In this document: piece by piece, positions 1-64,000 of the stretch
How the letters are laid out: the number at the start of each line of letters is the position of its first letter
Position numbering within the stretch: the stretch's first letter is position 1
NCBI GenBank assembly: GCA_018052945.1
Contig: JAGPMH010000001.1
Location: 8,220-72,219 of the forward strand
Length of the DNA: 64,000 nucleotides
DNA from: Negativicutes bacterium
GTDB lineage: Bacteria > Bacillota > Negativicutes > JAGPMH01
Reading direction: 5' to 3'
Program-made: the position numbers and the translations under genes
Notes under the pieces: generated by a model
Seen by the model: the letters and a program-made list of their open reading frames with translations, nothing else
The model's database searches: none
What the model was told of the DNA's origin: nothing

Positions 1-1249
1 AGCTGAGTTTGCAATTGTCAAGGTTAGAAGTTCGCGAATTGACGCCTTAGTACAAGAAGGAACTGCAAGAGCTAAGTTTGGCGCTAATTTAGTGCATAAC
101 TTAGATTCATATTTGTCGGTATCACAATTAGGAATTACCTTAGCATCACTTGGGCTGGGGTGGATTGGAGAACCGGCAGTAGCAAAATTTATATATCCGG
201 TGTTAAGTAGCTTTGAGCTTAGTAATGAAATGGTGCATACGATTTCATTTGCCATTGCTTTTTCCTTTATCACAGCGCTACATATTGTTTTAGGAGAGTT
301 AGCACCAAAGTCTTTGGCAATCCAAAAAGCTGAAGCTGTTACTTTGTGGGTAGCCATTCCGATGATTGCCTGTTATAAGTTAATGTATCCCTTTGTATGG
401 GTGCTAAATCATATTGCGGCCGGAATTTTGAAATTATTTGGCATTAAATTAGCTAATGATGTAGAAGCGGCTCATTCCGAAGATGAAATTCGTAGTTTGA
501 TGGAGGAAAGCCATAAACAAGGTTATATCAATCAAACCGAATTGACTTTAGTAGATAATATTTTTGATTTTGCAGAAAGAAATGCTAGAGAGGTAATGAT
601 TCCGCGGACTGACATGGTCTGTCTTTATACTGAAGATTCTTTCGAAAAAAACTTAGAAGTAGCATTGACGGAGCAATTGACCAGATTTCCTATCTGTGCT
701 CCGGATAAAGATAATATTATCGGTTTTGTGCATATCAAGGATTTATTTGCAGCAGTAGCTTCCGGTGAAAAGCCAGAGGTTCAGAGCATTGCTCGTAAAA
801 TAATTGCTGTTCCTGAGTCGATGCCACTTAGTAACTTGCTGAAGTTGTTGCAAAAGCATCGTTCTCAAATAGCCTTGGTCGTGGATGAATATGGTGGTAC
901 TTCGGGGATGGTAACAGTTGAGGATATCTTGGAAGAAATTGTTGGTGAAATTCAAGATGAGTTTGATGAAGAAAGACCGGCAATTGAAGAACGAGATTTA
1001 AACTTATATTCAGTCGATGCAAAGTTGCTTTTAGAAGAAATTAATGATATCTTAGGATTAGAATTGGTTTCAGATAGTTTTGATACTATTGGTGGTTGGT
1101 TATATTCAAAAATTGAAATACCACCAAAGGTTGATGAGAAGATTCAATTCAATGGTGATGAATACATTGTTGAAGAGGTTGACAATGTCAGAATAACCAG
1201 AGTATTAATAAGTATTAATGATGAAAAAAATAGCGAAATAGCTGAGTGA
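1..1249 (+). CDS. CNNM(DUF21)-CBS-CorC_HlyC family protein (HlyC/CorC-type putative Mg2+/Co2+ efflux or hemolysin-like), 5' partial
   Basis: ORF 92..1249 stays open in frame up to the window edge (AEFAIVKVRSSRIDALVQEG...). It has the DUF21 TM region, a CBS pair and a C-terminal CorC/HlyC transporter-associated domain. Confidence 0.8.
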   Translation, partial: AEFAIVKVRSSRIDALVQEGTARAKFGANLVHNLDSYLSVSQLGITLASLGLGWIGEPAVAKFIYPVLSSFELSNEMVHTISFAIAFSFITALHIVLGELAPKSLAIQKAEAVTLWVAIPMIACYKLMYPFVWVLNHIAAGILKLFGIKLANDVEAAHSEDEIRSLMEESHKQGYINQTELTLVDNIFDFAERNAREVMIPRTDMVCLYTEDSFEKNLEVALTEQLTRFPICAPDKDNIIGFVHIKDLFAAVASGEKPEVQSIARKIIAVPESMPLSNLLKLLQKHRSQIALVVDEYGGTSGMVTVEDILEEIVGEIQDEFDEERPAIEERDLNLYSVDAKLLLEEINDILGLELVSDSFDTIGGWLYSKIEIPPKVDEKIQFNGDEYIVEEVDNVRITRVLISINDEKNSEIAE

Positions 1250-1254
1250 TCAAT

Positions 1255-1305
1255 AAAGAGAAGCTCACTTTAAATTAATTTAAGGTGGGTTTCTCTTTAT
1301 TTTTA
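1255..1305 (+). terminator. Putative intrinsic terminator after the corC-like gene
   Basis: Imperfect 14-bp stem AAAGAGAAGCTCAC / GTGGGTTTCTCTTT with G-U pairs and a 16-nt loop, followed by ATTTTT. Confidence 0.45.
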
Positions 1306-1597
1306 CTGTAAAAAAAAACCAATAAATCAACTATTGTTATGCTAATATACTTATGATAATATAAGTATAGTTTATTTAAATTCAAAGAAGTTTGTTGAAT
1401 TTTGTCTAATAAATAAATCATTCAAAACTTTGGGGTTCCGGAAGCTTAGAGTGGCTAAAATTATTAAATTATTTATCAAAGCCTAGGTTAAAAATTTAAG
1501 CTTGGCACTGGTTTGCATTAAATAATATGAAAATTCACAAAATTTACTCAAATCATATTTTAACGGTATTTTTTATGAGTGGAGGATTGTTTCGAGG

Positions 1598-3127
1598 ATG
1601 AAGGACAAAAAGGTTTCAAGGCGTAATTTTTTTAAATTAGTTGGTAGTGCCGGCCTTTTAGGGACAAGTGTGATAGCTACTGGTTGTAGTGGTGACCCTG
1701 CGGGTGGAAAAGGTTGGATGCCTAGTCAATATAACTCTGCCGGAAGTTGGCCGGTAAAAGTTAAAGGACGTATTGCTATTGACGATAACAATCTATCCAT
1801 TGAACGAGATGATGCTAAATGCATCTTATGTGGACAATGTATCGAAGTTTGTAAAAATGTTATGAGTGTGTATGGAACATATGAATTGCCAATAAAAAAT
1901 GACACTCCTTGTGTAAATTGTGGACAATGTAGCTTATGGTGTCCATCCGGTGCTATAACAGAAAAAAATAATATTAAAGAATTAATGGCTGCTTTAAATG
2001 ATAAAAGTAAACATGTCATTGTGCAAACCGCTCCGGCAACAAAAGTTGCCTTAGGTGAAGAATTTGGGTTAGCACCAGGTAGTATTGTTGAAGGGAAGCA
2101 AGTTGCCGCCTTAAAAGAAATCGGCTTTGATGCGGTTGTTGACACTTGTTTTTCTGCTGATTTAACAATAATGGAAGAAGCTGCAGAAGCTTTGCATAGA
2201 TTGACTTCAACTGACAAACCGGTACCGATGTTTACCTCTTGCTGCCCAGGGTGGGTTAAATTCTGTGAATACTATTATCCAGAATTGATTGGCAATTTAT
2301 CAAGTTGCAAATCACCACAACAAATGATGGGAGCAGTAGTAAAGACTTATTATGCAAAAGAAAAAGGGTTAAACCCTGAAAATATTTTCTCGGTAGCAAT
2401 AATGCCTTGTACGGCGAAAAAAGCTGAATGTAAGAGGCCTGAAATGAATTCAGCCGGCCATGAGCATGGTAATGCTGACATAATGGATGTGGATTGTGTT
2501 ATTACTACTAGAGAATTAGCACAGTTAATTAAAAGTAAAAAAATAAACCTGAATAATTTAGCTGATGTTAAATATGATTCAATTCTTGGTGAAAGTACTG
2601 GCGCTGGTGTTATTTTTGGTACCACCGGTGGAGTAATGGAAGCGGCAATCAGAACTTTATACTATAATGTTACTAAAGATAATCCACCGGAAGAATTGTT
2701 AAATTGGCAAAGTGTCCGTGGATTAAATGGTGTAAAAGAAGCTACTGTTAGTGTTCCAGGTGTTGGTGAGGTTAGCATCGCTGTTTGTCATGGTTTAAAA
2801 AATGCCAGAACCGTACTTAAAAAAGTGAAAAATAAGGAAGCTTCGTGGCAATTTATTGAGTTTATGGCTTGCCCTGGTGGGTGCATTGGTGGTGGTGGTC
2901 AACCGCGTACTTCCTTGCCACCAACAGATGAGATTAGAAAGGCTAGAATTGCTAATCTATATAGCCTTGATAACAAAGCTGTGAAAAGACTTAGTTATCA
3001 AAATAAAGAAATTCAAGATGCTTATAGCAAATATTTGACACAGCCTTTAAGTCATAAGGCTGAAGAGCTATTGCATACACGTTTTGAGAATAAAAGTAAT
3101 TTACTTAATGCCAAGAAAGATGTGTAA
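1598..3127 (+). CDS. [FeFe] hydrogenase catalytic subunit with an N-terminal twin-arginine (Tat) signal peptide; 2x[4Fe-4S] F-cluster domain plus H-cluster domain
   Basis: SRRNFFK Tat motif. Two CxxCxxCxxxC(P) ferredoxin motifs (CILCGQCIEVC, CVNCGQCSLWCP). H-cluster signatures L1 TSCCPGW, L2 MPCTAKKAE, L3 EFMACPGGCIGGGGQP. GGAGG lies 11 nt upstream of the ATG. Confidence 0.85.
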   Translation: MKDKKVSRRNFFKLVGSAGLLGTSVIATGCSGDPAGGKGWMPSQYNSAGSWPVKVKGRIAIDDNNLSIERDDAKCILCGQCIEVCKNVMSVYGTYELPIKNDTPCVNCGQCSLWCPSGAITEKNNIKELMAALNDKSKHVIVQTAPATKVALGEEFGLAPGSIVEGKQVAALKEIGFDAVVDTCFSADLTIMEEAAEALHRLTSTDKPVPMFTSCCPGWVKFCEYYYPELIGNLSSCKSPQQMMGAVVKTYYAKEKGLNPENIFSVAIMPCTAKKAECKRPEMNSAGHEHGNADIMDVDCVITTRELAQLIKSKKINLNNLADVKYDSILGESTGAGVIFGTTGGVMEAAIRTLYYNVTKDNPPEELLNWQSVRGLNGVKEATVSVPGVGEVSIAVCHGLKNARTVLKKVKNKEASWQFIEFMACPGGCIGGGGQPRTSLPPTDEIRKARIANLYSLDNKAVKRLSYQNKEIQDAYSKYLTQPLSHKAEELLHTRFENKSNLLNAKKDV

Positions 3128-3173
3128 TTAAGTTGTTGCTTAGGGTAATATTATTCTTTATAGAGGTGAAAAA

Positions 3174-3959
3174 ATGGGGCAGGGTAACGGTGTATTAGTT
3201 GATCTAACCAAGTGTATTGGTTGTGGGAGTTGTACAGTTGCTTGTAAACTGTGGAATAAATTAGAGTTTGATAAGAAAAAACCTACTACTGGTAATGATG
3301 TCAAATTAGTTGATAAAAACTGGACAGTAGTAACGAAAAATGAAGTTCAAGATAAGCAAAATTCTACAGCGTGGCGTTTTGTCAAAGAGCAATGTATGCA
3401 TTGTGTTGAACCAGCCTGTGCATCAGCTTGTTTCTCTAAGGCGTTACAACGCGATGAAAATGGCGCGGTAGTATATTATCCTGATTTATGTGTAGGTTGT
3501 CGTTATTGTATGATTGCGTGCCCATTTGATGTACCAAAGTATGAGTGGGAAAAAGCTTTTCCTTTAGTGACAAAGTGCCAAATGTGTTCAACGCGGATGA
3601 AAGATAGTCAAGCACCGGCTTGTGTCGATGTTTGTCCAACCGGCGTTATGAAATTTGGTACTCGTGATGAATTATTAAAACAAGCTGAAACCAAAATAGC
3701 TACTGATGCTAAATATGTAAAGCATATTTATGGTGCGAATGAGGTTGGAGGTACGAGCTGGTTATATTTATCGGATGTTCCGTTTGAAAAATTAGGTTTC
3801 AAAATGAATTTAGAAAGTGTTGCACCATCTACTTATACTCATAAATATCTTTCGAAAGTTCCAGCCTTAGCGATTGGCTGGGGTGCTTTTTTAACTGCTT
3901 TAGCAGTTTATACTAACCGTCGTAAAAAGTTAGGAAAAGACAAGCAGAAAAAAGATTAA
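3174..3959 (+). CDS. 4x[4Fe-4S] ferredoxin-type electron-transfer subunit (HybA/FdnH/PsrB-like) with a C-terminal transmembrane anchor
   Basis: Four Cys clusters: CIGCGSCTVAC, CMHCVEPACASAC, CVGCRYCMIACP, CQMCS...CVDVCP. Hydrophobic C-terminal helix VPALAIGWGAFLTALAVY followed by RRKK. No signal peptide. RBS AGAGGTG. Confidence 0.8.
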   Translation: MGQGNGVLVDLTKCIGCGSCTVACKLWNKLEFDKKKPTTGNDVKLVDKNWTVVTKNEVQDKQNSTAWRFVKEQCMHCVEPACASACFSKALQRDENGAVVYYPDLCVGCRYCMIACPFDVPKYEWEKAFPLVTKCQMCSTRMKDSQAPACVDVCPTGVMKFGTRDELLKQAETKIATDAKYVKHIYGANEVGGTSWLYLSDVPFEKLGFKMNLESVAPSTYTHKYLSKVPALAIGWGAFLTALAVYTNRRKKLGKDKQKKD

Positions 3960-3993
3960 TAATTACGGAAGAATGTTATGAGGAGGATTTGTT

Positions 3994-5181
3994 TTGAAAA
4001 GGATTAAAAAACAATATAAGCATGTTGATATATTAGGCTGGAAGTTTACCATAACACCAATGCGTTTTGTTTTAACGGCGATTGCGTTATTGAGTTTTGC
4101 GGTAATGTTGGTGCGGTTTATAACAGGTTATAGTCTGGTAACTAATTTGACGGATGAATCACCATGGGGGTTATGGATTGCTTTTGATGTTATGACCGGA
4201 GTAGCCTTAGCCGGTGGTGGTTATTCAACCGCTTTGTTGGTACATAGCTTTGAATATAAAAAATACAAGGCGGTAGCTAGAGGTGCACTATTAACATCAC
4301 TGTTTGGTTATATCCTCGTTATGGTTGGTTTATTCCTTGATATTGGTCAATGGTTTAATTTTTGGCGGCCGTTTGTTTCTTGGGGCTATAGCTCAGTTTT
4401 ATTTGAAGTTTTTTGGTGTATTTCAATTTATACTACCATCTTAAGTTTAGAATTTGCCGAAGTTGTTACAGAACGAATTGGCAAAAATGTCCATAGATTT
4501 ATTTTAAAAGCATTACCGGTATTAATTATTATAGGTTTAATTTTCCCAATGATGCATCAATCATCATTAGGTGGCTTATTTTTGATTGCAAAGAGTAAAA
4601 TGTATCCGTTATGGTGGAGTGAATTTTTACCGCTTTACTTCTTAATGTCATCATTCTTTGTTGGTTCAGCAATGGTTTGTATCGAGACGGAACTTGCTAG
4701 AAGAGCTTATCGTCATGAGATTCCTACCAATGTTTTAAAAAACCTGACAAGAGTAGGGGCTCGTATTATGGCGGCGTACCTAGCATTAAAACTTTTTGAT
4801 ATTATTGCGCAAGGTCAAGTTGGACTATTATTTGCTGGTAATATGCAAAGTAATATGTTTTTATTAGAATTATTTTTAGGAATTATCATTCCGCTAGGAA
4901 TTATCTTTAGTCCGTATGCCAAAACTCGTAATGGTTTATTGACATACTCCTTACTGGTGGCAGGGGGCGTTGTTTTAAATCGAATGAATATGGTCTTTAC
5001 TTCGATGTATACTAGTGGGAGCTATTTCCCTTCGATCTGGGAATTTATCGTAAGTGCCGGATTGATTTCAGTAGGCTGTTTATTATATTGTTTCATCGTT
5101 GAAAACTTCGTAGTAATTGGCGAATCATATGCGGTGCCGGCCAAAGTTCAAGATGCAACCGGTGAACATTCAGTACATTAA
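3994..5181 (+). CDS. NrfD/PsrC/HybB-family polytopic membrane (quinone-interacting) subunit
   Basis: 395 aa with about 8-10 predicted TM helices. TTG start 7 nt after AGGAGG. Lies 34 nt after the FeS gene (operon). Confidence 0.7.
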   Translation: MKRIKKQYKHVDILGWKFTITPMRFVLTAIALLSFAVMLVRFITGYSLVTNLTDESPWGLWIAFDVMTGVALAGGGYSTALLVHSFEYKKYKAVARGALLTSLFGYILVMVGLFLDIGQWFNFWRPFVSWGYSSVLFEVFWCISIYTTILSLEFAEVVTERIGKNVHRFILKALPVLIIIGLIFPMMHQSSLGGLFLIAKSKMYPLWWSEFLPLYFLMSSFFVGSAMVCIETELARRAYRHEIPTNVLKNLTRVGARIMAAYLALKLFDIIAQGQVGLLFAGNMQSNMFLLELFLGIIIPLGIIFSPYAKTRNGLLTYSLLVAGGVVLNRMNMVFTSMYTSGSYFPSIWEFIVSAGLISVGCLLYCFIVENFVVIGESYAVPAKVQDATGEHSVH

Positions 5182-5209
5182 AAAGCGTGAGCTAAGGCTC
5201 ACGCTTTTT
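5180..5209. terminator. Bidirectional intrinsic terminator between the convergent hydrogenase operon and the EAL-GGDEF gene
   Basis: Perfect 8-bp GC-rich stem GCGTGAGC-taag-GCTCACGC, flanked by AAAAA and TTTTT. Confidence 0.75.
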
Positions 5210-7016
5210 ATATATGGTCTTTAATAATAAAATTACTTTTTTTGATATTTTTACAAAGTTTTTTTATTTCAGCGGTTTTTGAAGCAAGACTTTTATTGTT
5301 AATGTTACGTTTGTTAAAAACCCTTAATGCTGCTAATGATATAGTCATAAGTGGAAATTTCTCTGAAACGTTGTTGCGATTATTAGCAACAACGTATTTT
5401 TGTTCCTGATGTTCAATCGAATAAAAAAACTTAGCTTGTTCATCAAAAGTTTCAATGATGGTGTTGCATAAATCTTCAATTTTTATTGAGGGCAGAAAAA
5501 CTATAAAGTCATCACCACCGATATGTCCAAGAAAATAATCACTACAATGAGTTTTTAGGCTGGTATTGATAAGTTCAGCAGTTGTCGATAAGGCAGTGTC
5601 ACCGGCTTCGAACCCATAGACGTCATTATAAGCTTTAAAATTATCAATATCGATGTAAATAGCGCTAAAAGGTATTAGCTGGTTAATATGACGGCTAGTT
5701 TCCCAATCGATAATTAAATTTCCCGGCAATCCGGTTAGTGGATTGGCATGACGAGCACGATTTAATTCAATTTGGGTGGTTTCTTCTAATAACCTTTTGA
5801 TGGATACAACTCCATAATAATTATTATCTTTGGTGATAATAATATTATTATATATTTCGTCGGTTGTACGGTTAAGGGCGGTTTTTGTTGCTATTTCAAT
5901 GGGGGTATTGTAGTCGATATTTAATGCTTTAGTATTAATAAGAATTTCAATAGGACGCTTACTATAAATTGATAGACCAAAAGGGGTTGCCAGATTATTT
6001 AGAAAAAGATCTTTGTTAATCATACCGAGGGGAATATTATCCTCTAAAATTACAGCACTGCTACTACCACTATTTTCTTTGAAATAATGTAAGATTTCTT
6101 GACCTAATGTTTCCTTGGTAAATGTCTGTTCTTTAGTGGCAATAGTGCCAATTGGTGCATAGAGCTTAGTGTTCATACTATATTGTGTTTTACTAAAAAA
6201 TTCTTGTTGAATTGTATCAATAATGTTTAAAGACGGTGTTGTTAAGGTCGGCTGCGGTTTCCCTAAAAAGAAGCCCTGACCGAAATTTACCCCTAGCTTA
6301 ATAAGAATTTTTAATTCAGCACAACTTTCAATACCTTCACCAATTGTTTTTATTCCGGTAGCAGTACTAAAATCAACAAGTGCCTTAATAATAGCTTGTT
6401 TATGTTTGTCCTTATCGCAGTTTCTGATTAATTCTAAATCAATTTTGATAAATTGCGGTGAAGTTTGTGCTAGTAATGTTAAGCCGGAATAACCTGACCC
6501 GACATCATCTAGTGCTAAGCGATAGCCTTGTGAACGGTAATTTTCCAAGATATCTTTAAAATTAGCTAAATCAGTAATAGCTGTTTTCTCAGTAATTTCA
6601 AAGACAATTTGACTAATATTAATAGTGTGCTCAGCTAAGATAACTTTAGTTGAACCATGGTGAAAAAATTTATCATATAAAACCTTAGGGTCAACATTAA
6701 TAAATAAAATTTTATCATTAATTGAGGGAAACGCTGTTTCAATAGCAGTAATTCGGCATAAATAATCTAATTCCCAAGTCTTTTCGAGATCGTTAGCTAC
6801 AGAAAATAGTTGATCGGGGCTGGCTAAAATGCTGTTAAGCGGACCACGACTTAAGGCTTCATAGCCTAAGACCGAGCCATCTTGTAAGTTTACAATAGGC
6901 TGAAAAAATGTGGTAATAGATTTTTCTTTTAATATTTTATTTAACTCCAAAGCCTGAGCTGTTTTTTCTGTTAGTACAGGTGCTGTCGCTATGGATAAAA
7001 AATTATGATTATGCAT
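5208..7016 (-). CDS. c-di-GMP signalling protein with N-terminal EAL domain, central CBS pair and C-terminal degenerate GGDEF domain
   Basis: EAL motifs QPIVNL, EALSR, DDVGSGYSGL, KID, EGIE, GQGFFLGKP. CBS-like stretches VILEDNIPLGMINKDLF and IIITKDNNYYGVVSIKRLLE. GGDEF domain ends ...HIGGDDFIVFLP, i.e. GGDDF instead of GG[DE]EF. Confidence 0.8.
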   Translation of the reverse strand: MHNHNFLSIATAPVLTEKTAQALELNKILKEKSITTFFQPIVNLQDGSVLGYEALSRGPLNSILASPDQLFSVANDLEKTWELDYLCRITAIETAFPSINDKILFINVDPKVLYDKFFHHGSTKVILAEHTINISQIVFEITEKTAITDLANFKDILENYRSQGYRLALDDVGSGYSGLTLLAQTSPQFIKIDLELIRNCDKDKHKQAIIKALVDFSTATGIKTIGEGIESCAELKILIKLGVNFGQGFFLGKPQPTLTTPSLNIIDTIQQEFFSKTQYSMNTKLYAPIGTIATKEQTFTKETLGQEILHYFKENSGSSSAVILEDNIPLGMINKDLFLNNLATPFGLSIYSKRPIEILINTKALNIDYNTPIEIATKTALNRTTDEIYNNIIITKDNNYYGVVSIKRLLEETTQIELNRARHANPLTGLPGNLIIDWETSRHINQLIPFSAIYIDIDNFKAYNDVYGFEAGDTALSTTAELINTSLKTHCSDYFLGHIGGDDFIVFLPSIKIEDLCNTIIETFDEQAKFFYSIEHQEQKYVVANNRNNVSEKFPLMTISLAALRVFNKRNINNKSLASKTAEIKKLCKNIKKSNFIIKDHI

Positions 7017-7280
7017 ATTAACCTCCTAAGATTGAGTCCTTATTTATAATGTAACAAGAAGAAAGAAGGTTTTTGTAAAAAATATGTTAAGATTTTGTAA
7101 AGATTGTTAATTACTAAGTTAAAACATAATATAATAAACTTTTTATTAATGGATAATTATTATTCAAAGAAACATACTATACATAAAAGTTTTAAAGAGT
7201 TATAATAAATTGTAATGTAATAGATTGATAAGGTAAATTAATGCCTTGTCTCAAGATACATTTTTGCTGGGAGGGATATT

Positions 7281-7844
7281 ATGACGATATTAGAGGAAGT
7301 ACTAGAATCTAATGACCATTTTGTAAAACATTTGCCTGAAGTATATTGTGCGATAAAACAACACGAAGCAAAATTGCCGAATAGACATTTGGCAATAGTT
7401 ACTTGTATGGATACAAGATTGGTGGATTTTTTAGAGCCGGCGTTAGGCATAAGACGTGGTGAAGCGAAAATTATTAAAAATGCTGGAAATACGGTGACCG
7501 GTCCGTTTGAGGCGACTATCCGTAGTTTGATGGTCGGTGTGTTTGAACTTGGGGTAAAAGAAATTATGGTTATTGGACATCATGATTGTGGAATAGCCAA
7601 TACAACGTCACAAAACTTAATTGAAAAAATGTTAAATCGGGGTATTTCAAAAGATGCGATAAGGATGATACAAGAAGAGCTAGTGCGTTGGTTAGATAAT
7701 TTTAAATACCCGGTAGAAAATGTGAAACAAGTTGTTGAAAAAATTCGTACTAATCCGTTGATTCCCAATGATGTTCCGGTTCATGGGTTAATGTTTGACC
7801 CGCACTCAGGAAAAATTGATATTATAATTGATGGCTATAAATAA
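7281..7844 (+). CDS. beta-class carbonic anhydrase
   Basis: CMDTR (CxDxR) and HHDCG (HxxCG) zinc-ligand motifs. 187 aa. GGGAGGG RBS. Confidence 0.8.
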   Translation: MTILEEVLESNDHFVKHLPEVYCAIKQHEAKLPNRHLAIVTCMDTRLVDFLEPALGIRRGEAKIIKNAGNTVTGPFEATIRSLMVGVFELGVKEIMVIGHHDCGIANTTSQNLIEKMLNRGISKDAIRMIQEELVRWLDNFKYPVENVKQVVEKIRTNPLIPNDVPVHGLMFDPHSGKIDIIIDGYK

Positions 7845-7864
7845 TAGAGACCTTATTAACTTGA

Positions 7865-7914
7865 CCCTAAAAGTTAGACAGTATTATAACTGAAATAACT
7901 TTTAGGGCGTTTTT
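7865..7914 (+). terminator. Intrinsic terminator after the carbonic anhydrase gene
   Basis: 12-bp stem CCCTAAAAGTTA...TAACTTTTAGGG followed by CGTTTTTT. Confidence 0.7.
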
Positions 7915-8267
7915 TATGGTAATTTTGTTATAAAAATTTAAAATATATTGCTGATTCTAAGTAATAGGTAGGTAGTAGACAACAGCTATACTGTATTTTA
8001 ATTTACATAGCAGATAATAATTTTTGTGTGTTTATTAAAATTTCGAAAAATACAATTCTAATCCTTTAATAAGATTAAGGTTTTCGAGGTAAACACAATT
8101 GATTTTTAAAAAAAGACATTATCTATAGTTGAGGCGTACTGGATAATGCAGTAATAAAAAAACTTATATGGGATATTGAAGATTGAGCTTCTTTTATTTA
8201 TAAGGATTTTAATAAACTGAGGATTAATATCTTGATTAGTATAAAAATTGCCTTATCAAGCTAAAGG

Positions 8268-8307
8268 AAAAAGGCTTGTTACCTGCGATACAAGCAACAA
8301 GCCTTTT
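8268..8307 (-). terminator. Putative terminator downstream of the speH-like gene (minus strand)
   Basis: GGCTTGTT-N15-AACAAGCC hairpin. The minus-strand transcript has TTTTT after the stem. Confidence 0.5.
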
Positions 8308-8360
8308 CAGCTAATTAATGAAATTTTCATCTGAATTTTAGGAATAATTTTATAGACGGG

Positions 8361-8816
8361 CTATTTATTGCTTTTTTGTGTTAGGATTTTTATAAATTTA
8401 GCACCGGTGTTTTTAATGCGACGCATCGGCGCCACTTTAACCTTAACTGTAGGTTTCATATCTTTGACGGCACCAAAATCGGCACGCTTAATGTGCGTAA
8501 CTTTTAGCTTGTCAGCTTTGAAAAATGTTTTGAGGATATTTAAGATTTGACTTGGTAAAAATGAATCTTTGTTTGAATATAAGTCAATAGAAACATATTT
8601 TGCTTCTGGATAAGCATGAATAGCGATATGGCTTTCAGGAAATAAAGCGATTAAAGAAAAGTTACCAGAATCATGGTGATCAGCAATGGCTGATAATGGC
8701 AGATTTATCAAAATGGCAATTTCATGAAGCAGACTTTTTAAAGCGGCAATATCAGTAATTTTTGCAGATTTGCAATCATACATATCAACACTAAGATTTT
8801 TGTTAATTATCGTCAT
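8361..8816 (-). CDS. speH: Pyruvoyl-dependent S-adenosylmethionine decarboxylase proenzyme (class 1b SpeH/SpeD family) with a Lys-rich C-terminal extension
   Basis: Conserved self-processing site FPESHIAIHAYPE (E-S cleavage; Ser becomes pyruvoyl). Similar to B. subtilis SpeD around [26 protein letters not shown]. Confidence 0.7.
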   Translation of the reverse strand: MTIINKNLSVDMYDCKSAKITDIAALKSLLHEIAILINLPLSAIADHHDSGNFSLIALFPESHIAIHAYPEAKYVSIDLYSNKDSFLPSQILNILKTFFKADKLKVTHIKRADFGAVKDMKPTVKVKVAPMRRIKNTGAKFIKILTQKSNK

Positions 8817-9017
8817 TTAAATAATAATCCCTTTCGTAAAATAAATTCTCTTCAAATTATAATTATAAATTGTTATCTAAGTAAAGTAAAGAGTAGGCTA
8901 TTGATCTAAGTAAGGGATATAGTGCATAAGAAGGTAAATGCTTGGTTGAATGAGAACTATATTCATGGTAAAATGTTGGAAGAATTAATAATCTGTAATA
9001 TAAGGAGAGTTGATATT

Positions 9018-9959
9018 ATGACTAAAACAATAACAGCTGTTTTAAATATTAAATACCCGATTTTACAAGGTGGCATGGCGTGGGTTTCAGAAGCGAAATT
9101 AGCAGCGGCTGTTTCTAATGCTGGTGGTGCTGGCATTATTGCGGCTGGTGGTAGAACACCTGAATATATTAGAGAACAAATTAAGTTAGCTAGAACTTTA
9201 ACGGATAAGCCTTTTGGAGTAAATATTCAATTAATGGCTCCGAATAAAGAAGAAATTTTGGCGGTAGTTTGTGAGGAAAAAGTTTCTTTTGTTACATTAG
9301 GAGCCGGTAATCCAGTGCCGTTTTTTGAAAAACTTAAAAATTCAGGGGTTAAAGTTATTCCGGTAGTGCCAAATGTAAAGTTAGCGAAAAGAGTGGAAAG
9401 TGCCGGTGCTGATGCGATTATTGTGGAAGGAATGGAAGCTGGTGGTCATATTGGTTCGTTAACGACAATGGCGTTAATGACTCAAGTTATTCCTGAAGTT
9501 GATATTCCGGTAGTTGTTGCCGGCGGGTTTGCGGATGGACGTGGCTTAGCGGCGGCGCTTACTATGGGAGCGGCCGGCGTACAAATGGGTACAAGATTTT
9601 TAATTGCTGAAGAGTGTGCCGTCCATGATAATGTTAAAGCTAAATTATTAGAAGCTGCAGATACTGATTCTGTTGTAACCGGACAAAGTATTGATCATTG
9701 CGTTCGTGGTGTTAAAAATAAATTTTCGCTAAGTTTTATTTCTTTAGAAAAACAAAAAATAAGTGAAGAAGAATTGGTAAAATTAGCAACGGGAACTAAT
9801 CGCTTGGCCGCGGTTGATGGTGATGTGGAAAATGGGATGGTTCAAGCTGGACAAAGCTTGTTACCATTGCGGAAAATTGAACCGGTGGCTAAAATAATTG
9901 AAGACATTGTAGCTGAAGCTAACAAATGTTTCAAAGAAACAGCGGGATTGGTTCTATAA
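9018..9959 (+). CDS. FMN-dependent NPD-family oxidoreductase (enoyl-ACP reductase II FabK-like / nitronate monooxygenase)
   Basis: ILQGGMAWVSEAKLAAAVSNAGGAGIIAAG motif and TIM-barrel NPD fold. ATG at 9018 follows TAAGGAGAG; the longer ORF from 8922 lacks an RBS. Confidence 0.7.
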   Translation: MTKTITAVLNIKYPILQGGMAWVSEAKLAAAVSNAGGAGIIAAGGRTPEYIREQIKLARTLTDKPFGVNIQLMAPNKEEILAVVCEEKVSFVTLGAGNPVPFFEKLKNSGVKVIPVVPNVKLAKRVESAGADAIIVEGMEAGGHIGSLTTMALMTQVIPEVDIPVVVAGGFADGRGLAAALTMGAAGVQMGTRFLIAEECAVHDNVKAKLLEAADTDSVVTGQSIDHCVRGVKNKFSLSFISLEKQKISEEELVKLATGTNRLAAVDGDVENGMVQAGQSLLPLRKIEPVAKIIEDIVAEANKCFKETAGLVL

Positions 9960-9977
9960 TAGTAAGAGGAGGTCATT

Positions 9978-11156
9978 ATGAATAATATTAGTTTAACAAA
10001 AGGTGTCTACTATGTAGGGGCAGTTGATTGGGATCAAAGAGATTTCCACGGCTATGCTACTGGACGAGGGGTTACCTATAATTCATATTTAATTGTTGAT
10101 GAAAAAGTTTGTTTAGTAGATGCGGTTAAAGCGCCCTTTGCTGAAGAATTTATTGATAGAATAAAGAGTATTATTGATCCTAGTAAAATTGATTATATTG
10201 TAATAAATCACGTAGAACCTGATCATTCTAGTGCTTTGCCTCAATTGATGGCACTTGCACCAAATGCAAAAGTTGTTTTAACGGCTCATGGTAAAACGGA
10301 AGTGCTAAAATATTACCAACAAGAATATGACTTTATGGTAGTTAAAGAAGGCGATAGTATTTCTTTAGGGCAAAGAAATCTTAGCTTTATTCCCTTGCCA
10401 ATGATTCATTGGCCTGATTCGATGGCTTGTTATTTAGATGGTGATAATATTTTATTTTCTAATGATGCTTTTGGACAACATTTGTGTACCAGTAAAAGGT
10501 TTGATGATGAAGTCGATATGTATTTAGCACTTGAAGAAGCTGGTAAATATTATGCTAATATTTTAATGCCGTTCAATAAATTAGTAGCGAAAGCTTTGCC
10601 GAAGATTAAAGCCTTAGATATTAAGATTATTGCACCTAGTCATGGTGTTTGTTGGCGTGGTGGGATTGAGGAAATTTTTAAAAAATATGAAAAGTGGTCT
10701 CATAATAACAACGAGGATAAAGTTATTATTGTTTATGATAGTATGTGGGGCGCTACTGAAAAGATGGCTCGGATGATACTTGATGGGGTTGCTAGCACTG
10801 GTGTTACAGCTAGCTTGTATCGTGTTAATAAAACCGAACTAAGTGAAGTCATGGCGCAATTATTAGAATCGAAAGGGATTATTATTGGTTCATCAACTCA
10901 TAATAATTCAGTTCTTAAAACTATCGGTGGATTTTTAACTTATTTACAAGGTCTTAAGCCTACAGGTAAGCTGTGTACCTCTTTTGGTGCTTATGGGTGG
11001 GCTGGTGGTGCTGATAAAACCTTAGCGGAGGTTTTAGCTAAAACTGATATGGAAGTTGAGCCCGGATTATTTGTAAAATGGACTCCGGATAAAGTTGAAA
11101 TAAATCAGTGTTTTGAATTTGGGGTTGCTTTTGGTGAAAAAATATTAAATAAATAG
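9978..11156 (+). CDS. Flavodiiron protein (FprA/rubredoxin:oxygen oxidoreductase type; metallo-beta-lactamase plus flavodoxin domains)
   Basis: N-terminal YYVGAVDWDQRDFHGY..., di-iron site H.EPDHS, C-terminal flavodoxin-like domain. GAGGAGG RBS. Confidence 0.85.
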   Translation: MNNISLTKGVYYVGAVDWDQRDFHGYATGRGVTYNSYLIVDEKVCLVDAVKAPFAEEFIDRIKSIIDPSKIDYIVINHVEPDHSSALPQLMALAPNAKVVLTAHGKTEVLKYYQQEYDFMVVKEGDSISLGQRNLSFIPLPMIHWPDSMACYLDGDNILFSNDAFGQHLCTSKRFDDEVDMYLALEEAGKYYANILMPFNKLVAKALPKIKALDIKIIAPSHGVCWRGGIEEIFKKYEKWSHNNNEDKVIIVYDSMWGATEKMARMILDGVASTGVTASLYRVNKTELSEVMAQLLESKGIIIGSSTHNNSVLKTIGGFLTYLQGLKPTGKLCTSFGAYGWAGGADKTLAEVLAKTDMEVEPGLFVKWTPDKVEINQCFEFGVAFGEKILNK

Positions 11157-11162
11157 TTTTAA

Positions 11163-11195
11163 ACTCTCTCTAAAATTTTTAGGGAGAGTTTTTTT
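11163..11195 (+). terminator. Intrinsic terminator after the flavodiiron gene
   Basis: ACTCTCTC-taaaattttta-GGGAGAGT stem followed by a T7 run. Confidence 0.7.
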
Positions 11196-11204
11196 ATAGA
11201 AGTA

Positions 11205-11266
11205 TTGCCAAAAGTCAAAAAGTCAAATATAATAAGACAAAAGAACAAAAAGTCAAAAGGTCAAAG
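11205..11266 (+). promoter_or_regulatory. ctsR promoter (-35 TTGCCA, 17-nt spacer, -10 TATAAT) overlapped by two pairs of AGTCAAA / GGTCAAA direct repeats (CtsR-operator-like)
   Basis: TTGCCA 11205-11210. AGTCAAA-A-AGTCAAA 11213-11227. TATAAT 11228-11233. AGTCAAA-AG-GTCAAAG 11251-11266. The known CtsR heptad is (A/G)GTCAAA. Confidence 0.6.
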
Positions 11267-11292
11267 TTTTATATGGTGAAGAGGGTGTTCTC

Positions 11293-11745
11293 ATGAGTAA
11301 TGTTGCTGATTTGATAGAAGAATATATTTTGCGAAAATTATCAGTAGAAGAGGATTGTCAAATAGTTTTAAATCGAAATTCAATAGCGGAAGAGATTGCT
11401 TGTGCACCTTCGCAAATAAGTTATGTTTTAAATACTAGATTTACAATAGCGCGAGGGTTTACAGTTGAATCTAGAAGAGGTCTGGGGGGCTATATCAGGA
11501 TTGAACGCAAAAATAATCGTCAAGCCCTATACCAAGAAATACTACAAGAAATAAATGAAAAAACATCTTTTACGGAAATGAAAAATATCATTAGGTATTT
11601 GCTGAAAAATGGGTTTATTAAAAATCGCGAAGTTGCAATTTTAATGCAGGCAATAACTTTTGCCTTTAATAAGGCGATAGCGCCTGATCGAGTTATCTTG
11701 CTGAAATCTTTGTTTATGGCTTTAGCTGATTTTGCTGATGAATGA
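11293..11745 (+). CDS. ctsR: Class III stress-gene repressor CtsR
   Basis: Winged-HTH N-terminus and synteny with mcsA-mcsB-clpC. Confidence 0.9.
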   Translation: MSNVADLIEEYILRKLSVEEDCQIVLNRNSIAEEIACAPSQISYVLNTRFTIARGFTVESRRGLGGYIRIERKNNRQALYQEILQEINEKTSFTEMKNIIRYLLKNGFIKNREVAILMQAITFAFNKAIAPDRVILLKSLFMALADFADE

Positions 11746-11762
11746 TGATAGGAGGAAATAAA

Positions 11763-12272
11763 ATGTTGTGTGATGATTGTAAAAAAAATAGTGCGTGTGT
11801 GCACTTAACGCAAATTATGAATGGGGAAAAAGTTGATAAGCAATTATGTGAACATTGTGCACAAAAATATGGTGAATTGGTTTTTACCAATAGTAATAAT
11901 TTTTCAGTAAATGACTTTTTACATAGTTTATTCAGTAATAATAGTCCTGCCAGCCAGCAACAGCAAAGTCGAGTTTGTGAAAACTGTGGGATGAGCTATA
12001 ATGACTTTACAGCCGGTGGAAAGCTAGGTTGTAGTGAATGTTATAAATGTTTTGATAAAAAATTAGTACCACTGTTAAGACGAATTCATGGTAGTGCAGA
12101 GCATAGTGGTAAAGTACCTAAAAGATCTGGTGGTAAAATCGAGTTAAGAAAGAAAATTAAAGATATAAGAAAAGAGTTAGAAGCGCATATTCTTGCTGAA
12201 GAATATGAAATGGCAGCAAAATTGAGAGATGAAATTCGAACTATTGAAGCGCAAATAGCTAGAAATAATTAA
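11763..12272 (+). CDS. mcsA: McsA, activator of the protein-arginine kinase McsB (zinc-finger plus UVR motif)
   Basis: CDDC...CEHC and CENCG...CSEC zinc fingers. C-terminal UVR-like EYEMAAKLRDEI. ATG at 11763 lies 8 nt after TAGGAGG. Confidence 0.85.
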   Translation: MLCDDCKKNSACVHLTQIMNGEKVDKQLCEHCAQKYGELVFTNSNNFSVNDFLHSLFSNNSPASQQQQSRVCENCGMSYNDFTAGGKLGCSECYKCFDKKLVPLLRRIHGSAEHSGKVPKRSGGKIELRKKIKDIRKELEAHILAEEYEMAAKLRDEIRTIEAQIARNN

Positions 12273-12281
12273 GGTGGTGTA

Positions 12282-13334
12282 ATGATGAGAGATTTATTTA
12301 CTAATCCGTTACCATCTTGGTTAAGTGATAACGGCAAAGATGACAATATTGTTTTATCGAGTCGCGTTAGGTTAGCGCGAAACCTTGAAAAAATCCCATT
12401 TCCAAACATTGCCCAAAAAGAGCAATTGTTTGAGGTGAAAAAGAAAGTTATTGAGGCTGGCAAAAACTTGAATTATGCTACTTATGAAATAGTGGAGTTA
12501 GATGATTTAAAAGCATTAGAGCGAAATGTGTTGGTGGAAAAACACTTAATTAGTACCAATCATATTAAAAATCCAGAAAACAGAGCTGTTCTAGTGAGAA
12601 ATGATGATGCTGTCAGTATTATGGTAAATGAAGAAGATCATCTTAGAATACAAGCAATGGCTCAAGGATTAGACCTTAAAACAGCTTATGTAGTGGCTAG
12701 TGAAGTTGATGATTTGTTGGAAAAATCGTTAGATATTTCTTTTAACGAACATATTGGATATTTAACAGCTTGTCCGACTAATTTAGGAACAGGGTTAAGA
12801 GCCTCTGTAATGGTACACTTGCCGGGGTTAGTTTCAACGAAACAGATTAATCAAATTATTAATGCTGCTCCGCAATTAGGGTTAGCAGTCAGAGGGTTAT
12901 ACGGCGAAGGAACAGAAGCCAAAGGTAATATTTTTCAAATATCAAATCAATTAACTTTAGGATTTAAAGAAGAAGAAATTATTGACAATTTAACAAGTGC
13001 TACTAAGGAAATTATTAATCATGAACAAGTTGCAAGAGCGCGTCTCCACAAAAGTTCTAAAGAAAATTTAAATGATGAAATTTGGCGAGCCTTTGGAATT
13101 TTACGATATGCACAGGTGTTGACAGCGGATGAAGCATTAGCTTTAGCGAGCAAAGTGCAAGTAGGAATTGACTTAGGAATAATAGATATTGCTCCGAAAA
13201 ATTTTTTCAATGAATTAATGGTCATCAGTAGACCTAATTATTTATATAAAATTATTGGTGAAGAGTGTTTTAAAATAAATGATATTAATTTATATCGTGC
13301 TCAAGTTATTAGGGAAAAGCTAAAAAAATGTTAA
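12282..13334 (+). CDS. mcsB: Protein arginine kinase McsB
   Basis: Phosphagen-kinase (ATP:guanido phosphotransferase) fold, including CPTNLGTGLRASV. Confidence 0.9.
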   Translation: MMRDLFTNPLPSWLSDNGKDDNIVLSSRVRLARNLEKIPFPNIAQKEQLFEVKKKVIEAGKNLNYATYEIVELDDLKALERNVLVEKHLISTNHIKNPENRAVLVRNDDAVSIMVNEEDHLRIQAMAQGLDLKTAYVVASEVDDLLEKSLDISFNEHIGYLTACPTNLGTGLRASVMVHLPGLVSTKQINQIINAAPQLGLAVRGLYGEGTEAKGNIFQISNQLTLGFKEEEIIDNLTSATKEIINHEQVARARLHKSSKENLNDEIWRAFGILRYAQVLTADEALALASKVQVGIDLGIIDIAPKNFFNELMVISRPNYLYKIIGEECFKINDINLYRAQVIREKLKKC

Positions 13335-13351
13335 AGTAAGGTGGTGTTGTT

Positions 13352-15799
13352 ATGAATAACAAATTTACCGGTAGAGCGATAAAGGTTTTGGAACTAGCAA
13401 AAGTAGAAGCGAAGAATTTAAAGCATAATTATATTGGAACAGAACATTTGCTGTTGGGATTGATTGCCGAAGGGGCAGGAGTAGCAGCAAAAGCGTTGAA
13501 ATCGTTAGATATAAAGCTGGAGAATGTTCGTGAGAATGTTGCAGCGATAGTTGGGCTTGGTGATTATGGCGGTGAAAGCATCGGTTATACTCCGCGGACT
13601 AAATGGGTAATGGAATTAGCGGCGAAAGAAGCGCAAGCTTTAGGACATAATTATATTGGAACAGAGCATATATTACTAGGTTTAACTAGAGATGCAGAGT
13701 CGATGGCAGGAAAAGTGTTAAATGCATTAGGTGTTGATTTAGAAAATGTGCGCAAGGCAATTGTAAAGTTGCTAAATAATATTAATACCAATATGAGCAA
13801 TAATAATGAGGGTAATAATGTTGGGCATAATGTTAAGCCGGAAAGTATGCCAACGCCGAATTTACATGAGTTTGGCAAAGACTTGAATGCGATGGCGGAA
13901 CATAATAAAATAGATCCGGTTATTGGTCGTTCTAGCGAAATTGAACGTGTCATTCAAATTTTGAGCCGACGGACGAAAAATAATCCGGTCTTAATAGGTG
14001 AACCGGGAGTTGGAAAAACAGCGATTGCAGAAGGGTTAGCACAAAGAATTGTTGAGGGAAAAGTACCGGAAGTTATTGCTGATAAAAGGGTTATATCTTT
14101 AAATCTATCTTCAGTAATTGCTGGTTCTAAATATCGGGGAGAATTTGAAGAGAGATTCAAGAAAATAATGGAAGAAATCGTTTTGGCTGGTAATGTGATT
14201 TTATTTATTGATGAGATGCATACTTTAATTGGTGCCGGCGGTGCTGAAGGAGCGATTGATGCTGCTAATATCTTAAAGCCGGTGTTAGCGCGAGGTGAAA
14301 TTCAAGTTATTGGAGCTACGACCTTAAATGAATATAAAAAATATATTGAAAAGGATTCAGCCTTAGAACGAAGATTTCAACCTATTATTGTGGGAGAGCC
14401 GAATACTGAAGATGCTATTGAAATTTTAAAGGGTTTAAGAGATCGCTACGAGGCTTTTCATAAAGCTAATATTTTAGACGAAGCTATTGTAGCGGCGGTA
14501 AAGTTATCGCAACGCTATATTGCAGATCGATTTTTGCCGGATAAAGCGATTGACTTAATGGATGAAGCGGCTTCGAAAGTCAGATTAAACTCATTGGCAA
14601 TTCCTGATGACGTGAAGGCGCTTGAAATAAAACTACAAAAATTAAATGCAGAAAAAGAAGCAGCGATTACGGCTCAAGAATATGAAACCGCGGCTAAAAT
14701 AAGAGATGAAGAAAACAAATTAAAAGAAGAGTTAGAGCAGGCGCAAAAACATAGCAACGATAAACAAAAGAAAATAGTTGTTACAGCTGAAGATATTGCT
14801 CAAGTAGTAGCCGATTGGACAAAAATTCCGGTAAAAAAATTAATTGCAGAAGAAAGCGAGAAATTATTAAAGCTGGAAGAGATTTTACACAAAAGAATTG
14901 TCGGGCAAGATGAGGCTGTTACGGCGGTAGCAAAAGCAATTAGAAGAGCCAGAACGGGATTGAAAGATCCTAAACGGCCAATCGGTTCATTCTTGTTTTT
15001 AGGGCCTACCGGTGTTGGTAAAACTGAATTAGCGAAAGCTCTAGCAGAGACTTTGTTTGATGATGAAAGTGCTATGGTTAGGTTTGATATGAGTGAATAT
15101 ATGGAAAAACATGCGGTGTCAAGACTAATTGGCGCGCCACCGGGATATGTCGGCTATGATGAAGGCGGACAAATGACTGAGTTAGTAAGAAGAAAACCGT
15201 ACACGGTTATTTTATTAGATGAAATTGAAAAAGCGCATCCTGATTTGTTTAATATCTTATTACAGGTGCTGGAAGACGGAATTTTAACAGATGGACAAGG
15301 TCGTACCGTTGACTTTAAAAATACCGTAATAATTATGACATCTAATGTTGGTGCTAAATATTTAAAAGCTGAAGAAGGCAAAGCGCTGGGTTTTTCAACC
15401 GGCACTGAAGAAAAACCTAAATCTGATAATGTTAAGAAAGTAATAGAAGAAGTGAAGAAAATGTTTCGACCAGAGTTTATTAATCGTGTCGATGAACTGT
15501 TGGTCTTTAAGAATTTAGAAAAAAGTGAACTGAGAACTATTGTGGATTTATTGCTGGAAGGTATCAATAAAAGATTAGCGGATATGAAAATTATTATTAG
15601 CTTATCACCGGCAGCTAAAGATTTTATAGTGCAAGAAGGTACAGATATAGTTTATGGAGCAAGACCATTAAAAAGAGCCTTGCAAAAAATGATTGAAGAT
15701 GAAATTGCTGATATGATTTTGCGGAATGAGATTAAAAATGATGTTACAATAAAAGTTGATATTCAAAATGATAAATTAAATTTTGCAGTAGAAAACTGA
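13352..15799 (+). CDS. clpC: ATP-dependent Clp protease ATP-binding subunit ClpC
   Basis: Two Clp_N repeats, two AAA+ modules (GEPGVGKT, GPTGVGKT) and a UVR linker. Confidence 0.95.
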   Translation: MNNKFTGRAIKVLELAKVEAKNLKHNYIGTEHLLLGLIAEGAGVAAKALKSLDIKLENVRENVAAIVGLGDYGGESIGYTPRTKWVMELAAKEAQALGHNYIGTEHILLGLTRDAESMAGKVLNALGVDLENVRKAIVKLLNNINTNMSNNNEGNNVGHNVKPESMPTPNLHEFGKDLNAMAEHNKIDPVIGRSSEIERVIQILSRRTKNNPVLIGEPGVGKTAIAEGLAQRIVEGKVPEVIADKRVISLNLSSVIAGSKYRGEFEERFKKIMEEIVLAGNVILFIDEMHTLIGAGGAEGAIDAANILKPVLARGEIQVIGATTLNEYKKYIEKDSALERRFQPIIVGEPNTEDAIEILKGLRDRYEAFHKANILDEAIVAAVKLSQRYIADRFLPDKAIDLMDEAASKVRLNSLAIPDDVKALEIKLQKLNAEKEAAITAQEYETAAKIRDEENKLKEELEQAQKHSNDKQKKIVVTAEDIAQVVADWTKIPVKKLIAEESEKLLKLEEILHKRIVGQDEAVTAVAKAIRRARTGLKDPKRPIGSFLFLGPTGVGKTELAKALAETLFDDESAMVRFDMSEYMEKHAVSRLIGAPPGYVGYDEGGQMTELVRRKPYTVILLDEIEKAHPDLFNILLQVLEDGILTDGQGRTVDFKNTVIIMTSNVGAKYLKAEEGKALGFSTGTEEKPKSDNVKKVIEEVKKMFRPEFINRVDELLVFKNLEKSELRTIVDLLLEGINKRLADMKIIISLSPAAKDFIVQEGTDIVYGARPLKRALQKMIEDEIADMILRNEIKNDVTIKVDIQNDKLNFAVEN

Positions 15800-15859
15800 T
15801 TATAACAATATGAGGATATTGATATTTTCAATATCCTCATAACATTAAGGGGAACTTTT

Positions 15860-17227
15860 ATGGCTAAGAAAAAAACTGTATATTTATGCCAAGAATGTGG
15901 ATATGATTCACCAAAATGGCTCGGCAAATGTCCCGGTTGTGGTCAGTGGAACACCATGGTCGAAGAAATTATCAAAACTGAAATACATAATAAAGGTTTA
16001 AATTTAGGCTTAACTTCAGGGAGCTTTCCGGTACCAATTAGTAGTGTTGAAATTCAAGATTTGCCACGCTTTTTATCAGGCTCAGGAGAGCTAGATCGCG
16101 TACTCGGCGGGGGCGTTATTCCGGGATCATTGGTGTTGATTGTAGGTGATCCAGGGGTTGGGAAATCAAGTTTAACATTGAAGGTTTGTGCGGATATTGC
16201 GAACAGTCATGGTAGAGTATTGTATGTGACGGGAGAAGAAAGTGTTAGGCAGGTGCGGTTAAGGGCTGATCGATTAAAGGCGTTGAGTGATAACTTATTA
16301 GTACTAAGTGAAACCAATATGGAAACGATAACAGAACAAGCGTTGAAGTTAAAACCGGAATTATTGGTAATTGACTCTATTCAAACAGTGTTTAAACCTG
16401 AAATTCAAAGTGCGCCGGGTAGTGTCAGTCAAGTTCGAGAAAGTGCAGTAGAATTGTTGCGATTAGCGAAAAATAATGCAATTGCTATTTTTGTTGTCGG
16501 TCATGTTACGAAAGATGGGGTGCTAGCCGGGCCAAGAGTATTGGAACATATTGTTGATACGGTGCTATATTTTGAAGGTGAGAGAAATGCACAATTTAGA
16601 ATATTACGAGCAGTGAAAAATCGTTTTGGCAGTACGAATGAGATTGGTTTATTTGATATGAGAGCAGAAGGTTTGGTCGATGTTCCTGATGCTTCTAAAT
16701 TGTTTTTATCAGAAAGAAATGATGAATATTCAGGCAGTGTGGTTGTGCCAACGGTAGAAGGTAGCAGACCGCTATTAGTGGAAGTGCAAGCGTTGGTAGC
16801 GCAAACTCCTTATATGCCACCGCGAAGAACTTCTGATTGTATTGATGTCAAAAGAATTCAATTATTATTAGCCGTTTTGGAAAAAAGAGTTGGAATGATG
16901 ATTGGGAGTGCAGATGTGTTTGTTAAAGTTGCCGGTAGTATCAAAATTGATGAACCGGCAATTGATTTAGCATTAGCTGTAGCATTAGCATCAAGCTTTA
17001 GGAATGAAGATATAATGGCTAAGACTGTAATTTTTGGTGAAGTTGGATTAGCTGGAGAAGTTAGAGCTGTTTCACAGGCGGAGATGAGAATCAGAGAAGC
17101 CGGTAAATTGGGTTTTAAAAATATAATTTTACCAAAGAAAAATCTGGATAATATGGAATCTATAACTGGAATGAATTTATATGGAGTAGAAACATTGGAA
17201 GAAACTTTAAGAATAGCACTGAATTAA
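15860..17227 (+). CDS. radA: DNA repair protein RadA (Sms)
   Basis: N-terminal C4 zinc finger CQECGYDSPKWLGKCPGCGQW, RecA-like GDPGVGKS, KNRFG motif and Lon-like C-terminal domain. Confidence 0.95.
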   Translation: MAKKKTVYLCQECGYDSPKWLGKCPGCGQWNTMVEEIIKTEIHNKGLNLGLTSGSFPVPISSVEIQDLPRFLSGSGELDRVLGGGVIPGSLVLIVGDPGVGKSSLTLKVCADIANSHGRVLYVTGEESVRQVRLRADRLKALSDNLLVLSETNMETITEQALKLKPELLVIDSIQTVFKPEIQSAPGSVSQVRESAVELLRLAKNNAIAIFVVGHVTKDGVLAGPRVLEHIVDTVLYFEGERNAQFRILRAVKNRFGSTNEIGLFDMRAEGLVDVPDASKLFLSERNDEYSGSVVVPTVEGSRPLLVEVQALVAQTPYMPPRRTSDCIDVKRIQLLLAVLEKRVGMMIGSADVFVKVAGSIKIDEPAIDLALAVALASSFRNEDIMAKTVIFGEVGLAGEVRAVSQAEMRIREAGKLGFKNIILPKKNLDNMESITGMNLYGVETLEETLRIALN

Positions 17228-17266
17228 ATTTGACATTGATATTAACATGTGCTAAAATAATAAACT

Positions 17267-17295
17267 TTGACAGGGTTAAGCGCATGTGCTATACT
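17267..17295 (+). promoter_or_regulatory. Sigma-A-type promoter for the CarD/CdnL-like gene
   Basis: TTGACA (17267-72), 17-nt spacer, TATACT (17290-95). Confidence 0.55.
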
Positions 17296-17318
17296 TCTAA
17301 TATATAGGAGGTGCTGAT

Positions 17319-17813
17319 GTGCTAACTGTGGGAGATAAAGTAGTCTATCCAATGCATGGCGCCGGTGTAATAGAAGGCATTGAAGAATGTGAAGTAATGG
17401 GTGAAATCAAACAGTACTATGTGCTAAGAATGCCTTTTGGCGGTATGAAAGTTATGATCCCGATGAACAATGTTGATAGCATTGGTCTGCGAGAAGTCAT
17501 TGCCGAAACTGAAGTTGAAAAAGTAGCAAATGTATTAAGAGAACCTCTATCAGAGGTTATAGGTAGTTGGAATAGAAGGTTTAACGCTAATTTGTTCAAG
17601 ATAAAAACAGGGAATGTTTTTGATGTTGCGGAAGTTGTAAAAAATTTGGTCTTACAAGATAAGGTTAAGAAAATATCTACAGGTGAACGTAGATTGTTAG
17701 ATACAGCAAAGCAAATATTGATTAGTGAACTTGTGTTAGCTTGTAATAAAGATGCTGAGACAGTTGAAGCATGGATGTACAACTTGCTTGAAGAAAATAC
17801 GCCAGGCAACTGA
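17319..17813 (+). CDS. CarD/CdnL-family RNA-polymerase-binding transcription factor
   Basis: N-terminal CarD_TRCF RID-like domain (GDKVVYPMHGAGVIEGIEE...YYVLRM), about 160 aa. GTG start after TAGGAGGTG. Confidence 0.8.
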   Translation: MLTVGDKVVYPMHGAGVIEGIEECEVMGEIKQYYVLRMPFGGMKVMIPMNNVDSIGLREVIAETEVEKVANVLREPLSEVIGSWNRRFNANLFKIKTGNVFDVAEVVKNLVLQDKVKKISTGERRLLDTAKQILISELVLACNKDAETVEAWMYNLLEENTPGN

Positions 17814-17935
17814 CGTATTTTTTTTATTCAAAATATATAAAATTTTACATAAAAGCAAAAAAAATCAATAATATTTTACATTGAATAATCTGTAATTTTT
17901 ATATATTATTAGAAGGAAACAGGAAAGGAGGTGAA

Positions 17936-19036
17936 ATGGTGTTAGATAAGGTTTTGAAATTTGTGATAACTGCGTTGATGGCGATTATCGGGTTGGTGTT
18001 AATGAATTTACTAAGCCCTTATTTAAAAACAATTATCAGTGCTGAATTTTTGAGTATGGGTATTTTCGGTGTAGCCATGACAACAGTGTTATCAGTGTTG
18101 TTAGGTGGGGTAATTGGTGGAATTATTGGTTTATTGACTGCGCCTTTTTTGATTAAGCACTTATTATTATTTTCTTTATGGGTTGAAAACCAATTAAACA
18201 AAATGCCTTTTCATGAAGTTATAGCCGGAGCGGGCGGGCTGGCTATTGGCTTAGTAATAGCTAATTTGTTAGGTTCAGCATTTTCGCAAATTCCTATTAT
18301 CGGCAATTATGTTCCGGTTATCTTTAGTATTATTTTTGGATATTTAGGAATTAATATTACCATCAAAAAACGCAATGAAATATCAGCATTATTTGATTCA
18401 TTCAATAAAAATAAAGAAAAGCAAAAAGATAAGAAGAATAACGAACAATATAAAATTTTAGATACCAGTGTTATTATTGATGGCCGCATTGCTGATATTT
18501 GTAAAACTGGATTTATTGAGGGGACGATATTAATACCGATTTTCGTGCTGGAAGAATTGCAACATATTGCAGACTCTTCTGATACTTTAAAACGCAATAG
18601 AGGACGTCGGGGCTTGGATGTATTAAATAATATCCAGAAAGAATTAGGGATGCATGTTAAGATAGATAATAGAGATTTTGATGACATTAATGAGGTTGAC
18701 TCAAAATTAGTACGGTTGGGGAAATTGATTAATGGCAAAATAATCACTAATGACTATAATTTAAATAAAGTTTCGGAAATTCAAGGAGTTTCAGTGCTAA
18801 ACATCAATGAATTATCAAATGCTGTTAAACCGGTGGTTATCCCTGGTGAGGAAATGACAGTGTTTGTGGTTAAAGATGGTAAAGAACCTGGACAAGGTGT
18901 GGCGTACTTAGATGATGGCACGATGATTGTAGTTGAAGATGGCCGGTCGGCCGTTGGTGAAACAATTGATGTGGTGGTAACCTCTGTGTTGCAAACTGCT
19001 GCTGGAAGAATGATTTTTGCTAAATGTAAAAACTAA
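17936..19036 (+). CDS. yacL: PIN/TRAM-domain membrane protein YacL
   Basis: N-terminal TM helices, then a PIN domain and a C-terminal TRAM domain. Synteny radA-...-yacL-ispD as in Bacillus. Confidence 0.8.
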
Positions 19037-19038
19037 GA

Positions 19039-19075
19039 GAAAAGCCTTTCTGAGAATGAAAGGCTTTTCTGTATA
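19039..19075 (+). terminator. Hairpin terminator after yacL
   Basis: 11-bp stem GAAAAGCCTTT...AAAGGCTTTTC with a weak U-tract. Confidence 0.55.
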
Positions 19076-19117
19076 ATATAAAAAAATAGCTGCTAATAAT
19101 GCAAAAGGTGGTTTATT

Positions 19118-19810
19118 GTGATTTCTGTGATAATTGCTTGTGCCGGTAGCGGTAAGCGGATGAAAGTTGAAAAGAATAAAATTTTATTAGAAGTTCAAGG
19201 AAAAAGTATTTTACAATATACCTGTGAGAAATTCACAAGTTGTGAAAAAATTGATGAAATAATTTTAGTGGTAGCAAAACATGATCTAACGGTTGTTGAA
19301 GAATTGGCAAAAAAAATAATCCATAACAAGCCCTATAAAGTTGTTGTGGGCGGTAGTGAACGCCAATACTCCATTAATAATGCATTACAAGCTGTTGATG
19401 TTAAAAGTGAAATAGTCTTAATTCATGATGCGGCTCGCCCAATGATTAAAGTTGAAACGATTAATAAACTAATAAAAGAAGTTGAAAAAAGTTCTTGCGC
19501 TATCGTTGGTGTAAGGGTTAAAGATACAATTAAAATTGCAGATGAAAATAAGGTGGTATCAAAGACCCCTAATCGTGACTATTTATGGTCGATTCAAACT
19601 CCACAAGGTTTTAAATTGGATATTATAAAAACAGCTTACCAAAGGGCGCAACAGGAAGGTTTTTTGGGTACCGATGATGCTAGTTTAGTAGAGAGGCTTA
19701 ATATTGCGGTAAAAGTTGTTGAAGGTGAATATACTAATCTGAAGGTTACGACGCCGGAAGATTTAAAAATAATAGAAAGTTTATTGAATGATGAGGTGCA
19801 TAATGTATAG
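19118..19810 (+). CDS. ispD: 2-C-methyl-D-erythritol 4-phosphate cytidylyltransferase IspD
   Basis: [11 protein letters not shown] glycine-rich motif. GTG start after AAAGGTGG. Confidence 0.9.
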
Positions 19811-20282
19811 AGTTGGGATGGGTTATGATGTTCACAAATTAGTGACAGGCCGAAAATTGATTTTGGGTGGAGTGGAAATACAGCATGATTTAGGGCTATT
19901 GGGTCATTCTGATGCAGATGTATTGTTACATGCGATAAAAGATGCTATTTTAGGGGCAGCTGCCCTTGGTGATATTGGGCGACACTTTCCTGATACTGAT
20001 GAAGCCTATAAAGGGATTTCCAGTATGGTGTTATTAAGCAAAGTTAAGGATCTTATTTTAAAAGAAGGATATAAGGTTAATAATATTGATGCTACAATTG
20101 CGGCACAACAGCCTAAAATAGCACCATATATTAAAGATATGAATGAAAATATTGCTCAAACTTTAAAAATTGAGGCTTCGCAAGTAAATGTTAAGGCTAC
20201 TACTACCGAAGGCTTGGGATTTGTGGGTAATAAAGAAGGGATAGCGGCATATGCAATTGTTAGTCTGATTAAGATTGATTAA
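19803..20282 (+). CDS. ispF: 2-C-methyl-D-erythritol 2,4-cyclodiphosphate synthase IspF
   Basis: MGYDVHKL...GHSDADV motifs. ATG 19803 overlaps the ispD stop by 8 nt. Confidence 0.9.
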
Positions 20283-20346
20283 TTTTGCATATCGGTTTAA
20301 TATCTGATAAAATAAACAATACACGATTATTTTTGGAGGTTTATCA

Positions 20347-21810
20347 ATGACAGAGCAAATGAGAGTAAGGTTTGCCCCTAGTCCGACTGGGCCATTTCAT
20401 ATTGGAGGAGCTCGTTCGGCGTTATTTAATTGGCTATTAGCGAAAAAGAATAATGGTAAATTTATTCTTCGTATTGAAAATACTGATCTAGATCGTTCAA
20501 CAATAGAATCTGAAGAAAATATTAAAGATGCTTTAAAATGGCTCGGTATAACTTGGGATGAAGGTATTGATGTTGGTGGTGATTTTGGACCATATAAACA
20601 AACGGAACGCCTTGATATTTATAAGGAATATACTGATAAGTTATTAGCAGAAGGCAAAGCATATCATTGTTTTTGCACAGATGAGGAATTGGAAAGTGAA
20701 CGTCAAACCTTGATGGCTCAAGAAAAAATGCCAATATACCAAGGTAAATGTCGCAATTTAACCCAAGAACAAAAAACTGAATTGTTGGCGGCTGGACGTA
20801 AGCCGACTGTTAGATTTAAAACGCCGGAAAATCAGCAAATAATCTTTGATGATATGGTTAGAGGAACTGTTAGTTTTGATTCCAATGGCGTGGGTGATTT
20901 TGTTATTGTAAAGTCGGATGGAATTCCAGTGTATAACTATGCGGTAGTGTTAGATGATGCATTGATGAAGATAACTCATGTTATTAGAGCCGAAGAGCAT
21001 TTATCGAATACACCACGGCAAATTGTTCTATATGAAGCGTTAGGGTTTAAATTACCGACCTTTGGACATATTTCTCTTATTTTAGGCAAAGATAGAACTA
21101 AAATGAGTAAAAGACATGGTGCGACTTCGGTTGAACAATATCGTAAATTAGGATACTTGCCAGAAGCTATTGTAAACTTTTTAGCCTTATTAGGCTGGGC
21201 ACCTGATAGTGAACAGGAAATATTTTCGACGGAAGAACTTATTAATTTATTTTCAATGGATAGAGTTGCTAAAAATCCAGCAGTGTTTGATATTGATAAG
21301 TTAAATTGGCTGAATAGTAATTATATTAAAAATGCTGAAGCGGCGTTAATATTGGAATTAGCATTACCGCATCTTGTGGAAGCAGGTTATATTACAGCTG
21401 ATGTTGATACCGCGACGAAAAATGATTTGATTAAATTTGTCGACATTATAAAAGAGCATTTAAGTTTTGCGGCGCAAGTTGTAGAGCATGTTGATGTTTA
21501 TTTTAATGAAGAGTTTGACTTTGAAAATGATGATGCTAAGGTTTTGATGTTGGATGAAGAAATTCCTTTAGTAATAGCTACGTTCAAAGATAAATTAAGA
21601 GCAATGGAAACTTTAGATGAAGCTGGTGTTAAAGCTTTATTAAAAAGCATAACCAAGGAACTTAAAGTTGGTGGTAAAAAAGTATTTATGCCGATTCGTA
21701 TTGCACTTAGTGGTAAAATGCATGGACCGGACTTGGTAAAACTTATTTGTCTGTTAGGCACTGATAAAGTTATTGCAAGAGTTGATAAAACTATGAATAA
21801 AATTGTCTAA
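20347..21810 (+). CDS. gltX: Glutamate--tRNA ligase
   Basis: HIGG (class I HIGH) and KMSKR (KMSKS) motifs. Confidence 0.95.
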   Translation: MTEQMRVRFAPSPTGPFHIGGARSALFNWLLAKKNNGKFILRIENTDLDRSTIESEENIKDALKWLGITWDEGIDVGGDFGPYKQTERLDIYKEYTDKLLAEGKAYHCFCTDEELESERQTLMAQEKMPIYQGKCRNLTQEQKTELLAAGRKPTVRFKTPENQQIIFDDMVRGTVSFDSNGVGDFVIVKSDGIPVYNYAVVLDDALMKITHVIRAEEHLSNTPRQIVLYEALGFKLPTFGHISLILGKDRTKMSKRHGATSVEQYRKLGYLPEAIVNFLALLGWAPDSEQEIFSTEELINLFSMDRVAKNPAVFDIDKLNWLNSNYIKNAEAALILELALPHLVEAGYITADVDTATKNDLIKFVDIIKEHLSFAAQVVEHVDVYFNEEFDFENDDAKVLMLDEEIPLVIATFKDKLRAMETLDEAGVKALLKSITKELKVGGKKVFMPIRIALSGKMHGPDLVKLICLLGTDKVIARVDKTMNKIV

Positions 21811-21838
21811 GGTATAGCTAACTAATATTTATTATTAA

Positions 21839-21867
21839 TTGACGTTTTTTGTTATTGTGCTTATAAT
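21839..21867 (+). promoter_or_regulatory. Promoter of the cysE-cysS T-box leader
   Basis: TTGACG, 17-nt spacer, TATAAT. Confidence 0.55.
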
Positions 21868-21879
21868 TTAGTTATATAA

Positions 21880-22125
21880 TAAAATATATTAAATGTATTG
21901 ATTGGGAGAGTAGGTACATTATTTCTTTACAGAGAGAGGCCAGCGAGGTTGAGAATGGCGTCAAAGAAATCTTACTGAAATGCACCCATGAACATATTTA
22001 TCGAAATAATAGTAGATAAATACGGCTAACTACCGTTATTAGTGCTAAGTGAGGCTTTTGCCTAAACAGAGTGGAACCGCGGACCACCGTCTCTGAATGA
22101 GATGGTGGTCTTTCTGTTTCTAAAA
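21880..22125 (+). promoter_or_regulatory. T-box riboswitch leader (cysteine-specific; specifier UGC) controlling cysE-cysS
   Basis: Specifier-loop-like GAAAUGCACCC (UGC at 21981-83). Conserved T-box sequence AGAGTGGAACCGCGG at 22068-82. Terminator GGACCACCGTCTC-tgaat-GAGATGGTGGTC followed by TTTCTGTTTC. Confidence 0.75.
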
Positions 22126-22138
22126 GGAGGATTATCTG

Positions 22139-22810
22139 ATGTTTAAAACGCTTAAAAAAGATATTACCGTTATTTTTGAGCGTGATCCTGCCGCGAAAAG
22201 TGTTTTTGAGGTTATTTTTTGTTACCAAGGCTTACATGCTATTTGGTTACACCGAATCGCTCATTATCTTTTTAAAAAAGGCTGGATTTTTTTGCCAAGG
22301 CTTATCTCTAATTTTGCTAGATTTATAACCGGTATTGAAATACATCCTGGTGCGAAAATTAGTGAAGGCTTGTTTATTGACCACGGTGCAGGAACTGTTA
22401 TTGGTGAAACTGTTGAAATTGGTAAAAACGTTACTTTATATCAAGGCGTAACACTAGGTGGGACAGGTAAAGAAAAAGGTAAACGTCATCCGACTATTGG
22501 TGATAATGTAGTAGTGGCTTCAGGTGCAAAAGTTTTAGGCTCATTTACTGTTGGTCATAACGCTAAAATAGGTGCCGGGTCGGTTGTTTTAAAAGAAGTT
22601 CCACCTTATGCTACAGTTGTTGGAATTCCGGGAAAAGTTGTGTTGTTATATGGTGAAAAAGTAACGGAAAATATTGACTTAGCACATGATCAATTACCTG
22701 ATCCTGATGAAGAAATGATTCAATGTATGCATCGTAGTTTATTGAAACTAGAAGAAAAAGTTAAGAAGCTAGAGAAGGAGCTTAAAAAATATGAGTCTGA
22801 AAGTATATAA
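22139..22810 (+). CDS. cysE: Serine O-acetyltransferase
   Basis: Left-handed beta-helix hexapeptide repeats ([10 protein letters not shown]...[13 protein letters not shown]...). Confidence 0.9.
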
Positions 22811-24230
22811 TACCTTAACGCGTCAAAAAGAAGTTTTTATTCCTTTGGTAGAAGGAGAAGTTGGCATTTATGTATGTGGTGTTACCCCATACAATCATCC
22901 GCATATTGGTAATGCTCGACCATTTGTAACTTGGGATGTTATTAGGCGCTATTTTCAAAAAAAAGGTTATAAAGTTAAATATATTCAAAACTTTACGGAT
23001 GTTGATGATAAAATTATCAGAACTGCTAATGCGGAAGGTGTAAAATGGAGTGATATTTCACAACGCTATATTGCGTCTTATTTTGAAGTTATGGATAAGC
23101 TTAATGTAAAAAGAGCTGATAATTATCCGACCGTTTCGGAGCATATGGACGATATTATTAAAATTATTGAGACGTTAATTGCTAAAGGGTTTGCTTATGT
23201 TGTTGAAGGTGACGTGTATTATAGCGTTAACAAATTTGAACATTATGGTAAACTAAGCGGTCGTAATTTAGAGGATATGAAAGCTGGCGCTAGAGTTGAT
23301 GTTGATGAACGCAAAGAACATCCAATGGATTTTGCGTTATGGAAAAGTGCAAAACCGGGCGAACCATCTTGGAAAAGTCCTTGGGGTGAAGGGCGTCCGG
23401 GTTGGCATATTGAATGTTCGGCAATGTCATTAAAATACTTGGGAGAATCCTTTGACTTTCATGGTGGTGGCAGTGATTTGATTTTTCCGCATCATGAAAA
23501 TGAAATTGCACAATCGGAAGCTTGTACTGGCTGTGATTCTTTTGTGCGGTATTGGCTACATAATGGTTTTATAACGGTTAATGAAGAAAAAATGAGTAAG
23601 TCACTGGATAATTTTTTTCTAGTGAAAGATATTTTAGAAAAATATAATGCCGAAGTTTTACGCTATTTTATTATTGAGACTCATTATCGTAGTCCGTTGG
23701 ATTTTAGTGATGAAAGATTAAATGAGGCTGGTCGTAGTTTGGAAAGACTTAAAACAGCGCTCTTTAATTGTCAAGAACTCAGTAAACAGTCGCAAGGCGT
23801 AGAATCAGATCTTTCACTTAAATTAAAAGATTTTGCTGTTAAAGCGGAAGCTGATTTTGATAAGGCGATGGATGATGACTTTAATACGGCCTTGGCGTTA
23901 GCTAGTATGTTTGCGCTAGCAAAGGAAATTAATGTGTATTATACTGCTGTTAATAGTGGGAAGATTACTCATGATATTGAAGCTTATGAAGTAGCGAAAA
24001 CAGTTTATTGTGGGATGGCTGAAGTTTTGGGGATTTTAGTTAATGCAGTAGAAGGTAAAGTTGATAGTAGCGAAAAGTTGGTAACAGACTTAATGAATTT
24101 AATAATAACGCTACGACAAACTGCACGTCAGAATAAGGATTGGACTACGGCTGATAAAATTCGCGATGAATTAAATGCAATTGGTATTACTTTAGAGGAT
24201 TCTTCAACTGGTGTTAGGTGGAAGCTATAA
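22791..24230 (+). CDS. cysS: Cysteine--tRNA ligase
   Basis: HPHIGN (HIGH), KMSKSLDN (KMSKS) and Zn-binding Cys residues. Confidence 0.95.
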
Positions 24231-24700
24231 TGGATTTTAAACATTTTCAAACTTTAGTTGATAACTTATTTTCTTATGATGATGCAGGCTTAGTAACCCG
24301 ATATCAAGATGTAAAACCGGAAACATTAAATCCGTTGGTGTTAGCGTATATTGGTGATGCTTATTTTAATTTATATATGCGAGGCAGATTGCTAGCTTTT
24401 GAACAAAATAAAGTGCAAATATTACATAGCTTTGGCGCTAAAATGGTGTCGGCTAAGTATCAAGCTGTTGCTTATAAAGAAATTGAAGCTGAATTAACTG
24501 AGCTTGAACAGGCTGTTTTTAAAAGAGGTCGCAATGCGAAGTGTAATGTACCAAAAAGTGCAACCGTTCAGGAATATCGTTGTAGTACGGGGTTTGAAGC
24601 GTTGCTTGGATTTTTATATTTAAAAAAGGATTTCGCAAGACTAACGGCATTAGTTGATAAAACATTTTTAATTACTGCACAAAACTTGGCTAAAAAATGA
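24230..24700 (+). CDS. mrnC: Mini-ribonuclease 3 (Mini-III, 23S rRNA maturation)
   Basis: [14 protein letters not shown] RNase III signature. ATG overlaps the cysS stop. Position after cysS as in B. subtilis. Confidence 0.8.
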
Positions 24701-24713
24701 TGGAGGCTGTAAT

Positions 24714-25397
24714 ATGAAAGTTAATTTGATGTGGCATACGCCGAATCCAGAACGCGTCGTTGCAATGGCGGCAAGACTTTGTTATTCGCCGGTTGGCGCT
24801 AAGGATTTGGCAGAGAATATGAGTGATGAACAAGTTGAAAAATTAGTTGCAAAAATTATTGGGCTGGGACATGCTTCGACGATGGAGCATGTAAGTTTTA
24901 CTTTTGCGATAGAGGGGATATCAAGAGTTTTGTCACACCAATTGGTAAGGCACAGAATTGCTTCTTATTCTCAACAATCTCAACGTTATGTTAGTGAGCA
25001 TGATTTTGAATTTATTACGCCTCCTTCAGTTGAAGGTAATGTGGAAGCTGAAACTAAATTTAATAACTTAATGGCGCAGATTAAACAGACTTATGATGAA
25101 TTGGTTGAACTTGGTGTTCATAAAGAAGATGCCAGATATTGTTTGGCTAATGCTACCGAAACAAAGATCGTGGTAACAATGAATGCTAGAGCATTACTCA
25201 ACTTTTTTTCATTGCGGTGCTGTTATCGTGCGCAATGGGAAATTCGTGCAATGGCTGATAAAATGTTAGCAGAAGTAAGAGGTGTTGCACCGTTGCTCTT
25301 TAAAAAAGCTGGTCCAAGTTGTGTTACTGATTTTGTTTGTAGTGAAGGTGCTATGACTTGTGGGCGGTTAGCAGAAATTTTAAAAGCTAAGAAATGA
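24714..25397 (+). CDS. thyX: Flavin-dependent thymidylate synthase ThyX
   Basis: ThyX motif [14 protein letters not shown] (RHRxxxxxS). Confidence 0.9.
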
Positions 25398-25552
25398 CAC
25401 GCTTTATTAAATTTAAAATACTTTTTAAGCGGTCTAGGATAGTAAATGATTTATTTAGCACGGTGGTTTTATCAGTATTTTTTATGATGATTGTGCTGGC
25501 AAACCTGTAGGGTGAAAAATATTATTAGTTGTGATAAATATACAAAAAAGGT

Positions 25553-26314
25553 GTGGTTGGATTGAGTTCTAATGTTAGTGAAATAGTTTGTGGTCGTAAT
25601 GCAGTGATGGAAGCTTTGAAAAGCGGTCGGTCACTCAATAAAATTTTGGTGGCGAAGGGTGAACGTCAGGGCTCAATTAAGGAAGTTTTAGCAGTAGCTA
25701 AAGAACATAAAATTATTATTCAAGAAGTAGAAATGAAAAAATTAGAGGAATTGGCAAAAGGGATTAGACATCAAGGGGTTTTAGCATATGCAGCGCCAGT
25801 GGATTATGTTGAGCTGGAAGATATTATCGGCAGAGCGCAAGAACTAGGGGAACATCCGTTTATTGTATTGTTAGATGAACTAGAAGATCCACATAACTTA
25901 GGAGCGATTTTACGTAGTGTTGATGCCGCTGGCGCACATGGTGTTCTTATTCCGAAGAGACGCAGTTGCCCATTGTCAGCGACGGTTGCTAAAACTTCGG
26001 CAGGAGCGATTGAGTATGTTCCTGTTGCTAGAATTGGCAATGTTGCTCAAACTATTAAGGATTTAAAAAAACAAGGAATGTGGGTTGTGGGCGCTGATAT
26101 GGATGGCGAAAAATATTATTATAATGCTGATTTGACGGGACCGTTAGTATTGGTTATTGGTAGCGAAGGCAAGGGGTTAGGTCGCTTGACAAAGGAACAG
26201 TGTGACTATTTGGTTAAAATTCCGATGGGTGGTAAGATTAACTCATTAAATGCATCGGTGGCTTGTTCATTAATGCTGTTTGAAGCGGTTAGACAAAGAA
26301 ATAGTGCAAAGTAA
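25553..26314 (+). CDS. rlmB: 23S rRNA (guanosine-2'-O)-methyltransferase RlmB (SpoU/TrmH family)
   Basis: SpoU_sub_bind N-terminal domain and SPOUT knot motifs. GTG start after AAAAGG. Confidence 0.85.
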   Translation: MVGLSSNVSEIVCGRNAVMEALKSGRSLNKILVAKGERQGSIKEVLAVAKEHKIIIQEVEMKKLEELAKGIRHQGVLAYAAPVDYVELEDIIGRAQELGEHPFIVLLDELEDPHNLGAILRSVDAAGAHGVLIPKRRSCPLSATVAKTSAGAIEYVPVARIGNVAQTIKDLKKQGMWVVGADMDGEKYYYNADLTGPLVLVIGSEGKGLGRLTKEQCDYLVKIPMGGKINSLNASVACSLMLFEAVRQRNSAK

Positions 26315-26344
26315 AAATACTGTTGTCTGATAATAGGAGTTATC

Positions 26345-26872
26345 ATGCGAAAAAAACAAAAAGAGTATTTAATAATTGATGCATATAATGTTATTAATAA
26401 TTGGCCGGAGCTAATTGAAATCCGTGATAATTTAGAACATGCCCGTGATAAATTGATTGGTCTAATGTTGGAATATGGTGCCTATAAGGGGTATCAGGTT
26501 TTTGTAGTATTTGATGCACCTTATACTGCGGAAAAAGAAAATATCCAACAGTTGAGCTCTTTTTTAACAGTTATTTTTACACAAGAAGATGAAACGGCAG
26601 ACAGTTATATTGAAAAGTTGGCGTATGACTCGGTGAAATTGGGTAAAAAGGTCTTTGTTGTTACTTCTGATTGGGTTGAACAGATGGTTATTTTAGGAGC
26701 TGGAGCATACCGAATTTCTTCACGTGAACTACGCAAAGATGTGAGAAAAGCGAAAAAGGTAATGGAAGAAGAATATAGTATTAATAGTAAATTGAATAGA
26801 AATGAATTAGGTGGAATCATTAGTAGTGCTGTAGCTGATAAACTCGAAGTTATTAGGCGTGGTAAAAAATGA
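26345..26872 (+). CDS. yacP: NYN-domain (YacP-like) ribonuclease-like protein
   Basis: LIIDAYNVIN...VVFDA... NYN motifs. Position before sigH as in Bacillus. Confidence 0.8.
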   Translation: MRKKQKEYLIIDAYNVINNWPELIEIRDNLEHARDKLIGLMLEYGAYKGYQVFVVFDAPYTAEKENIQQLSSFLTVIFTQEDETADSYIEKLAYDSVKLGKKVFVVTSDWVEQMVILGAGAYRISSRELRKDVRKAKKVMEEEYSINSKLNRNELGGIISSAVADKLEVIRRGKK

Positions 26873-26912
26873 TAGAAAATGTTAAAAATTACAATCGAAC
26901 ACAAGAATGTGC

Positions 26913-26942
26913 TTGACTGCTAAATGTTTACTGAGGTATAAT
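26913..26942 (+). promoter_or_regulatory. Sigma-A-like promoter upstream of sigH
   Basis: TTGACT, 18-nt spacer, TATAAT. Confidence 0.5.
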
Positions 26943-27048
26943 TTTTGAGAACAAACATAGGTTTTTAGAGTGGTTTTGGGAAAAGAATATTGATGAGATT
27001 TATAATAATAGCAAGACTATTAAATAAATTTTAGAAGGTGGTGCGAGA

Positions 27049-27777
27049 ATGATTAACACTCAACACAACGAATCTGTAAATTCGTTCGAGAACATGACTG
27101 ATGAGGAGATTGTCTTAGAGGCAAAAGAAAATGCTAACAACATCGCACTTGATTATCTTATTAATAAGTATCGTAATTTTGTTCGTGCGAAAGCGCGTTC
27201 ATATTTTTTGATTGGTGCAGATCGTGAAGATATAATCCAAGAAGGAATGATTGGTTTATACAAAGCGATTCGTGACTTTCGCAATGATAAGTTATCCTCT
27301 TTTCGTGCGTTTGCGGAGTTATGCGTAACTAGGCAAATAATAACTGCGATAAAAACAGCTACTAGACAAAAACATATTCCGTTAAATTCTTATGTATCTT
27401 TAAATAAGCCGATTTATGATGAGGACTCTGATCGAACATTGTTGGATGTGCTATCAGGTACTAAAATTTCTGATCCGGAAGAGTTAGTTATCAGTCGTGA
27501 AGAGTTTATTGACATTGAAGCAAAAATGGGACAGATTCTCAGTGAATTAGAATGGAAAGTTTTGATGTCCTATTTAGATGGGAAATCTTATCAAGAAATC
27601 GCTGTTGATTTAGAACGTCATGTGAAATCAATTGATAATGCGTTGCAACGAGTGAAAAGAAAATTAGAACGTTACTTGGAAAAACGTGAAGATGATGATT
27701 TAAGCAGTGTCTATAACGGTTTAAATAATATTAATAAGCAGTTACATGGTTTTTGTGAAGGAATGCAGAAGAAATAA
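27049..27777 (+). CDS. sigH: RNA polymerase sigma factor SigH (Spo0H)
   Basis: YRNFVRAKARSYFLIGADREDIIQEGMIGLYKAIRDF...HVKSIDNALQRVKRKLE is near-identical in its conserved blocks to B. subtilis SigH. Confidence 0.9.
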   Translation: MINTQHNESVNSFENMTDEEIVLEAKENANNIALDYLINKYRNFVRAKARSYFLIGADREDIIQEGMIGLYKAIRDFRNDKLSSFRAFAELCVTRQIITAIKTATRQKHIPLNSYVSLNKPIYDEDSDRTLLDVLSGTKISDPEELVISREEFIDIEAKMGQILSELEWKVLMSYLDGKSYQEIAVDLERHVKSIDNALQRVKRKLERYLEKREDDDLSSVYNGLNNINKQLHGFCEGMQKK

Positions 27778-27809
27778 GACAGATTGTATGGTCTTATTTC
27801 TTTTTTTTG
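27774..27809 (+). terminator. Intrinsic terminator after sigH
   Basis: ATAAGAC-agattgtatg-GTCTTAT followed by TTCTTTTTTTT. Confidence 0.65.
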
Positions 27810-27915
27810 CGATTATTGTCGAATTTTTTAGATATTTCAACCCCTGATTAGTAAGTGAAATATGGTATAATATTCATATATGCATTATTTGTAAAGAAGA
27901 GTAGGAGGCTTTAAT

Positions 27916-29172
27916 TTGGAACAAAATACGGTAGCGATTGTTTGTGGTGGAGGTCCGGCTCCGGGAATTAATAGTGTAATTAGTGCTGTAACTATTGAAG
28001 CTGATAAAAATGGTTGGAATGTTGTTGGAGTTTATGATGGATTTTCATATTTAGCACAAGGTGAACCTAAAACTGTAAAGTTGACCTATGATAATGTTAG
28101 TACAATTCATCTTCGTGGTGGTTGTATTTTACATATGGCACGTTTTAATCCAACGAAGAATGAAGCTGACTTAGAAAATGTAGTAAAAACACTAAGAGGT
28201 ATGGGTGTTAATAATTTAGTAACTATTGGTGGCGATGATACTGCCTATTCGGCAGCAAAGGTTTCAGAATATGCTCGTAACTTAGGACAGCCGATAAATG
28301 TAGTTCATGTCCCGAAAACGATTGATAATGATTTGCCGTTGCCGGAGGGGGTGCCGACGTTTGGTTTTGAAACGGCGCGGCAATTTGGCGCGGCTGTTGT
28401 TAACAATCTAATGGAAGATGCACGTACTACTAATAATCGTTGGTATTTAGGAATTGCAATGGGGCGTACTGCGGGTCATTTGGCGCTGGGAATCGGACAA
28501 AGTGCGGGTGCGATTATTACTATTATTCCTGAAGATTTTAATAGTGAAAAAATTAGACTACAAGCAGTAATTGATATGTTGCTAGGAAGTATTGTAAAAA
28601 GATATTTAACCGATAGAAATTATGGTGTGGCAATTATTGCGGAAGGCGTTATTGAAAAAATTGAAAAAGATGATTTATGTTCGTTAGAAGAGTGTTGTCT
28701 AGATGAACATGGTCATATTAGATATGCAGAAATTGATTTTGGTGGATTGATAAAAAAACAATTAGTAAAAGAATTGAAAAAAATTGGCTTAAAAATTACG
28801 TTGGTAGATAAAGAAATTGGGTATGAATTAAGATGCGTACCACCGATTGCCTATGATATAGAATATACAAGAAGTCTTGGTTATGCTGCTTTTAATTACT
28901 TGGCTGATGGGCAGACTGATGCAATTGTGACAATGCAGTGTGGTGAAATTAAACCTTTAAAATTTGCGGAAATTTGTGATGCTATTACCGGAAAAACGGT
29001 GGTTCGAAGAGTTGATACAACTTCAATGCATTACAAAATAGCCCAAGAATATATGGTTAAGTTTGTTGAAGCTGATTTTACAGAAGATGATAAATGTCAT
29101 AAAATAGCACAAGCCTTAAAGATGACGGCAGAAGAATTTAAAAATAAATATTCATATTTATTGGAGGTTTAA
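27916..29172 (+). CDS. pfp: Pyrophosphate-dependent 6-phosphofructokinase (PPi-PFK)
   Basis: GGDDT (Asp where ATP-PFKs have Gly) and PKTIDND (Lys where ATP-PFKs have Gly) signatures of PPi-dependent PFKs. TTG start 7 nt after TAGGAGG. Confidence 0.8.
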   Translation: MEQNTVAIVCGGGPAPGINSVISAVTIEADKNGWNVVGVYDGFSYLAQGEPKTVKLTYDNVSTIHLRGGCILHMARFNPTKNEADLENVVKTLRGMGVNNLVTIGGDDTAYSAAKVSEYARNLGQPINVVHVPKTIDNDLPLPEGVPTFGFETARQFGAAVVNNLMEDARTTNNRWYLGIAMGRTAGHLALGIGQSAGAIITIIPEDFNSEKIRLQAVIDMLLGSIVKRYLTDRNYGVAIIAEGVIEKIEKDDLCSLEECCLDEHGHIRYAEIDFGGLIKKQLVKELKKIGLKITLVDKEIGYELRCVPPIAYDIEYTRSLGYAAFNYLADGQTDAIVTMQCGEIKPLKFAEICDAITGKTVVRRVDTTSMHYKIAQEYMVKFVEADFTEDDKCHKIAQALKMTAEEFKNKYSYLLEV

Positions 29173-29249
29173 AAGAACACAAATTAGATGTTAATCGTCT
29201 AATTTGTGCTTTTTTATGAAAATTACATTATTAATAAGGAGCATAAACT

Positions 29250-30059
29250 ATGTTGTGGATTATTGCGATAGTTTTAGGGGTAATACAAGGGATTGGTGAA
29301 TTTTTACCGATTTCAAGTTCTGCACATTTAATAATAAGTAGGTGGCTTTTTGGTTGGGATGAGATTTTAAAAGGTGGCGGAAATATTGAAATAGCACTCG
29401 ATGTGGCGTTGCATCTAGGCACATTGATTGCAGTATTACTCTATTTTTATCAAGATTGGATTGAAATGATTAAAGCCGGATTTAAAAATGGCTTAAAAAC
29501 TAAAGATGGCAAAATGTTTTGGTATTTGATATTGGCCACTATTCCGGCGGGGGTAGTAGGCTTATTGTTAGAGCATAAAATTGAAGAAATTTTTCGTGGA
29601 GATATGTTGGTTATTGCAGCTGGGCTTGCTATTATGGGGGTTGTATTATATTTGGTTGATAAAATTTGCTTGCAAAAACTAACGTTGCAAAAAATAACAT
29701 TAGCACAGGCTGTTATTATTGGTTGTTGCCAAACATTAGCCTTGATTCCTGGAGTTTCGCGATCAGGTATTACCATGACAACAGCTCGAGCACTTGGTTT
29801 TACGAGAGAAGCGGCGGCGAAGTTTTCTTTTTTCTTGGCAACACCTATTATTGCTGGAGCAGCGGTAAAACACTTTGCGGATATTATAACGCACTTATTT
29901 AATCCTTTGTTTTGGGTAGGGACTTTGGTTTCGGCGGTCGTAGGATTATTTTGTATTGGGTTTTTACTAAAATATCTACAAAAAAATAATTTTGCGATCT
30001 TTGCCCTTTACCGCATTGCCTTGTCGATTGTTATTGTGATAGTATATTACTATCGTTGA
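29250..30059 (+). CDS. uppP: Undecaprenyl-diphosphatase UppP (BacA)
   Basis: SSSAHL and PGVSRSG conserved motifs. Eight TM helices. Confidence 0.9.
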   Translation: MLWIIAIVLGVIQGIGEFLPISSSAHLIISRWLFGWDEILKGGGNIEIALDVALHLGTLIAVLLYFYQDWIEMIKAGFKNGLKTKDGKMFWYLILATIPAGVVGLLLEHKIEEIFRGDMLVIAAGLAIMGVVLYLVDKICLQKLTLQKITLAQAVIIGCCQTLALIPGVSRSGITMTTARALGFTREAAAKFSFFLATPIIAGAAVKHFADIITHLFNPLFWVGTLVSAVVGLFCIGFLLKYLQKNNFAIFALYRIALSIVIVIVYYYR

Positions 30060-30138
30060 AAAATAAAATAAAAAAATACTTTACAAACCTAAAAACATGT
30101 GATAACATTATATCTTGTCACGAGGTAGTAAGTTTTAT

Positions 30139-30214
<76 letters not shown>

Positions 30215-30231
30215 AATATTTTTAAATTAAT

Positions 30232-30307
30232 GCTGGTGTAGCTCAATTGGTAGAGCAGCTGACTTGTAATCAGCAGGTTGGGGGTTCAAGTCCTCTCGCC
30301 AGCTCCA
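30232..30307 (+). tRNA. tRNA-Thr (anticodon UGU)
   Basis: Cloverleaf with anticodon loop CTTGTAA. Close to B. subtilis tRNA-Thr(UGU). CCA encoded. Confidence 0.8.
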
Positions 30308-30310
30308 TAT

Positions 30311-30395
30311 GGATGGGTTCCCGAGTGGCTAAAGGGAGCAGACTGTAAATCTGCCGGCTCTGCCTTCGTTGGTTCGAATCCAACCCCATCCACCA
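30311..30395 (+). tRNA. tRNA-Tyr (anticodon GUA), long variable arm
   Basis: Anticodon loop ACTGTAAAT, 85 nt, class II variable arm. CCA encoded. Confidence 0.85.
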
Positions 30396-30402
30396 TTTAC
30401 AC

Positions 30403-30478
<76 letters not shown>

Positions 30479-30488
30479 AATGAAAATT

Positions 30489-30564
30489 GCTGATGTAGCT
30501 CAGTCGGTAGAGCGTATCCTTGGTAAGGATAAGGTCACCGGTTCAATCCCGGTCATTAGCTCCA
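30489..30564 (+). tRNA. tRNA-Thr (anticodon GGU)
   Basis: Anticodon stem TATCC/GGATA with loop TTGGTAA. CCA encoded. Confidence 0.75.
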
Positions 30565-30570
30565 TAGATT

Positions 30571-30647
30571 GGCGGTGTAGCTCAGTTGGCTAGAGCATGC
30601 GGTTCATACCCGCAGTGTCCGGGGTTCAAATCCCTGTGCCGCCACCA
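30571..30647 (+). tRNA. tRNA-Met (elongator, anticodon CAU)
   Basis: GGCGGTGTAGCTCAG...GGTTCATACCCG matches Bacillus elongator tRNA-Met. CCA encoded. Confidence 0.8.
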
Positions 30648-30655
30648 AAAAACAT

Positions 30656-30680
30656 AACCCCGTGAGGGGTTTTTCTGTTT
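30656..30680 (+). terminator. Intrinsic terminator after the tRNA array
   Basis: AACCCC-gtga-GGGGTT followed by TTTCTGTTT. Confidence 0.6.
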
Positions 30681-30831
30681 GTAAAATAGTTATTTTAATA
30701 GTTATAAAAAATATAACTAAAAATAAAATACCCGGTAACGTGGACTATTGACAGCAAGACTTAAGTATGCTAGATTATATTAGTGACGTTAACAAGAAGT
30801 GTCATATTTACAGGTAAGAGGGGTGCGAAAT

Positions 30832-30981
30832 ATGCGCAATGCAGTTACATTGGCCTGTGTTGAATGTAAGCAACGCAATTATCAGACCAATAAAAACAAA
30901 AAGAACGATCCGGATAGATTAGAGTTCAACAAATACTGCAAGTTCTGCAAAAAACATACTTTACATAAAGAAACAAAATAG
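30832..30981 (+). CDS. rpmG: 50S ribosomal protein L33 (zinc-ribbon C4 form)
   Basis: [17 protein letters not shown]...[17 protein letters not shown] after AGGTAAGAGGGG. The ORF-track start at 30799 is too long. Confidence 0.9.
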
Positions 30982-31000
30982 TTTCTTCATAAAGTAATGT

Positions 31001-31076
31001 AGGGGTATAGCTCAATTGGTAGAGTAGCGGTCTCCAAAACCGTTGGTTGTGGGTTCAAGTCCTACTGCCCCTGCCA
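31001..31076 (+). tRNA. tRNA-Trp (anticodon CCA)
   Basis: Anticodon loop CTCCAAA. Located between rpmG and secE, as in many bacteria. CCA encoded. Confidence 0.85.
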
Positions 31077-31097
31077 GATGTTTATTGTAGTTGTAGT

Positions 31098-31334
31098 ATG
31101 TTATGGGGATGTGAGAGCTTGGCTAGTCAAGAAACAGCAGTTCAAACTAGTGCTTCACGCTTTAAAAAGTTTTTTCGTGAAGTGAAAGCTGAAATGAAAA
31201 AAGTATCATGGCCGAACAAACAAGAACTGATTTCATATACTATTATAGTATTTGTAACGGTCCTTTTTGTTGTGGCGCTTATATGGTTATATGATGCTAT
31301 TTTTACTAAAGTATTAGAGTATATTATACGATAA
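31098..31334 (+). CDS. secE: Preprotein translocase subunit SecE (start uncertain; a TTG at 31119 is also possible)
   Basis: ...FFREVKAEMKKVSWPNKQELISYTIIVFVTVLFVVALIWLYD matches B. subtilis SecE. The ORF-track start at 31047 overlaps tRNA-Trp and is rejected. Confidence 0.75.
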   Translation: MLWGCESLASQETAVQTSASRFKKFFREVKAEMKKVSWPNKQELISYTIIVFVTVLFVVALIWLYDAIFTKVLEYIIR

Positions 31335-31378
31335 CCGGTTAAGGGGGTGGGGGACGTAAGAAGTCGTCCCTTATAGTG

Positions 31379-31909
31379 ATGGAATCCGAAAAAAAGTGGT
31401 ATGTAATCCATACATATTCAGGCTATGAAAATAAAGTAAAAGCTAATCTTGAACGCAAAGTTCATTCAATGGGCATGGAAGATGAAATATTTCGTATTCT
31501 AGTGCCAATGGAAGATGAAGTTGAAATTAAAGATGGCAAAAAGAAAATAGCTAAAAAGAAAGTTTTCCCAGGGTATGCCTTGGTGGAAATGATTGTAACT
31601 GACAAGTCTTGGTATGTTGTTCGCAACACGCCGGGCGTAACAGGTTTTGTCGGGTCCGGCACTAAACCAATACCGTTAACTGATGCTGAAGTAAAACGTA
31701 TTCTTAAATCTATGGGAATTGATGAGCTTAAATCGAAGTTTGACATTGAAGTTTCGCAAGCGGTTCGCATTAATTCCGGAGCATTTGAGAATTGGACTGC
31801 TACGGTAACGGAGATTTATCCTGAACGTAGTAAGATAAAAGTTGTAGTAAATATGTTTGGACGTGAAACTCCGGTAGAAGTTGATTTCACGCAAGTTGAA
31901 AAGATTTAA
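31379..31909 (+). CDS. nusG: Transcription termination/antitermination factor NusG
   Basis: MESEKKWYVIHTYSGYENKVKANLE NGN domain and C-terminal KOW. Confidence 0.95.
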   Translation: MESEKKWYVIHTYSGYENKVKANLERKVHSMGMEDEIFRILVPMEDEVEIKDGKKKIAKKKVFPGYALVEMIVTDKSWYVVRNTPGVTGFVGSGTKPIPLTDAEVKRILKSMGIDELKSKFDIEVSQAVRINSGAFENWTATVTEIYPERSKIKVVVNMFGRETPVEVDFTQVEKI

Positions 31910-31935
31910 ATGTTTTGTAAGGAGGTGTAATATAA

Positions 31936-32361
31936 ATGGCTAAAAAAGTTGTTAAACTTGTAAAGTTGCAAGTACCTGCTGGTAAAGCTACTCCAGCGCC
32001 TCCGGTTGGTCCTGCACTTGGTCAAGCTGGTGTAAACATCATGGCTTTCGTTAAGGAGTTCAATGAAAGAACGGCTGCTCAAGCTGGTTTAATCATTCCA
32101 ATTGAAATTAGCGTATTTGAAGATAGATCATTTACGTTCATTACAAAAACTCCTCCAGCAGCGGTATTACTTAAAAAAGCAGCTGGTATCGAAACAGCAT
32201 CTGGCGAACCTAACAAGAAAAAAGTTGCTAAGTTGCCACGTGCTAAAGCTCGTGAAATTGCTGAAAGCAAAATGGAAGACTTAAATGCTGCTGATGTAGA
32301 AGCTGCTACTCGTATGATCGAGGGTACTGCTCGTAGTATGGGGATTGAAATCGTAGACTAA
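31936..32361 (+). CDS. rplK: 50S ribosomal protein L11
   Basis: [30 protein letters not shown]. Confidence 0.95.
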
Positions 32362-32420
32362 TCTACCTTCAATTCTGTGGGAGGAAAAACCGTTATTACC
32401 ACGAAAGGGGAAATTTAAAA

Positions 32421-33116
32421 ATGGCTAAATTCGGTAAAAAATATCAAGAAGTAGCAAAACAAATCGAAGATAAACTATATGAAGTTGAAGAAGCGATTGA
32501 TCTTGCTAAAAAAACAGCTACAGCTAAATTTGACGAAACAGTTGAATTTGCTGTTAAATTAGGTGTTGATCCTAAGCATGCTGATCAACAAGTTCGTGGT
32601 GCAGTTGTATTACCACATGGTACTGGTAAAACAAATCGCGTACTTGTATTCGCAAAAGGCGATAAATTGAAAGAAGCTGAAGCTGCCGGTGCTGATTATG
32701 CTGGTGCTGAAGAATTAGTAACTAAAATTCAAGGAGGCTGGGCAGACTTTGATGTTGCTGTAGCTACTCCTGACATGATGGGCTTAGTTGGCCGTCTAGG
32801 TAAAATCCTTGGTCCTAAAGGCTTAATGCCTAACCCTAAAGTTGGTACTGTAACTTTAGATGTTGCTCGCGCAATAAATGAAATTAAAGCAGGTAAAATT
32901 GAGTACCGTACAGATAAAGCTGGTAATATCCATGCTCCAATCGGTAAGGTTTCATTCGATAGTGAGAAACTCGTAGAGAATTTCTACACCCTGATGGATA
33001 CATTAATTAAGGTTAAACCTTCTGCTGCAAAAGGGCAATATGTACGTTCTGTAACAGTTAGTACAACTATGGGCCCTGGCATCAAGATTAACCCTCTAAA
33101 AGCTGCCGGCAAATAA
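32421..33116 (+). CDS. rplA: 50S ribosomal protein L1
   Basis: Homology and operon position. Confidence 0.95.
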
Positions 33117-33286
33117 GGCGTAAATTTAATAAAGAATTTAAGGCTGTAGAAAGCAGGTATTGATAATGGATTGTTCCGCCTGCCGAGGTCGGAGTTTTTA
33201 GAGATGGCGTTGCCATTTACGACCTCCGGTATACTGCCGTGAGGTCGTTTTTTAATGTTCTTAAAATATGAAAGGAGGTGTAGTCC
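33117..33286 (+). promoter_or_regulatory. Structured L10(L12) leader region upstream of rplJ
   Basis: 170-nt GC-enriched, highly paired leader (…CCGCCTGCCGAGGTCGGAG… / …CGACCTCCGGTATACTGCCGTGAGGTCG…) in the position of the known L10 autoregulatory leader. Confidence 0.45.
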
Positions 33287-33817
33287 ATGGCTGTAACTTC
33301 AGCGAAAATAGCAGCAGTTGCCGAGTTGAAAGAAAAGTTGAGCGCCAGTAAAGGTGTTGTTTTAACTGACTATCGCGGTTTAACAGTTGCTCAGGATACT
33401 AAACTTCGTTCTAAATTGCGTGAAGCTGGTGTAGAGTATCGTGTTGTAAAAAATACAATGACTCGTATTGCCGCTAACGAAATTGGCATAGATGGTTTAG
33501 ATAGCTATCTTGAAGGACCGACAGCTATTGCTATATCTGAGACTGATCCTGTTGCTCCAGCTAAAATTATTGCTGAGTTTGTTAAAGAACATAAGCTTAA
33601 AGTTTTAGGTGTTAAAGCAGGTTTAGTTGAAGGCAAAGTAATAGACGCTGCCGGTGTTAAAGCCTTAGCGGAATTGCCACCACGCGAAGTTCTTATTGCA
33701 CAAGTACTTGCTGGAATGCAATCCCCAATCGTTGGTCTTGTCAACGTATTACAAGGTTCTATCCGCAATGTTGTTTATGCGCTTGACGCAGTGCGTCAAC
33801 AAAAAGAATCTGCATAA
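33287..33817 (+). CDS. rplJ: 50S ribosomal protein L10
   Basis: Homology and operon position. Confidence 0.95.
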   Translation: MAVTSAKIAAVAELKEKLSASKGVVLTDYRGLTVAQDTKLRSKLREAGVEYRVVKNTMTRIAANEIGIDGLDSYLEGPTAIAISETDPVAPAKIIAEFVKEHKLKVLGVKAGLVEGKVIDAAGVKALAELPPREVLIAQVLAGMQSPIVGLVNVLQGSIRNVVYALDAVRQQKESA

Positions 33818-33869
33818 AGCATGGTTCTAAATTAAATTAAAATTATTTAAATTTTGGAGGTATATTAAA

Positions 33870-34238
33870 ATGACTAAAGAAGAAATTATGCAAGCCATTG
33901 AGAACATGACTGTTCTTGAATTATCCGAGCTAGTAAAAGCTCTTGAAGAAAAATTCGGTGTATCCGCTGCTGCTCCTGTAGCTGTAGCTGCTGCTCCTGC
34001 TGCTGCTGGTGCTGCTGCTGAAGAAAAAACTGAATTCGATGTTATCTTAACTAATGCTGGTGCTAGCAAAATCAACGTAATTAAAGTTGTTCGCGAAATC
34101 ACTGGCTTAGGTCTTAAAGAAGCTAAAGAAATCGTAGATGGCGCTCCTAAAGCTATTAAAGAAAAAGTTGCTAAAGCTGATGCTGATGCAATGAAAGCTA
34201 AACTTGAAGAAGCTGGCGCAACTGTTGAAGTTAAATAA
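33870..34238 (+). CDS. rplL: 50S ribosomal protein L7/L12
   Basis: Ala/Pro-rich hinge and conserved C-terminal domain. Confidence 0.95.
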
Positions 34239-34259
34239 TTTCAACTAAAATAGAAAATT

Positions 34260-34293
34260 AAAGAGTACCGTCCGGTACTCTTTAATTTTTTTT
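34260..34293 (+). terminator. Intrinsic terminator after rplL
   Basis: AGAGTACC-gtcc-GGTACTCT followed by TTAATTTTTTTT. Confidence 0.7.
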
Positions 34294-34481
34294 AAATAAA
34301 CTAATCTATAGATTGACAAAAAAATAATATTATGATAGCATTATTTAATGCGACGTGTATTATCACTAAGCAAGACATAAATATGATAATATTTATGATA
34401 AAGACAAATTAACTTAGGTATGACATATCATGGTAGGAATATAATACGCTGGAGAATGACGGTTTGTCTATCAATAAAGTA

Positions 34482-34518
34482 GCAAGGTAATAACTCAAAT
34501 AGTAGCCTTGCCTTTTTT
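34482..34518 (+). promoter_or_regulatory. Candidate attenuator hairpin in the rpoB 5' leader
   Basis: GCAAGG-N18-CCTTGC immediately followed by CTTTTTT. Confidence 0.35.
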
Positions 34519-34601
34519 CGTATTCTACAAAACGGATTATAATGACTGCTATTTTGGTATGTTTAAGTTTAGTCAAATTGGGCTAAGGGGTGAAGGATTT
34601 A

Positions 34602-37600
34602 ATGTTCAATCCTGTTCCGGTGGGCAAGAGAATCAGGTATAGCTATGCTAAAATCAAAGAAGTATTAGATATGCCCAACCTTATTGAAATTCAAAAGAAT
34701 TCGTATGACTGGTTTTTAAAAGAAGGATTACAAGAGATTTTTTATGATGTATCTCCAATCCAAGATTTTACTGGTAATTTGGTATTATCTTTTGAAAACT
34801 TCAATTTAGGTGAGGCAAAATACGATGTTGAAGAGTGCAAGGAACGTGATGTTACCTATGCGGCTCCACTTCGTGTTGGTGTTCGTTTAATCAATCGTGA
34901 AACTGGTGAAATTAAAGAGCAAGAAGTATTTATGGGTGATTTTCCGTTGATGACCGATAATGGTACATTCATTATCAATGGTGCAGAACGTGTTATTGTC
35001 AGCCAACTTGTGCGTTCACCAGGAGCTTATTATGGTGAAACAATTGATACTAGTGGTAAAAAATTATTTAATGCAACAGTAATTCCTAATAGAGGCGCTT
35101 GGCTGGAATTGGAAACTGATGCAAATGACGTTATTTCGGTACGAGTTGACAGAACTCGTAAGCTTCCGGTAACTGTATTAATCCGTGCACTGGGCTATGC
35201 GTCTGATGCTACTATCTCTGAATTATTTGGAGATGATGTTAGAATTCGCGCTACATTAGAACGTGATAATACTGCATCGAGAGAAGAAGCTTTAGTTGAA
35301 ATTTACAAAAGATTGCGCCCAGGTGAACCGCCAACAGTTGACAATGCAACGCAATTATTAGAGTCGTTGTTTTTTGACCCAAAACGTTATGATCTAGCTA
35401 CTGTTGGTCGTTATAAGTTAACGAAAAAATTAGGTTGGAAAAGAAGATTGTTGGGTAAAACTCTTTATCAACCTATTGTCGATAAAGAAACTGGAGAAAT
35501 TATTCTTCAGGCTGATATTGTTTTAGATGAAGAAGTTTTAGAAAATCTTGATGAAAAAGCAGTATTTGGCGAAAATGAAGTAATTGAAGTAAAAGTCAAA
35601 AATAAAGATGGCGAAGCTGTAAAAATGCTTTGTACTCCTACTTTGCCTTATGCTCATAGAACCATTACTAGAGAAGATGTAATTGCTTCAATTAGCTATT
35701 TATTAAATTTAATGGATGGCTATGGTAATACTGATGATATTGACCATTTAGGTAATAGAAGATTACGTTCCGTCGGTGAATTATTACAAAATCAATTTAG
35801 AATTGGTTTGTCCCGTATGGAAAGAGTTGTAAAAGAGCGAATGACTATTCAAGATGTGGATATTATAACACCACAAGCTTTAATAAATATTCGTCCGGTT
35901 GTGGCGGCAATCAAAGAATTCTTTGGTTCTAGCCAGTTATCGCAGTTTATGGATCAAACTAATCCACTAGCTGAATTAACTCACAAACGTCGTTTAAGTG
36001 CGCTAGGCCCTGGTGGTCTTAGCCGTGAACGTGCCGGGTTCGAAGTACGTGACGTACATCATTCTCATTATGGTCGGATGTGTCCAATTGAAACACCAGA
36101 GGGACCTAATATCGGCTTGATTGGTTCATTATCTACTTATGGTCGAATTAATGAATTTGGTTTTATTGAAACGCCTTATCGCAAAGTCGATAAAGCAAAT
36201 AAAAGAGTTACTGATGATGTTCGATATCTGACAGCAGATGAAGAAGATGAAATGACAGTAGCACAGGCTAATGTGCCATTGACTAAAGATAGCTGGTTTG
36301 CGGATGAACGGGTAACTGCACGTCACAAGCATGATACTTTGTTGATTCCGGGTGAAAATGTTGATTATATGGACGTATCACCACGCCAAGTTGTGTCAAT
36401 TGCAACAGCGATGATACCATTCTTAGAAAATGATGATGCGAATCGTGCCTTAATGGGTGCGAACATGCAACGTCAAGCGGTGCCATTACTTCGTACTCAA
36501 GCTCCATTGGTTGGAACTGGTATGGAATACAAAGCGGCACGTGATTCCGGCGTAGTTATTTTAGCGAAAAATGCCGGAGTTGTAGAAAAAGTTACAGCGG
36601 TAGAAATTCACGTTAGAACTGATAATGGTAAATTAGATACTTATAAATTATTAAAGTATCTTCGTTCGAATCAAGGCACTTGCATCAACCAAAGACCGAT
36701 TATTTATAAAGGTGAAAGAGTTGAAAAAGGGCAAGTGTTAGCAGATGGTCCTGCTACCGATAATGGTGAATTGGCACTAGGCTTTAATGTGTTGGTTGCC
36801 TTTATGCCATGGGAAGGGTATAACTACGAGGATGCGATTTTACTTAGCGAAAAGCTAGTAAAAGAAGATGTCTTTACATCAATTCATATTGAAGAATATG
36901 AATGTGATGCTCGTGATACTAAACTTGGACCGGAAGAAATAACAAGAGATATCCCAAATGTAGCGGAAGAAGCACTACGTGATCTTGATGATAGAGGAAT
37001 TATTAGAATTGGTGCGGAAGTTCGTCCGGGTGATATTTTAGTAGGTAAAGTAACGCCAAAAGGTGAAACAGAACTTACTGCTGAAGAAAGATTATTAAGA
37101 GCGATTTTCGGTGAAAAAGCTCGTGAGGTTCGTGATACGTCCTTAAGAGTTCCGCATGGTGAAGCTGGGAAAATTGTTGACGTAAAAGTATTTAGCCGTG
37201 AAAATGGTGATGAATTGTCACCAGGGGTAAATCATTTAGTAAGAGTTTATATTGCTCAAAAACGTAAAATTTCTGAAGGCGATAAAATGGCTGGTCGTCA
37301 CGGTAACAAAGGTGTTGTTTCGCGGATTATGCGTGAAGAAGATATGCCGTTCTTACCAGATGGGACGCCAGTACAAATTGTGTTAAATCCATTAGGCGTA
37401 CCGTCACGGATGAACATCGGACAGGTTTTAGAAACACATCTTGGTATGGCTGCGGCAACTTTAGGGATGCAAATTAAAGCTGGCGACCTTGGTGTTGCTG
37501 ATAAATTACGCAAATTAGGTTACGATGTTGATACTCATGGTCTACCAAAACCAGATTTAGCAGGGATTCATATTTCAACACCGGTATTTGATGGTGCTAA

Positions 37601-38288
37601 AGAAAGTGAAGTCTTTGCAACATTAAAAGCAGCGGGATTAGCTGATAATGGTAAAACGGTGCTTTATGATGGTAGAACCGGTGAAGCCTTTGATAATAAT
37701 GTCACTGTTGGTTATGTATATATGCTTAAATTAGCCCATTTGGTTGATGATAAAATTCATGCCAGATCAACAGGCCCATACTCCTTAGTAACACAACAAC
37801 CGTTGGGTGGTAAAGCTCAATTTGGTGGACAACGCTTTGGAGAGATGGAGGTTTGGGCATTAGAAGCTTATGGTGCAGCTTATACACTACAAGAATTATT
37901 AACTGTTAAATCAGATGATGTTGTTGGGCGTGTTAAGACTTATGAAGCCATTGTAAAAGGTGAAAATGTTCCTGAACCAGGGGTGCCGGAATCATTTAAA
38001 GTTCTTATCAAAGAATTGCAAAGTATTGGTCTAGATATTAAAATACTTTCTGAAGATGCTCAAGAAATTTTAATTCGTGACACTGATGACGATATTGTTG
38101 AAATGGCTAAAGCATTAGAATTACCGGTAGAAGGCATTGAAGCATTAGGTAAAGTTACAGAAACTAAAAAACCTGTAGAGCAAGTTGATAATTATGATAA
38201 AAATGATGAAGCTGAGCCAATTGAAGATGATCTTGATATTATTGCTGAAATGATTGAATTAGACAGCGATGATTTAAAAGAAGAGTAA
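34602..38288 (+). CDS. rpoB: DNA-directed RNA polymerase subunit beta (a GTG at 34590 is an alternative start)
   Basis: [27 protein letters not shown]... through the C-terminus. 1228-1232 aa. Confidence 0.95.
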
Positions 38289-38360
38289 AAAGTTAATAAA
38301 ATTAGATTTTAAAGATAATTCGAAGATGACTTCGAATATATAGAAGGGAGTGACACCCCC

Positions 38361-41300
38361 TTGTTGGATGTAAACAATTTTGATTCTATGCGGATTGGAC
38401 TTGCGTCGCCGGAAAAAATAAGAACTTGGTCGCATGGGGAAGTTAAAAAACCGGAAACAATCAATTACCGTACCTTAAAACCAGAGCGTGAGGGTTTATT
38501 TTGTGAAAAAATATTTGGACCAACTCGTGATTGGGAATGTCATTGTGGAAAATATAAACGCATTCGTTATAAAGGTATAGTTTGTGATCGTTGTGGCGTT
38601 GAAGTTACCAGATCAAAAGTTAGACGTGACCGAATGGGTCATATTGAGTTAGCAGCTCCTGTATCGCATATTTGGTATTTCAAGGGAATACCAAGCCGTA
38701 TGGGCTTAATTTTAAATATTTCACCAAGATCGCTAGAAAAAGTATTATACTTTGCATCATATATAGTACTTGATCCAGGTGATACGCCACTTCGCAAATA
38801 TGAATTATTAAATGAAAATGAATACCGTGAAAACCGCGATAAATATGGTGCAACTTTTAAAGTAGGCATGGGCGCTGAAGCGGTTAAAAAACTTCTGGAA
38901 GAATTAGATCTTGAAGAAATGAGCAAAGAATTGCGTCAAGAACTAAAAGAGGTTAGCGGTCAACGTAAAATTAAAGCAATTCGCCGTTTAGAAGTTGTAG
39001 AGGCGTTCCGTAAATCTGGCAATCGCCCTGATTGGATGATTTTAGATGTAGTTCCGGTAATTCCACCGGAACTGCGTCCAATGGTGCAATTAGATGGTGG
39101 CAGATTTGCTACTTCTGATTTAAATGATTTATATCGTCGAGTAATTAATCGTAATAATCGTTTAAAAAGATTATTGGATTTAGGTGCACCTGATATTATT
39201 GTGCGTAATGAAAAGCGGATGCTTCAAGAAGCGGTAGATGCTTTGATTGACAATGGTCGTCGTGGTCGACCGGTTACTGGTCCGGGAAATCGCCCGCTTA
39301 AATCTCTTAGTGATATGCTAAAAGGAAAGCAAGGTCGTTTCCGTCAAAACTTATTAGGTAAACGTGTTGACTACTCTGGTCGTTCCGTTATCGTAGTAGG
39401 ACCGGAACTTAAATTGCATCAATGTGGTTTACCAAAAGAAATGGCCTTAGAGTTATTTAAGCCATTTGTAATGAAAAAATTAGTAAATGCTGGTCATGCT
39501 CATAATATCAAAAGTGCAAAACGCATGGTTGAACGAATTAGACCAGAAGTTTGGGATGTTTTAGAAGAAGTAATCAAAGAACATCCGGTATTATTAAACC
39601 GTGCACCAACCTTGCATAGATTAGGTATTCAAGCTTTTGAACCGATTCTAACTGAAGGTAGAGCACTTAAACTTCATCCATTGGTTTGTACGGCATATAA
39701 TGCTGACTTTGATGGTGACCAAATGGCAATCCATTTACCATTGTCTGCAGAAGCACAAGCTGAAGCTAGGTTGTTAATGTTGTCAGCACATAATATTTTA
39801 TCGACTAAAGATGGTCGTCCGGTTGCTGTTCCGACGCAGGATATGGTCTTAGGGGCATATTACTTAACAATTGAGAAACCAGGCGCTATTGGTGAAAATA
39901 AAGTATTTACTGGTATTAATGAAGCATTGTTAGCTTACCATGAAAAAGAATTATCATTACAAGCTAAAATAAAAGTTCGTGATGATAAATATGGTTTAGT
40001 GACTACAACGCTTGGCCGGATGATCTTTAATGAAAGTTTACCGGAAGGTGTTAAATATTATTATCAAGAAGAAGATGGTTGGCATCTTGGTATCTTGATG
40101 GATAAAAAACAATTAGGAATATTAGTTGGTAATTGTTATCGTAAATATGGTAACGCTATAACAGCAGTAATGTTAGATAAAGTTAAAAAACTGGGTTATT
40201 CATTTGCTTGTCGTGCTGGTATGACTGTAGCAATTGCAGATATTATCATTCCTGAAGAAAAAGTTGGTATTTTAAAATCAACGGAAGAGCAAGTTAAGAA
40301 TATTGAGAAACAATATCGTCGTGGTCTGATTACCGATGATGAAAGATACAAAAAAACAATTGAGCTATGGACTAAAGCTACTGATGATGTAACAGCAGCA
40401 ATGATGAACAATCTTGATCGCTTTAATCCAATTTATATGATGGCTAACTCTGGAGCCCGCGGTAATATCCAACAGATTCGTCAGTTAGCAGGTATGCGTG
40501 GATTAATGGCTGATCCATCGGGTCGCATTATCGACTTACCAATCAAAGCTAATTTCCGTGAAGGTTTAACAGTATTAGAGTACTTTATTTCAACACATGG
40601 TGCCCGTAAAGGTCTGGCCGATACAGCACTAAGAACAGCCGATTCCGGTTACTTGACTCGTCGTCTGGTAGACGTAGCACAAGATGTTATCGTTAGAGAA
40701 GATGACTGTGATGTAGTTGGTATAAACTTAGTTCGTGAAAGAGCGAAGTTGGCAAAAACTAGTACTGGGGCAATTGCTGTATTGAAAGATTCATTAATGG
40801 GACGGTTACTGGCAAATGAAATAGTAAGCCCACAAACTGGTGCAGTTTTATTTGAAGCAGAAACAGTTATTGATGAAGCTATGCTCAATATTATTGGTGA
40901 AAATGCGGTGCCGGAAATTGTTGTCAGAGGTACTGCTACTGAGTATGAAAGTGATGTTAGTAATGCCGTTACTACAGAAACAATAACTTTAGGAGCGCCG
41001 GAAGAACATGTTCGCGATACTATCAAAAAATCAATGATTCGCGAAATGTTAGGAAAAAATACTACTAAAGCGGTAGTTGATAAATCCGGGGTGAAAATTG
41101 TTCCGGCCAATGTTCCTTTAACAGAAGAGCATATTGAGGCTATTTTAGCTAGTGATGCTAGAGAAGTTAAAGTAAGAAATAACAACATTCGCGGTATTGA
41201 AGTAAAAGCTATTATGGACGGCGCCGCTGTGATTGAAAGATTAAAAGATCGAATTGTTGGTAGGGTTTTAGCTGAAGATATCATTGATCCTGAAACTAAT

Positions 41301-42320
41301 GAAGTGATTGCTTCATTAAATCAAGAAATTGATGAAGAAATGGCAGATAAAATTACCGCTGTGCGTAAAACTGTAACAATTCGTTCAGTATTAACTTGTA
41401 AATCACAATTTGGTGTATGTATAAAATGTTACGGTCGTAACTTGGCGACTGGCAATCAAGTTGATATTGGTGAGGCTGTTGGTATTATTGCAGCTCAATC
41501 AATCGGTGAGCCAGGAACACAACTTACAATGCGTACATTCCATACTGGTGGTGTTGCCGGGGAAGATATCACACAAGGTTTACCGAGGGTCGAAGAGTTA
41601 TTTGAGGCTCGTAAACCGAAACGCCAATCAATTATTACTGAAGTTTCTGGTAAAGTTGAAATAAAAGAATTAAAAGGACAACGTAAAGTTACGGTTCAAC
41701 CTGATGATTCTGAAGAGCGAGTTTACCAAATCCCTTATGGGGCGCGTATTATTGTTAAAGAAGGCGAAGTGATTGAAGCCGGTGATCGAATCACTGAAGG
41801 ATCTATAAATCCACATGATATGTTAAGAGTCTGTGGACTAAGAGCCGCACAACGTTACTTAGTATATGAAGTTCAAAAGGTTTACAAATCACAAGGTGTT
41901 GAAATTAATGATAAACACATTGAGGTTATGGTAAGACAAATGCTTCATAAAGTAAAAGTTGAAGAGTCCGGTGATACTGATTTCTTACCGGGTGAATATA
42001 TTGATGTTAATAACTTTGAAGCAGAAAATGCGAAAGCAATTGAGATTGATGGTGAGCCGTCAGTAGCGAGACCTATTTTACTAGGTATCACAAAAGCGTC
42101 ACTAGCAACAGATTCCTTCTTATCAGCAGCATCATTCCAAGAAACTACTAGAGTTTTAACAGATGCAGCGATAAAAGGTAAAGTTGACCCATTATTAGGC
42201 TTGAAAGAAAACGTTATCATTGGTAAGTTAGTTCCGGCCGGTACTGGAATGAGTAGATATCGTAATATTAAAATAATTAAAGATGGTACAGAAGAAGAAG
42301 AAACTACTGTAGCTGAATAA
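38361..42320 (+). CDS. rpoC: DNA-directed RNA polymerase subunit beta'
   Basis: [42 protein letters not shown] matches the B. subtilis N-terminus. NADFDGD catalytic motif. TTG start. Confidence 0.95.
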
Positions 42321-42579
42321 TAATTGATAGCATAGACGATAAAGATTGTTGCAAAACACTTTATTGTTTATGCTATTTTTTCTATATTAAAATATTTAAT
42401 GAATAGTACTAATTAATATAATTTAGAAGATAAAATTAATTTTGAAAAATCTTTGCGCTAGATATTGATAAACGTAGTATTTATATGGACAAAACATAGA
42501 AATGAAACACGCCGCTCCGTGGGTATAAAAACAACTGATATAGCAAGGAATAAAGGTGATTTTTTTATAAGAAAATTTG

Positions 42580-42608
42580 TTGACAATGTCTTTTGCGAGT
42601 GTTAATAT
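42580..42608 (+). promoter_or_regulatory. Strong sigma-A promoter (extended -10) for L7Ae-rpsL-rpsG-fusA-tuf
   Basis: TTGACA (42580-85), 17-nt spacer, TGtTAATAT. Confidence 0.6.
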
Positions 42609-42665
42609 ATAAAAGTGTCTATGAGAGGTATAGCATTACTCTATAAAAATAGGGGAGTGAAGTGG

Positions 42666-42911
42666 ATGATACTTGACACATTTAAGGGCTCCAAGAAAGT
42701 TATTGGCGTCAAACAAGCTACAAAAGCTATCAGTAAAGACATTGCTGAAAGAGTTTTTATTGCAAGCGATGCGGAACCAAGAGTGGTAAAACAATTAAAA
42801 GAGCTTTGTACTGAAAAAAACATTGCCATTGATTGTAGTATTACGATGGCTGAGCTTGGAAAAGCTTGTGCCATTGAGGTTGGGGCAGCTGCAGTAGTGA
42901 TAACAAAGTAG
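42666..42911 (+). CDS. ybxF: L7Ae-family ribosome-associated protein (YbxF/RplGB-like)
   Basis: 82 aa, ...MAELGKACAIEVGAAAVVI matches B. subtilis YbxF. AGGGGAG RBS. The ORF-track start at 42615 is too long. Confidence 0.85.
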   Translation: MILDTFKGSKKVIGVKQATKAISKDIAERVFIASDAEPRVVKQLKELCTEKNIAIDCSITMAELGKACAIEVGAAAVVITK

Positions 42912-42991
42912 CTTCAGATTGTTAAATACTGTGTTGTAAAAGATGCAGTTATTAAATAATAAATCTTTTTTTTGAGGAAGGAGGTGCAGGT

Positions 42992-43369
42992 ATGCCTACA
43001 ATTAACCAATTAGTACGTAAAAGTAGAGAAAGTTTAGTAAAAAAATCTACTGCTCCAGCTTTGAAGGAATGTCCACAAAAGCGTGGTGTTTGTACAAGAG
43101 TATATACAACTACTCCTAAAAAACCTAACTCAGCGTTAAGAAAAGTTGCGAGAATTAGGTTGACTAACGGAATAGAAGTAACTGCTTATATTCCAGGTAT
43201 TGGACATAACCTACAAGAACATAGTGTTGTTCTTATTAGAGGTGGCAGGGTTAAAGATTTACCAGGGGTTCGTTATCACATCGTTCGCGGTGCGTTAGAT
43301 ACAGCTGGTGTTCAAAATCGTAACCAAGGTAGATCAAAATATGGTGCTAAACGCGCTAAAAAGAAATAA
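42992..43369 (+). CDS. rpsL: 30S ribosomal protein S12
   Basis: PTINQLVRK...[11 protein letters not shown]. Confidence 0.95.
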
Positions 43370-43377
43370 TTAATTAG

Positions 43378-43881
<504 letters not shown>

Positions 43882-43906
43882 AATATTTACCTTATAGTAA
43901 GGAGCG

Positions 43907-45991
43907 ATGTTAGTGGCTAGACAGTTTTCTCTAGAAAAAACGAGAAACATAGGAATTATGGCGCATATCGATGCCGGTAAAACCACTACTACTGAGCGTA
44001 TTCTGTTCTATACAGGTAGAGTACATAAAATAGGTGAGGTTCATGATGGCGGTGCTACTATGGACTGGATGGTGCAAGAGCAAGAAAGAGGTATTACAAT
44101 TACTTCTGCTGCAACAACTTGTCAATGGAATGATCATCGTATAAACATCATTGATACACCTGGACACGTGGACTTTACTGTTGAGGTAGAACGTTCGTTG
44201 AGGGTACTTGATGGTTCGGTTGCGGTATTCTGTGCTAAGGGTGGGGTTGAACCTCAATCTGAAACAGTATGGCGTCAAGCTGATAAATATGGCGTACCTC
44301 GTATGGCGTACGTAAACAAGATGGATATATTAGGTGCTGATTTTTATAATGTTGTTGAAATGATGAAAACTCGCCTGGGAGCAAATCCTGTTCCATTACA
44401 ATTGCCAATCGGTTCTGAAGATGTTTTCAAAGGTATGGTTGATCTTGTCGAAATGAAAGCTGTTATTTATACTGATGACCTTGGCAAAACAAGTGAAGCT
44501 GCTGAGATTCCTGAAGAAATGAAGGATGATGCTGAACTTTATCGTCAAAACTTACTTGATGCTGTCGCTGAGAGTGATGACGAATTAATGATGAAATATC
44601 TTGAAGGTGAAGAAATTACGGCAGAAGAAATTAAAGCAGCAATTCGTAAAGCTACAATTGCTTGCAAAATGACTCCTGTTTTATGTGGTTCTTCTTATAA
44701 AAACAAAGGTGTTCAACCAATGCTTGATGCAGTAGTTGATTACATGCCTTCACCGATTGACATTCCAGCTATTAAAGGTGTTGATCCTGACACTGGTGCT
44801 GAGGATAAACGTGAAGCTAGTGATGATTTACCTTTCTCAGCGTTAGCTTTTAAAATTATGGCTGACCCTTATGTTGGTAAATTGGCATTCTTTAGAGTTT
44901 ACTCCGGTACATTGGCTTCGGGCTCTTATGTGTTTAACTCCACTAAGGGTAAAAAAGAACGTATCGGTCGAATTCTACAAATGCATGCAAATCGTCGTGA
45001 AGAAATCGAAATGGTTTACACTGGTGATATTGCAGCTGCAGTTGGTTTAAAAGACACAGTAACTGGTGATACACTTTGCGATGATAAAGCGCCAATCATC
45101 TTAGAATCAATGGTGTTCCCAGAGCCGGTTATCTCCGTTGCTGTTGAACCTAAAACAAAAGCTGACCAAGAAAAAATGAGCATTGCGCTTACTAGATTGG
45201 CAGAAGAAGATCCTACTTTCCGCATGAGTACAGACCAAGAAACTGGTCAATGTATCATCGCCGGAATGGGTGAATTACATCTTGAAATCATCGTTGACCG
45301 TATGTTAAGAGAGTTTAAAGTGGATTGTACAGTAGGTAAGCCTCAAGTAGCTTATCGCGAAACAATTCGTAAACAAGTTAAAACAGAAGGTAAATTCGTT
45401 CGCCAATCCGGCGGTCGTGGTCAATATGGTCACTGTGTACTTGAACTTTATCCTCAAGAACCTGGTCAAGGCTTTACTTTTGAAAACAAAGTTGTCGGTG
45501 GGGCAATTCCAAAAGAATATATTAGCCCAATCGAAGCTGGTATCAAAGAAGCAATGGAAAATGGTGTTGTAGCCGGTTATCCGATGGTTGATATCAAGGT
45601 TGTTGTAATCGATGGTTCTTATCATGATGTTGACTCCTCAGAAATGGCATTTAAAATTGCCGGTTCAATGGGCTTCAGAGCAGGTGCTCAAAAAGCTACA
45701 CCGGTATTGTTAGAGCCATATATGAAAGTTGAAGTAGTTGTTCCAGAAGAATATATGGGTGACGTTATTGGTGATTTAAACTCCAGACGTGGACGCATTG
45801 ACGGTATGGAAGCACGTGCCGGTGCGCAAGTTATCAAATCTTTCGTACCACTTTCCGAAATGTTCGGATATGCAACTGACCTACGTTCTAAAACACAAGG
45901 TCGTGGTAACTACTCCATGGAAATTTCACATTATGATGAAGTACCTAAAAATATTTCAGAAGCTATTGTCGCTAAAAATAAAGGCGAATAA
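43907..45991 (+). CDS. fusA: Elongation factor G (a GTG at 43913 is an alternative start)
   Basis: [13 protein letters not shown]1 motif and full EF-G domain set. Confidence 0.95.
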
Positions 45992-46017
45992 GCAGATAAT
46001 TAAGGAGGATTTAAACA

Positions 46018-47205
46018 ATGGCAAAACAAAAGTTTGAAAGAACAAAACCACATGTAAACATTGGTACAATTGGTCACGTTGACCATGGTAAAACTACTTT
46101 AACAGCAGCTATCACAAGAGTATTATCAAAAACTGGTGGCGCTGAATTCTTAGGCTACGACATGATCGATAAAGCTCCAGAAGAAAGAGAACGTGGTATT
46201 ACAATCAATACTTCCCACGTTGAATATGAAACTTCAAAACGTCATTACGCACATGTTGACTGCCCAGGACATGCTGACTATGTTAAAAACATGATCACTG
46301 GTGCTGCTCAAATGGATGGCGCGATTTTAGTTGTAAGTGCAGCTGATGGTCCGATGCCACAAACTCGTGAGCACATTCTTCTTTCTCGTCAAGTTGGCGT
46401 ACCTGCAATGGTAGTTTTCTTAAACAAAGCTGACATGGTTGATGATGCTGAACTTATGGAATTAGTTGAAATGGAAGTTCGTGAACTTCTTTCCAGCTAT
46501 GAATTCCCTGGCGATGACATTCCTGTAGTTTCCGGTTCTGCGTTAAAAGCTTTAGAAGGCGATGCTGAATATGAAGCGAAAATCGTTGAACTTATGGATG
46601 CAGTTGATGAATATATCCCAACTCCAACTCGTGATACTGACAAAACTTTCTTAATGCCAGTTGAGGACGTTTTCACAATCACAGGTCGTGGTACTGTTGC
46701 TACTGGCCGTGTTGAACGTGGCGAAATCAAAGTTGGTGATGTGATAGAAATCGTTGGTATGGCTGAAGAGTCCAAACAAACTACTATCACTGGTGTAGAA
46801 ATGTTCCGTAAATTACTTGATTCTGCAGTAGCAGGTGACAATATCGGTGCATTACTTCGTGGTGTTGAACGTAAAGATATCGAACGTGGTCAAGTTCTTG
46901 CGAAACCAGGTTCAATTAAACCTCATACTAAATTCAAAGGTGAAGTTTACGTATTATCCAAAGAAGAAGGTGGACGTCATACTCCATTCTTCACTAACTA
47001 CCGTCCACAGTTCTACTTCCGTACAACTGACGTTACTGGCGTAGTTAACTTACCTGAAGGTGTTGAAATGGTTATGCCTGGCGACAACATCCAAATGTCA
47101 ATCGAACTTATCACTCCAATCGCTGTAGAAGTTGGTCTTCGTTTCGCTATCCGCGAAGGTGGCCGTACAGTAGGCGCTGGTGTTGTAACTTCAATTGAAG
47201 AGTAA
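46018..47205 (+). CDS. tuf: Elongation factor Tu
   Basis: [19 protein letters not shown] motifs. Confidence 0.97.
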
Positions 47206-47215
47206 TTCAATGTTT

Positions 47216-47244
47216 ATTGTAGGGACGATTTTCGTCCCTACAAT
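47216..47244 (+). terminator. Stable hairpin after tuf (terminator-like but lacking a U-tract)
   Basis: 11-12 bp stem TTGTAGGGACG-atttt-CGTCCCTACAA. The 3' flank AAAGTTATG is not U-rich. Confidence 0.4.
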
Positions 47245-47272
47245 AAAGTTATGTAAGACCCTAATGCGATGA

Positions 47273-47309
47273 CGTGAAAGATTGCTTACGGGGTAAGGGA
47301 ACTTTCACG
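47273..47309 (+). promoter_or_regulatory. Nested stem-loop in the S10-operon leader
   Basis: Outer stem CGTGAAAG...CTTTCACG encloses an inner CTTAC-ggg-GTAAG hairpin. Confidence 0.35.
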
Positions 47310-47353
47310 GAGAAATGTCCGTTCTAGAAACTGGGCGATAAGGAGGAAATAAA

Positions 47354-47665
47354 ATGTCTAAACAACAAAAAATTAGAATTCGTTTAAAAGCATACGATCA
47401 TAAAGCTCTTGATCAAAGTGCTGTTAAAATTGTTGATACTGCTAAAAGAACTGGTGCAATGGTATCAGGTCCAATCCCACTTCCTACGGAAAAAAATATT
47501 TTCACAATATTACGTTCTCCACACGTTAATAAAGACTCACGTGAGCAATTTGAAATGCGTACTCATAAACGTCTAATTGATATACTTGAGCCAACATCCA
47601 AAACGGTAGATGCTTTAATGCGTTTGGATTTACCGGCTGGTGTGGATATCGAAATCAAACTGTAG
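47354..47665 (+). CDS. rpsJ: 30S ribosomal protein S10
   Basis: Homology. Confidence 0.95.
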
Positions 47666-47680
47666 GAGGAGGTGGCATTA

Positions 47681-48322
47681 ATGGCTAAAGCAATTTTAGG
47701 AAAAAAACTTGGTATGACTCAAATATTTACTGAAGAAGGTAAAGTTGTTCCAGTTACGGTTGTTGAATCTGGTAAAACTGTTGTACTTCAAAACAGAACA
47801 ATTGAAAATGATGGTTATAATGCGGTTCAATTAGGTTTCGGCGCAATTAAAGATAAAAAGGTTACAAGTCCAATGAAAGGTCATTTTGCGAAAGCTGGTG
47901 CTGCACCAGTAAAATTTATTCGTGAAATGCGCTTATCTAGTCCTTCTGAATATAATGCTGGTGATGTAATTAGCGTTGACATATTTGAAGCAGGTGAACT
48001 AGTTGATGTTACTGGTACATCTAAAGGTAAAGGTTTTGCCGGCGGTATTAAACGTCATAACTTTGCTCGTGGTCCAATGGGACATGGTTCCAAATCACAT
48101 CGTGAACCAGGTTCAACTGGTGCGATGATGAGTGGTGGCGGCGGTAAAGTACTAAAAGGTAAAAAATTACCTGGACGTATGGGGCATGAAAAAGTTACCG
48201 TGCAACGTTTGAGCATTGTAAGAGTAGATGCAGAACGTAATCTAGTGTTAATTAAAGGTGCTATTCCTGGTGCTAAGGGTAGCTTCGTAGTTATTAAAAA
48301 TACTATTAAACCTAAGAAATAA
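47681..48322 (+). CDS. rplC: 50S ribosomal protein L3
   Basis: [19 protein letters not shown] at 47681 after AGGAGGAGG. Confidence 0.95.
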
Positions 48323-48354
48323 GCTCTTTGGAGTTCGAAAGGAGGATGTGCTAT

Positions 48355-48981
48355 ATGCCAAAAGTAGCAGTTTATGATATCGCTGGTAAACAAGCCGGTG
48401 AAATCGAATTAAATGAAAGCGTATTTGGTGTTGAGGTTAATGAAGCATTGCTTCACCAAGCTGTTGTAATGCAACTTGCAAGTCAACGTCTTGGAACACA
48501 CTCAACAAAAACAAGAGGTTTAGTTCGCGGTGGTGGCCGTAAACCTTGGAAACAAAAAGGTACAGGTCGTGCACGTGCGGGTAGCACTCGTTCACCTATT
48601 TGGGTAGGTGGTGGTGTTACATTTGGCCCACAACCACGTTCTTATGCGTTTAAAATGCCTAGAAAACAACGTCGTTTAGCTCTTAAGTCAGCATTATCTG
48701 CTAAACTTACAGAAGGCGAAATAGTTGTTGTTGATAGTGTTAATTTTGAACAACCTAAAACAAAAAATGTTGTACAAATGTTAAATGACTTTAGTGCTGC
48801 AAGCAGTAAAGCTCTTATTATTACAGCGGACATTATCGATAGTGTTGAAAAATCTTCTCGTAATATCCCAGGTGTTAAAGCAATTGGCTCACAAGGCTTA
48901 AATGTTTATGACATTTTATATCATGATAAAGTTTTCATTACTAAAGATGCAGTTACCCGCATTGAGGAGGTGCTTGCGTAA
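48355..48981 (+). CDS. rplD: 50S ribosomal protein L4
   Basis: [22 protein letters not shown] 9 nt after AAAGGAGG. Confidence 0.95.
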
Positions 48982-49268
48982 TGGCAAATGCACGCGATAT
49001 TTTAGTTCGCCCTCTTATTACTGAGAAAACTACAATGTTAATGCAAGAAGGTAAATATGCATTCGTTGTAGCTAAAACTGCAAACAAAATTGAAATAGCT
49101 AAGGCTGTTGAAACAGTATTTAACGTTAAAGTATTAGCTGTTAATACTTTAAATGTAATGGGTAAAACTAAGCGTATGGGTCGCCACGAAGGCAAACGTC
49201 CGGACTACAAAAAAGCTATTGTAAAGCTTGCTCCAGGCGAACGTATCGAGTTTTTTGAAGGCGTATAA
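48981..49268 (+). CDS. rplW: 50S ribosomal protein L23
   Basis: Homology. Confidence 0.95.
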
Positions 49269-49299
49269 TCGCTAAGTTTTTTGAAAAGGAGGTAAACCA

Positions 49300-50127
49300 A
49301 TGGCAGTAAAAAGTTTTAAACCATATGCTCCGAGTAGAAGATTTATGACAGTAGCTAGTTTCGATGAAATTACTACTGACAAACCGGAGAAATCATTAGT
49401 TGAGCGCTTGCAAAAACACGCTGGTCGTAATAACCAAGGTCGCTTAACTGTTAGACATCAAGGCGGTGGACATAAACGCCTTTATAGAATAATTGACTTC
49501 AAACGTAACAAAGATGGTATTCCAGCTAAAGTTGCAACTGTTGAGTATGATCCTAACCGTTCAGCTCGTATTGCACTTTTAAATTATGCTGATGGTGAAA
49601 AACGCTACATTTTAGCACCTAACGGTCTAAAAGTTGGCGACACTATTGTAAGTGGTCCAGAGTCTGATATTAAAGTAGGTAATGCTTTACCTATTAAAAA
49701 TATTCCAGTTGGTACTATGCTTCATAATATTGAACTTAAAATCGGTAAAGGTGGACAATTAGTTCGCTCTGCTGGTACAGGTGCTCAATTAATGGCAAAA
49801 GAGGGCGATTATGCACTTCTTAGAATGCCATCAGGTGAGTTAAGAAAAGTTCATATTAACTGTAAAGCAACAATTGGTTTAGTTGGTAACCATGAACATG
49901 AAAATATTACAATTGGTAAAGCTGGCCGTTCTCGTTGGTTAGGTATAAGACCTGCTAACCGCGGTGTTGCAATGAACCCTAATGACCATCCACATGGTGG
50001 TGGTGAAGGTCGTTCACCAGTTGGTCGTAAACATCCTGTTACTCCTTGGGGTAAACATGCAATGGGTGCGAAAACTCGTCGTAAGAAAAACTCTGACAAA
50101 TTTATTGTTAAGGGTCGTACGAAATAA
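49300..50127 (+). CDS. rplB: 50S ribosomal protein L2
   Basis: Homology. Confidence 0.95.
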
Positions 50128-50208
50128 TTAAATTAAAATATTCAGATGGACGTGAAATAAAATGATTTAATCATAATTTCAACGTTCCGGCGAAAGGAGG
50201 AAATCTCG

Positions 50209-50490
50209 TTGTCAAGATCGATTAAAAAAGGACCTTATGTTCATGAGAGCGTAATGAAAAAAATCAACGCTATGAATGAAGCTAATGAAAAAAAGGTTAT
50301 AAAGACTTGGTCACGTAGTTCTACTATTTTGCCTAGTTTTGTTGGTCATACTCTTGCAGTACATGATGGACGTAAACATGTACCTGTATATGTAACTGAG
50401 GATATGGTAGGACACAAACTTGGCGAATTTGCGCCGACTCGTACTTTCAAAGGTCACGCTGGCGAAGAAAGACGTACATCACTTAAATAG
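50209..50490 (+). CDS. rpsS: 30S ribosomal protein S19 (TTG start)
   Basis: [19 protein letters not shown]. Confidence 0.95.
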
Positions 50491-50514
50491 TTTTTGCCGA
50501 AAGGAGGCTAAGCT

Positions 50515-50847
50515 GTGGAAGCTAAAGCAGTAGCAAAATATATTCGCATCGCGCCTCGCAAAATCCGTGTTGTTATGGATTTAATCCGTGGCAAAAATAT
50601 CGGTGAAGCGTTTGCGATCTTAAAATACACACCAAAAGTTGGTGCTGATGTAATTGAAAAAGTTCTTAAATCAGCAGTAGCTAATGCTGAACATAATAAT
50701 GATATGAATGTTGACAATCTTTTCATAAGTGCGGCTTATGTAGATCAAGGCCCTACTTTAAAACGTATTCACCCACGTTCACGTGGACAAGCGTTCAAAA
50801 TTTTGAAACGTTCAAGTCATGTAACTGTTGTAGTAAAAGAAAGATAA
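50515..50847 (+). CDS. rplV: 50S ribosomal protein L22 (GTG start)
   Basis: Homology. Confidence 0.95.
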
Positions 50848-50868
50848 TTAAAGAAGGAGGGAAACGAA

Positions 50869-51537
50869 TTGGGTCAAAAAGTTAATCCACATGGTTTGCG
50901 TCTTGGTGTAATCAAAACTTGGGATGCAAAGTGGTATGCAGATAAAGATTATGCAAAAAATTTGCATGAAGATATAAAAGTTCGTAAGTTCTTAAAGCAA
51001 AAGCTTTTCACTGCGGGCGTATCTAAAATAGAAACAGAACGTGCATCTAACCGTCTTAAATTAACTATTCATACAGCTAAACCTGGTATGGTTATTGGTC
51101 GTGGTGGTGCAGGTATCGAATCTATCAAAACTGAAGTTAAAAAAATGACAGCGAAAAAAGTTGAAATCAATATTGCTGAAATTAAGCAACCTGATCTTGA
51201 CTCAACTTTAGTAGCTGAAAATATTGCAGCTCAATTAGAACGTCGTATTGCGTTCCGTCGTGCTATGAAGCAAGCGGTAACTCGCACTATGCGTATGGGC
51301 TCAAAAGGAATAAAAGTAATGGTTGGTGGTCGCTTAGGCGGTGCTGAAATTGCTCGTAGTGAGTCTTATCGTGAAGGAAGTATTCCTCTACACACTCTAA
51401 GAGCTGACATTGATTATGGTACTGCTGAAGCTCACACTACTTACGGCATCATTGGCGTAAAAGTGTGGATTTATAAAGGTGAGGTTTTACCTGAACGTAA
51501 AAAACCAGCTGCCGTTGTTGAAGGGAGCGAAGCGTAA
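50869..51537 (+). CDS. rpsC: 30S ribosomal protein S3 (TTG start)
   Basis: KH domain [13 protein letters not shown]. Confidence 0.95.
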
Positions 51538-51989
51538 TGTTAGTACCAAAAAGAGTTAAGCATCGCAAACAGTTCCGCGGTCGCATGAAAGGTAAAGCTA
51601 GTAGAGGTAATAAAGTAAGTCATGGTGATTTTGGTTTACAAGCACTTGAACCAGCATGGATTACAAATAGACAAATCGAAGCTGCTCGTATTGCGATGAC
51701 TCGTTATATTAAACGTGGCGGTAAAGTTTGGATTAAAATATTCCCAGATAAACCTGTAACAGCTAAACCTGCTGAAACACGCATGGGTAGTGGTAAAGGG
51801 TCACCTGAGTACTGGGTAGCAGTAGTAAAACCAGGTCGTATTATGTTCGAAATGGACGGCGTTAGTGAAGAATTAGCAAGAGAAGCAATGCGTCTTGCAG
51901 CGCACAAACTTCCTATCAAAACTAAATTCGTTACACGTGAACAAACTCAAGCAGACCAAGTAGAGGGCGGTGAAGTAAATGAAGGTTAA
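51537..51989 (+). CDS. rplP: 50S ribosomal protein L16
   Basis: Homology. Confidence 0.95.
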
Positions 51990-52176
51990 AGATATACGTG
52001 ATATGAGTGCAGGTGAACTTAACCAAAAACTTGCTTCCCTAAAAGAAGAGTTATTTAACCTTAGATTTCAACTTGCTACTGGCCAGCTTGAAAATCCAAT
52101 GCGTATCAAAGAAGTAAAGAAAACCATTGCTCGTATTAAAACAATTCAACGTGAACAAGAATTACAAGCTCAATAA
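51979..52176 (+). CDS. rpmC: 50S ribosomal protein L29
   Basis: Homology. Confidence 0.95.
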
Positions 52177-52229
52177 GCTAAACTTGTAATGGGTTGATAT
52201 GCAAAGACTGGAAAAAGGAGGCTACAGGC

Positions 52230-52487
52230 ATGACTGAAAGAAATGAGCGAAAAACCAGAATTGGTAAAGTAGTTAGCGATAAAATGGACAAAACTGTTGT
52301 AGTTGCTGTTGAGCGTTTAGTTCAGCATCCATTATATAAAAAAGCTGTTAAGAAAACAGTTAAATTTAAAGCTCATGATGAAAACAATGAAAGCCATATC
52401 GGTGACACTGTTGAAATCATGGAAACTCGTCCGCTGTCTAAAGATAAGCGTTGGAGAGTTGTAGAAATTCTTGAAAAAGCGAAATAA
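52230..52487 (+). CDS. rpsQ: 30S ribosomal protein S17
   Basis: [25 protein letters not shown] after AAAAAGGAGG. Confidence 0.95.
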
Positions 52488-52541
52488 TTTAGCTCAAAAC
52501 TAGTTTGAGTGGTCAAGAAATTTCAAGAAGGAGGGAAAACG

Positions 52542-52910
52542 ATGATTCAACAACAAACAATATTAAATGTTGGTGATAACACTGGTGCAAAAGAAATTAT
52601 GTGTATCCGTGTATTAGGCGGTTCTTATCGCAAATATGCTAACATTGGAGATATTATTGTTGCTGCAGTAAAATCAGCAGCACCTGGTGGCGTAGTTAAA
52701 AAAGGTGATGTTGTAAAAGCAGTAGTAGTAAGAAGTAAAAAAGGCTTACGTCGTCCTGATGGATCTTATATTCGTTTTGACGAAAATGCCGCTGTTGTTA
52801 TAAAAGACGACAAGACCCCTAGAGGTACGCGTATATTCGGACCAGTAGCAAGAGAGTTACGTGAAAAAGATTTCATGAAAATCGTTTCATTAGCTCCTGA
52901 AGTAATCTAA
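52542..52910 (+). CDS. rplN: 50S ribosomal protein L14
   Basis: [17 protein letters not shown]. Confidence 0.95.
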
Positions 52911-52928
52911 GTTAGGAGGTGTCCTAAG

Positions 52929-53255
52929 TTGTCACAAAATAAGTTACATGTCAAAAAAGGTGATACTGTTGTAGTATTATCCGGTAAAGATAAAGGCATA
53001 AAAGGTAAAATCATTGAAGCTTTACCAAAAAAGACTAAAGTTGTAGTTGAAGGCGTTAACAAAGTTAAACGTCACACTAAACCAAGTCAAAGTAATCCAC
53101 AAGGTGGAATTATTGTTAAAGAAGCTCCAATGAATGTAGCGAAAGTAATGTTGGTTTGCCCAGCTTGCGATAAAGCTACCCGAATTGCTAAAAAAGAAGT
53201 TAGCGGTAAATTTGTTCGTGCTTGCAAAAAGTGCGGAGAGATCGTAGATAAATAA
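52929..53255 (+). CDS. rplX: 50S ribosomal protein L24 (TTG start)
   Basis: KOW motif [20 protein letters not shown]. Confidence 0.95.
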
Positions 53256-53276
53256 TCACTGAAAGGAGGTAACTCA

Positions 53277-53816
53277 GTGGAAAGATTAAAAGAAAAGTAC
53301 ACTAAAGAAGTTGTGCCGGCTTTAATGGAAAAGTTTGGCTATAAAAATATAATGCAAGTTCCTAAATTAGAGAAAATTGTACTTAATATGGGTGTTGGCG
53401 AAGCTGTAGGTAATCCTAAAGTTTTAGATTCCGCAGTAAGTGATTTAACGTTAATCGCTGGTCAAAAACCAATATTAACTCGTGCAAAAAAATCTTTAGC
53501 AGCTTTTAAATTACGTGAAGGTATGCCAATTGGTGCAAAAGTAACTTTACGTGGTGAGCGCATGTATCAATTTTTAGATAAATTCATGAATGTGGCATTA
53601 CCTCGTGTTCGTGACTTCCGTGGTATCAGCGATAAATCATTTGATGGTCGCGGTAACTATGCTATGGGTGTTAAAGAACAATTAATGTTCCCAGAGATTG
53701 AATATGATAAAGTTGATAAACTTCGTGGTATGGATATTATTATCGTAACTACTGCGAATTCTGACGAAGAAGCTAGAGAATTTTTAAAACTAATGGGAAT
53801 GCCATTTAGCGCGTAA
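53277..53816 (+). CDS. rplE: 50S ribosomal protein L5
   Basis: Homology. Confidence 0.95.
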
Positions 53817-53829
53817 AGGAGGGACTCTT

Positions 53830-54015
53830 GTGGCCAAAAAGGCGATGATTGAAAAGTGGAATCGCGAACCGAAATTTGAAGTTCGTCGATACAATAGATG
53901 CAAAATTTGCGGACGTCCGCATGGATATATGCGTAAATTCGAAATGTGTCGTATATGTTTTAGAGAACAAAGCTACAAAGGTGCTATCCCAGGGGTAACC
54001 AAAGCTAGCTGGTAG
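53830..54015 (+). CDS. rpsZ: 30S ribosomal protein S14 type Z (zinc-binding)
   Basis: 61 aa with CKICGRP...CRICFRE C4 motif. GTG start. Confidence 0.95.
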
Positions 54016-54040
54016 ACATTAACGGAAGGAGGTAGGCCCT

Positions 54041-54439
54041 ATGGTAATGACTGATCCAATTGCAGATATGCTTACTCGTTTGCGTAATGCAAACTCTGTA
54101 TATCATGAAAAAGTAGAAATACCAGGATCCAAAATTAAAGTAGCTATTGCTAATATCTTAAAAGAAGAAGGTTTCATTAAAGATTTTGACTTTGTTCAAG
54201 ATAGCAAGCAAGGTTTATTGCGTGTAAACTTAAAATATGGACCTAATCGCGAAAAAGTAATCACAGGAATTAAACGTATTTCAAAACCTGGTTTACGTGT
54301 ATATGCGAAAAATGATCAACTTCCAAGAGTTTTAGGTGGTTTAGGTATTGCTATTGTTTCCACTTCAAAAGGAATCATGAGTGATAAACAAGCACGTAAA
54401 AACGGTCTTGGTGGCGAAGTAATAGCATACGTTTGGTAA
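54041..54439 (+). CDS. rpsH: 30S ribosomal protein S8
   Basis: [17 protein letters not shown]. Confidence 0.95.
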
Positions 54440-54468
54440 TACAGTTTTTGTAGGTAGGAGGTGTATAT

Positions 54469-55017
54469 ATGTCAAGAATTGGTAGAGCACCGATTGCGAT
54501 TCCTAATGGCGTAACAGTTAAATTAGAAAACAATGTGGTGACAGTAAAAGGCCCTAAAGGCGAATTAGTTCGTGAATTTAACCAAGATATGATTATCGAA
54601 GTTGAAGAAAACGTACTTACAGTTAAACGTCCTTCTGACAATAAAGATCATAGATCTTTGCACGGCTTAACTCGTACACTAATCTCCAACATGGTTATTG
54701 GTGTAACAGAAGGATTCACTAAAACACTAGAAATTAGTGGTGTTGGTTACAGAGCAGCTAAAGCTGGCAATAAAGTAAACCTTTCATTAGGTTTCTCACA
54801 TCCAGTAGAGGTTGAACCACCAACAGGTATTTCTTTAGAAGTTCCTGCTCCAAATAAAATTGTTGTATCAGGTATTAATAAAGAAGAAGTTGGCGCTATG
54901 GCAGCTAAAATCAGAGGCTATAGAGAACCAGAACCTTATAAAGGTAAAGGTATTAAATACGAAGGTGAAGTTATCCGTCGTAAAGTTGGTAAAGCAGGCG
55001 GTAAAGGTAAGAAGTAA
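54469..55017 (+). CDS. rplF: 50S ribosomal protein L6
   Basis: Homology. Confidence 0.95.
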
Positions 55018-55042
55018 CCTTTAAGCGAAAGGAGTGAACACC

Positions 55043-55411
55043 TTGCTTCGTAAAGCAGATAAAAATATTTCTCGTAAAAAACGTCACTTAAGAGTGCGTA
55101 AAAATATTTCAGGTACAGCTACAAAACCTCGTTTAAACGTGTTCCGTAGCTTAAATAACATGTATGTTCAAGTAATTGATGATGTAAATGGTGTAACTTT
55201 AGTTGCAGCAAGTACATTAGACAAAGAAGTTAAAGAAGCGGTAAAATATGGCGGTAATATCGAAGCTTCTAAAGCAGTTGGTGCAGTAATTGCAAAACGT
55301 GCAATAGAAAAAGGTATTAAGCAAGTTGTGTTTGATCGTGGCGGTTATCTCTATCATGGTAGAGTAGCAGCTTTAGCAGAAGCAGCGCGTGAAGCGGGGC
55401 TTGAATTCTAG
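55043..55411 (+). CDS. rplR: 50S ribosomal protein L18 (TTG start 8 nt after AAAGGAG)
   Basis: ...[10 protein letters not shown]...RLNVFRS... Confidence 0.9.
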
Positions 55412-55435
55412 AGTTTTGAAAAAGGAGGTAAACTA

Positions 55436-55936
55436 ATGGCCAAAATTGATCACACTTCTCTTGAACTAAAAGAGAAAGTTGTATATATCAACAGGGTTGC
55501 CAAGGTTGTAAAAGGCGGACGTCGTTTTTCATTCAGTGCTTTAGTAGTAGTTGGTGATGAAAACGGTTATGTTGGTGCTGGTTTAGGTAAAGCTGGCGAA
55601 GTACCTGAAGCAATCAGAAAAGGCATCGAAGATGCAAAGAAAAATTTAATTAAAGTTTCTTTAGTTGGAACTACTATTCCTCATGAAATTATCGGTGTAT
55701 TTGGTGCAGGTCGTGTTTTATTAAAACCAGCATCACCTGGTACAGGAGTTATCGCTGGTGGCCCAGCTCGTGCGGTACTTGAATTAGCTGGTATTCATGA
55801 TATCTTAACAAAATCACTAGGTTCATCTAACCCTAATAATATGGTGAGAGCTACATTAAAAGGTTTAGAGCAACTTAAAAAAGCTGAAGTAGTAGCTGAA
55901 CTTCGTGGTAAAACAGTTCAGGAACTTTTGGGTTAA
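55436..55936 (+). CDS. rpsE: 30S ribosomal protein S5
   Basis: Homology. Confidence 0.95.
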
Positions 55937-55948
55937 GGAGGTATTTTA

Positions 55949-56134
55949 ATGGCAAAGTTAAAAATAACTCTTACCAGAAGCTTGATCGGTAGACAAGAAG
56001 ATCAAAGAGCTACGGTTAAGGCTTTAGGTTTAGGAAAAACAAATTCTTTTGTAGTGCAAGATGATAACGCTGTAATTCGCGGCATGGTTCGCAAAGTAGA
56101 GCATCTTGTAACAGTTGAAGAAGTACAAGACTAG
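55949..56134 (+). CDS. rpmD: 50S ribosomal protein L30
   Basis: Homology. Confidence 0.95.
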
Positions 56135-56152
56135 TTCAAGGAGGTGCTACGT

Positions 56153-56593
56153 ATGAAATTACACGAATTAGCTCCAGCTCCTGGATCGAGAAAAACTCGT
56201 ACTCGTGTTGGTCGCGGAATTGGCTCCGGATTAGGTAAAACATCCGGTAGAGGACATAAAGGACAAAACTCCCGTTCAGGCGGTGGCGTTCGTACTGGAT
56301 TTGAAGGCGGTCAAATGCCTTTATATCGTAGATTACCAAAACGCGGTTTCTATAATAAATTCGGAAAAGAATATGCTGAAGTTAACGTTTCAACATTGAA
56401 TTGTTTCGAAGAAGGTACAGTAGTTGATCCGGTTGCTTTAATTGAAGCTGGTATTCTGAAAAACGTTCGAGATGGTGTTCGTATTTTAGGAAACGGCCAA
56501 TTAGATAAATCGTTAACTGTAATTGCAAATGGCTTTACGAAGTCTGCAGCAGATAAAATTACAGCGGCTGGTGGAAAAGTAGAGGTGATCTAG
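56153..56593 (+). CDS. rplO: 50S ribosomal protein L15
   Basis: [22 protein letters not shown]. Confidence 0.95.
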
Positions 56594-57850
56594 GTGCTTT
56601 CATCTCTAGTAAATATACTAAAGATTACCGAACTTAGACAAAAAGTACTTTTCACCTTAGCCATGTTTATGGTATTTAGACTAGGAACACATATTCCTGT
56701 TCCTGGCGTTAACGCAGAAGTTATTGAGCAACTGTTTAACAGTGGAAGTTTATTCGGTATGTTAGACTTGTTTGCCGGTGGAGCGTTAAGTAAATTTTCA
56801 ATATTTGCAATGAGTATTACGCCATACATCAATGCTTCTATTATTATGCAACTACTAACAGTGGTTGTGCCGACCTTTGAAAGTTGGAGTAAAGAAGGCG
56901 AAGAAGGTCGCAAAAAAATCAGTAAAATCACTCGTTATGGAACGGTAATACTTGGCTTTGTACAAGCAACCGGAATGGCGTATGGTTTGAAAGATGCAAT
57001 TATCAACCCTAGTATTGGTTCAATACTATTAATTGCATTAACGTTAACAGCGGGTACTACATTTTTGATGTGGTTAGGTGAACAGATTACGGAAAAAGGT
57101 ATTGGTAATGGTATTTCACTGATAATCTTTGCCGGGATCGTTTCAAGTTTACCAAAAGGTATTGGCGTAATTTATAAATACCTTCAAGCAGGTACGATTA
57201 GCTACTTTAATGTTGCATTATTTTTGATTATTGCAATTGCCATGATTGTATTAGTTATTGCTATACAACAAGGCCAACGGAGAATCCCAGTACAATATGC
57301 TAAACGAGTTGTTGGGCGTAAAATGTATGGTGGACACTCCACTCACATTCCGCTTAAAGTTAATCAAGCGGGTGTAATTCCAATAATCTTTGCGTCATCC
57401 GTGCTGATGTTTCCTGTTACCATTGCCCAATTTATTAATATTCCATGGGTAAAGACTTTGGCAGGATATTTTGCGTGGGGAACTCCTCTTCAAACAGCGT
57501 TATATGCATTGATGATTGTTTTCTTCACATATTTTTATACTGCGGTAACATTAAACATATCGGATATGGCAGAGAATCTGAAAAAATACGGTGGTTTTAT
57601 CCCAGGACTTCGTCCGGGCAAGCCAACGGCAGATTATTTAGACCGCGTTATGACCAGAATTACTCTTGCTGGAGCAGTATTCCTTGCTTTTATAGCTATA
57701 CTACCTAATTTTGTTGCAGCAATTACTCATATTGAAGGTGTATACTTTGGTGGAACAGCCTTACTTATTATTGTTGGGGTGGCTCTTGATACTATGAAGC
57801 AAATTGAAGCGATGGTTTTAATGCGCCACTACCAAGGGTTTATGAAGTAA
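56594..57850 (+). CDS. secY: Preprotein translocase subunit SecY (GTG start)
   Basis: Ten TM helices and SecY signature region. Confidence 0.95.
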   Translation: MLSSLVNILKITELRQKVLFTLAMFMVFRLGTHIPVPGVNAEVIEQLFNSGSLFGMLDLFAGGALSKFSIFAMSITPYINASIIMQLLTVVVPTFESWSKEGEEGRKKISKITRYGTVILGFVQATGMAYGLKDAIINPSIGSILLIALTLTAGTTFLMWLGEQITEKGIGNGISLIIFAGIVSSLPKGIGVIYKYLQAGTISYFNVALFLIIAIAMIVLVIAIQQGQRRIPVQYAKRVVGRKMYGGHSTHIPLKVNQAGVIPIIFASSVLMFPVTIAQFINIPWVKTLAGYFAWGTPLQTALYALMIVFFTYFYTAVTLNISDMAENLKKYGGFIPGLRPGKPTADYLDRVMTRITLAGAVFLAFIAILPNFVAAITHIEGVYFGGTALLIIVGVALDTMKQIEAMVLMRHYQGFMK

Positions 57851-57864
57851 GGGGGAAAACATAA

Positions 57865-58512
<648 letters not shown>

Positions 58513-58513
58513 G

Positions 58514-59260
58514 ATGATAATCCTTAAATCAGATAGAGAACTTGCTTACATGCGTGATGCTGGTAAGATAGTGGCAGAAACGTTGGTTGAATTAAAAGAT
58601 GCTGTTAAGCCAGGAGTAAGTACACTCGAATTAGATAAAATTGCCGAGAAATATATAACAAGCTGTGGTGCAAAGCCGGCTTTTAAAGGATACCATGGAT
58701 TTCCCAGTACAATTTGTGCTTCGGTAAATGAAGAAGTTGTACATGGGATTCCAGGATCCCGCAAATTGAAAAATAAAGATATCATCAGTGTTGATGTCGG
58801 GGCACTAATTAATGGTTATAATGGCGATTCAGCAAAAACTTTTGCCGTTGGTGAAGTAGAAGCTGATATCCAAAAGCTGTTAGAAGTTACTGAACAATCT
58901 TTATTGGCCGGTATTGAACAAGCTATGGTCGGTAATCGTCTAGGCGATGTATCACATGCTATTGGATCATGTGCAGAAAGTCATGGTTATGGCGTAGTAC
59001 GTGACTATGTTGGGCATGGTATTGGCAGGAATATGCACGAAGATCCTCAAATTCCTAATTACGGTATTCCTGGCCGCGGCCCACGATTAAAATCTGGTAT
59101 GACATTAGCGATAGAGCCGATGATCAATTTAGGTACACACGAAGTAAAGACCTTAAGTGATGGTTGGACGGTTGTAACTAAAGATAATAAACCTTCTGCA
59201 CATTTTGAACATACAATTGCAATTACAGACGACAAAACAGAAATTTTGACCAAATTGTAG
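58514..59260 (+). CDS. map: Methionine aminopeptidase type I
   Basis: Pita-bread fold metal ligands (D, D, H, E, E). Confidence 0.95.
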
Positions 59261-59527
59261 AAGTATATTTATGGCGAGGCTAGCCCAACAAATAACTTAG
59301 GTTAAATAGTAATTGGATAACAATTGAGCTATTTATTTGATTGTTGGTGTCATCAATAGTTAAGTCCTTGCAGTAGCAAGGAAAACTATCAAAAAATAAT
59401 TTTAAAACATTCGGCATGTCAAAGTTTACAAGTGGATTGCTGAAGCTTTGATTAATAATCTTAATCAAGCTATCGCAAAATTGTACACCGGATAATTTGT
59501 GACAAGCGGACGAGGAGGAAGTATCTC

Positions 59528-59746
59528 ATGTCCAAACAAGATGTAATTGAGGTTGAAGGTAAGGTTCTTGAAGCATTACCTAATGCAATGTTTCAAGTTG
59601 AATTAGAAAACGGCCATGTAGTTTTGGCTCATGTATCAGGAAAAATCAGAATGAATTTCATTAGGATTTTACCGGGTGATAAAGTTACAATAGAACTTAC
59701 ACCATATGATTTAAGCCGTGGTCGAATTACTTACCGTTTCAAATAA
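59528..59746 (+). CDS. infA: Translation initiation factor IF-1
   Basis: S1-like OB fold. 72 aa. Confidence 0.95.
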
Positions 59747-59805
59747 TATTTTTTAGTTGAGTTAATTGCGGAAATTGATATTAACTAGAAAAAAAGGTAT
59801 CCTAG

Positions 59806-59937
<132 letters not shown>

Positions 59938-59951
59938 GAGGTGCACAATAT

Positions 59952-60323
59952 ATGGCACGTATTGCCGGAGTAGATTTACCTCGTGATAAAAGAATCGAGA
60001 TTTCATTAACATATATTTTCGGTATAGGCCCTACTCGTTCCAAAGAAATTTTAGCAATTACTGGTATCAGTGCTGATACTCGTACTCGCGATTTAACTGA
60101 AGAAGAAGTGGCTAAAATCCGTGAAGCGATTGATAAAAATTATCGTGTTGAAGGTGACTTACGTCGTGAAGAAGCTTTAAACATTAAACGTTTAATTGAA
60201 ATCAACTGCTACCGTGGTAAAAGACATCGTATGGGCTTACCTGTAAGAGGTCAAAAAACTAAAACTAATGCACGCACACGTAAAGGTCCGAAAAGAACTG
60301 TTGGTGCTAAAAAGAAAAAATAA
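59952..60323 (+). CDS. rpsM: 30S ribosomal protein S13
   Basis: Homology. Confidence 0.95.
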
Positions 60324-60340
60324 AGAAGGAGGGATAAGCT

Positions 60341-60733
60341 TTGGTAGCTAAAAAAGTTGTTAGAACTAAAAGAAAAGAGCGCAAAAATATTGAGCATGGT
60401 ATGGTTCATATTCGCTCAACTTTTAATAACACAATTGTAACAATTACTGATACTAAAGGTAATGCAATATCTTGGGCTAGTGCTGGTGGCCTTGGTTTCA
60501 GAGGTTCTCGTAAAAGCACACCATTTGCAGCGCAAATGGCAGCTGAAACAGCTTCAAAAGCGGCTATGGAACATGGCCTTAAACAAGTAGAAGTATTTGT
60601 AAAAGGTCCTGGTGCTGGTCGTGAAGCAGCAATTAGAGCATTACAAGCGGCTGGTTTGGAAGTTAACTTAATTAAAGATGTAACTCCAATCCCTCATAAT
60701 GGATGCCGTCCACCAAAACGTAGAAGAGTATAA
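60341..60733 (+). CDS. rpsK: 30S ribosomal protein S11 (TTG start)
   Basis: Homology. Confidence 0.95.
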
Positions 60734-60758
60734 TAAATCCAGGAGGTGTTAAATAAGA

Positions 60759-61385
60759 ATGGCAAGATATACAGGTCCTGTTTGTAGACTTTGCCGCCGT
60801 GAAGGTGCAAAATTGTACCTTAAAGGTGATAGATGTTATAGTGATAGCTGTTCGTTCACAAAACGTAGCTATGCACCTGGCCAACATGGTCAAGCACGTA
60901 AGAAAGTATCTGAATACGGTCTTCAATTACGTGAAAAACAAAGAGCACGTCGTGTATACGGTGTGTTAGAAGGTCAATTCCGTACATACTTTGATAAAGC
61001 TGATCGCCAAAAAGGTATTACTGGTGAAAACCTTTTAGTATTATTAGAAAGAAGATTAGATAATGTGGTATATCGTTTAGGTTTTGCTGCAAGTCGCACG
61101 CAAGCTAGACAACTTGTTCGTCATAGACATTTCACTGTAAATGGCAAACGCGTTGATATTCCATCTTATCAAATCAAACCTGGTGATGTTATTCAAGTTA
61201 AAGAAACTAGTAAACAATCACCATTAATTAAAGAAATTGCTGAAGCAGTTACAACAAAAACAACTCCAGCATGGTTAGAAGTTCAAGCTGAAGAAATGAT
61301 CGGTAAAATCGTACGTTATCCAAACAGAGATGAAATCGATACACCAATCCAAGAACATTTAATCGTAGAGTTGTACTCAAGATAA
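60759..61385 (+). CDS. rpsD: 30S ribosomal protein S4
   Basis: Homology. Confidence 0.95.
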
Positions 61386-61447
61386 TAGGCCCTCAAGCCA
61401 TGGGGATGGCGTAACTTAGTAGTGCGCAAATGAGGAGGGTTATTCAG

Positions 61448-62407
61448 ATGATCGAAATCGAAAAACCGAAAATCGAGATTGTTGAAATTAATGAAGATAA
61501 TCGTTATGGTAAATTTGTATGCGAGCCATTAGAGCGTGGCTATGGCACAACGCTTGGTAATAGTTTACGTAGAATTCTATTATCATCGTTGCAAGGTGCG
61601 GCAGTGACTTGCATTAAAATTGATGGCGTATTACATGAGTTTTCAACAATCCCTGGTGTAAGGGAAGATGTTACTAACATCATTTTAAATTTAAAATCAC
61701 TATGCTTAAAAATGCATTGTGAAGAGCCAAGAGTATTAAGGATCGATGTAACTGGTGAAAAAACTGTTACAGCAGCAGATATTATAACTGATGCGGATGT
61801 AGAAATCCTAAATCCTGATTTACACATAGCGACAGTTGATGCTAGCGGTTCTTTTCAAATGGAATTAACAGTAGAGCGTGGTCGTGGTTATGTTCCGGCT
61901 GACAAAAACAAAAAGCCGGAATATCCAATTGGTGTGATACCAATTGATTCTATTTTCTCACCAATTCAAAGAGTTAATTACATTGTAACTGATACCCGTG
62001 TTGGTAATGTTACTGACTATGATAAATTAACTTTAGAGTTATGGACTGATGGTAGCATGAGACCGGAAGAAGCAATCAGTAAAGCAGCAAGCGTTATGAT
62101 TGCTCATCTAAAATTATTCCAAAACATGGCTGGCATTGTTTCAGAAGATGAAGAATTAGAAGACACGTTCATGGAGCCGGCAGAAGATTTAACTTCCAAT
62201 ACTTTAGATATGACTATCGAAGACTTGGATTTGTCTGTTCGTTCTTATAACTGTTTGAAAAGAGCAAATATCAACACTGTTGCTGACTTAGCTCGTAAAA
62301 GCGAAGAAGATATGATGAAAGTGCGTAACTTAGGTCGTAAGTCTCTTGAAGAAGTTAAAAAGAAACTTATTGAATTGGGTTTAGCACTTACCGAAATTGA
62401 AGAATAG
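61448..62407 (+). CDS. rpoA: DNA-directed RNA polymerase subunit alpha
   Basis: [41 protein letters not shown] after GAGGAGGG. Confidence 0.95.
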
Positions 62408-62421
62408 AAGGAGGAAAGATT

Positions 62422-62760
62422 ATGGCCTACAGAAAGCTAGGACGTGATTCCAGTGCTCGTAAAGCACTTTTCCGCAGTATTTTGACTTCCTTCTTTAAGT
62501 ATGAGCGTATTGAAACTACTGAAGCTAAAGCTAAAGAAATTAGTGGTCTTGCTGATCAATTAATTACATTAGCTAAGCGTGGCGACTTACATGCTCGCCG
62601 TCAAGTTTTAGCACGTCTTATGGACGAAGAAGTTGTAAAAAAACTATTTGATACTGTTGCACCTAAATATGCTGAGCGTCAAGGTGGATACACTCGTGTA
62701 TTGAAACTTGGACCTCGCCGTGGTGATGCAGCACCGATGGCAATAATTGAATTGGTGTAA
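62422..62760 (+). CDS. rplQ: 50S ribosomal protein L17
   Basis: Homology. Confidence 0.95.
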
Positions 62761-62772
62761 ACAATAACTAAG

Positions 62773-62797
62773 AGGCGGCCGATAGGTCGCCTTTATT
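62773..62797 (+). terminator. Hairpin terminator after rplQ
   Basis: AGGCGGCC-gata-GGTCGCCT followed by TTATT. Confidence 0.55.
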
Positions 62798-62886
62798 GGC
62801 AAAATAAATAAAGTTTATTTTGTCAATAAAGGTGAACTGTTACTTTAGATTATTATGGTTTAATTTAAATATTAATAGGAGAAGGT

Positions 62887-63720
62887 ATGAGTGCATTAAT
62901 AAAAATAGAATCTTTGAGTCATATTTATCATATCAATACACCGGATGAATTTATTGCTTTAGAAGATATTAATTTAACAATAAATCAAGGTGAATTTATT
63001 GCAATAATTGGCACTAATGGTTCTGGAAAATCAACGCTAGCAAAGCATTTGAATGCTTTATTAAAACCTACTAGTGGAAGATGTATCGTTGATAATATTG
63101 ATACACAAAATGATGTTGATTTATGGAAAATTAGACAAAAGATCGGAATGGTCTTTCAAAATCCAGATAACCAAATTGTAGCAACTATTGTCGAAGAAGA
63201 TATTGCTTTTGGCCCGGAGAATATTGGTATTGATAGTACAGAAATAAAAGCTAGGGTAAAAAAAGCATTAAATGCTGTTGGGTTAAATAAATATAGAAAA
63301 CATGCACCACATTTACTGTCAGGTGGACAAAAACAGCGGTTAGCGATGGCTGGTGTATTAGCGATGAATTCAAAGTGTTTAGTGCTAGATGAACCTACGG
63401 CAATGCTTGATCCGGTTGGTAGACAAGAGGTTTTAAGTACTGTTAAAAAGCTTAATAGTGAAGATAATATTACAATAGTATATATAACACATTTTATGGA
63501 AGAAGCTATAATGGCTGATAAAGTAATTGTAATGGAAAATGGCAGAATACGTTTACAAGGAACACCGAAAGAAGTTTTTAGCCAAGTATTGAAAATTAAA
63601 AAATTAGGGTTAGATGTACCGATTGCAGCAGAGGTCTCTTATCGTCTACAAGAAGATAATATTATAAGAGCAAATAATATTATTTACGATGAAGAATTAG
63701 TGGAGGCACTATGTCGATAA
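62887..63720 (+). CDS. ecfA: Energy-coupling-factor (ECF) transporter ATPase subunit EcfA1
   Basis: Walker [13 protein letters not shown] signature LSGGQKQR, Walker B LVLDEPT. Position after rplQ as in Bacillus. Confidence 0.85.
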
Positions 63721-64000
63721 AACTAAGTGATGTTAATTATACCTATATGAAAGATACCCCCTTTGAAAAAACAGGGATAAAAAATATAAATTTAGAAATT
63801 TCTGAAGGTGAATTTGTTGCGATAATAGGTCATACTGGATCAGGTAAATCGACCCTTGTACAACATTTAAAAGGGTTACTAACACCTGATAGTGGAACTG
63901 TCATTATCGATGATGTTAATATTAATCAAAATACAGTTTCGGCTAAAGCTGCAAAAAATAAAGTAGGGATTGTTTTTCAATATCCTGAGCAACAATTATT
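63711..64000 (+). CDS. ecfA: ECF transporter ATPase subunit EcfA2, 3' partial (runs off the window)
   Basis: [13 protein letters not shown]...[10 protein letters not shown] Walker A. Overlaps the ecfA1 stop. Confidence 0.8.

What the first reader, a model, noticed from the sequence alone, without database searches (positions are those of the whole stretch)
1598..5181. Operon for a Tat-exported, membrane/quinone-coupled [FeFe] hydrogenase: catalytic subunit plus HybA/FdnH-like 4x[4Fe-4S] protein plus NrfD/PsrC-like membrane subunit
Three tightly spaced co-directional genes (gaps 46 and 34 nt), closed by a bidirectional terminator. The first is an [FeFe] hydrogenase with an M2-type architecture (two F-clusters plus H-cluster; all three H-cluster signatures intact). 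The second is a HybA/FdnH/PsrB-type four-cluster ferredoxin with a C-terminal membrane anchor. The third is an NrfD/PsrC/HybB-type polytopic quinone-interacting subunit. This looks like a chimera: an [FeFe] catalytic subunit joined to the HybA-HybB (or FdnH-FdnI, PsrB-PsrC) electron-transfer module normally seen with [NiFe] or molybdoenzymes. It would make an extracytoplasmic, H2:quinone (uptake) or quinol-driven (reverse electron transport) hydrogenase. Externally oriented membrane-bound [FeFe] hydrogenases have been inferred genomically in a few syntrophs but are biochemically almost uncharacterised. An NrfD-type anchor (rather than cytochrome b) is notable. Maturases hydE/F/G are not in this window.
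Basis: partly seen in the sequence, partly recalled or inferred. Interest (0 to 1): 0.7.

Follow-up and report, generated by a model that had tools for sequence, protein, structure and literature searches.

The report
Membrane-bound, exported [FeFe] hydrogenase operon
Three adjacent genes encode an iron-only hydrogenase that is probably exported and attached to the outer face of the cell membrane, where an iron-sulfur protein and a quinone-binding membrane protein would link hydrogen to the respiratory quinone pool; this enzyme type is already known from genome surveys but has never been studied biochemically.

Summary
There are three co-directional genes: 1598-3127, 3174-3959 and 3994-5181. 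The gaps are 46 and 34 nt. Strong hairpin terminators bracket the unit at 1252-1301 and 5179-5210.

- **Gene 1** is a group A [FeFe] hydrogenase with two F-clusters, intact H-cluster motifs and a fused small-subunit domain. It carries a twin-arginine signal followed by a family-invariant lipobox cysteine.
- **Gene 2** is a HybA/HmcB/FdnH-like protein with 16 Cys, enough for four [4Fe-4S] clusters. It has no signal peptide and a C-terminal membrane anchor.
- **Gene 3** is a 10-helix NrfD/HybB-type protein. The AF2 model has pLDDT 91, and its best fold matches are ActC, ActF and PsrC. The four HybB proton-path residues shown by mutagenesis are conserved, and there is no dihaem histidine set.

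The trio is conserved in 10 related loci (Negativicutes, Desulfotomaculum relatives and two uncultured Firmicutes). These hydrogenases form an exclusive clade in my sample. 73 other group A loci lack such neighbours.

The novelty was overrated, because Desulfotomaculum genome papers from 2012-2014 already describe this trio. It does differ from Syntrophomonas wolfei Hyd2, which I recovered and which uses a separate Tat-bearing small subunit plus cytochrome b.

Verdict: a new member of a known but biochemically uncharacterised kind. Interest is about 0.35.

The parts
1252..1301 (+). Intrinsic terminator of the upstream CNNM/CorC gene. It marks the 5' boundary of the hydrogenase transcription unit.
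   Evidence: 23-bp hairpin, -27.3 kcal/mol, z -8.5, followed by UUUUU.
1302..1597 (+). AT-rich leader and promoter region of the operon. There is a promoter-like site at 1534-1561 and a Shine-Dalgarno sequence, GGAGGA, about 11 nt before the ATG.
   Evidence: GC content is 27%. No Rfam family matches, even at E<=1. The promoter is a 9/12 consensus match only, so it is not shown to be functional.
1598..3127 (+). hydA: group A [FeFe] hydrogenase of 509 aa, with an M2 layout plus a fused small-subunit domain.
   Evidence: Fe_hyd_lg_C 5.7e-98 (residues 138-433), Fe_hyd_SSU 8.7e-17 (444-498), and TIGR02512 above its cut-off. Best solved relatives are HydA1 of bifurcating HydABC (7.6e-125) and Desulfovibrio periplasmic HydAB (1.4e-119).
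1616..1636 (+). Twin-arginine (Tat) export motif, SRRNFFK.
   Evidence: An RR-type motif is present in 118 of 120 homologues. R8 and F11 are invariant in alignment A1.
1673..1687 (+). Lipobox-like IATG-C at the end of the hydrophobic signal region. Cys30 is the predicted lipidated N-terminus of the mature protein.
   Evidence: Cys30 is invariant in A1 (34 sequences). A [LVIA][AST]G-C box follows the RR motif in 114 of 120 homologues. Cleavage and lipidation are inferred, not shown.
1703..1732 (+). Family-specific conserved stretch GGKGWMPSQY, continuing to WPVKVKGR. It lies between the lipobox and the first F-cluster.
   Evidence: It is conserved in all family members. Other group A hydrogenases align only from about residue 61, so they lack it. 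A role as a docking segment is speculation.
1820..1942 (+). Two [4Fe-4S] F-cluster motifs: CILCGQCIEVC (residues 75-85) and CVNCGQCSLWC (105-115).
   Evidence: All eight Cys are invariant in A1.
2234..2905 (+). H-cluster signatures: L1 TSCCPGW (2234-2254), L2 MPCTAKKAE (2402-2428) and L3 EFMACPGGCIGGGGQP (2858-2905).
   Evidence: All three are intact. L2 is present in 119 of 120 homologues and L3 in 120 of 120.
3174..3959 (+). FeS electron-transfer subunit of 261 aa, HybA/HmcB/FdnH-like. It has 16 Cys for four [4Fe-4S] clusters and no signal peptide.
   Evidence: Fer4_11 6.9e-25, HmcB 274 bits, HybA 215 bits, FdnH (1kqf_B) 7e-39, and 35% identity to E. coli HybA starting at HybA residue 39. 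The Cys motifs lie at residues 14-24, 74-86, 106-116 and 135-154.
3858..3914 (+). C-terminal transmembrane tail anchor of the FeS subunit (VPALAIGWGAFLTALAVYT), followed by the basic tail NRRKKLGKDKQKKD.
   Evidence: The helix and basic tail are conserved in all 11 family members aligned. The positive-inside rule puts the FeS domain outside the cell (inference).
3994..5181 (+). NrfD/HybB-type integral membrane subunit of 395 aa with 10 TM helices. It is the predicted quinone site and proton path.
   Evidence: Pfam NrfD is above its cut-off and the HybB model gives 1.1e-79. The AF2 model has pLDDT 91.1 and pTM 0.90 with 10 long helices. The top 10 Foldseek PDB hits are ActC, ActF and PsrC. HybB R89, Y99, E148 and H184 map to R96, Y106, E153 and H188. 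Only one His is invariant in the family.
5179..5210 (.). Bidirectional intrinsic terminator shared with the convergent EAL-GGDEF gene (5208-7016, minus strand).
   Evidence: -21.7 kcal/mol on the + strand and -20.7 kcal/mol on the - strand, z about -8, with A-runs and U-runs on both sides.

Best explanation
The three genes form one operon for a heterotrimeric, membrane-bound [FeFe] hydrogenase whose catalytic part faces the outside of the cytoplasmic membrane.

**Assembly and export (inferred).** HydA folds in the cytoplasm and receives its two F-clusters and its H-cluster. It binds the signal-less four-cluster FeS subunit, and the pair is exported by the Tat system using HydA's twin-arginine signal. 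The signal is probably removed at the lipobox, leaving HydA lipid-anchored through Cys30. The FeS subunit stays tethered by its C-terminal helix, with its basic tail in the cytoplasm.

**Electron path (inferred from homology).** The pair docks onto the 10-helix NrfD/HybB-type subunit. Electrons then run from the H-cluster through the two F-clusters and the four [4Fe-4S] clusters to a (mena)quinone site near the outer face of the NrfD subunit.

**Energy coupling (inferred).** The experimentally implicated proton-path residues of E. coli HybB are conserved. Quinone reduction is therefore probably coupled to proton uptake or translocation across the membrane, as proposed for Hyd-2. That would make the enzyme energy-conserving when oxidising H2 and dependent on proton-motive force when evolving H2 from quinol.

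**Direction.** In this Anaerosinus-related Negativicute, H2 uptake into the quinone pool is the more likely physiological direction, but this is not settled.

What is shown here: gene order, domain content, motifs, topology signals, fold, conserved synteny and clade structure. What is inferred: export, lipidation, complex formation, quinone reactivity, proton coupling and direction.
For: - **Domains and motifs:**
- **Tat motif and lipobox:** present in 118/120 and 114/120 homologues respectively; Cys30 is invariant.
- **FeS subunit:** 16 invariant Cys, no signal peptide in any of 11 family members, and a conserved C-terminal helix with a K/R tail.
- **NrfD subunit:** AF2 pLDDT 91, 10 helices, and an N-terminal segment with 6 K/R. 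Fold matches to ActC/ActF/PsrC have E values from 1e-9 to 1e-4. A family profile matches ActC at 2.3e-10.
- **Similarity to E. coli HybB:** 30% identity across the full length. 18 of the 25 residues that the review PMC8076601 lists for HybB are identical, including R89, Y99, E148 and H184, whose substitution impaired H2 oxidation.
- **No dihaem histidine set:** only H188 is invariant.
- **Conserved synteny:** the order HydA-FeS-NrfD is found in L005-L009, L011 and L050, in D. nigrificans (L085), in Pelosinus fermentans (L086) and in an Anaerosinus-type contig (L087). 73 other group A [FeFe] loci have no such neighbours within 8 kb.
- **Phylogeny:** trio-linked HydA sequences form an exclusive clade of 11 among 84 sequences in a neighbour-joining tree built without the signal region.
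- **Operon boundaries:** terminators lie on both sides and none in the 46- and 34-nt gaps.
- **Precedents:** E. coli Hyd-2 (HybOC-HybA-HybB) is a reversible, proton-motive-force-coupled H2:menaquinone oxidoreductase (PMC5902676). The same FeS/NrfD module is attached to Tat-exported FdnG in other operons (bioRxiv 10.64898/2026.06.25.734252).
Against: - Nothing here is biochemical. No experiment on any member of this exact architecture was found in the searchable literature.
- HydEFG maturases, menaquinone biosynthesis, Tat components, Lgt/Lsp and quinol-oxidising reductases could not be checked, because only 64 kb of the genome is available and none of these lies in it.
- Genes 2 and 3 score well below the curated equivalog cut-offs for HybA (215 vs 263), HmcB (274 vs 420), HybB (269 vs 450) and HmcC (249 vs 550). 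Properties of Hyd-2 are therefore transferred across about 30-35% identity.
- A terminator-like hairpin inside gene 2 (3864-3884) leaves a small chance of partial termination before gene 3.
- The D. ruminis genome paper predicted an uncleaved signal anchor rather than a lipoprotein (PMC3569383).
- [FeFe] enzymes are often biased towards H2 evolution, so the uptake direction is only weakly preferred.
Confidence: 0.75

Rival explanations
1. The complex is the same, but its physiological role is the reverse. It would oxidise menaquinol and evolve H2 outside the cell, driven by the proton-motive force (reverse electron transport), as proposed for syntrophs.
For: - E. coli Hyd-2, with the homologous HybAB module, can run in reverse at the expense of the proton gradient (PMC5902676).
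- The same reading is given to HybAB-linked hydrogenase and formate dehydrogenase in Pelotomaculum (bioRxiv 10.64898/2026.06.25.734252).
- It is also given to cytochrome-b-linked Hyd2 of S. wolfei, which is about 20-fold induced in syntrophy (PMC5101538).
- The family occurs in Desulfotomaculum relatives that can grow syntrophically (PMC4149029).
Against: - Menaquinol to H2 is strongly endergonic (about -74 mV against -414 mV; textbook values, not tested here). It requires very low H2 pressure.
- The closest relatives are Negativicutes that are not known as obligate syntrophs (Anaerosinus, Anaerovibrio, Mitsuokella, Propionispora).
- Nothing in the window points to syntrophic fatty-acid oxidation.
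Confidence: 0.3
2. The NrfD-like subunit is only a membrane anchor or ion channel, and the electrons go to an acceptor other than quinone, such as a periplasmic carrier or another complex.
For: - Quinone binding was not tested.
- Some NrfD-family members sit in complexes whose quinone reactivity is debated.
- Genes 2 and 3 score about as well against HmcB/HmcC as against HybA/HybB, and Hmc passes electrons on to further subunits.
Against: - The operon has only three genes. The loci examined contain no cytochrome c, cytochrome b or HdrD-like partner.
- The NrfD subunit has no haem-ligand set, so it cannot relay electrons across the membrane.
- Residues lining the HybB quinone/proton region are conserved.
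Confidence: 0.1
3. The adjacency is incidental. The FeS and NrfD genes would serve another catalytic subunit encoded elsewhere (for example a formate dehydrogenase), and HydA would be an independent soluble periplasmic hydrogenase.
For: The closest non-family relatives of genes 2 and 3 belong to FdnG operons.
Against: - The order HydA-FeS-NrfD is kept in all 10 related loci from at least 10 taxa, with short or overlapping junctions.
- The HydA clade tracks the association exactly.
- The FeS subunit has no export signal of its own in any member, and HydA is the only Tat-bearing gene in the operon.
- Terminators flank only the trio.
Confidence: 0.03
4. The enzyme is cytoplasmic. The RR motif would be non-functional and the complex would face inwards.
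For: No export experiment exists. The literature describes some Firmicute 'periplasmic-type' hydrogenases for which no clear signal could be found (PMC9431212, PMC3569383).
Against: - The RR motif is conserved in 118 of 120 homologues and is followed by a hydrophobic stretch and a lipobox Cys.
- The basic tail after the FeS subunit's anchor helix and the basic N-terminus of the NrfD subunit both fit an outward-facing FeS domain.
- Homologous HybA, FdnH and PsrB modules face the outside (PMC5902676, PMC8076601).
Confidence: 0.03

Closest known systems
The 'membrane-associated [FeFe] hydrogenase' of Desulfotomaculum and relatives (D. nigrificans DesniDRAFT_1068-1070 / Desca_0940-0938; D. ruminis Desru_3431-3433; D. 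gibsoniae Desgi_0926-0928)
   Same: Gene order and domain content are the same: a Tat-bearing HydA of about 510-520 aa, a 261-aa Fer4_11 protein, and an NrfD protein of about 380 aa (L085). HydA is 64% identical, and the FeS and NrfD subunits are about 55-65% identical. It belongs to the same HydA clade. The genome papers predict the same outward orientation (PMC4149029, PMC3569383, PMC4148979).
   Different: The host lineage differs: here an Anaerosinus-related Negativicute, not a sulfate reducer. Many Desulfotomaculum and Desulforamulus homologues carry TSCSPGW in motif L1, whereas the window has the canonical TSCCPGW. The D. nigrificans paper calls the membrane subunit 'orthologous to cytochrome b', and the D. 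ruminis paper predicts an uncleaved signal anchor. My analysis indicates an NrfD/HybB-type subunit without haem ligands and a lipobox.
E. coli hydrogenase-2 (HybOC-HybA-HybB), group 1c [NiFe]
   Same: The electron-transfer and membrane module is homologous. The FeS subunit is 35% identical to HybA and the membrane subunit is 30% identical to HybB over the full length. Both membrane subunits have 10 TM helices and no haem, and the HybB residues R89, Y99, E148 and H184 are conserved. Both are Tat-exported and outward-facing. Hyd-2 is a reversible, proton-motive-force-coupled H2:menaquinone oxidoreductase (PMC5902676).
   Different: The catalytic unit is a single-polypeptide [FeFe] enzyme, not a [NiFe] large/small-subunit pair. 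HybA has its own Tat signal, while the protein here starts at the position of HybA residue 39. Scores are far below the HybA and HybB equivalog cut-offs, which the E. coli proteins pass easily.
Tat-exported formate dehydrogenase with a HybAB-like module (FdnG-FeS-NrfD-FdhE; 'Fdn-Hyb' of Pelotomaculum; Desgi_1522-1524)
   Same: These operons hold the closest non-family relatives that I looked up for genes 2 and 3 (three of the four look-ups that showed an upstream gene): 42-54% identity for the FeS subunit and 42-46% for the NrfD subunit. The FeS protein has the same length, lacks a signal peptide and has the same C-terminal anchor. In the one catalytic subunit I read (L088), the subunit carries the Tat signal.
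   Different: The catalytic subunit is a molybdopterin or tungstopterin formate dehydrogenase, split at a selenocysteine codon, and an FdhE gene follows. No hydrogenase is present.
Syntrophomonas wolfei Hyd2ABC, the only membrane-bound [FeFe] hydrogenase found here with experimental data
   Same: It is an outward-facing, Tat-exported, membrane-bound group A [FeFe] hydrogenase thought to exchange electrons with menaquinone (PMC5101538, PMC3582634). Its HydA is about 47-50% identical to the window's over the catalytic core.
   Different: The architecture differs (L095). The large subunit has no signal. A separate 135-aa small subunit carries the Tat signal. The membrane subunit is a 220-aa Ni_hydr_CYTB cytochrome b. 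There is no HybA-like or NrfD-like gene. Its HydA falls outside the trio clade.
Desulfovibrio periplasmic [FeFe] hydrogenase HydAB (DdH)
   Same: It is periplasmic and has the M2 cluster complement. It is closely related in sequence (1.4e-119 to the fused form). The small-subunit domain is present in both.
   Different: DdH is a soluble heterodimer whose small subunit carries the Tat signal, and it reduces cytochrome c3 (general knowledge). The window's enzyme has the small-subunit domain fused at the C-terminus, an N-terminal Tat/lipobox signal and dedicated membrane partners.

Membership tests
[FeFe] hydrogenase, group A | The H-domain HMM scores above the curated cut-off. | tested here: met
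   TIGR02512 scores 483.5 bits against a cut-off of 405.95. Pfam Fe_hyd_lg_C is 5.7e-98.
[FeFe] hydrogenase, group A | H-cluster motifs L1 (TSCCPxW), L2 (MPCxxKxxE) and L3 (ExMxCxxGCxxGGGQP) have all their Cys ligands. | tested here: met
   TSCCPGW at 213-219, MPCTAKKAE at 269-277 and EFMACPGGCIGGGGQP at 421-436. These positions are conserved in alignment A1.
[FeFe] hydrogenase, group A | The genome encodes the HydE, HydF and HydG maturases. | not testable with these tools
   None was found among the genes checked with Pfam in the 64-kb window or the 10-kb flanks seen in metagenome contigs. The rest of the genome is unavailable.
Tat-exported lipoprotein | A twin-arginine motif is followed by a hydrophobic region and a lipobox Cys. 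| tested here: met
   SRRNFFK, then LVGSAGLLGTSVIATG-C30. The RR motif is found in 118/120 homologues and the lipobox in 114/120.
Tat-exported lipoprotein | Actual Tat-dependent export, signal peptidase II cleavage and lipidation. | not testable with these tools
   This needs experiments such as globomycin sensitivity, lipid labelling or a tat mutant.
HybA / HmcB / FdnH-type four-cluster ferredoxin (CISM beta-subunit family) | A Fer4_11 domain with 16 Cys in four cluster motifs. | tested here: met
   Fer4_11 is 6.9e-25. The Cys motifs lie at 14-24, 74-86, 106-116 and 135-154 and are conserved in 11 family members.
HybA / HmcB / FdnH-type four-cluster ferredoxin (CISM beta-subunit family) | A C-terminal transmembrane tail anchor. 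| tested here: met
   Residues 229-247 plus the tail NRRKKLGKDKQKKD, conserved across the family.
HybA proper (NF008134 equivalog) | The score exceeds the equivalog cut-off, and the protein has its own N-terminal Tat signal. | tested here: not met
   215 bits against a cut-off of 263, whereas E. coli HybA scores 597. There is no signal peptide, and the alignment starts at HybA residue 39. It is HybA-like, not a HybA orthologue.
NrfD/PsrC superfamily | A Pfam NrfD match above the gathering score, and the fold of two four-helix bundles. | tested here: met
   46.8 bits against a cut-off of 25.8. AF2 pLDDT is 91 with 10 helices. The top 10 Foldseek hits are ActC, ActF and PsrC, with TM-score up to 0.68. 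The family profile matches ActC at 2.3e-10.
HybB proper (NF008133 equivalog) | The score exceeds the equivalog cut-off. | tested here: not met
   268.7 bits against a cut-off of 450, whereas E. coli HybB scores 625. It belongs to a sister group that also includes the formate-dehydrogenase-linked proteins (259-284 bits).
HybB-like function (proton-coupled quinone site) | Conservation of the residues shown by mutagenesis to matter in HybB (R89, Y99, E148, H184). | tested here: met
   These map to R96, Y106, E153 and H188. They are invariant or at least 90% conserved in alignment A2. The residue list and mutant data come from PMC8076601.
HybB-like function (proton-coupled quinone site) | Quinone binding and proton translocation. 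| not testable with these tools
   This needs biochemistry or a structure.
Dihaem cytochrome b anchors (HyaC/FdnI, Ni_hydr_CYTB) | A PF01292 match and four conserved haem-ligand His residues. | tested here: not met
   There is no PF01292 hit and only one invariant His. By contrast, the S. wolfei-type HydC2 matches PF01292 at 1.2e-20.
S. wolfei Hyd2ABC-type membrane [FeFe] hydrogenase | A separate Tat-bearing small subunit plus a cytochrome b. | tested here: not met
   L095 has Fe_hyd_SSU plus a TAT_signal on a 135-aa protein, and a Ni_hydr_CYTB protein. It has no homologue of the window's genes 2 or 3.
Desulfotomaculum-type trimeric membrane-associated [FeFe] hydrogenase | Tat-HydA, Fer4_11 and a 10-TM NrfD protein in this order, with HydA in the same clade. 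| tested here: met
   L085 (D. nigrificans) shows the identical layout. HydA is 64% identical. It falls in the exclusive clade. The trio is described in PMC4149029.

The most novel reading that the evidence does not exclude
This trio may be the [FeFe] counterpart of Hyd-2: a lipoprotein-anchored, Tat-exported hydrogenase coupled to the proton-motive force through a haem-free NrfD subunit. It would then be an unrecognised class of NrfD-containing respiratory complex. The 2021 catalogue of such complexes never mentions [FeFe], and its HybB census counts no Firmicutes (PMC8076601). It could also be a major route of H2 uptake into the quinone pool in gut, rumen and sewage Negativicutes such as Anaerovibrio and Mitsuokella. 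The Anaerovibrio-type HydA cluster alone holds about 1500 database sequences.
Probability: 0.45. Interest if true: 0.55.

Novelty: new member of a known kind. Interest (0 to 1): 0.35.

Why it matters
Membrane-bound, outward-facing [FeFe] hydrogenases are among the least characterised hydrogenases. I found no purification, structure or kinetic study for this HydA-FeS-NrfD type in the literature I could search.

Two points follow from this work:
- The type is a coherent, vertically maintained family that is widespread in Negativicutes and Desulfotomaculum relatives.
- It is distinct from the cytochrome-b-linked Hyd2 of S. wolfei, with which it is easily conflated. Public annotation calls its membrane subunit a 'molybdoenzyme anchor' or a 'Ni/Fe-hydrogenase cytochrome b', and it is neither.

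If it is a proton-coupled H2:menaquinone oxidoreductase, it would give fermentative gut and rumen bacteria a respiratory way to consume H2, which bears on hydrogen budgets and methane formation. It would also add a third catalytic partner, after [NiFe] hydrogenase and formate dehydrogenase, to the swappable HybAB-type quinone module.

For this particular window the finding is an orthologue of something already noted in genome papers, so the gain is better definition rather than discovery.

Tried and rejected
1. **Is this the S. wolfei Hyd2 type? No.** I recovered an S. wolfei-type locus by searching metagenome contigs with a published qPCR primer. Contig L095 carries four of the published primers exactly and a fifth at the protein level. 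It has a different architecture: large subunit, Tat-bearing small subunit and cytochrome b.
2. **The genome-contig scan with the HydA alignment was cut short.** Distribution statements are therefore a sample.
3. **A search with HydA residues 1-67 failed.** It was meant to count family members carrying the signal region but returned only two fragments, so it was uninformative.
4. **Single-sequence phmmer of gene 3 against the PDB found nothing**. A family profile and a fold search were needed.
5. **No Rfam match in the 300-nt leader,** at gathering or E<=1 thresholds. No riboswitch or known leader is evident.
6. **The terminator-like site inside gene 2 (3864-3884)** lies in the coding sequence for the anchor helix. 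I judged it a probable chance match, since the scan finds 8 sites against 2.6 expected.
7. **Some literature was out of reach.** Pereira et al. 2011, probably the original description of these hydrogenases in sulfate reducers, is not held in the library. Statements about rumen physiology therefore rest on my own knowledge.
8. **Cytochrome b identity for gene 3 was considered and rejected** (no PF01292 match, one invariant His).
9. **Hmc-type transmembrane electron transfer was considered and rejected** (no haem subunits or HdrD-like partner in any locus).

Full report
**1. The observation**

ORF listing gives three co-directional genes at 1598-3127 (509 aa), 3174-3959 (261 aa) and 3994-5181 (395 aa, TTG start after GAGGAGG). 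The gaps are 46 and 34 nt.

The unit is bracketed by two strong hairpins:
- 1252-1301 (-27.3 kcal/mol, z -8.5, followed by a U-run) ends the upstream CNNM/CorC gene.
- 5179-5210 folds equally well on both strands (-21.7 and -20.7 kcal/mol, z about -8). It has A-runs and U-runs on both sides and overlaps the stop codons of gene 3 and of the convergent EAL-GGDEF gene.

A 300-nt leader of 27% GC precedes hydA and matches no Rfam family.

**2. Gene 1**

Pfam finds Fe_hyd_lg_C (5.7e-98), Fe_hyd_SSU (8.7e-17) and ferredoxin motifs. NCBIfam TIGR02512 '[FeFe] hydrogenase, group A' is passed at 483.5 bits against 405.95. The two CxxCxxCxxxC motifs and the H-cluster signatures TSCCPGW, MPCTAKKAE and EFMACPGGCIGGGGQP are all present. 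The best solved relatives are the HydA subunits of bifurcating HydABC and the Desulfovibrio periplasmic enzyme.

The N-terminus reads MKDKKVSRRNFFKLVGSAGLLGTSVIATGC. In an alignment of 34 homologues, R8, F11 and Cys30 are invariant. Among the 120 best database homologues, 118 have the RR motif and 114 have a [LVIA][AST]G-C lipobox after the hydrophobic stretch.

I therefore read HydA as a Tat-exported lipoprotein. The D. ruminis genome paper suggested an uncleaved signal anchor instead, based on SignalP 4.0 (PMC3569383).

Between the lipobox and the first F-cluster lies a conserved stretch, GGKGWxPxQY...WPVQVKGR. Other group A enzymes align only from about residue 61 and lack it.

**3. Gene 2**

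- Pfam Fer4_11 is 6.9e-25. The best NCBIfam matches are HmcB (274 bits), HybA (215) and FDH-beta (149), all below their equivalog cut-offs. The best PDB match is FdnH at 7e-39.
- It has 16 Cys in four cluster motifs.
- It is 35% identical to E. coli HybA, but the alignment begins at HybA residue 39. The HybA Tat signal has no counterpart here.
- Across 11 family members the protein always starts just before the first Cys motif. It always ends with a hydrophobic helix followed by a K/R-rich tail.

The simplest reading is that it is exported by riding on HydA's Tat signal, as FdnH does with FdnG. It would end up tail-anchored with the clusters outside the cell.

**4. Gene 3**

- Pfam NrfD scores 46.8 bits against a cut-off of 25.8. 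NCBIfam gives HybB 1.1e-79 and HmcC 1e-73, both below cut-off.
- An AlphaFold2 model built on 64 diverse homologues is confident (pLDDT 91.1, pTM 0.90) and shows ten long helices.
- Its ten best Foldseek matches in the PDB are all NrfD-family subunits: ActC and ActF of alternative complex III, and PsrC. The family profile matches ActC at 2.3e-10.
- It is 30% identical to E. coli HybB over the full length.
- Of the 25 residues that the review PMC8076601 lists for HybB, 18 are identical. These include R89, Y99, E148 and H184, whose substitution lowered H2 oxidation. They are invariant or nearly so in the family.
- Only one His is invariant and there is no PF01292 match, so this is not a dihaem cytochrome b.
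- The basic N-terminus (6 K/R) and the even helix count put both ends in the cytoplasm, as in HybB.

**5. Is the association real?**

In a genome scan, all seven full-length family loci with downstream sequence carry HydA-FeS-NrfD in this order. These are Anaerovibrio lipolyticus and A. slackiae, two Negativicute MAGs, a Gracilibacteraceae MAG, Desulfotruncus, and a more divergent rumen Firmicute. The 73 other group A [FeFe] loci have no such neighbours within 8 kb.

Look-ups for D. nigrificans, Pelosinus fermentans and an Anaerosinus gibii-type contig show the same trio. The Anaerosinus-type contig also shares the window's flanks (DEAD helicase and CNNM upstream, an EAL protein downstream). 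Its CNNM protein is 75% identical, which places the window's organism near Anaerosinus.

A neighbour-joining tree of 84 sequences, built without the signal region, puts the 11 trio-linked HydA sequences in an exclusive clade. That tree has no bootstrap support and rests on a limited sample.

The window's own sequence recurs in many ENA metagenome assemblies, one of them from a sewage series.

**6. Where the module comes from**

At 42-54% identity, the nearest relatives of genes 2 and 3 that I looked up outside the [FeFe] family sit in formate dehydrogenase operons. Three of four look-ups showed this; the fourth contig was too short to show context. In two of the three the operon reads FdnG (split at selenocysteine), a 261-aa signal-less FeS protein, a NrfD protein and FdhE; in L088 the FdnG N-terminus carries an RR signal. 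The third contig (L090) shows FeS-NrfD-FdhE, with the upstream gene cut off.

This layout has been described for D. gibsoniae (PMC4148979) and Pelotomaculum (bioRxiv 10.64898/2026.06.25.734252). All of these proteins score 259-284 bits on the HybB model, while E. coli HybB scores 625.

So the 'chimera' idea is right in spirit. One FeS/NrfD quinone module serves [NiFe] hydrogenase, formate dehydrogenase and [FeFe] hydrogenase. The [FeFe] version is closest to the formate-dehydrogenase-linked one.

**7. Mechanism**

By homology with Hyd-2 and PsrABC, electrons should pass from the H-cluster through two F-clusters and four [4Fe-4S] clusters to a quinone site near the outer face of the NrfD subunit. 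Protons would be handled through the conserved HybB-like path.

Hyd-2 is reversible and coupled to the proton-motive force (PMC5902676), so either direction is possible. I favour H2 uptake in this Negativicute on thermodynamic grounds and because of the relatives' lifestyle. That step is inference, and I give the reverse role 0.3.

Export, lipidation, complex formation and quinone reactivity are all untested.

**8. Comparison with what is known**

This membrane-associated hydrogenase is described in the D. ruminis, D. gibsoniae and D. nigrificans genome papers. [quoted passage not shown]

The only membrane-bound [FeFe] hydrogenase for which I found experimental data is S. wolfei Hyd2, and it is a different construction. 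I recovered an S. wolfei-type locus through published qPCR primers. It has a signal-less large subunit, a 135-aa small subunit carrying the Tat signal, and a Ni_hydr_CYTB cytochrome b.

The 2021 review of NrfD-containing complexes does not mention [FeFe] hydrogenases at all. Public names for gene 3's homologues are inconsistent and misleading.

**9. Verdict**

The locus is a new member of a kind already known from genome annotation but biochemically uncharacterised.

This work adds four refinements:
- the conserved lipobox on HydA;
- the signal-less, hitchhiking FeS subunit;
- a proper NrfD/HybB assignment with conserved proton-path residues;
- the separation from the S. wolfei Hyd2 type.

Interest is 0.35.

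Noticed in passing
Homologues P0014, P0020, P0025, P0027 and others; not in the window (2234-2254 is canonical): 41 of the 120 closest HydA homologues (including Desulfotomaculum, Desulforamulus and Sporomusa members) have TSCSPGW instead of TSCCPGW in H-cluster motif L1. Ser replaces the second Cys. From memory, that Cys corresponds to a [4Fe-4S]H ligand in CpI, so this would be an unusual H-cluster environment.
   Followed up: partly
L087:2496-11603: In an Anaerosinus gibii-type contig the trio is duplicated in tandem at the same chromosomal position as in the window. An extra fourth NrfD gene (6366-7637) lies between the two copies and is the best match (74%) to the window's gene 3.
   Followed up: partly
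L009:11677-12936: In a Selenomonadales MAG, a second [FeFe] hydrogenase (419 aa, no small-subunit domain and no Tat region) follows the trio directly.
   Followed up: no
window 5208-7016 (-): The convergent neighbour is a 602-aa protein with the EAL domain at the N-terminus (residues 25-254) and the GGDEF domain at the C-terminus (426-535), the reverse of the usual order. It shares the bidirectional terminator. In the Anaerosinus-type contig the corresponding neighbour is a PTS_EIIC-EAL protein.
   Followed up: no
window 3864-3884: A terminator-like hairpin plus T-run lies inside the 3' end of gene 2, in the coding sequence for the anchor helix. It is probably a chance match but could attenuate read-through into gene 3.
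   Followed up: no
window 21889-22097, 30139-31073, 47261-47341: A T-box leader lies ahead of the cysE-cysS pair. There is a cluster of seven tRNA genes, and an S10-Clostridia ribosomal-protein leader. All are ordinary housekeeping features of a Firmicute chromosome.
   Followed up: no
window 7281-11156: Downstream neighbours are a beta-carbonic anhydrase (7281-7844), an AdoMet decarboxylase-like gene (8361-8816, minus strand), an NMO-family oxidoreductase (8922-9959) and a flavodiiron protein (9978-11156; Lactamase_B, ODP and Flavodoxin domains). The flavodiiron protein suggests O2/NO detoxification in a strict anaerobe.
   Followed up: no
Database names of P0139, P0152, P0153, P0163, P0239: Homologues of gene 3 are annotated variously as 'NrfD/PsrC family molybdoenzyme membrane anchor subunit', 'Ni/Fe-hydrogenase 2 integral membrane subunit HybB' and 'Ni/Fe-hydrogenase cytochrome b subunit'. 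None fits a haem-free partner of an [FeFe] enzyme. No NCBIfam equivalog model covers this family.
   Followed up: partly
L011:11691-14383: In the divergent rumen Firmicute locus, the trio is followed by a formate/nitrite transporter and NuoE/NuoF-like genes. This hints at linkage with formate metabolism or a bifurcating enzyme.
   Followed up: no

Follow-up and report, generated by a model that had tools for sequence, protein, structure and literature searches.

The gene on the complement strand at positions 5208..7016 of the window (the whole 64-kb stretch of DNA that we analysed) probably encodes a RapA/PA3258-type phosphodiesterase that is soluble, acts on c-di-GMP and is gated by its own CBS-GGDDF module. 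The ORF itself is a standard, already annotated and ordinary member of the widespread, recognised RapA/PA3258 family, which has a characterised representative. Phosphodiesterase activity would be expected from the literature on homologs, and we infer, by analogy, that nucleotides may gate the EAL domain.

Domain organisation of the protein

The ORF list and Pfam defined a complete reading frame of 602 aa plus a stop codon, and direct reading of the sequence located a ribosome-binding site (AGGAGG, 7022..7027, complement strand) 5 nt 5′ of the ATG at 7016. The product is identical to NCBI MBP8628467.1, which comes from the MAG of a Negativicutes bacterium and is annotated there as a 'GGDEF domain-containing protein'; this identical protein belongs to a cluster of 184 sequences. 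It consists of three parts, an N-terminal EAL domain, a CBS pair and a C-terminal GGDEF-type domain. This is the EAL-CBS-CBS-GGDEF order proposed in the initial annotation, on which Pfam, family HMM matches and the fold search agree, and all of the motifs quoted there (EALSR, DDVGSGY, KID, EGIE, GQGF and HIGGDDF) could be located in the ORF. Domain and TM scans of the protein found no PAS, GAF, REC or TM domain, as had also been noted, and the protein is cytoplasmic and soluble. An Rfam search of positions 4900-7500 found no riboswitch 5′ of the gene; what it did return resembled terminators and was noise below threshold.

The EAL phosphodiesterase domain (aa 25-254; 6255..6944, complement strand) was delimited by Pfam, alignment and Foldseek, and its Pfam match (PF00563, E 4.5e-51) covers profile positions 4-236 of 236. 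The catalytic and metal-binding set is complete (E53, R57, N107, E140, E143, D170, D171, K191, E227, E230 and Q247); we take these residues to be the equivalents of RocR E175, R179, N233, E265, E268, D295, D296, K316, E352, E355 and Q372. In an alignment with 84 relatives, 11/11 of these canonical positions were invariant, and 86/90 genomic homologs, from several phyla, retain all 11 residues. Loop 6 reads DDVGSGYSG and is likewise intact, so that the earlier description of the domain as intact-looking holds. The best Foldseek matches were EAL structures, with TM scores of up to 0.9 on the target, and the nearest solved relatives are the active EAL enzymes VcEAL (6ifq) and MucR (5m1t). In the AlphaFold model, which is a monomer, a long helix (aa 263-281; 6174..6230, complement strand) connects the EAL domain to the CBS pair.

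The CBS pair, or Bateman module, occupies aa 286-411 (5784..6161, complement strand), with CBS1 at about aa 286-342 and CBS2 at about aa 353-411, as defined by family HMM, PDB profile and fold search. A Pfam scan of the single sequence detected only one CBS stretch (aa 361-411), which fell below threshold (16 bits vs. a cutoff of 24). The middle regions of 23/23 family members, however, matched Pfam CBS (best E 5.7e-14), and a PDB profile search with the middle region retrieved almost only CBS proteins, with matches that span both halves and a few non-CBS exceptions at E 0.45 or weaker. The AlphaFold model of this region has a pLDDT of 83.5 and yielded 400 PDB matches in Foldseek at E≤1e-3, the best 50 of which were all CBS pairs aligned over ~130-140 columns. 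The initial annotation had suggested a CBS pair while allowing that the middle region might turn out to be something else; the family, profile and fold searches all identify it as CBS.

In adenosine-binding CBS domains, the ribose-contacting Asp stands at the end of a G-h-h-(T/S)-x-x-D motif. This canonical Asp is missing from both repeats of the ORF 5208-7016 protein, which have L337 in CBS1 and R408 in CBS2; the CBS2 Asp is kept in 57/90 homologs. The coupling to adenylates or c-di-AMP that the initial annotation raised for the CBS pair is speculative for this protein. What CBS pairs bind and do in c-di-GMP enzymes is still an experimental question (PMC8846402).

The H-x-GGDDF signature

The GGDEF-type domain (aa 424-602; 5211..5747, complement strand; Pfam and alignment) matches Pfam PF00990 over aa 426-535 (E 1.3e-15, profile positions 5-117 of 161). 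Its C-terminal third departs from the Pfam GGDEF profile, and the same was seen in all nine homologs scanned. Sequence reading and conservation place the signature H-I-G-G-D-D-F at aa 498-504 (5505..5525, complement strand), as read in the initial annotation. Rather than a GG[D/E]EF form with Glu in position 4, the ORF 5208-7016 protein carries GGDDF, and this is so family-wide: the motif occurs in 119/120 close homologs and 146/150 divergent representatives, accompanied by an invariant His two residues upstream (H498). Our genomic contig scan used GHIGGDDF and NFKxYNDxY as patterns, which partly guarantees that H498, GGDD and N464 are 100% conserved in loci L011-L090; the evidence for the motif comes instead from the sets of 120 and 150 sequences. 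A sequencing error, against which the initial annotation had advised a check, does not account for the motif either, given the 184-sequence cluster that holds the identical protein and the close homologs that share GGDDF.

The metal and guanine pocket is intact and invariant (D456, N464, D473, G500, G501, D502 and K589). D456, N464 and D473 align with D165, N173 and D182 of DgcZ and presumably correspond to D327, N335 and D344 of PleD. R547 and R383 are, with H498, among the other conserved family residues. An RxxD I-site, which lies five residues before GGDEF and is common but not universal in diguanylate cyclases, is absent: where DgcZ has its I-site Arg, our protein has S492, and family members vary at this position.

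We conclude, on sequence grounds, that GGDDF is the family's conserved signature and not a one-off degeneration or defect. The initial annotation had called the domain degenerate, a description that does not suit a signature kept almost without exception across a very large family in which the other A-site residues are conserved. Its prediction of no cyclase activity also went too far. The GGDDF domain of GSU1937 from Geobacter sulfurreducens makes cyclic dinucleotides in vivo (PMC8835794), and PA3258 with an inactivated EAL domain shows apparent residual cyclase activity (PMC12900916); the prediction is therefore unsafe. More generally, automated 'inactive DGC' calls for His(-2)-GGDDF proteins are unsafe because GGDDF with His at -2 is a conserved signature. 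That the GGDDF domain acts as a GTP-binding allosteric module is a live and reasonable hypothesis. In P0187 the CBS-GGDDF unit follows a PAS-GGDEF-EAL protein that is complete and canonical in itself, and the unit is also found with no EAL domain at all, which suggests a portable module with a sensory role rather than the cyclase of the cell.

Relatives, proposed mode of action and alternatives

The protein showed full-length homology to a P. aeruginosa protein of 601 aa, with a collinear alignment at 32% identity over 577 aa (E 1e-104). The Pseudomonas protein contains the same three Pfam domains, an intact EAL catalytic set and the sequence GHIGGDDF, and in CBS2 it has the ribose-binding Asp where the ORF 5208-7016 protein has Arg. 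Its gene lies between prc and fklB/rdgC, which, from the PAO1 gene order, we take to be the position of PA3258, so that it is the likely PA3258 ortholog. This equation leans as well on the published description of PA3258 (PMC12900916), an EAL-CBS-GGDEF protein with GGDDF (PMC12900916, PMC8835794) whose overexpression produces phosphodiesterase-type phenotypes (PMC12900916). RapA of P. fluorescens (Pf0-1), which shares with PA3258 and our protein the order EAL, CBS pair and GGDEF-type domain, converts c-di-GMP to pGpG and is Pho-regulated, depleting c-di-GMP under low phosphate (PMC3032545). The parallel has its limits, as the Pseudomonas proteins come from a Gammaproteobacterium and ours from a Gram-negative-type Firmicute (Negativicutes), the identity is only 32%, and the downstream targets LapD/LapG are those of Pseudomonas. 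The initial annotation was thus right that the architecture is unusual when set against GGDEF-EAL proteins, but it has been described before, in PA3258, RapA, Bordetella DdpB and a Streptomyces protein (PMC12900916, PMC12805831, PMC6205966). In DdpB (BB2957), too, two CBS domains separate the EAL-type domain from the GGDEF-type one, and the protein carries GGDDF (PMC12805831); it differs in having ESL as its EAL motif, against the fully canonical EAL here.

We propose that the N-terminal EAL domain would hydrolyse c-di-GMP to pGpG and that the long helix would join it to a C-terminal regulatory unit made up of the CBS pair and the H-x-GGDDF domain. The GGDDF domain, with a complete GTP/Mg-binding pocket and no I-site, would bind GTP, and the CBS pair may bind a small ligand, set the geometry of a dimer, or both. 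GTP and the CBS input could then gate the EAL domain through the connecting helices at aa 263-281 and 406-423, much as GTP reportedly activates the EAL domain of Caulobacter PdeA (CC3396), whose own GGDEF domain is catalytically dead. Like our protein, PdeA combines an active EAL domain with a GGDEF domain that is non-canonical yet retains the nucleotide pocket. The analogy is one of mechanism only, as PdeA has its GGDEF domain (motif GEDEF) before the EAL domain, lacks a CBS pair and belongs to a different sequence family. PMC8835794 cites it as phosphodiesterase-only. Caution is called for in that the strictly conserved acidic residues of GGDD and the whole A-site would fit catalysis as well as binding.

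The most serious alternative, which we nevertheless consider rather unlikely, is that the protein is a switchable bifunctional enzyme whose GGDDF domain works as a diguanylate cyclase that has Asp in place of the fourth-position Glu, and whose CBS pair toggles between making and breaking c-di-GMP. The A-site residues are indeed invariant except for Glu to Asp and for Arg to His at -2, and the near-absolute conservation of GGDDF described above indicates strong selection on the motif. However, an Arg at -2 is usually conserved in active cyclases and is here invariably His, the RxxD I-site is absent, and the C-terminal third of the domain, in our protein as in the nine homologs scanned, goes unmatched by the GGDEF profile. 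The experimental record points both ways. GSU1937 is the only published case of a catalytically active GGDDF (PMC8835794), and in Salmonella the EAL-inactive form of PA3258 raised the rdar morphotype and held motility below that of the vector control, which was read as residual DGC activity (PMC12900916). Neither overexpression nor deletion of PA3258, on the other hand, raised c-di-GMP in P. aeruginosa, as cited in PMC8835794, and the RapA phenotype is one of net degradation (PMC3032545). The relative P0187, moreover, already has a separate canonical GGDEF domain.

Two further explanations seem to us very improbable. The protein could, like LapD or FimX, lack catalytic activity and serve as a receptor or scaffold for c-di-GMP, both domains only binding nucleotides, and some family members do have altered EAL motifs, namely ESL in DdpB (PMC12805831) and the loss of one Glu in the Streptomyces homolog (PMC6205966). 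This fits poorly with the 11 intact catalytic residues of our protein and of 86/90 homologs, with loop 6, and with RapA being an active phosphodiesterase (PMC3032545). It is similarly hard to credit that GGDDF makes another signal, for instance cGAMP like the Hypr GGDEFs or an oligoadenylate like the Cas10 GGDD palm, in a form of second-messenger cross-talk. The sole GGDDF enzyme shown to be active, GSU1937, is a Hypr cGAMP synthase (PMC8835794), and Pfam weakly matched our protein (E 0.055) and the homolog P0136 (E 6.5e-4) to the Cas10/Cmr2 palm2 domain, but the Cas10 matches are sub-threshold. GSU1937, a membrane protein, has neither EAL nor CBS domains, and at the specificity position it has the Hypr-diagnostic Ser where the RapA/PA3258 family has Asp (D473, invariant in 90/90 loci), the residue typical of c-di-GMP cyclases (PMC8835794). 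N464 is also invariant.

In addition to the gated phosphodiesterase that we favor, we tentatively raise a broader possibility, to which we would give less than even chances: the CBS pair and H-x-GGDDF may form an ancient portable sensor through which bacteria of different phyla tie the turnover of c-di-GMP to their phosphate or nucleotide status, with GGDDF perhaps serving as a genuine alternative motif for catalysis or GTP sensing. The window protein would then be a member that has lost its genomic Pho linkage and in which the CBS2 ligand site has changed.

Neighbouring genes

The gene is convergent with an operon encoding a Tat-signal [FeFe]-hydrogenase, a 4Fe-4S protein and NrfD. A bidirectional intrinsic terminator at 5179..5210, AAAAAGCGTGAGC-TAAG-GCTCACGCTTTTT, was recognised by sequence reading and folding, and it overlaps the stop codons of both ORF 5208-7016 and the convergent nrfD-like gene, which ends at 5181. 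The 26-bp intergenic gap contains a perfect 14-bp hairpin with A and T runs on its flanks, and either strand forms it when folded (dG -21.7 and -20.7 kcal/mol, z -8.9 and -8.2), in keeping with the common terminator described in the initial annotation. A scan with a terminator consensus did not detect it, probably because the stem absorbed the T run. We considered a functional tie to the hydrogenase operon and rejected it, since an 80%-identical relative has three unrelated genes between the two and the neighbours in more distant relatives are unrelated.

Homologs of the gene often adjoin pst/phoU phosphate-uptake genes (12/90 loci, with linkage counted by PstS or PhoU only), although no pst/phoU genes and no Pho link are visible within the 64-kb window. 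Genomic homologs number more than 600 in all. Iterated HMM matches to PstC/PstA in Pseudomonas loci were discarded because they had drifted onto generic ABC permeases. The homologs embedded in or adjacent to pstSCAB-phoU come from Negativicutes, Paenibacillus, Desulfitobacteriaceae, Lachnospiraceae and Desulfovibrionaceae, and this adjacency parallels the Pho control of RapA in Pseudomonas. The recurrence of a pst/phoU neighbourhood outside the Proteobacteria suggests that the link from phosphate to c-di-GMP may be much older and broader than Pseudomonas.

Domain organization and the CBS pair

One ORF occupies exactly 5208..7016 (- strand); it encodes 602 aa and has an AGGAGG ribosome-binding site 5 nt upstream of its ATG. 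Its translation contains every motif that the initial annotation had quoted for the EAL and GGDDF domains (EALSR, DDVGSGY, KID, EGIE, GQGF, and HIGGDDF). In the Pfam scan, residues 25-254 matched EAL (E 4.5e-51) and residues 426-535 matched GGDEF (E 1.3e-15), the latter covering only positions 5-117 of the 161 in the profile; the C-terminal third of the GGDEF domain was likewise unmatched in 9/9 homologs scanned. NCBIfam returned generic EAL and GGDEF regions only, with no equivalog cutoff reached, and neither scan detected a PAS, GAF, REC, or membrane segment, in agreement with the earlier statement that the protein has no such sensor. In a full-length AlphaFold model (pLDDT 88.6, pTM 0.74), the three domains are joined by long helices at residues 263-281 and 406-423.

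A CBS pair had been proposed between the two domains, with a domain scan finding otherwise named as its refutation. The Pfam scan of the single sequence left this question unsettled, returning one sub-threshold CBS stretch (residues 361-411, 16 bits vs. a cutoff of 24), and three further tests were run on the middle region. When residues 256-428 were cut from 23 family members, 23/23 matched Pfam CBS (best E 5.7e-14). A profile of the same region searched against PDB sequences matched CBS proteins almost exclusively, covering both halves, and the few non-CBS matches all had E values of 0.45 or weaker. Modeled by AlphaFold (pLDDT 83.5), the region consists of two beta-alpha-beta-beta-alpha repeats, and Foldseek returned 400 PDB matches at E<=1e-3, the top 50 of which were without exception CBS-pair structures, among them CorC, CBSX1/2, MgtE, AcuB, DarB, and OpuCA, over ~130-140 aligned columns. 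We conclude that the middle region is a CBS pair.

The initial annotation suggested that the CBS pair could read adenylates or c-di-AMP. The ribose-contacting Asp of CBS domains belongs to the motif G-h-h-T/S-x-x-D. The corresponding positions in the window protein are L337 (CBS1) and R408 (CBS2), and 57/90 homologs have Asp at the CBS2 position; the ligand site of the window protein may have diverged from that of other members. According to a 2022 review, CBS is one of the c-di-GMP sensory domains for which no role has been validated experimentally (PMC8846402).

An EAL domain with a conserved GGDDF partner

Across 84 relatives with 41-80% identity, residues Q39, E53, R57, N107, E140, E143, D170, D171, K191, E227, E230, and Q247 are invariant; we take these to match the catalytic and metal-binding residues of RocR. 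All 11 EAL residues were kept in 86/90 genomic homologs from several phyla, and the domain's nearest relatives of known structure, Vibrio cholerae VcEAL (6ifq) and P. aeruginosa MucR (5m1t), are active EAL enzymes. The EAL domain, described earlier as intact-looking, indeed retains its catalytic set and is predicted to be catalytically competent.

The GGDDF motif had been called degenerate, a description that its near-constancy across the family does not bear out. The protein is identical to MBP8628467.1 from a Negativicutes bacterium MAG, one of 184 sequences clustered at 90% identity, and GGDDF was read in 119/120 best homologs. A phmmer search with the CBS-GGDEF half against 1.84 billion 50%-identity cluster representatives found 670 at E<=1e-30; among the best 150 of these 670 (28-49% identity), 146 have GGDD[F/Y] and 145 have a His two residues upstream of the motif. 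Together, these counts rule out that the motif is a sequencing error or a degeneration confined to this protein. Conservation of pattern residues in the 80 loci from our genome scan (L011-L090) is 100% partly by construction, since the scan patterns were GHIGGDDF and NFKxYNDxY, and was not counted as evidence.

Alignment to DgcZ placed D456 at the metal-binding D165, N464 and D473 at the guanine-binding N173 and D182, and G500-G501-D502-D503-F504 opposite GGEEF, while H498 lies opposite the Arg usual at -2 and S492 opposite the I-site Arg. K589, presumably the counterpart of PleD K442, is nearly invariant in the family. From this alignment and the family conservation, the predicted nucleotide/Mg pocket is fully conserved and an RxxD I-site is absent from the GGDDF domain. 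Throughout the family, Asp stands in place of Glu at motif position 4 and His in place of Arg at -2, both as fixed substitutions. The alignment called for in the initial annotation upheld the GGDDF reading, with the A-site otherwise conserved and the I-site absent, and did not turn up a Glu at the fourth residue or a sequencing error. The original observation is confirmed, and its overall interpretation is partly supported. An additional Arg, R547 (nt 5376-5378, - strand; "A.NR" motif), is part of a beta-hairpin that follows the GGDDF strand; it is Arg in all 85 of the 90 loci that are ungapped there, as well as in the Pseudomonas protein, and has no assignable counterpart in canonical diguanylate cyclases.

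The genome scan gave at least 600 matches, and the 80 loci kept among the matches listed came from Bacillota (Negativicutes, Clostridia, and Bacilli), Desulfobacterota, Acidobacteriota, a Brocadiaceae MAG, and Beta- and Gammaproteobacteria. Representatives of ~750-790 aa from the phmmer search (e.g., P0142, P0145, and P0146) carry an extra N-terminal ~170 aa without a Pfam match before the core, and ~340-aa proteins (P0148 and P0156) consist of CBS-GGDDF without EAL. In the 1022-aa representative P0187, the EAL-CBS-GGDDF core follows a complete PAS-canonical-GGDEF-EAL protein. Because P0187 keeps its C-terminal GGDDF alongside a full canonical GGDEF, and because the CBS-GGDDF unit travels independently, these arrangements suggest that the unit would be a portable regulatory module and not the cell's cyclase.

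We favor, with moderate confidence, a c-di-GMP phosphodiesterase whose EAL domain would hydrolyze c-di-GMP under gating by the Bateman module and by GTP bound in the GGDDF pocket. Caulobacter PdeA is GTP-activated, and the gating model is built on analogy with it. The main rival, which we consider possible but doubtful, is a bifunctional enzyme that can be switched, with the GGDDF domain functioning as a cyclase; it is kept alive by the catalytically active Hypr GGDEF protein GSU1937 of Geobacter sulfurreducens, which also has GGDDF (PMC8835794), and by the apparent residual cyclase activity of a PA3258 EAL mutant (PMC12900916). That the GGDDF domain makes a different nucleotide product is very unlikely, as D473 is invariant, vs. 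Ser in Hypr enzymes, and a silent receptor is just as improbable given the intact EAL residues.

Membership in the RapA/PA3258 family and linkage to phosphate genes

A tblastn search of PLSDB gave full-length collinear matches in many Proteobacteria. In a P. aeruginosa record, a 601-aa "EAL and GGDEF domain-containing protein" is encoded between a C-terminal processing peptidase gene and genes for an FKBP isomerase and rdgC, a gene order that we take to be the PA3257-PA3263 neighborhood of PAO1; on this basis, the protein is likely the PA3258 ortholog. The window protein is 32% identical to it over 577 residues (E 1e-104), and both contain ARHANPLT.LPGN, a D.D.FK.(F/Y)ND.YG...GD block, GHIGGDDF, the invariant Arg (R547), and the same three Pfam domains. 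Judged by this collinear alignment and these shared motifs and domains, the window protein is a member of the RapA/PA3258 family, new to a known family and already carrying a generic NCBI annotation. Several P. aeruginosa "plasmid" records in PLSDB (CP075839.1, NZ_CP137508.1, and NZ_CP042268.1; L005) have a seemingly chromosomal prc-PA3258-fklB-rdgC neighborhood and could be integrative elements, or pieces of chromosome, that were submitted as plasmids.

PA3258 has been described as a "GGDDF/EAL-containing protein" with no c-di-GMP phenotype in PAO1 (PMC8835794) and as "an EAL-CBS-GGDEF protein" (PMC12900916). RapA, its homolog in P. fluorescens, is under Pho control via a Pho box and cuts c-di-GMP to pGpG (PMC3032545), depleting c-di-GMP upon phosphate starvation (PMC12900916). 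In Bordetella DdpB, two CBS domains lie between the other domains, and the motifs are GGDDF and ESL (PMC12805831), and a Streptomyces EAL-GGDEF protein has GGDDF too (PMC6205966).

The Anaerosporomusa homolog comes immediately after two permease genes, which we interpret as pstC and pstA. Its counterpart in Azotosporobacter and in one related genome is flanked by the gene of a sensor kinase, interpreted as PhoR-like, and by a set interpreted as pstS-pstC-pstA; phoU and an ABC ATPase gene are located upstream. PstS and PhoU HMMs built from these loci were searched against six-frame ORFs of 90 loci (median total flank, 16.8 kb). PstS and/or PhoU was found within 10 kb at 12/90 loci (L004, L009, L010, L019, L026, L031, L034, L037, L038, L040, L044, and L072), 11 of them among the 43 non-proteobacterial loci, vs. 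a chance expectation of <=1% that is a rough estimate (~20 kb of flank vs. several-Mb genomes), and some of the positives are mutually related. They are spread over Negativicutes, Paenibacillus, Desulfitobacteriaceae, Lachnospiraceae, and Desulfovibrionaceae in differing arrangements: the homolog directly follows pstSCAB-phoU in two Paenibacillus genomes, comes after pstSCA in a Desulfovibrionaceae MAG, is transcribed divergently from pst-phoU in Desulfosporosinus and in Desulfitobacterium, and is convergent in a Lachnospiraceae MAG. This linkage parallels the Pho-regulon control of RapA and suggests that the family has long been associated with phosphate status. The association does not apply to the window, whose 64 kb contain no pst or phoU homologs.

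Neighboring genes and the shared terminator

The gene is convergent with a three-gene operon (1598-5181, + strand) encoding a 509-aa [FeFe]-hydrogenase that bears a Tat signal (RRNFFKLVG) and in which the large- and small-subunit domains are fused (Fe_hyd_lg_C and Fe_hyd_SSU), a 261-aa 4Fe-4S cluster protein, and a 395-aa NrfD-type membrane subunit; the set resembles a periplasmic [FeFe]-hydrogenase with a membrane anchor. Within the gap of 26 bp is a 14-bp hairpin flanked by A and T runs, which forms equally well from either strand (dG -21.7 and -20.7 kcal/mol, z -8.9 and -8.2) and is therefore a shared bidirectional terminator, as had been claimed for this convergent pair. A search for regulatory RNAs found no known one. 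The hydrogenase operon is kept in an 80%-identity relative (L001). We rejected a functional link to the hydrogenase, as three unrelated genes intervene in the 80%-identical relative and the neighbors in more distant relatives are unrelated; the convergence has no functional meaning for the hydrogenase.

The divergent upstream neighbor is a beta-class carbonic anhydrase gene (7281-7844, + strand), which alone stays adjacent in the 80%-identical relatives (L001/L002, 5170-5772), the other flank being rearranged. Upstream of the hydrogenase operon, a gene at 92-1249 (+ strand) encodes a CNNM/CorC-type putative Mg2+/Co2+ efflux protein (CNNM-CBS-CorC_HlyC), a second CBS-containing protein nearby that is probably unrelated. 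From its GTG start, this protein matches the CNNM profile at positions 47-181 of 181 only, with the N-terminal part unmatched, and the actual start codon may lie before the window begins.
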